A stretch of 47,632 nucleotides of DNA from a virus (lineage: Duplodnaviria > Caudoviricetes), in IMG/VR virus record IMGVR_UViG_3300037851_001291, positions 1-47,632 of that record. One strand, given 5' to 3'. Within the stretch, counting starts at the first letter, position 1; each line of letters starts with the position of its first letter. Shown here piece by piece: positions 1-47,632 of this stretch. Below the pieces are notes generated by a model that was given only the letters and a program-made list of their open reading frames with translations, ran no database searches and was not told the DNA's origin. The position numbers and the translations under genes were made by a program.

Positions 1-76
1 TGTGTCGGGTGGGTGTGTGTGTTGTGTAGGTCAAGATAGACCCTGTTGCAAGCCTGTGCTCAGGCAAGGAAAAACT

Positions 77-529
77 ATGGTAACAAAGCTTACCTGTTCC
101 TTACGGCATGTGAAAAACATGCTGTTTCAATCAAGGTTTAAGGTTGAGCGTTATGAACTCAACAACATGCTAGTCGAGCTGCTTTGGCTGGTTTCCAAGG
201 TTGAAAAGGCCGAGGAACAAACAGACCAAGATCGTTGGAAACAAAGACTAGCAAGGAGACTAAAAACCTTTTTGGCCCACTATGCTTACAACGAGCAAGG
301 TTTTGGCAAAAGCAAGCCTCGTAGTAACTTCAATAAGGCCAGTATCGTGGCTGAACTGGACTTGTCAGGACGCGAACGATTGCTTGCAGAAGTCCAAAGA
401 CTTGGCTTGGAAGTGAGGCCTTTGTTGATAAACAAAGTGGGGGACGAAATTCTTGAGCACCACTATAACCTGGAAACAGCGGTGGCCAAGTACAAAGTGG
501 CTATCTTTTTTGAAGATCACTTGATGTGA
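77..529 (+). CDS. Hypothetical protein (about 150 aa, helical)
   Basis: Long ORF; AAGGA Shine-Dalgarno before the ATG at 77; no motif recognised. Confidence 0.6.
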   Translation: MVTKLTCSLRHVKNMLFQSRFKVERYELNNMLVELLWLVSKVEKAEEQTDQDRWKQRLARRLKTFLAHYAYNEQGFGKSKPRSNFNKASIVAELDLSGRERLLAEVQRLGLEVRPLLINKVGDEILEHHYNLETAVAKYKVAIFFEDHLM

Positions 530-571
530 TCAAAAGGCATGTGAAAAGCATGCTTGTTCTTTGACAAGAAG

Positions 572-743
572 GAGACGAAAGGCGACCCGATGAGTTTGGT
601 CGTAAGAGGACTCATTGCCTCTTAGGGCACCAGACGAACCACCCAACAACGCCGAAAGCGTTTGTTGGACAGGGCTGGATCCCCTGTCGGTAGAACATAG
701 TCGTCTCATGTTATGGGCATGAGAGACTTGTTATTCACAAGTC
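572..743 (+). ncRNA. Candidate structured non-coding RNA (multi-stem, possible pseudoknot)
   Basis: Nested complementary segments: 572-578/701-707, 594-600/629-635, 603-609/618-624, 643-652/658-668, 668-674/682-688. Loop 610-617 is complementary to 588-595. No family recognised. Confidence 0.45.
726..742. promoter_or_regulatory. Palindromic operator-like site ACTTGT-N5-ACAAGT, copy 1
   Basis: ACTTGTTATTCACAAGT; 16/17 identical copy at 1117-1133 in the next intergenic region. Confidence 0.5.
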
Positions 744-768
744 AAAAATTTCGCATCCAAAAATAACA

Positions 769-799
769 TAAGCCAGGGCTTCTACCCTGGCTTACTTTT
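769..799 (+). terminator. Intrinsic terminator-like hairpin
   Basis: TAAGCCAGGG-cttcta-CCCTGGCTTA followed by CTTTT. Confidence 0.55.
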
Positions 800-811
800 A
801 AGGATAGTACT

Positions 812-1072
812 ATGAATAATAGTAGCACAAACTTGACAGTAAGTCAAGAAAAAAATTCCACCATCACTCAGTTGCCTCTCTGGTTTGAAACTGCTGGCTC
901 TACCGTCGAGTGGTATAAAAAACAGATACAAACCATGAATGAGGTATTCGCCGAATACGAAAGGGAGCAAGCCCAAAAAAATGCTCAAATTGTGATCAAC
1001 ATTAATTGGAGCCTGCTAACCGGGCTTGCTATCGGTTTTGCCATCGGGCTTACCATAGCACTTCTAAAATAA
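812..1072 (+). CDS. Small membrane-anchored hypothetical protein
   Basis: AAGGA SD; C-terminal hydrophobic helix WSLLTGLAIGFAIGLTIALL. Confidence 0.7.
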   Translation: MNNSSTNLTVSQEKNSTITQLPLWFETAGSTVEWYKKQIQTMNEVFAEYEREQAQKNAQIVININWSLLTGLAIGFAIGLTIALLK

Positions 1073-1116
1073 AGCCCTCAACCGCCCAAGGATTTGGAGA
1101 GCCTTGGGCTTCCCAA

Positions 1117-1133
1117 ACTTGTTTTTCACAAGT
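1117..1133. promoter_or_regulatory. Palindromic operator-like site ACTTGT-N5-ACAAGT, copy 2
   Basis: ACTTGTTTTTCACAAGT upstream of the ATPase gene. Confidence 0.5.
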
Positions 1134-1167
1134 ATTGGAATAAACCAAAATTTTTAAGGAGAGATTC

Positions 1168-2163
1168 ATGTTAAATAACACAATCGAAAAACTTTTTCAG
1201 GATTCTAGACAAAAGGCCAAACGCGCTAAAATTTTGTTCTATGGTAGCTACGGAACCGGGAAAACAGTCCTATCTTTGCAATTCCCTTCGCCCGTATTGA
1301 TTGATATGGAGCGCGGATCAGATTGCTACCAAAACCAATTTGATTTCAAGGTTTTTCATGCCACAGACCCAACTCAAGTTTTGAAGGGGGTGGACTACCT
1401 TTTAAGCCATAAGACTGACCGCCAGACAATTGTCCTAGACAGCATGACCGAATATTGGAGTTCGTTGCAAAGCAAGTGGACTGACATTTTTCTAAGACGC
1501 AACAAGGGCAAAGGGAATAAGGAGGAATTTTATGATCTTCAACCAAAAGATTGGACAATCATCAAAAACGATTTCAAGGCTTTCCTTCGCAAGTTGCTAT
1601 CCCTTGATATGAATGTTGTCTGTACTTGCCGAGTAAAAGACCAATACGCTGAGGGTGAGTTCCTCAAGAAAGTTGGCGAGACGTTTGACTCTGACAGAAG
1701 TTTGCCTTACCTTTTTGATACTGTAGTTCGCCTGGACCGTACTCAAGACGGAAAATTTATGGCAAGAGTAGAAAAAGACCGAACAAACAGCCTGCCCCAG
1801 CAAAAGCCCTTTGAATGCAATTATCTAACATTTGCTGCTGCTTTCGATTTACCGGGGTGGGATGAAATACTTTGGCCAGAATCTTGGTTGTGGAATGGAT
1901 TTAAAGGGAAAGCACTCTCTGGAAAAGATTTTGCAACGGATTCCGATCTTGCTTCCTATGCAAAGGATGAAAAAACCTATAAAGGTCGGCAATGCCTGCA
2001 CATCATGGCGGAAAAGCACGAACGCGAGGAAGTGCGCATGATAGCCCGCAAGCTTTTAGAAAAATATCCATCACAAAAAAAAGCCAAAGAATCAATAGAG
2101 ATTAAGTCGGAAACTTCTAGTGCCAATGTGGACTCTCCGAAATTAGAGACTCAAAAAGCATAG
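1168..2163 (+). CDS. Sak4-like (AAA_24) P-loop ATPase, phage ssDNA-annealing recombinase
   Basis: Walker A YGSYGTGKT, Walker B TIVLDSMT, IDMERGS and KDRT motifs; same module as ssb and rusA; AAGGAG SD. Confidence 0.85.
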   Translation: MLNNTIEKLFQDSRQKAKRAKILFYGSYGTGKTVLSLQFPSPVLIDMERGSDCYQNQFDFKVFHATDPTQVLKGVDYLLSHKTDRQTIVLDSMTEYWSSLQSKWTDIFLRRNKGKGNKEEFYDLQPKDWTIIKNDFKAFLRKLLSLDMNVVCTCRVKDQYAEGEFLKKVGETFDSDRSLPYLFDTVVRLDRTQDGKFMARVEKDRTNSLPQQKPFECNYLTFAAAFDLPGWDEILWPESWLWNGFKGKALSGKDFATDSDLASYAKDEKTYKGRQCLHIMAEKHEREEVRMIARKLLEKYPSQKKAKESIEIKSETSSANVDSPKLETQKA

Positions 2164-2183
2164 TCTCTTACCCACCATCACGT

Positions 2184-2207
2184 AAGCCCTCGACAAGAGG
2201 GCTTTTT
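2184..2207 (+). terminator. Intrinsic terminator
   Basis: AAGCCCTC-gacaa-GAGGGCTT plus T run, just after the ATPase stop. Confidence 0.65.
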
Positions 2208-2452
2208 AAGGAGGAAAACAGCTCCGAACAAATTGAACTTGCCAATTTACGTCGTGAAAATCGCGTCTTGAAAAGCGATGTTGCTGCATTGAAAATGTAC
2301 AATAGATTTTTCGATATGGAATTGAAAGAAAAGCAAAGAAAAATTGGCAGAGATGGCCTGCTCAAATAAGGAAAGAAGCCTTGCGTAGTCTGCGCAGGTT
2401 TCGGAAAGTTATTCAATATGCAATTGCTTAATTTTTTCAAAGGAGACCCCCA

Positions 2453-3211
2453 ATGAACAGCCTAACTAAAAATTTCGTTTTTGAATCGCACCCAGTAACC
2501 GTAATCGTAGACAAAGATGGCGAGGTATGGTTTGACGCAACACAGGTATGCGAAGCATTAGGATACGAAAGAAGCGCAAGCCATGTTATTGAAAAATTGG
2601 ACGATGATGAAAAAAAATGTTTGAGTCGAAAAGAATTTAGTGACTGGACGGAATCCGTCCAGTCACTCGAAGGGGGTGCCCAATTCAAAAATTTCGTCAG
2701 TGAACCCGGCACCTACAAGTTAATTTTCCAAAGTCGAAAGGAGGAGGCCAAGCGGTTCACCCGTTTTGTGACCCACGAAATCCTACCAGAGATTCGGAAA
2801 ACCGGGTCGTATGCACCCAATGCCAAGGAAGTGCCCATCGAAAAAATTAGCGACACCTTTTGTAAAACCAAAAAGATGGCACTGGCAAACGGAGCAAGCG
2901 AACTCGAAGCCCGCAGGCAAGCCCGTGAGATGGTTCGACAAAAGTACGGTGTGAATGTGAACCAACTTTTGGGGGTAGGTGAACCCAAGGAAGTTAAATG
3001 GGATGAAAAAGAGACCCAGATGGCACAAAAAATTCTGAGCATCGTAGAGAAGCTGATTGAGAAAAAAGGACAGGCAAATCATCGCGAAGTATTACGATCT
3101 TCCCATCTCAAAACCCAAGACCTAGACACAATCCTGGATGACCTCATAGATAAAGAACGGCTAGAGGAGAAAAAACGAGGAACTTATCGCTACTATTTTC
3201 CAGCGAATTAA
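2453..3211 (+). CDS. Bro-N domain antirepressor-like protein, probable C-terminal winged helix
   Basis: Bro-N motifs GEVWFDATQVCEALGY, LDDDEK, VSEPGTYKLIFQSRKEEAKRF, VTHEILPEIRKTGSY. Confidence 0.9.
   Translation: MNSLTKNFVFESHPVTVIVDKDGEVWFDATQVCEALGYERSASHVIEKLDDDEKKCLSRKEFSDWTESVQSLEGGAQFKNFVSEPGTYKLIFQSRKEEAKRFTRFVTHEILPEIRKTGSYAPNAKEVPIEKISDTFCKTKKMALANGASELEARRQAREMVRQKYGVNVNQLLGVGEPKEVKWDEKETQMAQKILSIVEKLIEKKGQANHREVLRSSHLKTQDLDTILDDLIDKERLEEKKRGTYRYYFPAN
2639..2667. repeat. Perfect 29-bp palindrome inside the Bro-N coding sequence
   Basis: AGTGACTGGACGGA-A-TCCGTCCAGTCACT (14-bp arms). Confidence 0.9.
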
Positions 3212-3214
3212 TGC

Positions 3215-3589
3215 TTGGCTTTCCTGGCTAAACCAGCCAGGAGACTTAAACCTGGGGATTCTCATCCATGTTTGATGGGCTTCTATTCGTATTATGTATA
3301 TAGTTGCGCACCAAAAGAAGTATACCAGGAACTAATTGGAAGAAATCCAAAAAACGAAAACGGAAACAGAAAATTTAGGCACCACCAATTCCTAACAGAA
3401 GTTGCGCGTAAATGGCTTGAAAGGCACCTAGCAACATTAGAGACTATGATACGAGGGACTCAATACAATCCAATTAGTTTCAAAATTTTGTTCCGTCAGG
3501 CATTCCCCAAAAATCGTTGCGAACCAATGCAAAAGAAAATCGCCAACGAAGTACGACAAATACAAATGGAGTTGGAGTTTGAATTTTAG
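3215..3589 (+). CDS. P63C-domain protein (C-terminal part only; start uncertain, possibly truncated)
   Basis: YVY...EVYQEL..RNPKNENGNRKFRHHQFLTE...LERHL matches the P63C pattern; TTG start with no clear SD. Confidence 0.7.
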   Translation: MAFLAKPARRLKPGDSHPCLMGFYSYYVYSCAPKEVYQELIGRNPKNENGNRKFRHHQFLTEVARKWLERHLATLETMIRGTQYNPISFKILFRQAFPKNRCEPMQKKIANEVRQIQMELEFEF

Positions 3590-3657
3590 TGAATGCTTGG
3601 CTTTTTCTTCCGCTGGAACGGGCAGTAAGTTTCAATGCTGTACAAAGGAGATAGGCA

Positions 3658-3840
3658 ATGTTTATAAATGTAAAATCCGCATCTCGTGCTACAGGCTATG
3701 CACAATCTACCATTCGTGGATTTGCTCGCAAAAATAAAATTCAGTCTATAAAAGAAGGAAGGTTTTTGTCCGTATGCCTAGACGATATATATGAATATAT
3801 GGGATCCGTCTCTTTAAAAAGGAGACGCCAATGGAAATAG
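3658..3840 (+). CDS. Small helix-turn-helix DNA-binding protein (excisionase/HTH_17-like)
   Basis: FINVKSASRATGYAQSTIRGFARKNKIQSIKEGR; AAGGAG SD. Confidence 0.75.
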   Translation: MFINVKSASRATGYAQSTIRGFARKNKIQSIKEGRFLSVCLDDIYEYMGSVSLKRRRQWK

Positions 3841-3983
3841 AAAATCCACATGCCCATTATGTCCTCTCACTTGAGAGGAAAATAAGCAAGATGCGAGATC
3901 AACTTATCCAAGCAAATGATTTGATCCTATATCTTTCCGAAGAATTAGCAAAATTACAAATAGAATTAAGGAGTAAATGCTAA
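3831..3983 (+). CDS. 50-aa coiled-coil hypothetical protein (not in the ORF track)
   Basis: AAGGAG SD, MEIENPHAHYVLSLERKISKMRDQLIQANDLILYLSEELAKLQIELRSKC, TAATG coupling to ssb. Confidence 0.7.
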   Translation: MEIENPHAHYVLSLERKISKMRDQLIQANDLILYLSEELAKLQIELRSKC

Positions 3984-4474
3984 TGGCTGATTTAAATGAA
4001 ATCCGTTTGATTGGTCGCTTGACAAAAGACCCTGTATCCAAAACAATTCCTTCTGGAACTCAACTGGCAACGTTTGGCCTTGCCACAAGCCACAAATATA
4101 AAGACCAAACTGGAGTAGCAAAAGAAGACACGGTTTTTGTTGATATTACGTGCTGGGGGAAACTTGCCGAACTTGCTTCTAAATACTTAAAAAAAGGAAG
4201 GCAGGTTTTTATTGGTGGAAGACTTCGATATGAGACCTGGGAAGACAAACAGGCAGGACAAAAGCGATCTAAACTCACAGTTGTAGCAGACAACATTCAA
4301 TTTTTGGATGCGAAAAAAGACGAAATGCCGACGAGTGTTCCTCCAGAAGCCTATTCAGCACCAAGTGGTGGCACCCACACATATACTGAAATTCAAGCCG
4401 CTCCTGAAAAGGATATTGTAAAAGATTCTTCCTGGGGCGAACCTCCACAACTAGACGATCAACCTCCTTTCTAA
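3983..4474 (+). CDS. ssb: Single-stranded DNA-binding protein
   Basis: LNEIRLIGRLTKDP, WGKLAE..YLKKGRQVFIGGRL, acidic C-terminal DDQPPF. Confidence 0.96.
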   Translation: MADLNEIRLIGRLTKDPVSKTIPSGTQLATFGLATSHKYKDQTGVAKEDTVFVDITCWGKLAELASKYLKKGRQVFIGGRLRYETWEDKQAGQKRSKLTVVADNIQFLDAKKDEMPTSVPPEAYSAPSGGTHTYTEIQAAPEKDIVKDSSWGEPPQLDDQPPF

Positions 4475-4486
4475 GTTTCCTGCGGG

Positions 4487-4732
4487 GTAGCAATACCCCT
4501 CACGCTCGATTAGAGATTGCAATAATTTTTGGAGCATACCAGAAATCCTTACACTCCGAGTAAGTAGCAATACCCCTCACGCTCGATTAGAGATTGCAAT
4601 TTAGCTTTCCCGCGCATTGCTTCGATGGTTTGAGACTTCCAAGTAGCAATACCCCTCGCGCTCGATTAGAGATTGAAATTGGTTGCATCCTTGAATACAT
4701 GTATTCGTTGGCTTTTCGAGTAGCCCCTCACG
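4487..4732 (+). CRISPR. CRISPR mini-array: three full 37-bp repeats, one degenerate terminal repeat, three spacers (40, 42, 40 bp)
   Basis: GTAGCAATACCCCTCACGCTCGATTAGAGATTGCAAT at 4487-4523 and 4564-4600; 2-mismatch copy ending ATTGAAAT at 4643-4679; remnant GTAGCCCCTCACG at 4720-4732. Unique spacers at 4524-4563, 4601-4642 and 4680-4719. Confidence 0.93.
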
Positions 4733-4775
4733 AATGAAAATTGTTTTAGACTCTCTGAACCAATAAAAATTGGTG

Positions 4776-4802
4776 GACTTGATCATTGAATATGATCAAG
4801 TC
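4776..4802. promoter_or_regulatory. Perfect inverted repeat after the array (hairpin or operator)
   Basis: GACTTGATCAT-tgaat-ATGATCAAGTC. Confidence 0.5.
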
Positions 4803-4880
4803 ATAACGCGCTCCATGCTGGGCTTTAAAGTCAAATTGGCGTCTTTGTAGAACAAAACAAAACAAAAGGAAATAAAAGGA

Positions 4881-5216
4881 ATGAAAATAGAGATTGAACA
4901 GGAGATAAAACCCAAGGCGCGTCCAAGGCTTGGAAAAGGAGGGATTTACTCTCCATCTTCAAAGAAGGAAAAGAGCTTGGCAATGGAAATTTCTTGGAAA
5001 GCACAGGGTAAAAGACTTGGCGATCAGCCATGTGTTTTGACTTTGCGAGTCTCCTATAAAAAGGGAGACCTGGACAACTTACTGAAAACCGTGTGTGATG
5101 CCCTTGAGAAGTCTGGGATAATAGACAACGATTCTCAGATCGAGGAAATCCATGCCTATAAGAACAAACACGAATCAATTCCTAACTCTATAGAAATAGA
5201 CATCTTGTTACAATAG
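4881..5216 (+). CDS. rusA: RusA-family Holliday junction resolvase
   Basis: PKARPR at the N-terminus; DLDNLLKTVCDAL and DNDSQI catalytic motifs. Confidence 0.9.
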   Translation: MKIEIEQEIKPKARPRLGKGGIYSPSSKKEKSLAMEISWKAQGKRLGDQPCVLTLRVSYKKGDLDNLLKTVCDALEKSGIIDNDSQIEEIHAYKNKHESIPNSIEIDILLQ

Positions 5217-5225
5217 TCTTGTTTT

Positions 5226-5254
5226 TGCTGCCAGAAATTGGCAGCATTTTTTTT
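5226..5254 (+). terminator. Intrinsic terminator
   Basis: TGCTGCCA-gaaat-TGGCAGCA-T8. Confidence 0.75.
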
Positions 5255-5267
5255 AGGAGAACAAAAC

Positions 5268-5480
5268 ATGATGATTTACAGTTTGGTAAAAAACATAGAC
5301 ACAATGGAAGATAAGGAAAAGCAAAAATTGTTAGGGGATTTAGTTGAAAAAATAGAATTGAGAGACCAAGGGGAGGTGCGGGCATATTTGGCAGAAAACA
5401 GGGTGGGAAATAAAAAATCAAAAATCGGTTCTAGTGAGTCCTTCTCGACTCCCCGATCGGGACGCTGTTTAAATTTGTGA
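5268..5480 (+). CDS. 70-aa protein resembling the extreme C-terminus of large serine recombinases
   Basis: AGGAG SD; EKQKLLGDLVEKIEL..GEV pattern recalled from large serine recombinase C-termini; no catalytic domain. Confidence 0.45.
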   Translation: MMIYSLVKNIDTMEDKEKQKLLGDLVEKIELRDQGEVRAYLAENRVGNKKSKIGSSESFSTPRSGRCLNL

Positions 5481-5529
5481 TTCGCCAACATCGCAGCATT
5501 TACCAAGGTTCAGTTGATTTTTTATCAAC

Positions 5530-5578
5530 AAAATAAAAAAGCCCAGGCATTGTAATAGTGCCTGGGCTTTTTTATTTT
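5530..5578. terminator. Bidirectional intrinsic terminator between the convergent early and late blocks
   Basis: AAAATAAAAAAGCCCAGGCA...TGCCTGGGCTTTTTTATTTT. Confidence 0.85.
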
Positions 5579-5724
5579 TTCTTTCAATTTGTTTCAACCG
5601 CTTATATTCTCGCAAATTTAGGCTAATCATGTTGGATAACCGGCAGCAATGCCAATGATATGTCATGGGAAATTAAGATTTTCTGGTTCAAATAGTGTCA
5701 GCATTGCCTGAACTATGTAAGGTG

Positions 5725-6240
5725 TCATTGGGATTTCCTAGTGTATGTAAGTTTTGTATTTCCAATAGACTTTGTTTGCAAGGCAGTAGAGTAAACGTTA
5801 TTGACCTCCCTAAGAAAAAAGATTAGGATTTCGCGCATGTCTGGATTGAGGGATTGTTCCGGCTGAATTTCTTTTTTGGCCAAGGAAAGAATTAAATCAA
5901 TGGAAGACTGGATTGCATAGCGTTCAGGCGCGCTAATTTCTTTATCAATAATAGAAAGGACTTTATCCACGTCTTTGGGATTTACTGGTTTGGTTTCATC
6001 GTCTAAAAAATTTAAAGCGGAAGAGGTTGCGATGCAAACCTCGCTTGCGTGTGTTTGCATTTTATCTTTATCAATTTGCTGCAAGGCAAGAGGAAGGCCA
6101 ATGCCAACACTGGCTTTGATGATGTCTTTGGCGATGTCTACATTGATTACTAGGTCAACATCCATTTTCCCGTTGTTGGTAAGAGTGCATCCAGAAAACA
6201 AAATACAACAAATAAGACAAGTACAAACATTGCGAACCAT
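5725..6240 (-). CDS. Putative lipoprotein
   Basis: Short hydrophobic N-terminus with lipobox LFSGC; GAAAGG SD before ATG 6240; last gene of the late operon. Confidence 0.7.
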   Translation of the reverse strand: MVRNVCTCLICCILFSGCTLTNNGKMDVDLVINVDIAKDIIKASVGIGLPLALQQIDKDKMQTHASEVCIATSSALNFLDDETKPVNPKDVDKVLSIIDKEISAPERYAIQSSIDLILSLAKKEIQPEQSLNPDMREILIFFLREVNNVYSTALQTKSIGNTKLTYTRKSQ

Positions 6241-6255
6241 GATTTTTCCTTTCAA

Positions 6256-7065
6256 TCAATATTTAATGATAAAACGCACGGCCAGGTATGGTGGATTTTG
6301 TGAATTGCTGTTTAAGGAAGACGCTCCCGCCGAATTTGTGGTAGGAGCAGCAGCACCTGTATCCATGTGAACAGTAGATGTTAGGTCGCACTGACGATTT
6401 TCTGGAGTCCCCGAATCTATGGCTGCATGTATAGAAAAATGCGTTCTATTTGTTCCTCTACCAAAAATAGGAGAATTAAGTGCGAATACACTTCCATAGC
6501 CGGCACTAGCAAAAGGAAGTTCGTGGCTGTGGTCTACAATGCTATGTGTGTGAGAGTTTACTGAGTGGCTATGGTTCGGGATGGAAAAAAGATGCGTATG
6601 GTTAATTTGACCGCCCGATTCCCCTAAATTGCTTCCTATCCCGCTGTTGGCTTTTCCCAAAAGAAATTTTTGAGTAGCATTGGGCAGCACCACCAAATCT
6701 AGGTTGTCGAAATTTTCTAATCCGGTATTGGGTGTTACGAGTTTGACAAGATCAAACAGATTTCGCAAGTATTCGCCCTTGTATATTGCCGTTGATCCCT
6801 CCTTGCCTATGGTTTCTCCATTGAGTAAAAGAAATCCCAGAGGTGGTGTATTGGCAATGTAAGAAAAAACAGAACCAACAGGAATCAAAGATTGAATTGT
6901 TGAATTCAAGTTGGCTATAATTTGAGCTAATAAGCGATCCCGTTCTGCCAAATCGGACAATGGTCTGTTGTCTACATCGGCATAAACCGGGTCTTCTTTT
7001 ACATAAAATCGAACCAAAGGAAGTCCGTCAGGGCCTAAAATTAAATTAGGAGTGGGAACTCCCAT
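6256..7065 (-). CDS. Tail fibre protein with tail-collar domain
   Basis: IPVGSVFSY...PPLGFLLLNG, LPN...FLLG, HxH repeats, terminal PPYLAVRFIIKY; AAGGAG SD before ATG 7065. Confidence 0.88.
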   Translation of the reverse strand: MGVPTPNLILGPDGLPLVRFYVKEDPVYADVDNRPLSDLAERDRLLAQIIANLNSTIQSLIPVGSVFSYIANTPPLGFLLLNGETIGKEGSTAIYKGEYLRNLFDLVKLVTPNTGLENFDNLDLVVLPNATQKFLLGKANSGIGSNLGESGGQINHTHLFSIPNHSHSVNSHTHSIVDHSHELPFASAGYGSVFALNSPIFGRGTNRTHFSIHAAIDSGTPENRQCDLTSTVHMDTGAAAPTTNSAGASSLNSNSQNPPYLAVRFIIKY

Positions 7066-7076
7066 AAACAAGCTCC

Positions 7077-7583
7077 TTAAATGTGAATTGTCCAACGAAA
7101 TTCGAGTTGGACAGCACCTTTATAAAGTAGCGGATAGGTTACTCTAGCAAAAAGAACATGATCTTGTAGGAATAGGCCTTGCTCGCTAAGTCCTGTTCCT
7201 ACAATTTCCGTTGGCTCTATGATTCCAATGAGACGGATTGTCGCTGGTTCTGGATATTGAATTGTGGATATGGGTTTGCGTAAGACCTCATGATTTAGAG
7301 AAACATCGCTCAATCCAGCAGGAATATTTTCGGCTGGATTGGTGGGGTTGTGGCCTTGATCACCCCACGCATACTCTACCAAAGGATTGCAAACGCCTTC
7401 GGCCAACATTTGAGCCAATTTAGTTCTACCAATGTTTACAACGATGTTGGAATAATTTTTTACCCAAATCAATTTTCCATACTTATCACGAGCGGCAATT
7501 TCCACAAGATTTTTTTGAGTCAACAAATATTCGCTTGCTGGTTTAGGATAAATAGGCTTTTCCACTGGTTGGCCCTGTAACAA
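7077..7583 (-). CDS. Baseplate fibre-attachment protein (P2 gpH N-terminal-like)
   Basis: VVNIGRTKLA, AWGDQG, LNHEVLRK, LSEQGLF, LFARVTYP pattern; position; start uncertain. Confidence 0.7.
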   Translation of the reverse strand: MLQGQPVEKPIYPKPASEYLLTQKNLVEIAARDKYGKLIWVKNYSNIVVNIGRTKLAQMLAEGVCNPLVEYAWGDQGHNPTNPAENIPAGLSDVSLNHEVLRKPISTIQYPEPATIRLIGIIEPTEIVGTGLSEQGLFLQDHVLFARVTYPLLYKGAVQLEFRWTIHI

Positions 7584-7998
7584 AGGTAATAGTCAGTTGA
7601 TTTGTGTCAATGTAACTAACTTGATATGCCGATGGGTCTATGTTATGAAATAAGTCATCCACAACAATGACATTCAAAATTCGTCTTCCTAGATTGTGCG
7701 TGATTGTCCATGGATTTATGGGAGTTGCTTGAATGAACTCAAATTGGGTTGTTCCGCCCGGAGCTGTGGGAATAGTAGTCACATTCTCAAACAGAATTGT
7801 CCAGCCCGTGTCTGTTTTCAATTTTAGTTTCCAGTTAGCTGGAATACTGCGATCTAACCAAATCATTCCTCGTTGTAAATCTAACGGTTCTGTTGACCCT
7901 TCGTGGTGTGAACAAACCGAATTGAATTGTGTTCTAAGCATTTCAGAACTTAGCCCTGCCTGATATTCTGGTTTAGTTTTATCAAATCCTTGTGGCAT
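7543..7998 (-). CDS. Virion fibre-associated structural protein
   Basis: GMIWLD and WTITHNLG modules typical of fibre proteins. Confidence 0.65.
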   Translation of the reverse strand: MPQGFDKTKPEYQAGLSSEMLRTQFNSVCSHHEGSTEPLDLQRGMIWLDRSIPANWKLKLKTDTGWTILFENVTTIPTAPGGTTQFEFIQATPINPWTITHNLGRRILNVIVVDDLFHNIDPSAYQVSYIDTNQLTITFVTGPTSGKAYLS

Positions 7999-8010
7999 TG
8001 TTTATTTTTC

Positions 8011-8625
8011 CTATGTAAAATCCATCTTGGCTATTGCAATGGTTATTGCATAGCAATCTTTGCAATATAAAATTCCCGAAGAAGATTTATATTGAAATTT
8101 AAATTCAATATTTCCTGCACCTGGCGTATTATATGTAATTAGATTTACATTTCTATATTCACTGGCATCTCCAGTCAAATTTATTTCCGCCAGTTTTTGT
8201 ACGAATGGTTGAGACAATTGAATGCGAAAAGAAGGTGATGTTCCGCCTTTGAAAGAAGCATTGAAAATAACAACATACCCCCAAGCATCTCGATATGCTA
8301 AGTTTTGATTTAAAGCGCTTATGTCTACGTAATCGGTAGAAGACGTACTTTGTTCTGTTGTTATTACTGTTTGCCAAGTGCTATTGAATATTCCGCTACT
8401 TGGTTTATTGGTTCTGTAAGAATACCAAGAAGAACCGTCATATCTTCGCAATTCTTTGATGGTAGTATCGAAATATAGATCACCTTTCGTGGCGGCGATT
8501 CCTTTGGCTGTTACAAAATCTGAGTCACTAGCAAAAGTTGGAATAAAGCCGCTTCTTGTTTCTGTGGAGGGAAGATTTGGTTTTATTCTGCCACTTTCTA
8601 AAATTCCTAATTTTTCTATTGCCAT
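8011..8625 (-). CDS. Fibre-like virion protein
   Basis: KGDLYFDTTIKELRRYDGSSW fibre module and beta-rich C-terminus. Confidence 0.65.
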   Translation of the reverse strand: MAIEKLGILESGRIKPNLPSTETRSGFIPTFASDSDFVTAKGIAATKGDLYFDTTIKELRRYDGSSWYSYRTNKPSSGIFNSTWQTVITTEQSTSSTDYVDISALNQNLAYRDAWGYVVIFNASFKGGTSPSFRIQLSQPFVQKLAEINLTGDASEYRNVNLITYNTPGAGNIEFKFQYKSSSGILYCKDCYAITIAIAKMDFT

Positions 8626-8637
8626 AACGATCTCATC

Positions 8638-8672
8638 AAAAACTTCGAGACTAAGTCAGTCTCGAAGTTTTT
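8638..8672 (-). terminator. Intrinsic terminator (15-bp arms, T run on both strands)
   Basis: AAAAACTTCGAGACT-aagtc-AGTCTCGAAGTTTTT right after the 8681 stop. Confidence 0.75.
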
Positions 8673-8680
8673 ATCAAACT

Positions 8681-9727
8681 TTATACTACGGGATTATTGA
8701 ATACTACAAAAAAAGTAATTTCGAGGTCACTGTTGTTGGGAGCCCAAGAACTATCTGTTGTAACTTTTACACCAAGTTTTTCACCAGCCGCAAACGTTAA
8801 ACCCGTTGTTGATGGTAAGACTTCGGATTTTGCATCATTTACTGTTGTTTCATCGAGAACCAGATCGAGGTCATTACCAGTAAACTTAGTTCCATTTTTA
8901 GTGGGTTCAACAGTCAATGTTCCTGCAGTTCTGTTGGATGTTGATTGTAGAGTTGCTTTGACAATAGAACCGTCAGAGGGCATTAGAATTCGTTGGAATG
9001 ACCCAGCCGCTTCGTAAAATTCAACATCGCTTTGGCTGGCAGGCAATCCACCTTTATAACAAAATTTGAATGGAACAGGAACCGTGCTTCTATTATTCAA
9101 CACCATCAATCCAGCATGTTGAGCTGCTGTTAAATGATAGAATTCGTTAGTGGTTCCCCCTTGCAAATTTGATAGATTATTGTGTTGAGTGGTAGAGCCA
9201 AAAATAACCCAATCACTCGCGTTAAATACATACAAAGCGTCTTCATCTTCTATCCAGGTTGCAGAGCCTTTTGTAGGAGTGAATTCATTGAATGTAGTGC
9301 CATTGTACTGCCTAATTTTGTCGTCTGCTGTATAGGCACCAGAATCTCCCGAAGTGTCACTTCCATCATCTTTGAAAATAAATCTTTGACCGGCGCTTAC
9401 AGCTACTCCAGAATCCCATGAAGTTGTATAAGAATACAATTTTGCTTCGTTTGTATTCAAACATTTTTCGCCACTAGCGGCCGTTCCATTAGGTGCTCCT
9501 GCTGTGCTTTTTACATAATCAATGGAATGTTGTACAGATTCTTGCCAGTCCACGCCTTGGACGAAACTTTCAACATAAGATTTGGTTGTGTATTTATTGG
9601 TGGAGCTTGGTGTCCCTTCACCTGCTAACGCCTCTTTTTGCCCACTTGAGGGAATTAGTGTTGCGTCCAATGTTAAATCAGAAATAGGTCGGCCATCTAC
9701 TAACCGAAAAACTTTTGAATCAGCCAT
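8681..9727 (-). CDS. Fibre-like virion protein with C-terminal beta-sandwich domain
   Basis: TKSYVESFVQGVDWQESV and HNNLSNLQGG...YHLT fibre motifs; C-terminal domain shared with the next two genes. Confidence 0.7.
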   Translation of the reverse strand: MADSKVFRLVDGRPISDLTLDATLIPSSGQKEALAGEGTPSSTNKYTTKSYVESFVQGVDWQESVQHSIDYVKSTAGAPNGTAASGEKCLNTNEAKLYSYTTSWDSGVAVSAGQRFIFKDDGSDTSGDSGAYTADDKIRQYNGTTFNEFTPTKGSATWIEDEDALYVFNASDWVIFGSTTQHNNLSNLQGGTTNEFYHLTAAQHAGLMVLNNRSTVPVPFKFCYKGGLPASQSDVEFYEAAGSFQRILMPSDGSIVKATLQSTSNRTAGTLTVEPTKNGTKFTGNDLDLVLDETTVNDAKSEVLPSTTGLTFAAGEKLGVKVTTDSSWAPNNSDLEITFFVVFNNPVV

Positions 9728-9769
9728 TCAATTTCCTTTCAAAAAGTATTGATAATTTTTCTTTCTTTA

Positions 9770-10171
9770 TTAAACAGACAAATCAGTTAAATTTACGAAA
9801 AGTGTGGCTAAAATATTTGAGTTTTCATTGTCCCAGTCTAGGGAGCTAGACAATTTTATTCCCAATTCTTGGCCTTCATTGAAAATAAATCCGGGCGAAT
9901 TAGGAGGAATAGAAGCGTGAACCATTTTTTGATTCGCTGGACTGAGAATAAGATTTAAGTCGGGCAATCCTATTTCAATTCCTTCGATTGTTGGCATTGC
10001 TAAAATTTGTCCGAATCTTACTAAAGATTCGGATTGAAGTGACATTCCCATGATGCTTCCTGGATTTGGCATAACTCTTCGATTCACCAAGCCATATGCG
10101 CTGTACAATTCTGCTAGGCTATTTGCAGGAAAGCCTTTTAAATAAATAAATTGGAGAGAAATATTTGCCAT
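9770..10171 (-). CDS. Stand-alone copy of the beta-sandwich domain found in both neighbours
   Basis: F.Y..G, MP..GSI, PT and G..F..G...G motifs align with both flanking proteins. Confidence 0.7.
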   Translation of the reverse strand: MANISLQFIYLKGFPANSLAELYSAYGLVNRRVMPNPGSIMGMSLQSESLVRFGQILAMPTIEGIEIGLPDLNLILSPANQKMVHASIPPNSPGFIFNEGQELGIKLSSSLDWDNENSNILATLFVNLTDLSV

Positions 10172-10181
10172 AATTTCCTCA

Positions 10182-11960
10182 TTAGGCCAGCCTTACAAGT
10201 AAAGAGATCGCTATATCTCCATCACCATTTTCAAACTCGCTATCGCTATTTAATACAACTCCAACGCTCTGTCCAGTATTAAATCTAAAGCCAGAGCTAT
10301 TGAATGGAACTTTGGCGGTTGTTTTCTCTGGCATCGAATTGTTTAGTGTTACATCTAGGGTTGTTACTCCTACAGGATTTTGGTTTATCGTGGGCTTTGC
10401 AGTAATTGTTCCAACAATCACTGGTTTGTTGGAGGTGATGGTAATTCCCACAATACTTCCTAGCGAAGGCATCATGAATTGAGAAGTTGCTCCCATAATT
10501 TCAAAAACAGGAACATTGATTTGCCCTGCTGCAAATCCACCGTAGTAGGCAAATTCAAGCCAAACCGAATTCAACGCTGTTAAAAGAGATTCATCAATCT
10601 CAATGTATTCCATTCCACAGCCGTCATGTTTTTGCCCTGTCGTGTCGTAATAAACATTAGGTATGTCATAAGCAAACCCAGAAACATCGTACTGCACTTT
10701 ATAAGTGGGCATAATGTCACGGATGTATGCGGGCAAAGTAAAATTCATTGGGTCTTTATGGAGAGCGTTACGACGATGCCATGAGTCAATCCATTCAATA
10801 GAAAAGTGGAACGTGCCAGAAAAAGAAACGGCGCGGTCTAATTCTAAGGTGTGGTTGTCTATCACGCTAACAATGCGCCAATATTCATAAGCAATATTTA
10901 CAAAATCGCCTTCCTCAATTTTTTCCAAATCCAAAAATAATGACGTGTCCGAGCTAACAATGTTGCTTCCTATCGTAGTTTGTAAATCACTTCCTGTGGT
11001 TTTTGTATAACCATAACGAGCTAAATTATATGCATTTTCCTCACCTCGATGACAACATACGCGCCATACTTGGGGACACGCCGGATTATAAATGTACTCA
11101 GGATAATCCCAATGATAAGAATAGTTGGTATCATAGAAAGCATAATGCCTGTCGTACATTGGTGTCAAAGAGGAATTGGTTAGCATGTCGTAATGAATTG
11201 CAGGATCATCCCAGACAAAACCTTTGTCGTACTGAAAAGAAAAGGTTTCGCCGACGATATATGCACCTTTGCCATGATAGCAACAGCTTCCTAAATGAAG
11301 CCGATCATTTTCTATCAAAGCCATTGCCAGAGAATCTTGCATAGTCAGACTATCCCTAAAGTCCCAAACAAAAACAACAAAGGTGTCTATGTGAATGGGC
11401 GTGATAGTTTTAATTTTGTCCAAAATTCTTCGCAAGAGAACAGGAGTAAGTAGGCCATCGACCATGCCGTTGATTTCCAAATTTTCGATTTCGGGAAGAC
11501 GATAAAATGCCAAACGGATTTTGCTCGCAGCGTTCCAACCAGGAAGCCTTTGATTAAAGCCAGTGACAACATTCGACTCATCTTTTGTGATAAGACTATC
11601 CGGAGAATCTTCAAATAAATGAGTAACTTTTACGCCAAACCCCAACGTCCTAAGTAAACTTACAAAGCCCTGGTCAGTTCCTTTAACTTTGTAAATGGGC
11701 ACAGCAGCACGGATTTGCTCACGCCTTAAAGCTTCTGGATCATCCGTTTCTAATTCCATTCCTAGATGATAGGAAAGATAGGAAAGAAGATTGCCTGGTA
11801 CTTTGTCTAAATCTTGAAAGGAAGGCAAAGCCAAAGCTTTTTCTCGCAATAAGTTGTATTCTTCCTGTGCGCCATCTATAAGAGTTTTTACGACAAGTTT
11901 GGGATCGTTGTAGTGATGAATCCAAGGAAGAAGTTTTTCGTAGAAGTTATAATTTGGCAT
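10182..11960 (-). CDS. Baseplate wedge protein (P2 gpI-like N-terminus) with long extension
   Basis: DLDKVPGNLLSYLSYHLG, RREQIRAAVPIYKVKGT, PIHI; follows the gp6/J-like gene. Confidence 0.8.
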   Translation of the reverse strand: MPNYNFYEKLLPWIHHYNDPKLVVKTLIDGAQEEYNLLREKALALPSFQDLDKVPGNLLSYLSYHLGMELETDDPEALRREQIRAAVPIYKVKGTDQGFVSLLRTLGFGVKVTHLFEDSPDSLITKDESNVVTGFNQRLPGWNAASKIRLAFYRLPEIENLEINGMVDGLLTPVLLRRILDKIKTITPIHIDTFVVFVWDFRDSLTMQDSLAMALIENDRLHLGSCCYHGKGAYIVGETFSFQYDKGFVWDDPAIHYDMLTNSSLTPMYDRHYAFYDTNYSYHWDYPEYIYNPACPQVWRVCCHRGEENAYNLARYGYTKTTGSDLQTTIGSNIVSSDTSLFLDLEKIEEGDFVNIAYEYWRIVSVIDNHTLELDRAVSFSGTFHFSIEWIDSWHRRNALHKDPMNFTLPAYIRDIMPTYKVQYDVSGFAYDIPNVYYDTTGQKHDGCGMEYIEIDESLLTALNSVWLEFAYYGGFAAGQINVPVFEIMGATSQFMMPSLGSIVGITITSNKPVIVGTITAKPTINQNPVGVTTLDVTLNNSMPEKTTAKVPFNSSGFRFNTGQSVGVVLNSDSEFENGDGDIAISLLVRLA

Positions 11961-11970
11961 GGTTTTAACC

Positions 11971-13728
11971 TTACAGGGTAGCCACTAAAATGCTTTCACG
12001 GGTGTCTTGCAGTCGAATGTGGGCCGACAGGTTTAAAGTTCCTAATTGATAAATTTCATTTTCTGCTACAGGAATGTCTTGCGCCATTTCTGGCATACTA
12101 GAAAGAGCAAAGTTATTTCCAACTACGAGGGAGAGGATTGCGTCCACCTTAATAGAATTTATTGTATTTGATAAAATAGGATAGGATTTGCCCGATAGGC
12201 TGCCACTGGTAAATTTTATTATTCCACCAGCAAAACGATTAAGAATGAATCCTCCAGTTGTGGCGATAATTTCTGTAGAAAGTCCTAGCACAAAAGAGGA
12301 CAGTACAACATCCAAAACTTCCATGCTTGTATCGGGCTTTCCAATAGAGACCTGTAAAACACCAGGTATGGACATTAGAACATGGTAAAGTTCAGAAACA
12401 TAAAATGTCTTGCTTGGCTCTAATTCTTCTCTGTTGAAATAAAACTGAATGGCATTGTTGGCTTCAATAAGAACATCCTCTGGCTTGCGGATAGTTTGAG
12501 CAACAAACAACCGAACATCTAGGTCAATTTTTTTGATTTGTCCATCGTTGATAAAAATATCCACTACGATGACTTTGCGTTCGTTGAGATAGGCAAGCAA
12601 AGCCTGCTTAAGTCCCAAAGAGCAAATAGTCAACTCGCCTCCCCCTGTTCTTGCCCAAACATACACATCTACTTCATTGGCAGAAGAATTCGTTCGACCA
12701 TACCTAGGAAAAGCCGCAGCTTTGGCAATGGAACCATATACGGGGTCAGTAAAAATAGATGCCAAGGTGTCGTAATCTTGCTTTGTAATAGCATTCCCAT
12801 GAGTACGAACATAGCGAGGTGCATTGAATTTAATGCTTTCGTTGGATTCTTCGTCAGCTCCTCCGCTGGCCTGCTGTGGATTGGAAAGAAGTAATTCCAC
12901 AGTAGTAACATGATCGGCAAGCGTTGCTGTTACACGTGTTTGAATTAAATTTGCAGCGATATTTCCTCGAACGCCGCCTCCTACTCGATACTTAATTTCG
13001 ATGTTTCCCATTCCAGAAGGTGGAATGCGACCACTAAGTCCATCTCCAAAACGAATTGTGACTTTATTTTCTCCATCAAATTCGCTTTGGTATTTGTCCG
13101 AATCGCCAGCAAAAACTAATGCTTCGATTTTTTGCCACAAGGCGCCATCTACGCGTACCTCCTCACTATTTTGAATTACAGGAAAATTTCCTGCTACATA
13201 AATTTGTCTTGGATTTCCTGTTCCGTCAAAATTTTCGATATATGTAGTCCCTTCTGCTATAGTGGGACCGGGAAGTCCGCTTAAACTTCCCGGTCCGGCA
13301 TCCTCAACATTGGCAGGGAAAATATAGTCTGCAACAAATTCAAAAGTCAAATCGCTAACAGTCATCTTGGTTCCTTTGACAATTGTAGCGTTTTGAGAAT
13401 AGCCCCCTGTTTGCATTGCTTGCACTTTTAATTCTACTGAGGCTGCTGAAGGAGGTTTGGGAGAATACCCAATCAATTTGACCATGTTTACTAAATTTTG
13501 TCTTTGTCTGGCCGTTGGTAAATAGCATTCATTGACAGACATATCTATGGTAAAGGAAATCATGTCTGCCAACCACGCCCACAGCTCCAGGACGGCCATG
13601 GCTAATTGAGATTCTGTAAAATCTGTAATGTCGTCTGGAAATCGAGCTTTAATAAAGGAAATAAGGGCGTCTTTGCTGGTTGAAAAATCTCTCGCTGCAT
13701 AATCTATTCTTGGATAAGTAGCAGGCAT
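11971..13728 (-). CDS. Baseplate wedge subunit (T4 gp6 / baseplate J-like)
   Basis: IDYAARDF, YLPTARQR, IRFGDGLSGRIP, YRVGGGVRGN, ASGGADEES, AITKQDY. Confidence 0.92.
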   Translation of the reverse strand: MPATYPRIDYAARDFSTSKDALISFIKARFPDDITDFTESQLAMAVLELWAWLADMISFTIDMSVNECYLPTARQRQNLVNMVKLIGYSPKPPSAASVELKVQAMQTGGYSQNATIVKGTKMTVSDLTFEFVADYIFPANVEDAGPGSLSGLPGPTIAEGTTYIENFDGTGNPRQIYVAGNFPVIQNSEEVRVDGALWQKIEALVFAGDSDKYQSEFDGENKVTIRFGDGLSGRIPPSGMGNIEIKYRVGGGVRGNIAANLIQTRVTATLADHVTTVELLLSNPQQASGGADEESNESIKFNAPRYVRTHGNAITKQDYDTLASIFTDPVYGSIAKAAAFPRYGRTNSSANEVDVYVWARTGGGELTICSLGLKQALLAYLNERKVIVVDIFINDGQIKKIDLDVRLFVAQTIRKPEDVLIEANNAIQFYFNREELEPSKTFYVSELYHVLMSIPGVLQVSIGKPDTSMEVLDVVLSSFVLGLSTEIIATTGGFILNRFAGGIIKFTSGSLSGKSYPILSNTINSIKVDAILSLVVGNNFALSSMPEMAQDIPVAENEIYQLGTLNLSAHIRLQDTRESILVATL

Positions 13729-13736
13729 AATCTCTC

Positions 13737-14138
13737 CTACAAAACTTCAAGACTTCCTAACTCTCTATCCATTACAAGAACTAAAATAGTTTCTTGGGAA
13801 ACGGATTGACGGATTCTATATTGAAGGGTTATCCTGGATGTGTGCTCTTGAAATGTAGTAATGAGTGCAAGAATTTCAATTCTAGGCTCCCATCTAGCCA
13901 ATGCTTCAAAAACATATTCCCTGGCTAAAATTTGAAAAACATGATCTGTTTGCTCAAATACCAATTCATAAAGTTTTGATCCAAATTCGGGCATGTAAAC
14001 TCGTTCGCCTAGCCTGGTGAGCAAGATGGTGATAATCGAGTTGCGAATGGTTTCTTTTCCATAACAAGGAGTAAAAAAACCATTCCTGCCTTTGTCAATG
14101 GGTTGCTTAATAGAAGGGAATATTTTGTTGATTGCCAT
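13737..14138 (-). CDS. Baseplate wedge protein, gp25/GPW family
   Basis: ILLTRLGERVYMPEFGSKLYELVFE, ALARWEPRI. Confidence 0.93.
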   Translation of the reverse strand: MAINKIFPSIKQPIDKGRNGFFTPCYGKETIRNSIITILLTRLGERVYMPEFGSKLYELVFEQTDHVFQILAREYVFEALARWEPRIEILALITTFQEHTSRITLQYRIRQSVSQETILVLVMDRELGSLEVL

Positions 14139-14175
14139 AAATGTCCTTTATGAATTGTAACGACTACGGTTTGTG

Positions 14176-14517
14176 TTAAGCATCATACACATTACTAGAC
14201 GCTACATCATGAATTCCTCTACAGTTCGGTCCTCGCCATGTGTTTACATTTAGCCGCACAGAACCTTTTCCTTTGTAAAAACACATACCACTTCCATTTT
14301 CAGATCGAGAAATTCCATTGGTGGGACAAATTCCAAGATGTGGGCAGGTTCCTTTCATATCTATTGGATCGTCTACTCTCTGCGTTTTTTTTCCTAGACT
14401 CCCAGACTCGAAATCAAAACCACCCATACAGATACCAATTACATCGTGTGGACAGCAATCTTGACCAAAATCACAAATTCCATGACATTCATCACCTTCC
14501 ACTACAACTTTATACAT
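14176..14517 (-). CDS. PAAR-like, Cys/His-rich spike-tip protein
   Basis: Repeated CPH and GS/SSNV motifs; lies between the spike gene and gp25. Confidence 0.65.
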   Translation of the reverse strand: MYKVVVEGDECHGICDFGQDCCPHDVIGICMGGFDFESGSLGKKTQRVDDPIDMKGTCPHLGICPTNGISRSENGSGMCFYKGKGSVRLNVNTWRGPNCRGIHDVASSNVYDA

Positions 14518-14559
14518 AAAGACTCCTTGGTAAACTCGGACTTGTTCTTTTTTAAAGGT

Positions 14560-15231
14560 TTAAAGAACTTGGGATATGTGTTGAGCTTTTATGTTAGTGA
14601 ATTGTGTCTGGGCTTGGCTTATAGCATTACTCATTCCTGGAACTATAGGTTGATTTACAATAGAAGAAAGAGTGTTCAAATTTTCTAAATTTATTCCTTG
14701 TAACATTGCAGGATTATTAAGCTGCATACAATTTACAAGGCTGGAAAATTTATTTGTTATATCTGGCGAAGCTCCAATTGCCTTTAGGGATAAATTTAAA
14801 CTTTGTTGTAAGGAAAATAAGACACCTAAAGGAGTCTTCAACATATTGACTAGCGCCTTGGAGGCTGCACTATTTATGTTGGCTCTCTGGTTAACTATAA
14901 AATCATCCAATAAAGTTTGCGCTAACACACGCGCATCCTCTGGAGATAAACCAACTAAAGCAGAAGCACCAGGAATAAAACATTTTGCTGCCGGACAATT
15001 CACAATGTCGTCTACTGTAGGAATTGGAGGGATTAAGGTTGTAGGCATTGCATTCAATAATTCATTAACTAAAAAATTAGGGTCTTCTAAGGATGCTCCT
15101 ATTTGGTTGATAATAGAGTTTGCAAGCTCTCCATAACGATTCGCAATTGCAAGAGCTTCTTCAGCTTTTCCTACTTGATTGTTTAAATTAAACAAAAAAT
15201 TATCCAAAAATGATTGACATGGTGTTGGCAT
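14560..15231 (-). CDS. Hypothetical helical protein in the baseplate cluster
   Basis: ORF with AAGGG SD; tightly packed in the operon. Confidence 0.65.
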   Translation of the reverse strand: MPTPCQSFLDNFLFNLNNQVGKAEEALAIANRYGELANSIINQIGASLEDPNFLVNELLNAMPTTLIPPIPTVDDIVNCPAAKCFIPGASALVGLSPEDARVLAQTLLDDFIVNQRANINSAASKALVNMLKTPLGVLFSLQQSLNLSLKAIGASPDITNKFSSLVNCMQLNNPAMLQGINLENLNTLSSIVNQPIVPGMSNAISQAQTQFTNIKAQHISQVL

Positions 15232-15241
15232 ATTTCCCTTC

Positions 15242-16045
15242 TTAAGGAGTATGTGTAATTATAGGTGCTTTTGTAGAATGAGCTGATCCTGCAATTACTT
15301 GATGTATCAGGCCCGTTGTCTCGGTACTATTCATCCCGGTTTGTTTGTTGTCGTTCATGTTTATCAATGTATTTCTATTTTGTAAAACCGTTACAATTTG
15401 CCCACCCATGGTGGTTAAGGTCTCATCCTGAACTATAACCTGATGATGTTTTTTTTTGTACAATTCCTCTACATTTCCATCTACTACCACATGATAGTTC
15501 CCCTTTACATGAAGTACTACGTCTCCGTTTTGTCTAAATTCCAGATGGGAACCCGAAGGATGAAAGAGATGGATGCGTCTATTTTCAGGTGTGTCATCGT
15601 ATTCGATTACAATGCCATTGGGTGTTCTAATTCCAAAGTTGGTTGGGTATTGTGCTTTCCATGCACCTGGTTCATTGATAAGTGGCTCGGTGTCGTTTTG
15701 GGATACATCCCCAGTCTTCCCTTGAAAAATATTGGGAGTTTCTGGTGCATTGTTGGGCGTTCCATAGTATGTGCCAATCCAAACTGGAATATTTGGATTT
15801 CCTTCTTCAAAAGCTACCCACACAGTAGACTCCCTGGGGGGAATAAAAATCGATCCGATGTTTCCTTTTCCTCCAAAAGGAAAACAAGGAAATGCCCAAG
15901 GTAAATCATTGATCGGGATGTTTTGAAAAAGTGAATAAACTTTAACCTTAAGCCGGCATAATTTGGCGGGGTCATTGTTGTCAACAACTTCGGCTCTATA
16001 AATTCCAAAAAATTGAGTGAGATTGGCTTCGGGAAAAAATTTCAT
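15242..16045 (-). CDS. Baseplate central spike (T4 gp5 / P2 gpV OB-fold, no lysozyme domain)
   Basis: GIYRAEVVDNNDP...RLKVKV, LPWA, VWVAFEEGNPNIPVWIG, EYDDTP...HPSGS, beta-helix C-terminus. Confidence 0.92.
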   Translation of the reverse strand: MKFFPEANLTQFFGIYRAEVVDNNDPAKLCRLKVKVYSLFQNIPINDLPWAFPCFPFGGKGNIGSIFIPPRESTVWVAFEEGNPNIPVWIGTYYGTPNNAPETPNIFQGKTGDVSQNDTEPLINEPGAWKAQYPTNFGIRTPNGIVIEYDDTPENRRIHLFHPSGSHLEFRQNGDVVLHVKGNYHVVVDGNVEELYKKKHHQVIVQDETLTTMGGQIVTVLQNRNTLINMNDNKQTGMNSTETTGLIHQVIAGSAHSTKAPIITHTP

Positions 16046-17229
16046 AAATTTCTCGATTCCTTTACAATAACCTGTTCATGGTCTTCCACCAAATTGGTAC
16101 GCTTTATTCCTGGGATGTTCTTTTCACCATCTAGCACTCCATTTCTTACCATAAAAATTTTGTTAATGTAGCCAGAAGCCGTGATTAAATGCCGAACTTC
16201 TTGCACTAAATAACGACCAGAAAGAGCGTGACAGCCACCTGGTGAGGTCGAGATAAGCAACGATATAACTTTGCCCGCTTCTAATAATGGATCGCCTCGA
16301 CAAATCATAGAAGCATGATAACGGGAACGCTGAGCGCGATACCATTGGCTTTTAGCTTCTACTTTGGTAGCGTTCAAATTTTCGCTCTGAGTTTGGTGAA
16401 AGTAACGGCCTGTGTTTTTTGTTTCCGTTAAAAAAGTTCTATCGCCCAAAAGTTCTTTTTCGGTTGTGTTGTCTAAGGTTGCCGTAAATTCTAGCGATTT
16501 TTTTTCCAATGGGTCATACCCAAAAGCCTTACACGAAAGACCTCCCAAAGCATTTGTCAATTCTCCTTGGAAGGAGATCTTCAATTCGTGGATATGTGAA
16601 TCTTCTCCATAGATATACCTACGAAAAATATGATTGCTATACTCAGGCGTGTGAAAATGTAGTATTCCTGTGTGATCGAAATAGATGTCGTAATCAGCAC
16701 GGCCGTTAGCCGACATTGCCCTGGGAATTAAGCATTGCTTTATAAATTGCATATCCGAAAGCCAGATTTGCAAAATTGTATATAAGCCTTCTGTTTCTTC
16801 TACTCTTGCTTCGACTTTATTGTCGGACGCAATACGCCTTACCATATCAGAAATTTTCATTTTGGAAAAGCTACGGCTATTTGTATTTCGGTTCATCCTC
16901 AATGATTGGTCACAGCCAACAATTTCCAAATTTATTCCCAAACCAAGAAAATTCATACTGTAATCAGTGAGCCAATGTTGGTGAACATCCGAAATTGTTC
17001 CTCCTGCATAACCAAAACTAAATTGAATCTGATTGTTCTTTTGTAATTCTCTTATATCCAATTCTTTATAGTCTGAATGCGACAACAAGAGTTTGTGTGT
17101 ATTTGCCTCGGAATTTATTGTGCTTACATATTCAAAGCCATGAATTCCATTTTCCATAGAAAGTCGTAGCTTTCCAATTTTGTATTCTAAGAACGCCGGG
17201 ATAAAATTTTTACTTGTAATCGTCGGCAT
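16042..17229 (-). CDS. Baseplate hub protein (gp27 / P2 gpD-like)
   Basis: SDMVRRIA, Q..SDMQFI, GDPLLEAG, SGRYLVQEVRH; SD before ATG 17229. Confidence 0.85.
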   Translation of the reverse strand: MPTITSKNFIPAFLEYKIGKLRLSMENGIHGFEYVSTINSEANTHKLLLSHSDYKELDIRELQKNNQIQFSFGYAGGTISDVHQHWLTDYSMNFLGLGINLEIVGCDQSLRMNRNTNSRSFSKMKISDMVRRIASDNKVEARVEETEGLYTILQIWLSDMQFIKQCLIPRAMSANGRADYDIYFDHTGILHFHTPEYSNHIFRRYIYGEDSHIHELKISFQGELTNALGGLSCKAFGYDPLEKKSLEFTATLDNTTEKELLGDRTFLTETKNTGRYFHQTQSENLNATKVEAKSQWYRAQRSRYHASMICRGDPLLEAGKVISLLISTSPGGCHALSGRYLVQEVRHLITASGYINKIFMVRNGVLDGEKNIPGIKRTNLVEDHEQVIVKESRNL

Positions 17230-17230
17230 T

Positions 17231-17575
17231 TTAAATTCCTTCTGCCTGGCTTTTCCAAACCGATGGATTTTCAGGGATGCGAATGACTGTGCCTGGCCTA
17301 AGACCATAAGCCGGATCAAAAATATCGTTGGCAATGGCAATCACCCACCAAAGTTCAGGTGTGCCATAATACAAATATGCCAGATAATCCAGACGACCAT
17401 TGTCTTTGCTTTGGATGGTAATAAATGTATCAGAATCCGATTTTTCTATAATGGGAGCAACAAAAGTTCCAAAGAAAGAAATGGCACCCGTTCCTTTATT
17501 GATATTTTTTGCATCCAGAGTGTACAACGGAGTTTTTTCATAGCGACTATTGGGAGAAAGCAAAATTCGTCTCAT
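17231..17575 (-). CDS. gp53/LysM-like baseplate wedge protein
   Basis: GRLDYLAYLYYGTPELWWVIAIANDI...GTVIRIP. Confidence 0.9.
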   Translation of the reverse strand: MRRILLSPNSRYEKTPLYTLDAKNINKGTGAISFFGTFVAPIIEKSDSDTFITIQSKDNGRLDYLAYLYYGTPELWWVIAIANDIFDPAYGLRPGTVIRIPENPSVWKSQAEGI

Positions 17576-18114
17576 TATGGAATGCCCCCTCGATGTTGTG
17601 TTTTGATGTTCTCTCGATTAAGACCGACAAAGCCGTAGAAGTCTTGTGCAGATGGTGTCCGAAGTCTTTCCATATTTAAAGAAACTGTAGCCTCTAAAGG
17701 ACAAAGATTGTCTATGTTCCAAGCCTCTCCATATTCAACAGAGGCTTGGGTTACAATTCCCAAAAAACTCAACCATGTTCCTACAATCAAAAGAACTTTT
17801 GGCGGTCTTGATAGCCCACTTTTTTTCCCTGACTTCATGGGATAGGTTAAAGATAAACACCAATTCACTTTTTCGATTACATTGGCAATGGAATTATCGT
17901 AGGCTACAAATTTAGTAGAGACTGAAATATTTTGCGGACTAGTATGAGACCAAAGATAAATTGGCCCGGAACTTCCTGCCGTATGGGTTGACTGGTAATT
18001 ACTAGAAACCGAATGGCCTGATATTTTAGGAGTAGACGTAAAGAACAAAGTTTCTTCGGGTGTTTCCATGGTGCGAAGGAATGCCTTTTCTATCTGATTT
18101 TCTTGGCCGCCCAT
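17575..18114 (-). CDS. Tail tube initiator / baseplate-tube adaptor
   Basis: LTYP...RPPKVLL..G and P..ATVSL motifs; located between the tape measure and LysM genes. Confidence 0.7.
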   Translation of the reverse strand: MGGQENQIEKAFLRTMETPEETLFFTSTPKISGHSVSSNYQSTHTAGSSGPIYLWSHTSPQNISVSTKFVAYDNSIANVIEKVNWCLSLTYPMKSGKKSGLSRPPKVLLIVGTWLSFLGIVTQASVEYGEAWNIDNLCPLEATVSLNMERLRTPSAQDFYGFVGLNRENIKTQHRGGIP

Positions 18115-18117
18115 AAT

Positions 18118-20802
18118 TTACACCCTCCAATTTCCAAGCATTGGGTCTACGTGCCCTTTGCCGCTAAATAATGAATTTCTATTATTGAAGCGAAGCTCTT
18201 CTAAGATTTTGTCTAACAGACTAACCACTTGCGAAATGTCAACACCAGAAGGGTTTTGTGATTCTTCTTGAAGTTTTGCGCTTGCTACTTGTTTAGTGGC
18301 AACTTGAGCCATTTCTTTTCTATCTGCCATGCTCAAAGTTTTTTCCAAAACATCATTGAGACGATTTAATGGCAAAACTACTTCGGGTTTGTTTTCTTCT
18401 CCAACGATAATGGGGGTCCTACCAACAACAACCGCACCAGATGCCGCTCCCTTTGGTTTGGTTGGCATGAGAAGCGATGATTTTGTCACTCCACCAAATA
18501 TTTCGTTCAAAGAATCCAAAAACCAATCGCTGGTTTTGGATAAAGTTTTTTCTGGCGATTCTATAAATTGTCCGATTCCCTCGATTGCTTTTTTTGTGTA
18601 TTCCGGAATAGCCTTAAAAAAATTCAAGATTGACTGCAAAGCATCCACTACAGGCATTAGGTTTTCATAGGCTTTTTTCCACATTTCCCCATGAAGTTTT
18701 CCTAAAGAGGCCAAAGCACCCATGATCATTTCCAACAAAGAAACTAAAATTTTAAATGGAGAAAGAATAATTCCCCAGGCAGCCGAAGATAGCAAATCTA
18801 TGATAAAAGAAAGCCCTTGGAAAATTGGCGATAAGATAAAAGCAAGCCCTTTTAAGATAAAAGTCAATAGTTTTAGCACTCCAAGAATTGTACCTCCTAA
18901 AATTAATCCTAGGCCATAAAGAATTTTCCCAAAAAAAATCCAAAGGGGTTTGGTGGCTGTAAAGAAACGTACGGTTAATTCCCAAACTTCTTTTAGCGGC
19001 TTAACAAATAAAGAATAGAGTACAACGCCTACTAATTTGAAAAAACCAGATACAACAGTCCACAGCTCTTTAAAAATAGCTCCTATTTCTTTGCCAATCA
19101 CAGAAAACAATTCCATTGCTGGAGCAAATACAGTGCTCCATTCAATGCCAAAATTTTTAATCCATTGATAAAGCCGTCGAAATCCCTCCACCAACAAACC
19201 TATGGCAATTCCAATAAGAATGAATTTTCCCACAAAAACGCCTAAGATTGCTAATAATGGTAATGCCAATGGGATCAATACAGCCAAGATGGATTTTAAA
19301 GCCGACAAAGCTAAGCCAACGGCTATGATTTGGGTCGTAATCGCAATAAATTTTTTGGTTTCAGGGGAAAGGTTTTGTATCCAACGCGCTATGGCTTGAA
19401 AAGAAGGAATTACATACTTATTAGCAATTTCGACAAAATTTTTGCGTAGGCTTTCTCCTAACACGGCTAAAGATGGCGTGAACACACTGGCGATTGCTAG
19501 TCCAACTGCTTTTATTGTCGAACGCATAGATTGAAAAGCATCGTTCAATTCTTTGCTCCGTGTTGATGCTTTTGTGGTCTCTTCAATTATTTTCTGATAG
19601 CCTTCTTTTTGTTCTTTGCTCATTTGCCTAAACGCCCGTGCAGACTCCCACGACAATCCTGTTGCTTCCTCAAAGGTATCGCGCATCATTAAAAACATGT
19701 CTTCTGGCATTTTGTCCACAGACTTCATAAACAATTCGTTCAATCGAATAAAATCAGCACTTTCGATCATTTTGTTTATCTCTTCGACGCTGGTCTGAGT
19801 CATTTGTGAGAAAAACAAAATCATCTTTCTTTGGTTCATGGAATACTTGGTTGTCAAACCTTCAAACATTTTTGACAAATCTTGTATGGGGGCTTCAACC
19901 TCTCGAAAGGCAGCACCCAAAGCCAAAACTTGAGGGGCTATTTTCCCTCGAACATTTTTTTCAAGATTCTTGGACACTGCCACGAAACTATTAAGAAGTT
20001 CATTTGCTTCATTGGCGGAAAGTTTGGTATTGGTCGCTACATATCGAATTGCGTTGGCCAGACCTATCATGCCTACACTCCCACCTTTATACCACAAGGC
20101 ATAAATTTTCATAGCATTGCCGGCTTCGGTTGCTGACAGCTCTGTAGTATTGGATAAAAGCGATGCTGCTTTAATAAACTCTTCAATGCTTTCTTTTCCG
20201 CGCATTTGGACAATAGAAATTTGTGAAAAAACTTCATTCATTTTTTCTGAAGAAAAAAGCATGTCTATCGAACTTTTGAGAAATTGACTTCGTAAGCTTT
20301 CCCAATGCTCTTCGGACAAAGCAATTTTTTTGTTGATCTCAATTAAGGATTCTTGAACTATGTCAGCACTCTCGCGCATTTGTGTTAATGCTTTTTTGGC
20401 TGAAAATAATACTGCAATGGAAGACAACAAGGTTTGGCTAAAATCCCCAAAAATATCGTTGAGTTTTTCTACTGATGGAGTGGTCCGTTCTTGAAATTCT
20501 TCATTGAGGTCTTCTAATGTTTTTCTAGTGTCTTCCTGACGCGCCACCAAACTTTCTTTATTTTTTTTATCTCCCAAAATATGAACAGCGTCATTGGATT
20601 GTGTAACAAAATTTTTTAGGGTAGAAGACAAAGAAGAAAAAGCCCCCTGTACCTTTTTAGAGGCATCACCGGATTCATCACTCATTTCTTCTAAAACTTG
20701 TTCCATTTCACTAAGAGACCCTGTGATCTTTTTTATATTTTTCGACATTTGGTCTCTTAGTTTTAAGGTGAATTCAAGACCTTTTTGTGTTGGCCCGTCC
20801 AT
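18118..20802 (-). CDS. Tape measure protein
   Basis: About 890 aa, helical with hydrophobic repeats; C-terminal ASGAVVVGRTPIIVGEENKPEVVLPL; position. Confidence 0.9.
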   Translation of the reverse strand: MDGPTQKGLEFTLKLRDQMSKNIKKITGSLSEMEQVLEEMSDESGDASKKVQGAFSSLSSTLKNFVTQSNDAVHILGDKKNKESLVARQEDTRKTLEDLNEEFQERTTPSVEKLNDIFGDFSQTLLSSIAVLFSAKKALTQMRESADIVQESLIEINKKIALSEEHWESLRSQFLKSSIDMLFSSEKMNEVFSQISIVQMRGKESIEEFIKAASLLSNTTELSATEAGNAMKIYALWYKGGSVGMIGLANAIRYVATNTKLSANEANELLNSFVAVSKNLEKNVRGKIAPQVLALGAAFREVEAPIQDLSKMFEGLTTKYSMNQRKMILFFSQMTQTSVEEINKMIESADFIRLNELFMKSVDKMPEDMFLMMRDTFEEATGLSWESARAFRQMSKEQKEGYQKIIEETTKASTRSKELNDAFQSMRSTIKAVGLAIASVFTPSLAVLGESLRKNFVEIANKYVIPSFQAIARWIQNLSPETKKFIAITTQIIAVGLALSALKSILAVLIPLALPLLAILGVFVGKFILIGIAIGLLVEGFRRLYQWIKNFGIEWSTVFAPAMELFSVIGKEIGAIFKELWTVVSGFFKLVGVVLYSLFVKPLKEVWELTVRFFTATKPLWIFFGKILYGLGLILGGTILGVLKLLTFILKGLAFILSPIFQGLSFIIDLLSSAAWGIILSPFKILVSLLEMIMGALASLGKLHGEMWKKAYENLMPVVDALQSILNFFKAIPEYTKKAIEGIGQFIESPEKTLSKTSDWFLDSLNEIFGGVTKSSLLMPTKPKGAASGAVVVGRTPIIVGEENKPEVVLPLNRLNDVLEKTLSMADRKEMAQVATKQVASAKLQEESQNPSGVDISQVVSLLDKILEELRFNNRNSLFSGKGHVDPMLGNWRV

Positions 20803-20806
20803 AGTT

Positions 20807-20992
20807 CTACCTTGTTCTCGAATGTTTAATAGAATCCATTTCTTTCTTGAGACGCTCTTGTTCTTGCTGTTGCTTTTCAAACAGTTCAACTAAACGGTTG
20901 TAATGCCAATTTCTTTCGGAACACGGCATTTTTTCTGTATCGCCCCAAGAAAAATGCCCATGATAAACCAAATCAAATTGGCAAGCCATCAC
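20807..20992 (-). CDS. Tail assembly chaperone C-terminal part (gp51/GT-like), possibly made by frameshift
   Basis: QFDLVYHGHFSW...MP.SER.W; overlaps the upstream gene in the +1 frame after GAG TTT TTT C. Confidence 0.7.
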   Translation of the reverse strand: MMACQFDLVYHGHFSWGDTEKMPCSERNWHYNRLVELFEKQQQEQERLKKEMDSIKHSRTR

Positions 20993-21764
20993 GGCTTCGT
21001 AAGCTTTTCCGTTTGGGACGAAAAAACTCTTCGGTCACAGGCAATCTAGTCTCAATGAGGAAACTGCATTTGGGGCATTCCAAGGAAATGTCTGTGTCAA
21101 CACCGCAATCGTTTTCTTCCAAAGCATGGCGCAATTCCATGGTGTCGCGACTTACTAGCTTTTCTACAAGTTGTAGGGCGTCTATCTGGGAAATAGGCTT
21201 TTGATCAAAAGAAACGATGCTTCGAGCTAGTGAATAAGTGTAGGCGGGATCGCCGACTTCTTCTTTTACGCCACGCCCTTTGGCATATTTATGAATTGCA
21301 TTTTCGTCCTTGCCTCGCAAAATTTTAAGTCCAATTGTCTTTCCAGCAACAGGAAGTGTGACTAAAAACGGCTCTGCCTTTTCTTCATTATTGTCGTAGG
21401 TTTTTACATTTAACTCTGTTAAGTCAAAATTTTTAATAAACTGGTTGTCGCAATCAGGACATCGAACTTGAATTGGATATTCTGAGCCAAAAGAAATAAG
21501 GCGGATTTTGATTAAAAGAAAAAACCTATCCGAAATTAATAAATCCGATGGGGAAAAAGCAGAAGGCAATTGAACGCAAGAAGATAAAAGCATTTCCATT
21601 TTTTCTGAAATGTTTCCCTTTCCTCCATAAATTAATTTTTCTTCTCTAGCTGTCATAGCTCTCACATTGAGTTTTCCGCCTGGTATTTTCCCTTCGTACA
21701 GCCTTCCTTTGGATGGAAGCTCAACCGCGCACATTACCGAACTTTCAGAATATAAATTTTCCAT
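20973..21764 (-). CDS. Baseplate hub / tail assembly chaperone (T4 gp26-like)
   Basis: VELPSKGRLY, MTAREEKL, two CPxC motifs, terminal EFFRP. Confidence 0.85.
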   Translation of the reverse strand: MENLYSESSVMCAVELPSKGRLYEGKIPGGKLNVRAMTAREEKLIYGGKGNISEKMEMLLSSCVQLPSAFSPSDLLISDRFFLLIKIRLISFGSEYPIQVRCPDCDNQFIKNFDLTELNVKTYDNNEEKAEPFLVTLPVAGKTIGLKILRGKDENAIHKYAKGRGVKEEVGDPAYTYSLARSIVSFDQKPISQIDALQLVEKLVSRDTMELRHALEENDCGVDTDISLECPKCSFLIETRLPVTEEFFRPKRKSLRSRDGLPI

Positions 21765-21774
21765 ATGTTATTCC

Positions 21775-22311
21775 CTAAGTTGTTTCTTCGAGAAAAAGAG
21801 GAATTGCTCTATCAAATCTAAGACTCACAGACATTTCTAAAACTTCATTGGAATTGTATTCTAAATTTCCATGCTCCACCGATGTTGGCCACAAACCTTG
21901 TAATTTCCATTTTCTTTCGTGCATAACTCCATCGGGACCAGTCAAAATAATACAGGCTTCTCTTTTATAATTCATGGCATATCCTAAAGCCCCAGTTCTT
22001 GGATCATAAACCAGTCGTCGCCATTTAAGAATTACATTGGCAGTTGCTTGATCTAAAAAATCTCTACACCGGATAGAGCCACCCTCTAAGGTTCTCCTAC
22101 CAGCAATCCAAGAAGATTCGTTCATCCAAGACATCTCAATAGCCTCATTCCCTTCTTGAGGAAGAAAGCCTGAAACAATAGACATTCGCAATATTTCTTG
22201 TTCGAGATTGCTTGGCATGTATATCTCTATTTGAAAATGGTTTCTTCTTTGAGGCTCAAATCCTCCCGCCGAAGAAGCTAAATGCTCAGCAGTCATTCGT
22301 TCTAATGGCAT
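21775..22311 (-). CDS. Tail tube protein (gp19-like)
   Basis: FEPQRRNHF, WRRLVYDPRTG..GYA..YK, WKLQGLWP, LRFDRA; follows the sheath gene. Confidence 0.92.
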   Translation of the reverse strand: MPLERMTAEHLASSAGGFEPQRRNHFQIEIYMPSNLEQEILRMSIVSGFLPQEGNEAIEMSWMNESSWIAGRRTLEGGSIRCRDFLDQATANVILKWRRLVYDPRTGALGYAMNYKREACIILTGPDGVMHERKWKLQGLWPTSVEHGNLEYNSNEVLEMSVSLRFDRAIPLFLEETT

Positions 22312-22359
22312 AGTGTTCTCCTGACTTACCAGTTTTTCTAAAGTTGTGTCTCATTCATT

Positions 22360-24246
22360 TTAGGCCTCTGTAAACTCCGCTCCTGAAGGCAAAATAATAA
22401 AATCCAATACGATTTTTTCTGCTGCTTTTGTTGGAACAATAAATAATTTTCCGTGCATTTCATTGCGGTTGCGAACATCCGGTGGATTGGTGCTTTCGTC
22501 AATCACTATGGAAAAAGATTCTATTCCACGCCCAGCCTTAATTCTGCGAAGAATCGGATTGATCAAAGCTTCAGTCCTTCGCCACAATGTGCTATCATTG
22601 GGTTCAAAAAGCAAATATTTTGTTATTGTTGCCACCAATTTTTCTGCAACCAAAAGCATTCGACGAACATTGACGCGATCCAAGGCACTGGGCATTCTTT
22701 GCAAAGTCCTTTGTCCCCAAATCACAATACCATCGCGCGTAAAATCTACAATTGGATTGACTGCATTGCCATTGCCATACATTGCCTCTTGTTGTCCTTG
22801 GTCAACATTGTATTCAAGCCTCAAAGCTGTTGGCAATTTTCCTCGTACAAGTCCAGCAGGAGCAAACCATGGATCGGAAACATAATCAGTATAAGCTATC
22901 TGGCCTGCTACCCAACCAGAAGGAGGCGTAAAAATTTTTTGTTCTGTGATAGGATCATACATCTCGATCCAAGGCCAGTATGTCGCACCATAACTACTAT
23001 TGAAAGCGGAATGTAATCCATCATAAACTCCATTGCCATTGTGCCAATCTATGACCTTTTCTACAGAGATTCCCAAAGGTGGGTCAACAATAGCAAAACA
23101 GTCTCCTCGACGACGACATAAATCGAGCATTTCCATAACAACAGGGCCAGAGGAAACGCCAGGAATGGCAACTAGATTAATGTCAAGCTTGTCAACGTCT
23201 TCGAGTGCTTTTAACCCTGTCTTCTTTGAAGTAGCTGGGTCAACCGTGCCAATATAATCCGCATCACTAATAGCGGAAATTCCGTCTTCACCTCCGGACA
23301 AATAAAAATAAAGCGCGGCTGGAATAGTGCCAGGATTGCTAAAAGTTGTAGGCGCGGGAGGAATTGAATTGCCATGATCGTCTACACGAATGTAACGACT
23401 TGCGTTGTTGATAGTGTTTTCTACAATTCCCTTGGTGAGGTTGTCGTATGATTCTAGCAAATTGGACTTTGCATCATGAACCCGAATGCGGAATGATCCA
23501 GTGTTTGTTCCCTGGTCAATTCCAATGTATAGACCGTTGGCCCATTCGCCTGGAGATTCTGCGGAAATGCTCAAAGAAATTGCCACAGCGTCCATTCCAT
23601 TAACTGTGTAAGGAATTTCGGCGATCCCAAAAATGTCTCGTGAGGCATCTTGAGTTGGGTCAACCGTGTAAGGCACAATAGCCAACTCTCCTGCAATCCC
23701 TGTTGTATTTGAACGCAAAACAACTTTACTATTCAAATTATCTTTGGTAGCAAATCCAACAAAGGAAGGATCAGAGGCATTGATTTGGCTGACGATGTGA
23801 TCAATGCTTACTTTCGTTAAAGACCCGGCCCAGCCTGTAGTTAAGTTAATGTTTTGAGTCACTCCATCTCTAGTTAATCTGATAAATTTACGCTGGGAAA
23901 GATTTATTCCAGCAGACAAATCTTTTGTTCCGATTAAAAAAGCAGGCTGTGCGTTTCCAGAAACGTCGGTTTTAGAAATTTGATGTGTTCCATCGGTTAT
24001 ACGGACAACTCGAAGTTGTCTTCCATTTCTTAAGTATTGCTGGCTTGCATAAATCATGTAGGTTGTGCCATCCGGATTGCCAAACTTTTGTAAAAGATCG
24101 AGTTCGTTTGTAATTAGTATTGGTTCACCGACTGGTCCTTTTTTAGCAATTCCAACTATAGCAAAAATTGCCGTAGCCAAAGCAGGAGCATACTGTGATA
24201 AATCGGTTTCCTTTATATATACTCCGGGAGCTATATACTGACCCAT
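22360..24246 (-). CDS. Tail sheath protein (gp18-like)
   Basis: APGVYIKETDLS, KGP, PWFAPAGLVRG, IWGQRTL, DRVNVRR, FEPND. Confidence 0.97.
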   Translation of the reverse strand: MGQYIAPGVYIKETDLSQYAPALATAIFAIVGIAKKGPVGEPILITNELDLLQKFGNPDGTTYMIYASQQYLRNGRQLRVVRITDGTHQISKTDVSGNAQPAFLIGTKDLSAGINLSQRKFIRLTRDGVTQNINLTTGWAGSLTKVSIDHIVSQINASDPSFVGFATKDNLNSKVVLRSNTTGIAGELAIVPYTVDPTQDASRDIFGIAEIPYTVNGMDAVAISLSISAESPGEWANGLYIGIDQGTNTGSFRIRVHDAKSNLLESYDNLTKGIVENTINNASRYIRVDDHGNSIPPAPTTFSNPGTIPAALYFYLSGGEDGISAISDADYIGTVDPATSKKTGLKALEDVDKLDINLVAIPGVSSGPVVMEMLDLCRRRGDCFAIVDPPLGISVEKVIDWHNGNGVYDGLHSAFNSSYGATYWPWIEMYDPITEQKIFTPPSGWVAGQIAYTDYVSDPWFAPAGLVRGKLPTALRLEYNVDQGQQEAMYGNGNAVNPIVDFTRDGIVIWGQRTLQRMPSALDRVNVRRMLLVAEKLVATITKYLLFEPNDSTLWRRTEALINPILRRIKAGRGIESFSIVIDESTNPPDVRNRNEMHGKLFIVPTKAAEKIVLDFIILPSGAEFTEA

Positions 24247-24249
24247 TTT

Positions 24250-24450
24250 TTATTTCTCCATTTGCTGAACATGTATATATCCCATAGCTTCCTTACTGCG
24301 GACATCATCCGTTATCTCTTTCTCTGCAATAATTCTTTCCGAATTATTTTTTCCCTTAGGCATCAAAGTAAGAGTCTTTGAACTTCCATTTGAATCTCTA
24401 ACGAGAATATTCTGCAATTGACGCAGTTTATTAACAATCTTGTATTGCAC
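24250..24450 (-). CDS. Small hypothetical protein
   Basis: GTG start with AAAGG SD; fills the gap between the sheath and terminator genes. Confidence 0.65.
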   Translation of the reverse strand: MQYKIVNKLRQLQNILVRDSNGSSKTLTLMPKGKNNSERIIAEKEITDDVRSKEAMGYIHVQQMEK

Positions 24451-24462
24451 ACTTTTTTCCTT

Positions 24463-25218
24463 TCACGGGTCTACAATAATTTGAGCAGTGTGTACACTTT
24501 TTGTCCTTTTGGCAGGCCTAAATAACCAGCCTTCTATAGAAGCATCTAAAGTAATTCGCAAATTTCGATCCTGGTCTGTTACTTCCAAATCACTATTGTC
24601 TTCAATTCCATCTCCGATTATTGGCACAACATAAGGAGTAATATAAACCCCCTCGTGGACAATTTTAGGGTCTATGGTTACATAAAAGCGATCATCATCG
24701 AATTGAAGCAACAACCAAGTTTGGATTGCATTCATAATACTGCGGTTGATGGAGGTAAATTCAATCTGGTACGAAATAGTAATAGGAACTGGATAAGGAA
24801 TTTGATAGCGTTCTTTTTTGGCTTCATCCACAAAACCAGCATAGCGAACGTGAGCCATGCTCCAACGATTTTGATTTTTACGAACTCCTCTACGAGTAAT
24901 GGAGCATGTTGGTTCGATTGGTTTTATGATTTTATCTCTCTCCCGCACTTGAACAGGATGTTCTCGATTTGTTATGTTGGATATTTCGGCATACCCACGT
25001 CTTGGAGTTGCAAACACTAGATGCAACGGTTTTTGAGGGTCTACTGGAAAATTACAAGCCATAGTTTCTTCTTCGATAGCCTTAGAAAATCGAAAAGTAG
25101 AAAGCCAATCATAAACGGCTTGATCATACATTCGCAGCTGATCCACTGTATGCGCTTCGGTGAAATCTTTCAAAAAGGCGATGCTGGGTGGTATGCTAAT
25201 TCCAACTTCTGTTTCCAT
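24463..25218 (-). CDS. Tail terminator / sheath stabiliser (gp15-like)
   Basis: PVPITISYQIE, DNSDLE, IEGWLF; position. Confidence 0.7.
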   Translation of the reverse strand: METEVGISIPPSIAFLKDFTEAHTVDQLRMYDQAVYDWLSTFRFSKAIEEETMACNFPVDPQKPLHLVFATPRRGYAEISNITNREHPVQVRERDKIIKPIEPTCSITRRGVRKNQNRWSMAHVRYAGFVDEAKKERYQIPYPVPITISYQIEFTSINRSIMNAIQTWLLLQFDDDRFYVTIDPKIVHEGVYITPYVVPIIGDGIEDNSDLEVTDQDRNLRITLDASIEGWLFRPAKRTKSVHTAQIIVDP

Positions 25219-25221
25219 AGA

Positions 25222-25755
25222 TTACCTCGCCAAAGACTTTTGAACATTGCTAACAATTTCGTTTATTGTTTTTTGAAAATCTTGCTTTTCCTCAATAAAC
25301 ATTTCAGCAACAGGCCTCCAATGAGGCCTTTCGGGTATATTTCTACTTATACTTCCATATTCAAGGACTCTCGACAGAAATCTTAAATTGATTCCTGTTT
25401 TCGCGTGCTTTTTATTGGGTAGCATAATAGAAATTATAAGTATGCCTTGTTTTAGAGTTTCTTCTATAAAGATTGAAGAAACATATTCGCCTGTAGCAAT
25501 TAATATACGCGGGTCTAACTTCTCTCTGATTTTCTTTTGTTTGTAAGCCTCATTCAATGGCTGCCATGTCAAAAGTTGATCTTCAATATGTTGTTTTAGC
25601 GTTTCCAGAAACTCCTGCGCTAAAGCTCGAATTTTATCTCTGGCCTCTTTGTAAATTTCTTCTTGAACTTCTGCCAAAAATTCTTGAGCTGCCTGAAAGC
25701 TTGCCCTGATTTCGTTTTTGGAAGAAAATTCAAATAAGTTTTGCGCCATAATCAT
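25222..25755 (-). CDS. Tail completion / neck protein (HK97 gp10 / virion morphogenesis-like)
   Basis: WQPL..Y, LIATG, LEYGS..IPERPHWRP. Confidence 0.75.
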   Translation of the reverse strand: MIMAQNLFEFSSKNEIRASFQAAQEFLAEVQEEIYKEARDKIRALAQEFLETLKQHIEDQLLTWQPLNEAYKQKKIREKLDPRILIATGEYVSSIFIEETLKQGILIISIMLPNKKHAKTGINLRFLSRVLEYGSISRNIPERPHWRPVAEMFIEEKQDFQKTINEIVSNVQKSLAR

Positions 25756-26279
25756 CTTCCTTGTCGGTCTATGGTACTTAGCTTACAAAGCAAAATAAAA
25801 GGAATGTTGCTGTTAAGCCAGCACGAATCATGGTCTTCTACTACTTTATCAATTGTGTATTCGTGACCGTTGTATTCTAGGATGTCTCCTATTCGGACAT
25901 TTTTTGTAGGAATGTTCATGGATTCTAAAAAGATAGTACTGACTTTTGCTGTTGCTGGACGACTTTCCACTATACCCAATTTGGTCAAAGTTTGTTCATC
26001 TCCTTGAGGCTGAATAAAAACTCTAATGAAAATTGCTGGATGGTATCGAGGCAAAACCTGTTCTCTATAAAGTTGATCTGTGGCATCAAATTGGTTATAT
26101 TGCAAAGTTTGATTATCGAAACGAGCCTCACTATCTAAAACCAAACGTTGGTCTCGAATAAGCCTTTTCCAGGCAACCAATGGAACATCACGACACCACA
26201 GTTCTAAATGAAATTCTTTTTGAACAGCAATGTCGTAACTTCCAGTAAATTCGTGAGTATCCGATTTGGAAAAGGTCAT
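25752..26279 (-). CDS. Head closure / neck protein (gp14-like)
   Basis: DQLYRE, LTKLGI, IGDILEYNG..Y; follows the gp13-like gene. Confidence 0.65.
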   Translation of the reverse strand: MTFSKSDTHEFTGSYDIAVQKEFHLELWCRDVPLVAWKRLIRDQRLVLDSEARFDNQTLQYNQFDATDQLYREQVLPRYHPAIFIRVFIQPQGDEQTLTKLGIVESRPATAKVSTIFLESMNIPTKNVRIGDILEYNGHEYTIDKVVEDHDSCWLNSNIPFILLCKLSTIDRQGR

Positions 26280-26283
26280 AGCT

Positions 26284-27345
26284 TTATCCTGTTATTGGCC
26301 ACATCGGAATTTGAAGTCCAGCAAGTTCTTCTCGAAGTTTCTCCCAGGCTTCAAATGCTTCTGTTTTAAGCTTGTCTCCGTTAATGTTGACATTCCCGCT
26401 TGGTGTGATGATAGAATTACCAAATTTTTCTCGGACTTCTCCCAAAACCATTTTTGCTCTAGTTAAAGCCATGCGTTTGAAAAGGTCATGGTATGATGGA
26501 TTGATTTCTTCCAACCGATTATCAACAACATAGCAATAACTTACTTTATAGAATGTTCGGGAATAATCGCCAGTGTTGATAAAAAGAGTCAATGGGTCTG
26601 AAGGCTCCCATCGCCATATAGGCTCTTGTCCTGTTTTTTTTAATAAGGTTTCAAAGAAAGAAGTCGAAAGCACATAGTTGTCAAAATCAATCCTGCTGCC
26701 ACGAGGATAATCCCTTCCAAAAAGAGGATCAGACACTACAGGATTTCCTTCTTTTTTTCTAAATTGAACATCTAAAATGCCTCGGCCACATTCTGGAATT
26801 TTATAATAATTTTGCCCGCCCACCAAAGTTATGTTTCCATATTTGAGCTTGGGTAAAAAGCGATTGTATTCTGTCAAAACATCATCAATACATTCTGCAA
26901 TTTGCTCCTCTGTAAGCTCTACTGAAACTTTAGGCCATCCTAATTTTCTTAAAATCCAATGCAGAATTTCGGAGGCCAATAAAATTCTTTCACTCGTTTT
27001 AGTTGCATTGTGGACAGAAATTTGTGGATATGGATCAAATGAGACGTTTTTTATTTTAGCAAACCATTTTGCTTCGACACTTCCATCAAATAATTCTGGG
27101 TTTATTCTAACAAAGTAATAGACTCCGCCACCCGAAACTTTTTTGTTGATTGCAGGATTGCTTAAAAACGTAATGTCTGAAAAAATTTGGTTGTTGTCTC
27201 CAAGATTGAAAAGACGCAAAACCAAATCATTGTCAACAGCCTGCGCCTTTCCATTTTTCATAAAGGCAGCCTCTAAAACCAAAAGGTCTGGTTCTGTATT
27301 GGCTTGTGGAGAAAATTGGGAAGCAGATTCATATACTCTGGGCAT
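26284..27345 (-). CDS. Neck / head-tail adaptor (gp13-like) with N-terminal extension
   Basis: ILRKLGWPKVSVELTEEQI, AKMVLGEVREKF, NINGDKLKTEA, PITG. Confidence 0.85.
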   Translation of the reverse strand: MPRVYESASQFSPQANTEPDLLVLEAAFMKNGKAQAVDNDLVLRLFNLGDNNQIFSDITFLSNPAINKKVSGGGVYYFVRINPELFDGSVEAKWFAKIKNVSFDPYPQISVHNATKTSERILLASEILHWILRKLGWPKVSVELTEEQIAECIDDVLTEYNRFLPKLKYGNITLVGGQNYYKIPECGRGILDVQFRKKEGNPVVSDPLFGRDYPRGSRIDFDNYVLSTSFFETLLKKTGQEPIWRWEPSDPLTLFINTGDYSRTFYKVSYCYVVDNRLEEINPSYHDLFKRMALTRAKMVLGEVREKFGNSIITPSGNVNINGDKLKTEAFEAWEKLREELAGLQIPMWPITG

Positions 27346-27357
27346 AACTATCCTTGG

Positions 27358-27891
27358 CTATTTGTTTGTCTTTGTTTTTTCAGTTCCTGCATACAATCGT
27401 AGGTTGTCTACCACACAATTGATAGCGTCTTGCTTAGAGGCATTGTCAACAATGTTGAGTCCCAAAAATTGGGACAACCCCATTATTTGACCGCGAGTCA
27501 TTTCGGAAAAATTAGAGGCTAGAGATTGTTTGGCCCATTCTTGAGGGGTTTTCCCTAAATATTTTTCTTGAGAGCTAGAGGACGGAATTTTTTCTGTGCA
27601 TAGTGCGCCCTCTACTCTAGGAGAAACTAACCCAGGAATTATATCGCCTCCTGATTTTCTTGAAGATTGTCTAGGTGTTGACTGATTTGGTTTGTTTCCA
27701 ACATTGATCATCAAGCCTTTTTGCCTAGGGCCATTGTATGGCAGCAACCCCCGGCGAACATCTACCATGCTAGAAAAATTAGAACCCTCGACCACTTCTC
27801 CGGAATAAATAATTTGGCGACCGCCATTTCCACTATAAATAACCACGGGATATACGTGGTTATTTATAAATCTTTCACTTACTGCTGTCAT
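27358..27891 (-). CDS. Hypothetical protein downstream of the capsid gene
   Basis: GGAG SD; in operon. Confidence 0.65.
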   Translation of the reverse strand: MTAVSERFINNHVYPVVIYSGNGGRQIIYSGEVVEGSNFSSMVDVRRGLLPYNGPRQKGLMINVGNKPNQSTPRQSSRKSGGDIIPGLVSPRVEGALCTEKIPSSSSQEKYLGKTPQEWAKQSLASNFSEMTRGQIMGLSQFLGLNIVDNASKQDAINCVVDNLRLYAGTEKTKTNK

Positions 27892-27903
27892 TCAATTCTC
27901 TCC

Positions 27904-29337
27904 TTATGATACAATCGAACCCGTTGCGTAAAAACGTGGATTTACTGCCCGTTTTCCATAGGATGTCCCAATTCCTTTTCTTCCGATGAAATCATCTAAA
28001 TAAACAGTAGGTGTTGTATACAACGGAATGTAAGGAGCGAAAACGTAACCAGTATCCAAGAAGGAATTACCTCGATAACCACCAAAGAAAATCCTTCTGT
28101 TCTGTTGGTTCGTTCCCAAATAGGGGTCTTTATAAACCACCCAACGATTGTTGAGGGTACCAATTTTTACAACGCCGGAAGATTTTTGAGTTGTCAAAGC
28201 ACCCGGCTCCGCAACAAAAGTAGGTAAGCTTTCTATGATATTGGAGACATCCACGCTAGTCACCAAAAAATTTGCCTGGCCTCGTTTTGTGGCAATAAAA
28301 ATTAAATTGCCCAATTCAATGCAGGCTTCAACAAAAGAAAGCTTGTGTTCTGTCCAGGAAACACCAGCGGGAACAATGCTTGACCAAGCTACGTGTCCAG
28401 CCGCTGCAATGGAATGAAGGTCATTGATAATTTCTCGGTCAATCTCAAATTTGATTTCCTCAGCGGTAAAAGCTGCTAATTCGGAGGCCGCGTCAATTCC
28501 GTGCAAAGATCGCAAAGAGGCTTGGGCTTCAATACTCCAACGAGCACGCAATTTTCTACCTCTGGCATTTACTGGCGTACTTACTAGCTCCAAATCTATT
28601 TGAGGAATGTTTTCGTTGGCTTCAGAGTTGTAATTATATGTTGCTTGGATTACTGTATTTCCAGGCACTGGATTAGTAAAAACTAAATTTTGAATCTGTC
28701 CTGTTTGGTAGTCAATGATTCCAGAAACAATTCCAGACCCCGTGATGTTTCCATTTCCATCATCGTATCCCGTTACGGTGTCGGCCTCAATCATTACTGT
28801 ATTGGGTTGAACAGGGATATAAGCAAGCACTACTCCAAATGGGCCAACACTTCCTCCGGCAGGAACAGTAATGATTGGCTCGCGATCAATATCATCCGAA
28901 CTATAAAATCTACTATCGGCCGGGCCAGAAATGGAATCAAACATGGATTGTCCGGCTTGAATGTTTCCCTTGTTTGATCCATAAACAAAATCCATGTAAA
29001 AAATCAACGATGTTGGGCCTTCCATTGGCTGAACACTTACAAGTTCTTGAGCAATAAGATTGGGAATAACAGCTCGAATCAATGGAAAAGCAAATTTATC
29101 AAAGTTGCCGATTTGAGCTTGACCTGTAGTTTCTTCTAATTTTGCTTTAATCCATCTCTCTGTTGTCTCCAACAAAATAGAGAGCTGTCGTGCTTGTCCC
29201 TCCGACAGTCCCTCGCAATACTTTGCCCATTTTCCTTTTGATAGTTTTATTCCTAATAGTTGGCGGTCTTCATAGAATTTTCTGGGATTTCCCATAAGAA
29301 AATTTTGGCCGACAAAAGGACTCATTACTTCATTCAT
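27904..29337 (-). CDS. Major capsid protein (T4 gp23-like)
   Basis: FPLIRAVIPNLIAQELVSVQPMEGPTSLIFY, RKLRARWSIEA, EIDREII, GYVFAPYIPL. Confidence 0.97.
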   Translation of the reverse strand: MNEVMSPFVGQNFLMGNPRKFYEDRQLLGIKLSKGKWAKYCEGLSEGQARQLSILLETTERWIKAKLEETTGQAQIGNFDKFAFPLIRAVIPNLIAQELVSVQPMEGPTSLIFYMDFVYGSNKGNIQAGQSMFDSISGPADSRFYSSDDIDREPIITVPAGGSVGPFGVVLAYIPVQPNTVMIEADTVTGYDDGNGNITGSGIVSGIIDYQTGQIQNLVFTNPVPGNTVIQATYNYNSEANENIPQIDLELVSTPVNARGRKLRARWSIEAQASLRSLHGIDAASELAAFTAEEIKFEIDREIINDLHSIAAAGHVAWSSIVPAGVSWTEHKLSFVEACIELGNLIFIATKRGQANFLVTSVDVSNIIESLPTFVAEPGALTTQKSSGVVKIGTLNNRWVVYKDPYLGTNQQNRRIFFGGYRGNSFLDTGYVFAPYIPLYTTPTVYLDDFIGRKGIGTSYGKRAVNPRFYATGSIVS

Positions 29338-29350
29338 TTCATTTTACTCC

Positions 29351-31117
29351 TTACTTCCATCCAAGATGCTTTTGAATGTTGTTTAAAATTTTTATTTCTT
29401 GCGATTGAAATTCTTTACCGCGTGTAATGTCTTCCAATGCCATTCCATTGCCTTGTTTCTCATTTGGCAAGCTTTCCAATATTGGCTGTTGGGTTTGTCT
29501 CAAAATTTTTTCTTGCATTTTAAGACATTTTTGAACGGCTTTTACATTCGTCTCTTTTTCTAAAAGAGGGCGAATAGATTCTAATTCAGGATTTCTTTGA
29601 ATGGCAGATTCAATAATTTTATTTCTTTGGATTTCTTCAGCTTTTCTTACAATGTTTCCAACCAATCCCAAAGCCGACTCATAACGAGAAGAAAGGATTC
29701 GGTTGGATTTTTTAAGAGCGTTGCATTTTAAGTAAAGAGCCTCCGCGTATTGAAGCAAATTTTTGTATTGTCGAATCGATTTAGAATGGGAAAGAGATTC
29801 TATTTGCTCCTCAGAGCCTTCTAGGTCATCCTCAGAATCTTCTAGGTCATCTTCTGAATCTTCTAAGTCATCTTCTGAATCTTCTAAGTCATCTTCAGAA
29901 TCTTCTAAGTCATCTTCTGAATCTTCTAAGTCATCTTCTGAATCTTCTAAGTCATCTTCTGAATCTCCCAGGTCGTTTTTCAGTTTATCATCTTCAGAAT
30001 CTTCTAAGTCAGAATCTTCTAGGTCATCTTCTGAATCTTCTAGGTCATCTTCTGAATCTTCTAGGTCATCTTCTGAATCTTCTAAGTCATCTTCTGAATC
30101 TTCTAAGTCATCTTCTGATTCTCCCAGGTCGTTTTTCAGTTTATCATCTTCAGAATCTTCTAAGTCAGAGTCTTCTAGGTCATCTTCTGAATCTTCTAAG
30201 TCATCATCCTCATCCTTAAGATCGCCTGGCAATTTTTGAGAAACTTCTTCGTTATCGGATTGATCATTGGGAGAAACAGCGTCATTGGGGACTCCTTGTT
30301 CTGTCATTCCTTTAAGAAGTTTGCTTACAACTCCCACAGAAACCATATCTTCTTTTTCGTCAGCCATAGTTATTCTGGCCTCCTGTATCATTTTGTAAAT
30401 AGAATCACAAATTCTGGAAAGCGAGGCGTCTTGTTTGCGGAATTCCAAAAGTTTCTTTTCAGACTCTTTTAAAATATTTTTTACGCGTTCTTTTTCTTGT
30501 TTGCTTTTTTGTACATATTTTTTTCCACTTACTTGAGCCACGCCAGAAGCAACTTGGATAAGGCTATCCAACACATTATCTAATGGATGATATTGTGAAA
30601 GCGATTCAAAAGCTGGAGTGGCATACGCTCCCAAAGTACTTGGCGAGCAAACAAAATCAAAGGTGTCTAATTCAAAATTGTCCGAAACTACTTCAACTCC
30701 GTTTCGCATTTCAGAGATGCCACGTCCTCTCGAAGAAACACCAATTAAAGTGTTGCGTTGTGCCAACACGCGAAGTATTTCTCCATTGGGTGTAGGAAGT
30801 ATTTCTGAAACACCCAAAATGGCACCGTCGTTTCCTATATGAATGCCTGTAACAATGTGTGATACTCTAGGAAATTTCGTTGTTCCGTCCGATGGATGCT
30901 CTAATTCGCCAAACATTCCTCGTTTGGCGATTCTCTTTTTCACCCCTTCTGATGCGAGTACGTTTTCCCAAAGGCTTCTGGGGTATACTCGACCGTTTTC
31001 GTTTTTCTGATCGCTTTGCTGGTATTTCCCCCGAAGATACAAAACATCACTTCCTCTGGATTCTGTCAAAGAATATTCTAAGGGCATTAACTCTCGAAAT
31101 TCTCGCAATCTTTGCAT
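29351..31117 (-). CDS. Prohead protease (gp21/S77) fused to an acidic repeat and a scaffold-like C-terminus
   Basis: NENGRVYP, GELEHP, VSH, TPNG, GVSSRGRG, FDFVCSPST; start could be 31153, 31117 or 31087. Confidence 0.92.
   Translation of the reverse strand: MQRLREFRELMPLEYSLTESRGSDVLYLRGKYQQSDQKNENGRVYPRSLWENVLASEGVKKRIAKRGMFGELEHPSDGTTKFPRVSHIVTGIHIGNDGAILGVSEILPTPNGEILRVLAQRNTLIGVSSRGRGISEMRNGVEVVSDNFELDTFDFVCSPSTLGAYATPAFESLSQYHPLDNVLDSLIQVASGVAQVSGKKYVQKSKQEKERVKNILKESEKKLLEFRKQDASLSRICDSIYKMIQEARITMADEKEDMVSVGVVSKLLKGMTEQGVPNDAVSPNDQSDNEEVSQKLPGDLKDEDDDLEDSEDDLEDSDLEDSEDDKLKNDLGESEDDLEDSEDDLEDSEDDLEDSEDDLEDSEDDLEDSDLEDSEDDKLKNDLGDSEDDLEDSEDDLEDSEDDLEDSEDDLEDSEDDLEDSEDDLEDSEDDLEGSEEQIESLSHSKSIRQYKNLLQYAEALYLKCNALKKSNRILSSRYESALGLVGNIVRKAEEIQRNKIIESAIQRNPELESIRPLLEKETNVKAVQKCLKMQEKILRQTQQPILESLPNEKQGNGMALEDITRGKEFQSQEIKILNNIQKHLGWK
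29811..30205 (-). repeat. Coding tandem repeat, 21-bp unit (DLEDSED), about 18 units with a higher-order duplication
   Basis: tcttctaagtcatcttctgaa units; the block DLEDS-DLEDSEDDKLKNDLG(E/D)SED occurs twice. Confidence 0.95.
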
Positions 31118-31133
31118 AGCTCCCTCAATTAAA

Positions 31134-31376
31134 TTAAATAGGCTGAGTGTCAAATCTTGCTATTAGCCCAACGCCCTTCCATATTCCTCGAATCTCTCTT
31201 CCTTTTCTTACCAAATCATTCGCTGCATTTACTGTAAGATGAAAATGAGAAACTAAGTAAGCAACAACTTGTTCAATAGTGCCCTCATAAATCGCCTGGC
31301 GAGAATAAGGACTTGTAATCTCTACATTCCCTATTCGACGAGAAGGCACAACTTCAATCATTTTTATTGCTGCCAT
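31134..31376 (-). CDS. Hypothetical protein (MAAIKMIEV...)
   Basis: AAGGAG SD before ATG 31376. Confidence 0.65.
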   Translation of the reverse strand: MAAIKMIEVVPSRRIGNVEITSPYSRQAIYEGTIEQVVAYLVSHFHLTVNAANDLVRKGREIRGIWKGVGLIARFDTQPI

Positions 31377-31633
31377 TGGTCTATCTCCTTTTGAGAAATT
31401 GGTACAAATCGTTTTTCTTCTGGGAAATATTGCAACGCTCTCATATTCCAAAGATACGAAAACACTCGCTCTGTAAAAAAATTGTCTTTGCAAAGATTTA
31501 GAAACCAAGAGCGGGCATCCTCAAAGTGCAACGTGTAAACATCGCGTTCTATATAAATAGTAACATCCTCAGAAAAAGCGGGGCGGTGCATCCAGATCCA
31601 AAGTATATTTTGAGTTGGTGGTAAAATTGTCAT
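31364..31633 (-). CDS. Hypothetical protein
   Basis: ATGA coupling to the upstream gene. Confidence 0.55.
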   Translation of the reverse strand: MTILPPTQNILWIWMHRPAFSEDVTIYIERDVYTLHFEDARSWFLNLCKDNFFTERVFSYLWNMRALQYFPEEKRFVPISQKEIDQWQQ

Positions 31634-32013
31634 ACAATTTTTTGAGGAATTGTCGAAATTCCAAAAGGATTCATGGGATAAGGCGGCTCAAACCCTGGAT
31701 CATTTGGGTCAAACAATTCAATGGTCTGGGCTTTAGAAAATGGCAATCCTCCATTTGTTTCACCAGCACTGGCACGATATTCGTGTATGCCTGCCCCCTT
31801 CAAAGACTTCCCTCCAGAAAATGGGACGGGTGAATTTTTTTTTCTTAGGTCAAATTTATGTCCTGTGTTGGAAGTAGGCGATGATGAACGCAAGCTTGCA
31901 GGCGAAAATCCCAATATTTTTCCAATGTACTGGATGTTGCTGCGTAAATCGCTTTCAAATTCCAAATCCATTGGCACTTCGAGCGAACCAACTTTGACGT
32001 TTACAATGCCCAT
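31630..32013 (-). CDS. Hypothetical protein
   Basis: AAGGAG SD; preceded by the CTGTTTAAT motif. Confidence 0.65.
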   Translation of the reverse strand: MGIVNVKVGSLEVPMDLEFESDLRSNIQYIGKILGFSPASLRSSSPTSNTGHKFDLRKKNSPVPFSGGKSLKGAGIHEYRASAGETNGGLPFSKAQTIELFDPNDPGFEPPYPMNPFGISTIPQKIV

Positions 32014-32084
32014 ATTGGACTCCTTTATTCTGTCTTTCTGCTATATTAAACAGGTAAGCGATTCAAAGTTACAACTGTTGGCAA

Positions 32085-32396
32085 TTATTTTTTTCTCAAG
32101 GAAAAATTGACAACATCAGACGCATTTTTTCCTTGAGCTATTTTCTCTAAATCTTTGAAAATAAGCAGACGAACTTTCTTTTTTTTGTTTTTTGAAAATT
32201 TGTGATTCCCAGGCATTGCTCGTGCTTGTTGATAAAAATGATAATAAATCCACGAATAATTTTCTTCCAAGTTATGAATGGGAAGTAACTCTTTAGAGTG
32301 ATTTGGTGTCTTTGGATACTTCCCAGCCACAGGATAGCCAAAAGCCTGAAGAAAATGATAATAAACGGTCGAACGCTCTTCCAATCGAGATGGCAT
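32085..32396 (-). CDS. Basic hypothetical protein with an internal LEE..YYHF.Q duplication
   Basis: AAGGAAAGG SD before ATG 32396. Confidence 0.6.
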   Translation of the reverse strand: MPSRLEERSTVYYHFLQAFGYPVAGKYPKTPNHSKELLPIHNLEENYSWIYYHFYQQARAMPGNHKFSKNKKKKVRLLIFKDLEKIAQGKNASDVVNFSLRKK

Positions 32397-32416
32397 AAAG
32401 TTTTCCTTTCCTTGCC

Positions 32417-32770
32417 TTATCCTAAAATTATCAGCAAGGTTGCAATCTCTACACCCATATTGCTGCAATGAAGGGAAGTAATGGGAGATTCCAGAGTGCC
32501 CGTAAACATAAAATTTGTTCCTTGGCTGGTATCTGTCAAATCCCCATTGATTTTCACCGACACAGGCTTATCACTTTGGACGTACAAAAAAACAACATTG
32601 GACACACCGCCAAAATCAATGAGAACGTCCAACGATCCTGGCAAAATTTTTATGCGTCGGGTGTCGTACTCTTGAACATTTTTTTGTATGTCTACTGGTT
32701 CTATACAAATATTTTTTCCATCGGAAGTTCGTATCTGCAATGTCCCTCTAAAAACTATTTGAACGCTCAT
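32417..32770 (-). CDS. Beta-rich hypothetical (probably virion) protein
   Basis: AAGGA SD; alternating hydrophobic pattern. Confidence 0.65.
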   Translation of the reverse strand: MSVQIVFRGTLQIRTSDGKNICIEPVDIQKNVQEYDTRRIKILPGSLDVLIDFGGVSNVVFLYVQSDKPVSVKINGDLTDTSQGTNFMFTGTLESPITSLHCSNMGVEIATLLIILG

Positions 32771-32841
32771 AAAAATCAATCCTTATTTGTGTAAGGATGT
32801 TACAAGGTTGTTTTTCTTCTACGTTTCACTGCGTGTTTACA

Positions 32842-33222
32842 TCATATTCCACTGAATTTTTTCCTTGGCATTGGTTTCCTTGGCATGGCACGTACCTTTG
32901 CCATTGTCCTTGCTAATCTTTGTTTTGCATAAAAAATTTTGTTATATTTTTCAGCCTTTTTTCTTTCTGCCCCTGATTTTTGTGCAGCTCTTTTTAGTTT
33001 TTCTTTCAAAGCTTTTCTGTTAGCGAGCGCATCTAAATAGGCACGCCTTTTTACGGAAAGCTGCATTTTAGAAGTGGCCAACTGCGTTTTGTATTGATTC
33101 AGTGTTTGTTTTACTCTTGTGCTCGCAGATTCCCATTCTGAATTTCCTTTGTAAATGGTTTTTTCCAAAAGAAGGTTAAGCAATTCCGCTGTTTCTCCCA
33201 ATGTTTCATAGATTTCACTCAT
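32842..33222 (-). CDS. Very basic helical protein, candidate internal head protein
   Basis: GAGGAG SD; acidic N-terminus with LGE/LLE, K/R-rich remainder. Confidence 0.65.
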   Translation of the reverse strand: MSEIYETLGETAELLNLLLEKTIYKGNSEWESASTRVKQTLNQYKTQLATSKMQLSVKRRAYLDALANRKALKEKLKRAAQKSGAERKKAEKYNKIFYAKQRLARTMAKVRAMPRKPMPRKKFSGI

Positions 33223-33246
33223 TATGATTTCTCCTCTATTCAATTT

Positions 33247-33858
33247 CTAACTCCACGCAATCACGTGGGTATCGGAAACATCCAAGCCAACAGTTTTTGG
33301 ATTGGACAAAGACAAAGTTTGATTTCCTGTAGTAGAACGAATTACTGTTATTACAATCACTCCAGAAGAAAATTTTGCGCGCACAGTCCCAGGAGTGGGG
33401 CTTTCCATATAGCCCGTAACATTTACAATCGCTCCAGAGTCTACGGCAACAGTTACTTCTTCCTCTGAATCGGTTTTATTAGCAACGTTGTTGTTATTTT
33501 GCACAAAGATAGAAATTTGCACAGGTTCTCCCAAAACTCCAACAATAGAAGCGTTTGGTGAAAATACAATCTTGGTTTCTTCCTGCTTTAGCATTTCCAT
33601 CAAATTACGCCATTCTTGATCGCGCCAATTCAAAGACGTTGCTCTCAAAGAAAGATCGGGAGGCAAGGTAGGCGAGACACTCAAAAATCCTTCCAGTACT
33701 AAAGCCAAATGGATTGGATTTACCTGGCTTTCTTGCAAAGAAAACTCTTGACCTGGCTGTGAAACCGGGATATTGTTTTGCCCGCTGGAAAGTATCTTGC
33801 TACTTATGTTTTTAAAAACGTAAGTCTGTCCCAAAGGCGGCTGAACTATTCCTGGCAT
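33247..33858 (-). CDS. Hypothetical virion protein with Ig-like C-terminus
   Basis: GGAG SD; beta-rich C-terminal half. Confidence 0.6.
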   Translation of the reverse strand: MPGIVQPPLGQTYVFKNISSKILSSGQNNIPVSQPGQEFSLQESQVNPIHLALVLEGFLSVSPTLPPDLSLRATSLNWRDQEWRNLMEMLKQEETKIVFSPNASIVGVLGEPVQISIFVQNNNNVANKTDSEEEVTVAVDSGAIVNVTGYMESPTPGTVRAKFSSGVIVITVIRSTTGNQTLSLSNPKTVGLDVSDTHVIAWS

Positions 33859-34949
33859 GTTTCTTCTCTCCAATACTCAATAAATTTTTGCATTTTTTTC
33901 TCTAAATTTTTTACGCGATTTTCTAACTCATAATGCTGGCTTAGCAATTCATCATACTCAAGCCTTGGCTTAATCTCTGATGACATTACACTTTTCTCGA
34001 AATCAAATAAAAGCTCGCCAATTTCTTTGTATTTGTTCCAAACGGAATTGTTAAAAATTTTTTGCAATGATTGTGGTAGTACACTCGATAAAGATTTGTA
34101 ATATGCTTCTCTATATTCCTTATCAGACACAAGGCGTACCGGCTCTTCTGGCTTTGGACACTTCGCAAAACTATAGAATTCCCACAACATAACCCCTAAA
34201 GAGAAAATATCATCATCAAATGATGCCTGCCAACCTTCTCTCGAAAGAACCAACTTTTCAGAAGCATAAGGCAGAGTCCCAAAAACATCACCCTTTATGG
34301 AAATATTGGAATCTAGGCCAATATATTTGGATTGTGCCCAATCAACTGGGCATATCACTGGCTTCTCTCGCGAAGTTCCAGTCAGTAGAATATTTTCTGG
34401 CTTAAGGTCTCTGTGAATTACGTCAAGTTCATGAATTTTTTGGATTGCCTTTAAAAGAATGTAGTAGAGCTTAATAGAAACATCTATATTCTTTTCATCC
34501 CGAACATACCATAAAATGTTGCTACCTTCGACATATTCCATGAGAAGACACAAAAATGGAGTTTCTTTTACTTCAATGACTCTAGGAATATAAATTATTT
34601 CTAGCCCGCCGTTTAATTGGCTGGCAACAAAATTTTGGTTCTTTGCCCCTCGAAGAAAACGTTCGCGCCTTTTATTGGGCGTTTCGATTTCTTGGTATTT
34701 AAAAATTCCCTGCTTGTGAACCGTAATCGTTCTTTCAAAAATTGTCGAGGCAATTTTGAGAACGAAAATTTTTTTTTCTTTGTTTGCAACTTTAATTACG
34801 GCTCCTTCAAGGCCACAACAAAGAAGTCCGATCAAAGAAAGTTCTGGGTAAACAGCAGCCAACAAACGATTCAACAATTCCTTTGGACACATTGGTTCTT
34901 TATGTGTAAATTTCATCAATGTGTTGATGTCCACTGTGTATTGATTCAT
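33846..34949 (-). CDS. Hanks-type Ser/Thr protein kinase with C-terminal coiled coil
   Basis: FVLKI (VAIK), LLMEYVEG, HRDLKPENILL, DWA (DFG position), GTLPYASE, DIFSLGVMLWE; alternative start 35018. Confidence 0.93.
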   Translation of the reverse strand: MNQYTVDINTLMKFTHKEPMCPKELLNRLLAAVYPELSLIGLLCCGLEGAVIKVANKEKKIFVLKIASTIFERTITVHKQGIFKYQEIETPNKRRERFLRGAKNQNFVASQLNGGLEIIYIPRVIEVKETPFLCLLMEYVEGSNILWYVRDEKNIDVSIKLYYILLKAIQKIHELDVIHRDLKPENILLTGTSREKPVICPVDWAQSKYIGLDSNISIKGDVFGTLPYASEKLVLSREGWQASFDDDIFSLGVMLWEFYSFAKCPKPEEPVRLVSDKEYREAYYKSLSSVLPQSLQKIFNNSVWNKYKEIGELLFDFEKSVMSSEIKPRLEYDELLSQHYELENRVKNLEKKMQKFIEYWREETCQE

Positions 34950-34966
34950 AGGGCTGCCTTTATTTT

Positions 34967-35506
34967 TTATTTTTTGTTGAGGTTGGATGGCAGATTGGGC
35001 GGCAATGAATTGCCCCACATATCAATTTCTTTTTTTTCTTTTTCACTTTCTTTTATTTTTTTGAACTTTGCTCTTTGAACTCTTTCTTCCATTCTTTCTA
35101 TAAAAAAAGAAGAAATCAACCCAGGCGGTGTCTTCAATTTCCAAATTATTGTTACTACACCAGCCAATAGTGTTCCTAAAAATTCCAGAAAAATAGTAAG
35201 AGACAACTTGATTTCTTGAGGCGAAATTCCCATTTTTATGAGGGCGAGAATGTACCCAAAAATTGTAAAAAGAACAACCGAAGTACACAAAATTGCTAAG
35301 TCTTTATTTAATTCAAAAAAAGTCAAAAACTTTATAAATAGACTTGTTTTGGGAATTGTCTCATTGATGTCCCTAGGCGTCTTTTTTATTTCTTCGCTTT
35401 TCAACTCTATTTTGTTGGCTATGGGTGTCTTTTTTATTTCTTCGCTTTTCAACTCTATTTTGTCTTCCAGCAAATGGCTTTGTGTCATTTTGTTTTCTGC
35501 TGCCAT
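34967..35506 (-). CDS. Two-TM membrane protein, holin-like candidate
   Basis: Two hydrophobic helices and a highly charged C-terminus; N-terminal duplication KIELKSEEIKKTP. Confidence 0.6.
   Translation of the reverse strand: MAAENKMTQSHLLEDKIELKSEEIKKTPIANKIELKSEEIKKTPRDINETIPKTSLFIKFLTFFELNKDLAILCTSVVLFTIFGYILALIKMGISPQEIKLSLTIFLEFLGTLLAGVVTIIWKLKTPPGLISSFFIERMEERVQRAKFKKIKESEKEKKEIDMWGNSLPPNLPSNLNKK
35379..35463. repeat. Direct repeat, 37 bp identical, 48-bp period
   Basis: gtcttttttatttcttcgcttttcaactctattttgt at 35379 and 35427. Confidence 0.9.
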
Positions 35507-35763
35507 TCCTCATCCTTTAAAACTTCTACCATTTTTTTTAGTTTGGCTTCTATAGAAGCCGATCTAGCCTCTATGGAGGCCAACCTGGTTTCGATACTGC
35601 TTACAAATTCCAATTTGAAAATCTCTAAATTTTCTTCTACAGACTTTTTTGATTCAGATTCGATTTTTTCTACAATGTCTTGTTCTAGGGAGAAAAGCCT
35701 TTGGATTGCCTGATTGCGAAAGTTTTCTATGGCAACCAAATCTTCGAGAATTTTTTTGATCAT
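35485..35763 (-). CDS. Coiled-coil hypothetical protein
   Basis: GGGGAG SD; heptad pattern with ASIEA repeat. Confidence 0.65.
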   Translation of the reverse strand: MIKKILEDLVAIENFRNQAIQRLFSLEQDIVEKIESESKKSVEENLEIFKLEFVSSIETRLASIEARSASIEAKLKKMVEVLKDEEWQQKTK

Positions 35764-35782
35764 TTCTTTTCTCCCCAATAGA

Positions 35783-36247
35783 TCAATCTGACAATGCTTT
35801 GGCTTGTCCTTTCAATTTGTTTTTAATTTTTTCGATTTCATTAGCTTGCTGCATTACTTTTTCTTCTAATGCAGGAAGTTTTCCTTTATCCAAAATCTTA
35901 GGTTTTTCTTCTGCCTTGGCTGCCAATGTTTTATTTTCTGCCTTTACTTCCAATGATTCTTCCTTTTCTATTAAACCAAGCTCTTTTTTAATTTTTTCAA
36001 TTTCTGCTGTTTGCTCCTTAATTTTTTCTGAATAAAGAGAGTCTAGAGTTTCCATCCTTTTTTTTACAGACTCCTCGGTTCTTTTAAACAGCTCATCCAT
36101 TTTTTGAGTGCTCTCAATCACAACGTCCAATTGTGATTGAAGTAAAACTCCAATTTGATTGAACTGATTCACCATAGGAGTTGGAGACACAGATGGAATA
36201 GGCGTGGATGACTTAACTGGTTGTGAAACAGGAGTGTTTCCTATCAT
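35783..36247 (-). CDS. Coiled-coil hypothetical protein
   Basis: AAAGG SD; P/S-rich N-terminus followed by E/K-rich helices. Confidence 0.7.
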   Translation of the reverse strand: MIGNTPVSQPVKSSTPIPSVSPTPMVNQFNQIGVLLQSQLDVVIESTQKMDELFKRTEESVKKRMETLDSLYSEKIKEQTAEIEKIKKELGLIEKEESLEVKAENKTLAAKAEEKPKILDKGKLPALEEKVMQQANEIEKIKNKLKGQAKALSD

Positions 36248-36261
36248 ATAAATTTCCTTTC

Positions 36262-36498
36262 TTACACAGGCTCTTCTAAAATTTCTTCTGTGCTAGGATT
36301 GTAATACCAATCTTTTCCGTCAATATCTGGCAATAGAAACGTTTCTCGTTCAAAAATTTCATAAAGAGAAGGTACACAATATTCAAATTCTTCATAACCA
36401 TGTCTGACAATAAGTCCTACAGGGAGCAAACTTACAGCCTTTGTTCTTGGATGAACTGCCATGTGTTCCGTTGTTACATAAACAAAATGTTGCAACAT
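36262..36498 (-). CDS. Small hypothetical protein (possible fibre chaperone)
   Basis: GGAGG SD, TAATG coupling, WYYNP C-terminal motif. Confidence 0.65.
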   Translation of the reverse strand: MLQHFVYVTTEHMAVHPRTKAVSLLPVGLIVRHGYEEFEYCVPSLYEIFERETFLLPDIDGKDWYYNPSTEEILEEPV

Positions 36499-37259
36499 TA
36501 TATTTCCTCCTGGCACCCTAAAACTTCTATTGTCGTTGAACCAGAAGATGTTGTTTTGTATTCAATCAAAGAAGTAAAAGTAACCGGGATTTCGATTTTC
36601 CCAATCGTATCTTTCTTGACTTTAAACCAAGCGTTCATCGTTTCTTCATCTGGACGTATATCTACTGGGCCGGAGTTGGCTTCTATGATAATTTCTGCCA
36701 GATGTGCCGTGGGTGGAATTACCGACGACAAAAAAATATTGGTGTATATCGTTGCTCCTCCATTTGATAAAACGCGCAATATCTCCAAATTCTCCAACCA
36801 AAAATACCTTCTACAATTTCCAATACCATATTGACAAAACTTCAAAAAATTGCCAAATGCGTTGTTGTACAACGAGCCAATTCTTCTTTTTAGTGTAAAC
36901 CCAGAAGGCATTAAAGGAGAAGTTGAGGAGGTAGACAAAAGCCCTGCTACTTCCTTTGTTGTTGAATTGTATATTGCCCAAACATAATACCACGTGTTGG
37001 AAACCTCAGAGCCTGTATCGAGTCCATTCTTTCCACTTTCAGTCAAGGAAACTGTAATTTCGTTTGTTACTTTAATTGTAAAACTATCCGTGCTATCGCG
37101 GCAAGCCCCTTGTCCGATTTTAATAGAAAACACGGACAACCAAAAAAGTCTGCATCCAGAAATAAAGCCCGACAAGGGTAAGGTGCCTTTAATATCAAGT
37201 TGATCTTCCTCTTGGATTTCTTCTATTTGAGTACCTAAAACAAGGGGCTTTTTTTCCAT
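36498..37259 (-). CDS. Fibre/decoration-like virion protein
   Basis: GLDTGSE.SNTWYYVWAI...PSGFTLKRRIGS module seen in fibre proteins. Confidence 0.7.
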   Translation of the reverse strand: MEKKPLVLGTQIEEIQEEDQLDIKGTLPLSGFISGCRLFWLSVFSIKIGQGACRDSTDSFTIKVTNEITVSLTESGKNGLDTGSEVSNTWYYVWAIYNSTTKEVAGLLSTSSTSPLMPSGFTLKRRIGSLYNNAFGNFLKFCQYGIGNCRRYFWLENLEILRVLSNGGATIYTNIFLSSVIPPTAHLAEIIIEANSGPVDIRPDEETMNAWFKVKKDTIGKIEIPVTFTSLIEYKTTSSGSTTIEVLGCQEEI

Positions 37260-37261
37260 GA

Positions 37262-37708
37262 TTATCCTCTTTTAATTGGATAGGAAATTGTGATTTCAAT
37301 TTCTGTTTGAGAAATAGCAATGGCTACGGGCTGCATATATTTTCCTGATCCCGAAGGCGGAGTGCTTGTAATTGCTCCCGCTGTTGCTCCACTCACGTAA
37401 TAGGGTGATCCTGGTGTCAAGGAAGTAAATCCTCCTAGTGGCCCATCTGTTTGGTAGGTAATTGCTTGATCCGCCGCTGTGGCTTCTTCTATAGCAAATC
37501 CTACAGCAGGAAGAGTGCCACCAGCATCCGCTTTTGCTTTTTTCAATTTGCCTGTAGCCGAATCAACATACACAGCATCGTTTGCTGCAATGGCCTCACC
37601 AGAAGTTCCAGAAATTGTATCTTTTCCAATATCAGACAAAGAATCCGAAGCCTGCAATTCTTCGAGATAACCATTAGAACCTATAACAAGAGGCTTTTTC
37701 AACGCCAT
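37262..37708 (-). CDS. Head decoration / cement-like protein
   Basis: GEAIAANDAVYV, KAKAD, LTPGSPYYVS..AGAITSTPP, YMQPVAIAIS. Confidence 0.65.
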   Translation of the reverse strand: MALKKPLVIGSNGYLEELQASDSLSDIGKDTISGTSGEAIAANDAVYVDSATGKLKKAKADAGGTLPAVGFAIEEATAADQAITYQTDGPLGGFTSLTPGSPYYVSGATAGAITSTPPSGSGKYMQPVAIAISQTEIEITISYPIKRG

Positions 37709-38218
37709 CTAGCTTCTCCTTATATAAACTTCATCTATTTGTAACAATATCTTGGTAGCAGTAAGTGCTACTCCAATTTTTTGTACGTATCCACTAGAAA
37801 AAACTGTCGTAGTAATTTCTCCATTTGCTCCAGCAAAGATGGTTCGCTTGGGCAACAAATTCCATTGCAAATTTTCTACCACGCCGGAAGTAACTACACG
37901 TCCCCTGGTATTTGGCAAAATTTCTTCACATACCATTCCCAATACTGGCATTCGAGCCGAATCAGACTGATCGGCGACTCGCATTTGTTCCCCTTCTGCT
38001 AAAGCAACCAAACTATAGGCTGCAATACCACTAGAAGGAGCAATCAAAGACATTGCTTCTGTGGAAATATTGACCGCCTTAAAATCAATTTCTTTAGTTA
38101 TGGGATTGCTTGCAATCAATATAGAGTTGTCAGTAGAAAGAAGCTGAACAGATTCCGATGCAGGGATTCCATTGACTGTTCCTTCTCCAATGCCAATCTC
38201 TCTGGTTCTAAATGCCAT
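37709..38218 (-). CDS. Paralogue of the adjacent decoration-like protein
   Basis: VAD..D...PVLGM, GEITTT, GYVQKIGVALT. Confidence 0.65.
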   Translation of the reverse strand: MAFRTREIGIGEGTVNGIPASESVQLLSTDNSILIASNPITKEIDFKAVNISTEAMSLIAPSSGIAAYSLVALAEGEQMRVADQSDSARMPVLGMVCEEILPNTRGRVVTSGVVENLQWNLLPKRTIFAGANGEITTTVFSSGYVQKIGVALTATKILLQIDEVYIRRS

Positions 38219-38234
38219 AGATTACCTCATTGTC

Positions 38235-38651
38235 TCATTGTCTTACCAAACCTGACTGAGAACGCAAATTGTTTGTTCCATAAAAAAATTCCAGCTTCCC
38301 AGTAAAAGGGAAAGACATTCCTTGTGCGCGAACGGAAACTTTGACTCGTGCCTCAGAAACTGTGGTGGGAAGTGCCAGTCGAAAAAGTCCTGTTTGTTCT
38401 AAGGTGTGATAGAACGGCATAACTTTACCATTGGAACTAACAATGATAGATTCCTCGAAAAACTGCTCTCCTGTAGAAAGTGCATACCCAATGCTGATTT
38501 CAACTTTATCTTCCGTTCCTTTTTCATAGTTAGCATAGAGCATTAAAACATCAGATTGGTGCAGATTGGCAATACGAAAATTGTCTAAAAAATTTGTTGT
38601 CAGTCCATTGGCCGAAATAACGAATGTTTCTTTTTCATTAACTCCCCACAT
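38235..38651 (-). CDS. Beta-rich hypothetical protein
   Basis: ORF tightly packed in the operon. Confidence 0.6.
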   Translation of the reverse strand: MWGVNEKETFVISANGLTTNFLDNFRIANLHQSDVLMLYANYEKGTEDKVEISIGYALSTGEQFFEESIIVSSNGKVMPFYHTLEQTGLFRLALPTTVSEARVKVSVRAQGMSFPFTGKLEFFYGTNNLRSQSGLVRQ

Positions 38652-38654
38652 GTT

Positions 38655-40352
38655 TTAGTCTTTCTTTTTGCCAATGATTTCTTCTAAAACCTTAATGGAA
38701 AGCCCTGTTTTATGAGCCATTTCCTTTATAGGAGATCGTTTACTATGCAAGTGCGCAATCAAATTTAATTGATTTTGGGTTATGCTAGGCATTCCTTGTT
38801 TTGTCAGTCCTTCATTGATTGTATTGAGACTCAGTAAAGAATTTTGTAAAAATTCTTTCATGGAAAGGTTGGACTTTTTTGGCAAAGAAGATTCTTGAGC
38901 TTTGGGCACCTGGGTACCAAAATTAGAGTAATCAAAAGTTGAACCCGGCTGGCTATATCCTGGATAAGCCATCTTTTCTTTCTTCAAAGGAGTCTCTTGG
39001 GCATTCCCCATTTCTACTGAATATCCCTGGGATGAAAGCGAGTCATAAATCCTTTGGGCGGTCGTTTCATCGGGCACAGAAATCAAAAATTGACCAGAAG
39101 ACGATCCGTCAGCCTCCACCCAACCTTGAGGGGTTTGATTTAAAACTATACTTCCTGGAGAAAGTAAACCACTGTCCAACATCATTTGATAAACATTGGA
39201 AGCATTGGCTTGGGCTTTGTCAGAATCACGAACAAAAACTGCATACTCATTTAATACCAATGGTGCTGGAACTTCGTCTTTGATGTCTCCTGGTTGGATT
39301 TCTTCTGGCGGATCAGAATTGGGAAATTCTTGAGAAAGCGGGTCTCGAGAAAGCAAGTCTTGAGTAATTGTAAATTCTTTACCTTCTTTGGTATGATAAA
39401 CTTTTTGATGTTTGCCAGGCTTTAAAGTATAAGACTTGCTTTCGTCCGATAACTCCGAAACTTGTATATTCTCTCCGCACGTAAGACAACGATAAGCATC
39501 GCCAACTCCTGCGACTGTTCCACCACATTTAGGACAAGAACCAGGAATTACTCCCTTTGCTTGATCTAGTTGGGAATTTCCTGAGTAGCCCATGGGTGCA
39601 ACCATTGCAGTAGAAGTTACCACTTCCAAAATTTTTTGCCCACAATTGGGACAATTGCTAGACTTTGTTATTTTTCCACATTCGGAACAATGCAACGATT
39701 TTTTGTAAGTCTCTACCATCCCATTTGTCATTCTGGCTTTGTAGCCACAAGAACGACATTCAAAGACTCTCTTTTTTATTCTGACGGCTTCAGAATCGCA
39801 ATTAGGACATACTCCTTCAAAATGTTTTGTTCCTTGACATTTTACATTTTGTAAGTCTCTAACATGTTGAAAGGAAAGCCCATACTCGTTAGCCAATCGC
39901 TCTGTAGACAATTTCTCTGTAGACAATTTAGCGACATCTTCTGACAAAAAGCCTTCAGCTTTTTCTTTACATCGAAAAATTAAAATCGTGTTTTCTTTCC
40001 CCTCGTGCACTTTAACTTCTTTTCCTATATAATTGGCGCACTCCTGCAACATTGCTTTATGACAATGCTCAACAACGAGAACTACAGAGTTGCTGTTTTG
40101 ATCTATATAGCCTTTCTTTATTTTTACGCCAGATTCTATAGCCCTAGACGCAATCCAATCTCCTACATCGCGAATAGAACGAATAGCCAGTTTGTCTCCT
40201 TCTAAAAAGTTAAATATATTTTCTATATGCCCGCCTAAGTGATAATATTCCACCATAGCATTAACTTTTTTTCTGAAAGATTTATTTTCTTGAATGTCTC
40301 GAATGTACACATATCTTAAAGGAAGTTTTTTATTGGCTACAACTTCTATCAT
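38655..40352 (-). CDS. Large protein with three zinc ribbons and possible C-terminal HTH; first gene of the leftward late operon
   Basis: CPNC/CRSC, CSEC/CPNC and CPKC/CLTC pairs; IKEMAHKTGLSIKVL; GAGGAG SD. Confidence 0.75.
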   Translation of the reverse strand: MIEVVANKKLPLRYVYIRDIQENKSFRKKVNAMVEYYHLGGHIENIFNFLEGDKLAIRSIRDVGDWIASRAIESGVKIKKGYIDQNSNSVVLVVEHCHKAMLQECANYIGKEVKVHEGKENTILIFRCKEKAEGFLSEDVAKLSTEKLSTERLANEYGLSFQHVRDLQNVKCQGTKHFEGVCPNCDSEAVRIKKRVFECRSCGYKARMTNGMVETYKKSLHCSECGKITKSSNCPNCGQKILEVVTSTAMVAPMGYSGNSQLDQAKGVIPGSCPKCGGTVAGVGDAYRCLTCGENIQVSELSDESKSYTLKPGKHQKVYHTKEGKEFTITQDLLSRDPLSQEFPNSDPPEEIQPGDIKDEVPAPLVLNEYAVFVRDSDKAQANASNVYQMMLDSGLLSPGSIVLNQTPQGWVEADGSSSGQFLISVPDETTAQRIYDSLSSQGYSVEMGNAQETPLKKEKMAYPGYSQPGSTFDYSNFGTQVPKAQESSLPKKSNLSMKEFLQNSLLSLNTINEGLTKQGMPSITQNQLNLIAHLHSKRSPIKEMAHKTGLSIKVLEEIIGKKKD

Positions 40353-40381
40353 GTTTTTTTCTCCTCAAACAAACATTCCAA

Positions 40382-40454
40382 TTTTTTCTAATTAATTAAA
40401 CAGGCTTAAAACGCAAATTTACAATTTCTTGTCTGTTTAATTAATTAGAAAAAA
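40382..40454. promoter_or_regulatory. Perfect 22-bp inverted repeat at the divergence point of the two late operons
   Basis: TTTTTTCTAATTAATTAAACAG (40382-40403), 29-bp spacer, CTGTTTAATTAATTAGAAAAAA (40433-40454). Confidence 0.75.
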
Positions 40455-40478
40455 AAAATTATAAGGAAGGGGGAAAAA

Positions 40479-40646
40479 ATGAAAAACACTACATGCCCTC
40501 AATGTAAAAAAACAAAAATTGCAGAAGAAAAAAATTTTGTAGAAATTTCCGGAGTAACGCCAACAAAAACAGAAAGGCTAGTTTGCCAATGTTGTGGTTA
40601 CAAATGGGAACAAAAAAATCCCAAAGCCGTAGTATTAGAGGACTAG
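40479..40646 (+). CDS. 55-aa zinc-ribbon protein (not in the ORF track)
   Basis: Strong SD AAGGAAGGGGG; MKNTTCPQCKK...LVCQCCGYKWEQ...VVLED; ends 3 nt before the next ATG. Confidence 0.8.
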   Translation: MKNTTCPQCKKTKIAEEKNFVEISGVTPTKTERLVCQCCGYKWEQKNPKAVVLED

Positions 40647-40649
40647 AGC

Positions 40650-41414
40650 ATGATAGACCTAAATAAGCGACTTGGATGGAAACCAGAACCACCTGACGCA
40701 AGAGACGTAAAACTAGGGGCGCATCTAGCTTTACGTCTCCCTGATTCTTTGCCAAACACCATATCCCTTCGCGAAAAACAATCTCCCGTGCGTGACCAAG
40801 GAGAAACAAATTCATGCACAGGATTTGCTTTGGCGGCTCTTCGCGAATATCTTGAAATTGTTGACCAAGAACGTGGAAACCCAGAAGCAACCAAAGGTTT
40901 TTTGTCACCTCTTTTTATCTATAACAAAGAACGAGAGCGCGAGGGAACTTTAGAAATAGACTGTGGAGCCTACCTCCGAGATGGTTTAAAAATCCTACAA
41001 AAATGGGGAGTGCCCAAAGAAGAACATTTTCCATTCTTGCCAGAAAACATAAAAATCTCACCTTTTGTTGGAGAAGCGTCGTATTTGCATTGTATTTACG
41101 CATACATGAAAATTGCTTGCTTGCAAGAGGCAAAAATAGCTTTAGCCATGAAACTTCCCGTTGTCTGTGGTCTAAGCATCTATGAAAATTGGGATTTGCC
41201 CATTGTCTGGAAACAAGGATTAATTCCTGACCCTCAAGGAAGAGTAGTTGGTGGGCACGCTGTATTGCTTGTAGGATACAACGACGAAAAACAACAACTG
41301 ACCTATAAAAACAGTTGGGGAGAACAATGGGGAGATCGTGGTTATTTTCACACAGACTATAATTATTTTGAAAAAAATGGAGCAGACTTTTGGACTGTAT
41401 TGCAATGGAGATAA
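40650..41414 (+). CDS. Papain-like cysteine peptidase (family C1A)
   Basis: VRDQGETNSCTGFA (Gln/Cys), LSPLFIY, GGHAVLLVGY (His), KNSWGEQWGDRGY (Asn). Confidence 0.95.
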   Translation: MIDLNKRLGWKPEPPDARDVKLGAHLALRLPDSLPNTISLREKQSPVRDQGETNSCTGFALAALREYLEIVDQERGNPEATKGFLSPLFIYNKEREREGTLEIDCGAYLRDGLKILQKWGVPKEEHFPFLPENIKISPFVGEASYLHCIYAYMKIACLQEAKIALAMKLPVVCGLSIYENWDLPIVWKQGLIPDPQGRVVGGHAVLLVGYNDEKQQLTYKNSWGEQWGDRGYFHTDYNYFEKNGADFWTVLQWR

Positions 41415-41800
41415 ACTGCACACTTCAACAAATGCAAATATTTTTTATGGTTTTGTTACACCTAGACAGAATTGACTTTGTGAAAAAATTGACCGAAGGT
41501 AATCTAGGAGACTACAGTCTGCAACAAATCAGAAGACAAACATTTGAAAAAGCTTTTCAAATAACCAGCATCTACCTACAAATTTATTCCTCTGAAAACA
41601 AATACGAAACAATTCAAAAGTTCGCGCATTTTTATTGCTGTTCATTTGAAATCATTACTCTTGTTTACAAATACGTAGCAGAACTATTATGGAAAATCCA
41701 ACCGCAAACGGACACACAAACCAATCTGGCGATGATTCTGCCAACGATCAAGAATCTCACTCTCAAAAAACTCAAAGCCTTCCATGGCAAACCATTTTGA
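41405..41800 (+). CDS. Hypothetical protein
   Basis: ORF in operon; start uncertain; overlaps the next ORF. Confidence 0.5.
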   Translation: MEINCTLQQMQIFFMVLLHLDRIDFVKKLTEGNLGDYSLQQIRRQTFEKAFQITSIYLQIYSSENKYETIQKFAHFYCCSFEIITLVYKYVAELLWKIQPQTDTQTNLAMILPTIKNLTLKKLKAFHGKPF

Positions 41801-42219
41801 CTACAACCGAAAGTTGGAGCAATGGCCAAAAAATCTCGCCAGAAAAGATGGAAGAGCTAAAGAAAGAATTGGTCTCAGAAGCTGAAGACTTGGAGACCAT
41901 GAAAAAAATTATAAAAATTCAACAAGGCAAAAGACTAGAAAATTTACTAAAATTTGTAAACATCATCGAACAAAAAGCAATGGCTGGAGAAAACTTGAAT
42001 GATATGTCTCCCAAAGACCTAATTCGTTTTTTTGCAGAGATGCAAAATGCGATCACCGAAACCCAAAATTTTGTTTTTGCAAAAGAAGAACAACCATCCC
42101 AAAACAACAACACAACTTCGAAAAATCTAAACCCATTGGGCATCCAACCTTTAGATCGGGAACAAATAATACGAGCCGTTTCTTTTACTCTTGATTTAGC
42201 CAAAGAAACCAGAGTCTAA
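41689..42219 (+). CDS. Helical protein, candidate terminase small subunit
   Basis: Size, helical pattern and position 3 nt before terL; no motif proof. Confidence 0.55.
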   Translation: MENPTANGHTNQSGDDSANDQESHSQKTQSLPWQTILTTTESWSNGQKISPEKMEELKKELVSEAEDLETMKKIIKIQQGKRLENLLKFVNIIEQKAMAGENLNDMSPKDLIRFFAEMQNAITETQNFVFAKEEQPSQNNNTTSKNLNPLGIQPLDREQIIRAVSFTLDLAKETRV

Positions 42220-42222
42220 CCT

Positions 42223-44181
42223 ATGATCCAAGAATTACAACCACCAAATCTAACACCACAAGCATTGAGCACCTATTCCCAAATTTTTCGAGAGTTCATA
42301 GAAAAAGGGAGATCGCTTACATACGAAAATTTGTTTGGGCAAGATTTTGTAACCCATCCTTCCAGCCCGAAAGAATTTTTTACATCCGAGCAATTGATTG
42401 GCCCCAGTGCTAAAAACCTTTATCCTAAATGGCTAGATGAATTGTGTATTGTCTGCAATCCTAAAAATGAAATTACAGAATGGATCATCACAGGACCAAT
42501 TGGCGGTGGAAAAACTACGGTTGCTGCCCACGCCATTGCATATAAACTTTATTATCTAAGCTGTTTAGTAAACCCACAGGAATACTACGGCCTTATGCCT
42601 GGGCACAACATCGTAATTGGTCTTTACAATATTTTCAAATACAAGGTTCGCTCCACAAGCTACCACATTTTGGAAGAAATCGTTACAAGGTCCCCGTATT
42701 TTCAAAAAATATTCAAACGAAATCCAAAGCACACGACCACATTAGAATTCCCCAACAACATTGGCGTAATGACTGGATCAAACGATTTACAAATTTTGGG
42801 TGAAAACCTTTTCATGCTTTTGCTCGATGAAGCCAACTTTATGAAAAGAGGAAATGACCCCGAAGAATCACAAGCCTACAAAGTATACGCTGCTGCTATC
42901 CGACGTATGGAAAGCCGATTCTTGGGCCCTCGAAGACTACGACCTTGGCTTTTAATTCTTGTATCTTCTAAAAAGCATGAAAGCGATTTTACAGCCAAAC
43001 GCATCCAAGAATCCTCTGGAAAAAAAAATGTACACGTAAGCGACTATCCTCTTTGGGAATTGAAGCCACCGGGAACATTTAGCGGCAAAACATTTGTAGT
43101 CCAGATCGGCGACACACTGCGACCTTCGAGAATCCTAAAAGAAAAAGAAGAGCTATTCCCAGGCCTTAAAAATATCAACATTCCCATCGAATTTTATGAA
43201 GCCTTTGAAGCCAATGTAGATGGTGGACTAAACGACATTGCTGGCATTGCGTCTTCTAGCTCCCAACCTTTGATTTCTCACAAAGAGACCATTGGAATGT
43301 GTATTGACCGAACTCGCAAGCATCCATTCTGGCAAATACAAATTCCTAGCAATTTTATGGAACCCGATCCATTGGAAGACTATTTAGACATCACTTCACT
43401 AACACGCATTGCCAACTCTAGGCGTGTGCCAAAAGTCAATCCTCACGTGGCTAGATTCATTCATGTTGACATTGGTCTTACAGGAGATGCCCTGGGAATT
43501 TGCATGGGACACCCAACAGGAATAAAAACAGTGACCAGGCTTTCTTCTGATGGAATGCCCTATAAATCAGAAGATACAATTGTCTACATTGACTTCATGC
43601 TTCGCATTATCCCCAATGGCGAAATAGACCTAGCCCAGGTACGCATATTAATCCTTTTTTTACGAGATTCTCTTGGTTTTCCTATTCAATGTGTCACCTA
43701 TGATGGATTTCAAAGTCGCGAAAGCATCCAGCTTTTAAAAAAATGCAACATTGAGACCGAACTTTTGTCTGTAGATCGAGGAGTCGAACCTTATTCCATC
43801 CTGCAACGCACAATCTTGGAAAACCGAATTTCTTTTTATGATTATCCACCTTTTCTCAAGGAACTAACCAACCTTATCTTGGACAAAGAAAAAGGAAAGG
43901 TTGACCATCCCAAATGCAACCCCGACGGGTCTAAAGGATCAAAGGACGTGTGTGATGCGGTGGCCAGCGTTGTCTACCAATGCCTCAAATGCTCCAATGA
44001 TTTTGCTGTACTCAATCCGCGAGATTTTCTGGAACAGGAAAATAAAGAAGACAAGGCTATGCCCGTTCCCGTTGTCACAGCTTCCCATTCGTCTCGAACC
44101 CAACATGAAGACATTTCTTGGGTCATAGGTGATAGTTCACCCGAACTTCAAAGGGCTGTAAAAAGAACCATATTCAAATAA
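42223..44181 (+). CDS. terL: Terminase large subunit
   Basis: Walker A GPIGGGKT, Walker B LLLDEANF, LVSS coupling motif, nuclease motifs HVDIG, TYDGFQS and DHP...SKDVCDAVA. Confidence 0.95.
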   Translation: MIQELQPPNLTPQALSTYSQIFREFIEKGRSLTYENLFGQDFVTHPSSPKEFFTSEQLIGPSAKNLYPKWLDELCIVCNPKNEITEWIITGPIGGGKTTVAAHAIAYKLYYLSCLVNPQEYYGLMPGHNIVIGLYNIFKYKVRSTSYHILEEIVTRSPYFQKIFKRNPKHTTTLEFPNNIGVMTGSNDLQILGENLFMLLLDEANFMKRGNDPEESQAYKVYAAAIRRMESRFLGPRRLRPWLLILVSSKKHESDFTAKRIQESSGKKNVHVSDYPLWELKPPGTFSGKTFVVQIGDTLRPSRILKEKEELFPGLKNINIPIEFYEAFEANVDGGLNDIAGIASSSSQPLISHKETIGMCIDRTRKHPFWQIQIPSNFMEPDPLEDYLDITSLTRIANSRRVPKVNPHVARFIHVDIGLTGDALGICMGHPTGIKTVTRLSSDGMPYKSEDTIVYIDFMLRIIPNGEIDLAQVRILILFLRDSLGFPIQCVTYDGFQSRESIQLLKKCNIETELLSVDRGVEPYSILQRTILENRISFYDYPPFLKELTNLILDKEKGKVDHPKCNPDGSKGSKDVCDAVASVVYQCLKCSNDFAVLNPRDFLEQENKEDKAMPVPVVTASHSSRTQHEDISWVIGDSSPELQRAVKRTIFK

Positions 44182-44191
44182 GGAGAATCTT

Positions 44192-45850
44192 TTGAACATT
44201 CAAATCATTCGACGATTAAAAAATGTTTTTGGGCTTTTCAAAATAAAACAGCCACAACAAAAATTTATGCCTTTGGAAGAGCCTTACGGCGAAAACATGA
44301 TGGGCTGGTACAACCGCACCATGCAAATGGCCAGAGACCGCCGTTCCATTTACTACGACATGGAACAAATTAGCGACTTTGTGTTGGGAATGAGTGCCCT
44401 TGAAATGTATACCGAAGACTCGTTTCCATTCAATCAGGAACGAGGGTCTAGCATTTGGATTTCTTCCTCTAATTCTAAACTCATTCAGGCAATCAATGAA
44501 CTCAACCGCAGAATAGACATTGAAACTCTGATTCCGTCTATGGCTTTTACTACAGCACAGTACGGCGACAACTTTGAATACCTGACACTTTCCGAAGACG
44601 GTGTTGCCTCCATAAGACAAATTTCCCCTCTCATGCTCACACGCATCGAAAATCAATATGGACAGCTCTTGGGATTTACTCCTGGCATTGTAGACTATAT
44701 CCCTGGCCGAGATGCGACTATCCCCATGCCTCTTTCCCGCCCTTGGGACGTATTGCACACTAGGCTGTGCAGTACTCATACTCGTGTTACAGGACATGGC
44801 ACAAGTATGCTTATGCCTGTGCGCCAAACATGGCGGCAACTTAAAATTATGATGGATTCTATGGTGCTCTATCGCTGGACACGTGGGCCAGATCGCATGG
44901 TCTATTATGTAGATGTGGGAACAAGTCCACCAGAACAGCAAATGCGAGTCCTCAACCAATGGAAACTTTACATTAAAAAGAAGCAACATTTTAATCCAAG
45001 CACTGGTAGCTTTGACCAAGAATGGAACCCAGAAAGCATAGATGAAGACATCTTTTGGCCAATCTCCAAAAATTCGCAATCCAAAATTGAACGCCTTCCC
45101 GGCGCGTCCAATGTAAACGATATTGCCGACGTGCAAATGTACATCAATCTATTTTTCGCAGGGCTACGCATTCCCAAAGCATTTATGGGCTTTGAAGGTG
45201 AAATCATGGCTAGAGAGGTTCTTCCTTTCCAAAGCATTCGTTATGCCAATGTTGCTTATAAACTGCAACGGGCTGTGCTGACATCGCTGGCCAGACTCTA
45301 CCAGATTCATCTTACACTCAAAGGCTACAATGTTCGGTTGCCAGAAAATAGCTTTAAAGTCCACACATCCACTATTTCGCATTTGTATGATGTTGCAAAA
45401 TCCCAACTTTTGCAGGCAAAAATGGAAATCATGCGCACGCTCTTAGACTTTGGGGACTCTGTTCAGCTCGACAAAAACAATTGGCTTCGCTATATTTTGC
45501 GAACTTACTTGGACATGGAAGACGGCGTGATCCAAAGTTTATTCCCTGTTCAAAACAACGCTGAGGAAGAAATTCCTTCCGATTCGGATCGAGATTCCAT
45601 TGACAAAGCCATGACCAGCCTAGAAAGCAAAAACCCAGAAACCATGGAGCGGCTCAAAACTTTGAAAAAAATGTCGCCCTACTTCAATCCATCAGCCTCC
45701 TCTCAAGAGGTAGAAGCCGATTACGAACAATTGACCAAGGAAATAGATTCTAAAGATGACAGAGCATTCCAAGACAAAATCCGTAGCCTGATTGAAAAAC
45801 GAAATCAAGAAGAGAAAGAAAAACATGGTTACAGAAGACATCCCCATTAA
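44192..45850 (+). CDS. Portal protein (T4 gp20-like)
   Basis: WRQLKIMMDSMVLYRWTRGPDRMVYYVDVG, EDIFWP, IERLPG, LRIPK; TTG start with AAGGAG SD. Confidence 0.95.
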   Translation: MNIQIIRRLKNVFGLFKIKQPQQKFMPLEEPYGENMMGWYNRTMQMARDRRSIYYDMEQISDFVLGMSALEMYTEDSFPFNQERGSSIWISSSNSKLIQAINELNRRIDIETLIPSMAFTTAQYGDNFEYLTLSEDGVASIRQISPLMLTRIENQYGQLLGFTPGIVDYIPGRDATIPMPLSRPWDVLHTRLCSTHTRVTGHGTSMLMPVRQTWRQLKIMMDSMVLYRWTRGPDRMVYYVDVGTSPPEQQMRVLNQWKLYIKKKQHFNPSTGSFDQEWNPESIDEDIFWPISKNSQSKIERLPGASNVNDIADVQMYINLFFAGLRIPKAFMGFEGEIMAREVLPFQSIRYANVAYKLQRAVLTSLARLYQIHLTLKGYNVRLPENSFKVHTSTISHLYDVAKSQLLQAKMEIMRTLLDFGDSVQLDKNNWLRYILRTYLDMEDGVIQSLFPVQNNAEEEIPSDSDRDSIDKAMTSLESKNPETMERLKTLKKMSPYFNPSASSQEVEADYEQLTKEIDSKDDRAFQDKIRSLIEKRNQEEKEKHGYRRHPH

Positions 45851-46271
45851 AACCTTGCGTCCCATTCTCGACAGTGTCACTGGCGTTGTCCTCGTTCCTG
45901 AAGGAACAATCGGGAACTTGCTCGATTGGAACATTACACCCGGCCCACGTTCATTTATTCCAACAACCAATTTATTTGATTCCCAGCTCAAACGTAGGCT
46001 ACAATTCTCGGTCTCTTTTCCCCAAGGCGTCTATCAATTGCTTTTCCCAGAACAATTGATTTTTCTAAACCCTTGGGGACTTCTCAAAGCTTTGCTTTCT
46101 ATGGAAACTATCCAACGCGTGGAGCCCATTAGCCCAACCCCGCGTTTTCGATCTTCCATTGCTAGTCCTCATGCTGTGACACTCATCCTTGCCAATGGTC
46201 TACGCGTCTGTCTTATTGTTGACAAAGTCTCTGGTTTTTTGGATTTGGAATTAGAAGCTGAGGAATGTTGA
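45825..46271 (+). CDS. Hypothetical protein
   Basis: ORF overlapping the portal end. Confidence 0.55.
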   Translation: MVTEDIPIKTLRPILDSVTGVVLVPEGTIGNLLDWNITPGPRSFIPTTNLFDSQLKRRLQFSVSFPQGVYQLLFPEQLIFLNPWGLLKALLSMETIQRVEPISPTPRFRSSIASPHAVTLILANGLRVCLIVDKVSGFLDLELEAEEC

Positions 46272-46386
46272 AGCAATGTTGCAAATGATGACTGAAGCCT
46301 TTGGCTTTGTGGAAATAGCTATCAGCAACTTAAAAAATAGTTATCATTTCTTGCAAAGGACATTATGAGTTTTAAAGGAAAATCCC

Positions 46387-46791
46387 ATGAATACTTACCC
46401 ATACACCGACGAAGAAGTTTTGGAACGCATCCAAATTTCTAGCATTCCACGCAATGAAATTGCTTTTGATATGACTACCATAATTCAAAAGCACAAAGAC
46501 CAATTGGACTCCTACCACCCTATGAATGATTGGCTTTTGATCATTGAAGATATGTCGCTGCGCAACAGTGGCCGAATTATTCCCGTTAAAAATCGTTACT
46601 ACCAATTCAAAGGCATGGTTTATGCCAAAGGCGAAAAAGTACAAAGTCAATCTCTTACGCCTGGGGTCTATGTTCTTTGGGGCCTTTACAATGGCAAGTA
46701 TGTTCCTATTTCCAACGAACTCAATACCTGGTTTGTTCGAGAAATCCACATTCTAGGCATTACACAAGCTGAGGCAAAATTAAGCGAGTAA
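46387..46791 (+). CDS. groES: GroES/Cpn10-like co-chaperonin with N-terminal extension
   Basis: HPMNDWLLI, SGRII, GMVYAKG, PGVYVLW..YNG and FVREIHILGI parallel the GroES pattern PLxDRV, GGI, GxVxAVG, GDxVxF and ExDILA. Confidence 0.75.
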   Translation: MNTYPYTDEEVLERIQISSIPRNEIAFDMTTIIQKHKDQLDSYHPMNDWLLIIEDMSLRNSGRIIPVKNRYYQFKGMVYAKGEKVQSQSLTPGVYVLWGLYNGKYVPISNELNTWFVREIHILGITQAEAKLSE

Positions 46792-46795
46792 ACCA

Positions 46796-47527
46796 ATGCC
46801 AATGAGCAAAGAAGAACTCGAACAAAAAATTAAGGAAGTGTATGCGCTCATGGCCCAAGTCTCCTCAGAACTCCGCAGAACTCAAGACACAAACCGAAAA
46901 GCAGAACTCAAAGGCCATTGGGACAACCTCAATGATTTGTTAGCAAAACTCATGGGCGCACAGCTGCGTTTGCATTTTAAACGAGACACCCAACCAGTAG
47001 CAACACCAACGCCAGTAGCAACAACTACACCAGCTGCAACACCAACAACCCCTATTTTTCCAAGAAAGGTTACTCCTGTAGATGCACGCACTACCAGAAC
47101 CGAATTGATTCAAAAAGCGGACATGGGCAGTGCGAAGCGCAGCGAACTCGTCACCTCAATTCTCTTGTCTGTGGAAAACCACAATACTCTTGTCTACCAA
47201 AGTGCTACACTCGACAATAACTGGCTTCAAACAATCCAAATGAACCTTAGAAAAAATATGGTCATGTATGGCATCAAACAAGCCATTGATGGCCCTCTCT
47301 ATGTTCATTGCGATTGTCCCGCTTTTAAATGGTGGGGATTTGAGTACATTTGCACAGCCCGCCATATTGTCTTGCCCACCAAAGGAAACAACATCTATCC
47401 CAAAATCCGCAACCCAAGACTTATCGGCACAGTTTGCAAACACCTTATCCATGTCCTCACTCAACTCCCACAAGATGCGAAAAAAATTTACAACCTCCTC
47501 AATGCCGGACAACCCTGGGTATCCTAA
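46796..47527 (+). CDS. SWIM-type zinc-finger protein with coiled-coil N-terminus and P/T linker
   Basis: VHCDCPAFKWWG...IRNP..GTVCKHL (CxC...CxH). Confidence 0.8.
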   Translation: MPMSKEELEQKIKEVYALMAQVSSELRRTQDTNRKAELKGHWDNLNDLLAKLMGAQLRLHFKRDTQPVATPTPVATTTPAATPTTPIFPRKVTPVDARTTRTELIQKADMGSAKRSELVTSILLSVENHNTLVYQSATLDNNWLQTIQMNLRKNMVMYGIKQAIDGPLYVHCDCPAFKWWGFEYICTARHIVLPTKGNNIYPKIRNPRLIGTVCKHLIHVLTQLPQDAKKIYNLLNAGQPWVS

Positions 47528-47572
47528 AGTACAACAGCTTGCTCATTGGTAGGCTGTTGTACTTTATTTTTT
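47526..47572 (+). terminator. Intrinsic terminator ending the packaging operon
   Basis: AAAGTACAACAGC...GCTGTTGTACTTT followed by a T run. Confidence 0.75.
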
Positions 47573-47632
47573 GATAATTTTAGATTTTTGAGAAAATTAA
47601 TTTTCTTCTCCGGAGAATATTTTTTTCCAATT

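What the first reader, a model, noticed from the sequence alone, without database searches (positions are those of the whole stretch)
4487..4732. Phage-borne, leaderless, cas-less CRISPR mini-array fused to the ssb transcript
Seen: three 37-bp repeats ending ATTG(C/A)AAT, three unrelated 40-42-bp spacers and a decayed fourth repeat. The array starts 12 bp after the ssb stop, so there is no leader, and no cas gene is visible in 47 kb. Established: an ATTGAAA(N) 3' end is the 8-nt handle left by Cas6 in type I and III systems, and phage mini-arrays can borrow host Cas machinery. Handle and decayed trailer both point to + strand transcription with the early operon. I saw no protospacer in this window by eye. 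Inference: early crRNAs that redirect the host effector against competing phages or host genes, or act as decoys. The repeat should also identify the host.
Basis: partly seen in the sequence, partly recalled or inferred. Interest (0 to 1): 0.85.

Follow-up and report, generated by a model that had tools for sequence, protein, structure and literature searches.

The report
Phage three-spacer CRISPR mini-array after ssb
A partly assembled freshwater phage, likely infecting a relative of the cell-engulfing planctomycete Uabimicrobium, carries a tiny CRISPR-like array right behind its ssb gene with no cas genes in the assembled part; it likely borrows the host's CRISPR proteins against rival phages, a known trick, but neither the host array nor any target was found.

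Summary
The array is real: three 37-bp repeats (4487, 4564, 4643; two identical, one with 2 changes), spacers of 40, 42 and 40 bp, and a truncated fourth repeat from 4720. It starts 12 bp after the ssb stop, between ssb and rusA. No cas gene was detected in 47.6 kb. However, the record is a linear IMG/VR fragment rated 29% complete, so 'cas-less phage' is not shown. The repeat did not identify the host: no array with this repeat was found in viral, metagenome or GTDB scans. The SSB instead groups with Ca. Uabimicrobium SSBs, a moderate host lead. No spacer target was found in the contig, IMG/VR seeds, phage or plasmid collections, or related phages. The best reading is a leaderless viral mini-array, likely co-transcribed with the early operon, cut by host Cas6 and loaded into a host class 1 effector (type III or I) against competing mobile elements. 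Leaderless, cas-less phage mini-arrays are a described class, so this is a new member of a known kind. Expression, processing, subtype and target all remain inferred.

The parts
3977..4474 (+). ssb gene (likely start 3983); its transcript would run into the array
   Evidence: PF00436 E 7e-32, phrog_44; groups with Ca. Uabimicrobium SSBs
4475..4486 (+). 12-bp gap; no room for a leader
   Evidence: sequence
4484..4499 (+). predicted 6-bp hairpin with a GCAA loop, formed by three upstream G plus the 5' end of repeat 1
   Evidence: pairing probabilities 0.95-0.99 in the 4440-4830 context; z -1.8 against shuffles for 4470-4523; role inferred
4487..4523 (+). repeat 1 (37 bp)
4524..4563 (+). spacer 1 (40 bp), no target found
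4564..4600 (+). repeat 2, identical to repeat 1
4601..4642 (+). spacer 2 (42 bp), no target found; codon score leans antisense to a coding strand
   Evidence: LLR +4.3
4643..4679 (+). repeat 3, two substitutions, ends ATTGAAAT
4680..4719 (+). spacer 3 (40 bp), no target found
4720..4743 (+). truncated fourth repeat lacking the CTC/GAG stem; likely trailer end
   Evidence: 1.4% of background windows score as well
4776..4802 (.). perfect 11-bp inverted repeat after the array; operator or RNA hairpin, role unknown
4881..5216 (+). rusA-like resolvase gene, followed by a terminator-like site at 5226-5246
   Evidence: PF05866

Best explanation
This is a three-spacer CRISPR-type mini-array lying between ssb and rusA on a phage contig with no detectable cas gene; it is likely co-transcribed with the early operon, likely cut by the host's Cas6, and its guides would steer a host class 1 effector (type III or type I) against competing phages or other mobile elements. 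Shown: the anatomy, the position, and the lack of cas and of self-targets within the 47.6 kb. Inferred step 1: + strand read-through from ssb to the terminator-like site at 5226-5246. Inferred step 2: cleavage at the base of the short CTC-GATTA-GAG stem, leaving an 8-nt handle on each of three guides; the fourth repeat has lost this stem and would give no extra guide. Inferred step 3: loading into the effector of an Uabimicrobium-related host. Inferred step 4: the targets are rival elements. Having no leader, the array would be a frozen or recombination-fed piece of a host array, not one that adds spacers itself.
For: Repeats and spacers are far beyond chance and have array geometry. Decay runs left to right (0, 0, 2 changes, then truncation), and repeat 3 ends ATTGAAAT. 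PMC4869251 (passages) names both trailer-end decay and ATTGAAA(N) as direction marks. A 3-bp stem sits directly before the last 8 nt, with pairing probability 0.25, 0.5 and 0.6 in R1-R3; that Cas6 cuts at such a site is recalled knowledge. Flanking genes are all on +, and no terminator-like site lies between ssb and the array. On +, all three spacers follow an intact handle. No spacer matches the contig itself (longest exact 9-11 nt). Precedent: virus mini-arrays without cas target related viruses, and phage ones lack leaders (PMC6858448 passages; PMC11656645 passages; PMC7099407 passages). [quoted passage not shown] A Bro-N antirepressor gene hints at a temperate lifestyle, where such arrays are commonest. 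Run X1 has contigs that share this early region and then diverge (loose ends at 3252 and 3969), a hint of a co-occurring relative.
Against: No cas-linked array with this repeat was found: 0 hits; the 38 looser hits are single copies at 19-25 of 37 identity; no array in 401 Chloroflexota genomes. Planctomycetota genomes could not be searched with mismatches. No target: seed hits extend to only 26/42, 23/40 and 27/40; chance-level BLAST hits only in phages and plasmids and in 50 viral records. Spacers are not recoded copies of this phage's genes or of 369 fetched homologues, unlike typical kin-targeting arrays. The record is 29% complete. R1 and R2 end ATTGCAAT, not the canonical motif. The spacer strand test is mixed (LLR -2.4, +4.3, +0.8), so type III is not established. 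The more AT-rich flank is downstream (65% against 52% upstream and 60% overall), which would suit a leader on the other side. 0 of 83 related viral loci carry this repeat, so conservation is not shown.
Confidence: 0.5

Rival explanations
1. The array is served by Cas proteins encoded on the unassembled part of this phage (class 1 module or a compact type V effector), as in CRISPR-bearing large phages.
For: Record linear and rated 29% complete. A 2,098-nt contig of run X1 overlaps only window 1-99. The three capsid relatives are 73-96 kb fragments rated 32-44% complete. Large phages carry compact arrays and partial systems (PMC7162821 passages). Some Cas12f repeats are also 37 nt (recalled, no call).
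Against: No cas gene within 4.4 kb upstream or 43 kb downstream, whereas phage effectors usually sit beside their array (for Cas12j). Rfam shows nothing at gathering score.
Confidence: 0.15
2. The RNAs are counter-defence: they soak up host Cas6/Cas7 (Racr-like) or guide the host effector to cas promoters or other host genes (Cracr array).
For: Position in an early operon would give abundant early RNA. Multi-spacer Cracr arrays exist, including three-spacer ones (10.1101/2024.10.29.618823, abstract and section 7). No viral target was found.
Against: Racrs are solitary repeats (PMC10651486 passages); here there are three near-perfect repeats with full-length spacers. Reported Cracr arrays target I-C, I-E or I-F in other phyla. 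No acr or aca gene was recognised nearby.
Confidence: 0.17
3. An inert relic: a trailer-end piece of a host array picked up by recombination and now decaying.
For: Truncated R4, no leader, no target, and no copy in 83 related viral loci; the closest SSB-bearing virus (L067) has ssb, terminator, then the next gene with no array.
Against: R1 and R2 are identical and all three handles and stems are intact. Trailer decay is normal in working arrays. An in-operon position makes transcription hard to avoid.
Confidence: 0.13
4. The array is read from the minus strand from a promoter in the AT-rich 4741-4880 region, or is not CRISPR-derived at all.
For: Minus-strand repeats also end in ATTG plus four bases and fold slightly better (-7.7 against -4.7 kcal/mol, neither significant). 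The downstream flank is more AT-rich. No cas-linked copy of the repeat is known from these scans.
Against: No promoter-like site there. Decay gradient, ATTGAAAT end and gene direction all favour +. Constant 37-bp repeats with unique 40-42-bp spacers fit no tandem or coding repeat.
Confidence: 0.05

Closest known systems
Leaderless phage/prophage CRISPR mini-arrays (Faure et al. 2019, seen only as cited in PMC6858448, PMC7099407, PMC11656645; survey in 10.1101/2023.03.03.530964)
   Same: Short array on a virus, no adjacent cas, no leader, intergenic position in a phage operon.
   Different: Three spacers rather than the usual one or two. Identity to a host repeat and targeting of related viruses, both typical of the class, were not found here.
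SPV1/SPV2 portoglobovirus mini-CRISPR arrays (PMC6858448, passages)
   Same: Virus-borne, cas-less, no self-targeting.
   Different: Those have host-like leaders with promoters and shown cross-targeting spacers, in archaeal viruses.
CRISPR arrays of huge phages (PMC7162821, passages and supplement search)
   Same: Compact arrays, many without interference or adaptation genes, proposed to use host Cas.
   Different: Median six repeats and often a nearby effector; this repeat's 12-nt core motifs were absent from the 10 supplementary files held (one cut when stored).
Cracr arrays (10.1101/2024.10.29.618823) and Racr solitary repeats (PMC10651486)
   Same: Virus-encoded repeat RNAs that use host Cas6/Cascade.
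   Different: Racrs are single repeats. Cracrs are defined by seed matches to host cas promoters or CreA/CreR guides, which could not be tested without the host.

Membership tests
CRISPR array | Near-identical repeats separated by unique spacers of similar length | tested here: met
   3 x 37 bp, spacers 40/42/40 bp, unrelated; 0 of 100 shuffles
CRISPR array | Repeat also found in a cas-linked array | tested here: inconclusive
   No array in exact-pattern scans or 401 Chloroflexota genomes; likely host class not searchable with mismatches
CRISPR array | Spacers derive from foreign elements (protospacers) | tested here: inconclusive
   No match beyond chance; one 17-18-nt seed per spacer in IMG/VR only
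Viral CRISPR mini-array | Located in a virus genome | tested here: met
   IMG/VR virus record; capsid, portal, terminase, sheath, baseplate genes
Viral CRISPR mini-array | No cas genes on the virus | tested here: inconclusive
   None in 47.6 kb, but record rated 29% complete
Viral CRISPR mini-array | Short (1-2 spacers in the strict definition; 3 or more repeats also counted in the 2023 survey) | tested here: met
   3 spacers; met under the wider usage, one over the strict one
Viral CRISPR mini-array | Repeat identical to the host's | not testable with these tools
   Host genome not found or not held
Viral CRISPR mini-array | Spacers target related viruses, not self | tested here: inconclusive
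   No self-target; no close relative was retrievable and no target found
Class 1 (Cas6-processed) repeat | Short stem directly before an 8-nt 3' handle of ATTGAAA(N) type | tested here: inconclusive
   Geometry present, stem weak (0.25-0.63); canonical motif only in R3; cleavage untested
Type III array | Guides antisense to target mRNA | tested here: inconclusive
   Codon LLR -2.4, +4.3, +0.8; published bias itself only about 2:1 (PMC8482600 passages)
Racr (solitary repeat unit) | Single repeat without a partner | tested here: not met
   Three full repeats
Cracr array | Spacer seed pairs with a host cas or toxin promoter | not testable with these tools
   Host locus unavailable

The most novel reading that the evidence does not exclude
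A phage of the cell-engulfing planctomycete lineage around Ca. Uabimicrobium feeds a host type III (RNA-targeting) system from inside its own early mRNA. Host Cas6 would both release three antiviral guides and split the ssb-rusA message, with the hairpin built from the 12-bp gap and repeat 1 capping the ssb part. The array would then be a weapon against rival phages and an mRNA-processing site at once, with a repeat family not yet tied to any cas locus.
Probability: 0.12. Interest if true: 0.6.

Novelty: new member of a known kind. Interest (0 to 1): 0.32.

Why it matters
It adds a virus-borne CRISPR mini-array with an unmatched repeat, on a phage that may infect a barely sampled and unusual lineage. 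Two paper searches (Uabimicrobium with CRISPR; Uabimicrobi* with phage; listings only) showed no title on its phages or CRISPR systems. Once the host is binned, the repeat would link phage, host and subtype, and the three spacers would name competitors. As it stands, with no host array, target or expression data, it mainly extends a described class.

Tried and rejected
Repeat searches: IMG/VR with a 33-nt pattern, 0 hits; 5' half plus handle, 0; 3' 17-nt, 8 single hits. JGI metagenomes: 23-nt, 0; 18-nt, 29 single hits. GTDB: 20-nt, 1 hit in a Chloroflexia genome, single in that genome even at 3 mismatches. All 38 were rejected as chance. 401 Chloroflexota genomes: 43 with one or two scattered matches, no array; one of them (G348) is unpublished and enters only this null tally. 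Rfam: nothing at gathering score, two chance hits at E 3-8. Repeat motifs in paper main texts: 2 irrelevant listings; none in 5 supplementary files of PMC8482600; only short coding-sequence hits in PMC7162821 supplements. bioRxiv supplements, including the viral mini-array table S10 of 10.1101/2023.03.03.530964, were not seen and could hold this repeat. Spacer searches: one seed each in IMG/VR gave 6, 17 and 1 hits, none extending; phage and plasmid BLAST chance only; 50 of the 83 related viral records searched whole, 5 with 15-26-nt chance hits; peptide-level comparison with the window, two capsid-relative loci, L067 and 369 proteins never beat shuffles, apart from one score of 35 against a shuffle maximum of 32 in L004 that I read as chance. 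Sister arrays: a simple finder flagged two-copy repeats in 8 of 83 viral loci; by eye most are coding repeats, none resembles this repeat, not followed further. Hidden effector: the 565-aa zinc-ribbon protein shows no Cas-like match. Runs: one DNA holder, possibly the source; no RNA holder listed. Its listed contigs do not cover the array interior; one stops at 4516, 30 nt into R1, as a graph break at a repeat would give. Promoter scan: 6 sites against 9.6 expected, so the 10/12 site inside ssb (4019-4047) is not evidence. No look-alike in earlier findings. The kinase search gave no host signal. Two scripts returned nothing and were rerun smaller.

Full report
Observation. The sequence holds three 37-bp repeats at 4487, 4564 and 4643. 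The first two are identical; the third differs at two positions and ends ATTGAAAT. No shuffle of the window gives even one such match (0 of 100). Spacers are 40, 42 and 40 bp and unrelated. A fourth, truncated repeat begins in register at 4720; 1.4% of background windows align as well, so it is probable, not certain. The ssb stop ends at 4474, leaving 12 bp.

Context. The window is a whole IMG/VR virus record, linear, rated 29% complete. It encodes a T4-like capsid, portal, protease, sheath and baseplate, plus a + strand early module: Sak4-like ATPase, Bro-N antirepressor, ssb, the array, rusA, then a terminator-like site. No replication, integrase or lysis module was recognised, which fits a fragment. 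A contig of the one holding run overlaps only bases 1-99 of the first 20 kb and runs on; it could be new sequence or the other end of a circle. No cas gene was detected by four profile libraries or by six-frame searches for Cas1, Cas6 and RAMPs. The TnpB zinc-ribbon hit is a sub-cut-off CxxC match in a 565-aa protein with no Cas-like neighbour by sequence or predicted structure. 'Cas-less' therefore holds for the contig only.

Host. The repeat did not give the host. Exact-pattern scans of IMG/VR, JGI metagenomes and GTDB returned nothing or single chance matches. The SSB gives a lead. Among the 120 listed homologues, the best named ones are from Ca. Uabimicrobium (64% identity over two thirds of the protein). 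They share a DI(T/S)CW motif and a W...PPF tail; 36 of 120 end in PPF or LPF. In a tree of 53 of the 120, the phage SSB lies in a long-stemmed clade (support 0.93) whose only named members are the two Uabimicrobium proteins. The named outgroups were Verrucomicrobia only, and this is one gene, so the assignment is moderate. That Uabimicrobium is a cell-engulfing planctomycete is recalled knowledge.

Direction and processing. For +: decay increases rightwards, R3 has the ATTGAAA(N) end (both are direction marks in PMC4869251, passages), all flanking genes are on +, and each spacer follows an intact handle. A 3-bp stem (CTC/GAG) sits just before the last 8 nt, the geometry of Cas6-cut class 1 repeats (recalled); it is weakly populated (0.25-0.63) and is deleted in R4. 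Against: R1 and R2 end ATTGCAAT, the minus strand also ends in ATTG plus four bases, and the more AT-rich flank is downstream. Spacer lengths of 40-42 bp suit type III, I-A or I-D (recalled). The test for antisense spacers is mixed. Three upstream G residues pair with the start of R1 into a well-populated hairpin. In virus L067, whose SSB is of the same clade, ssb is followed by a hairpin with a T run and no array. The R1 hairpin may stand in as a 3' cap for the ssb message after Cas6 cuts; this is inference.

Targets. None was found. The spacers do not match the contig, do not extend from IMG/VR seeds, give chance hits only in phage and plasmid collections and in 50 viral records, and are not recoded copies of this phage's genes or their homologues. 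The searches had little power: the closest retrievable viruses share 40-46% capsid identity or 61% SSB identity. Closer relatives exist but could not be fetched: a 76% identical Sak4 homologue and a sister-clade SSB each lie on a contig of 5,948 bp, and run X1 holds contigs that diverge from this early region.

Mechanism. Best supported (0.5): read-through transcript, host Cas6, host class 1 effector, rival elements as targets. Only the anatomy is shown; the rest follows precedent. Rivals: counter-defence RNAs (0.17), own cas on the missing part (0.15), inert relic (0.13), opposite strand or non-CRISPR (0.05).

Comparison. Cas-less virus mini-arrays that use host machinery against related viruses are described, and phage ones are reported to lack leaders (PMC6858448, PMC7099407, PMC11656645; passages). 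[quoted passage not shown] Multi-spacer Cracr arrays (10.1101/2024.10.29.618823, abstract and section 7) and solitary Racrs (PMC10651486, passages) are the counter-defence relatives. This locus works like a leaderless phage mini-array; two defining features, a host-identical repeat and kin targeting, remain untested or unfound. It is not a Racr by anatomy.

Verdict. Real, and a new member of a known kind. What is new is the unmatched repeat, the likely host lineage and the in-operon position with a junction hairpin. Interest 0.32.

Noticed in passing
window 4776-4802 and 832-848: A perfect 11-bp inverted repeat just after the array and a related CTTGAC/GTCAAG inverted repeat near the start of the early region; possibly operators of one repressor.
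   Followed up: partly
window 5268-5480 (+): 70-aa ORF after the rusA terminator; nearest Atlas cluster with a family is DUF4368 (score 0.92, on 29% of members). It looks like a leftover serine-recombinase C-terminus (recalled link); a lead only.
   Followed up: partly
window 33846-35018 (-): Phage-borne Ser/Thr protein kinase (PF00069); one close homologue at 36% identity on a 25.6-kb contig.
   Followed up: partly
window 38655-40352 (-): 565-aa protein with several zinc ribbons, first gene of the leftward operon; no family or fold match.
   Followed up: partly
window 40382-40454: Perfect 22-bp inverted repeat with 29 nt between the arms, between the divergent operons; possible regulatory site or origin.
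   Followed up: no
window 40650-41414 (+): Papain-family cysteine peptidase gene ahead of the terminase module.
   Followed up: no
window 29769-30227: 21-bp tandem repeats inside the 600-aa prohead protease gene.
   Followed up: no
window 3252, 3969, 18755 and 1-99: Contigs of run X1 diverge at these places or run past the window start, hinting at a co-occurring relative with a different cassette at ssb.
   Followed up: partly
L067 10001-10950: A 33.5-kb virus with an SSB of the same Uabimicrobium-like clade; ssb is followed by a hairpin with a T run and no array. Second candidate phage of this lineage.
   Followed up: partly
L098 5200-5300 and L099 3890-4030: Two-copy 21-23-bp repeats at 76-78 bp spacing in related proviral loci; could be coding repeats or a small array.
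   Followed up: no
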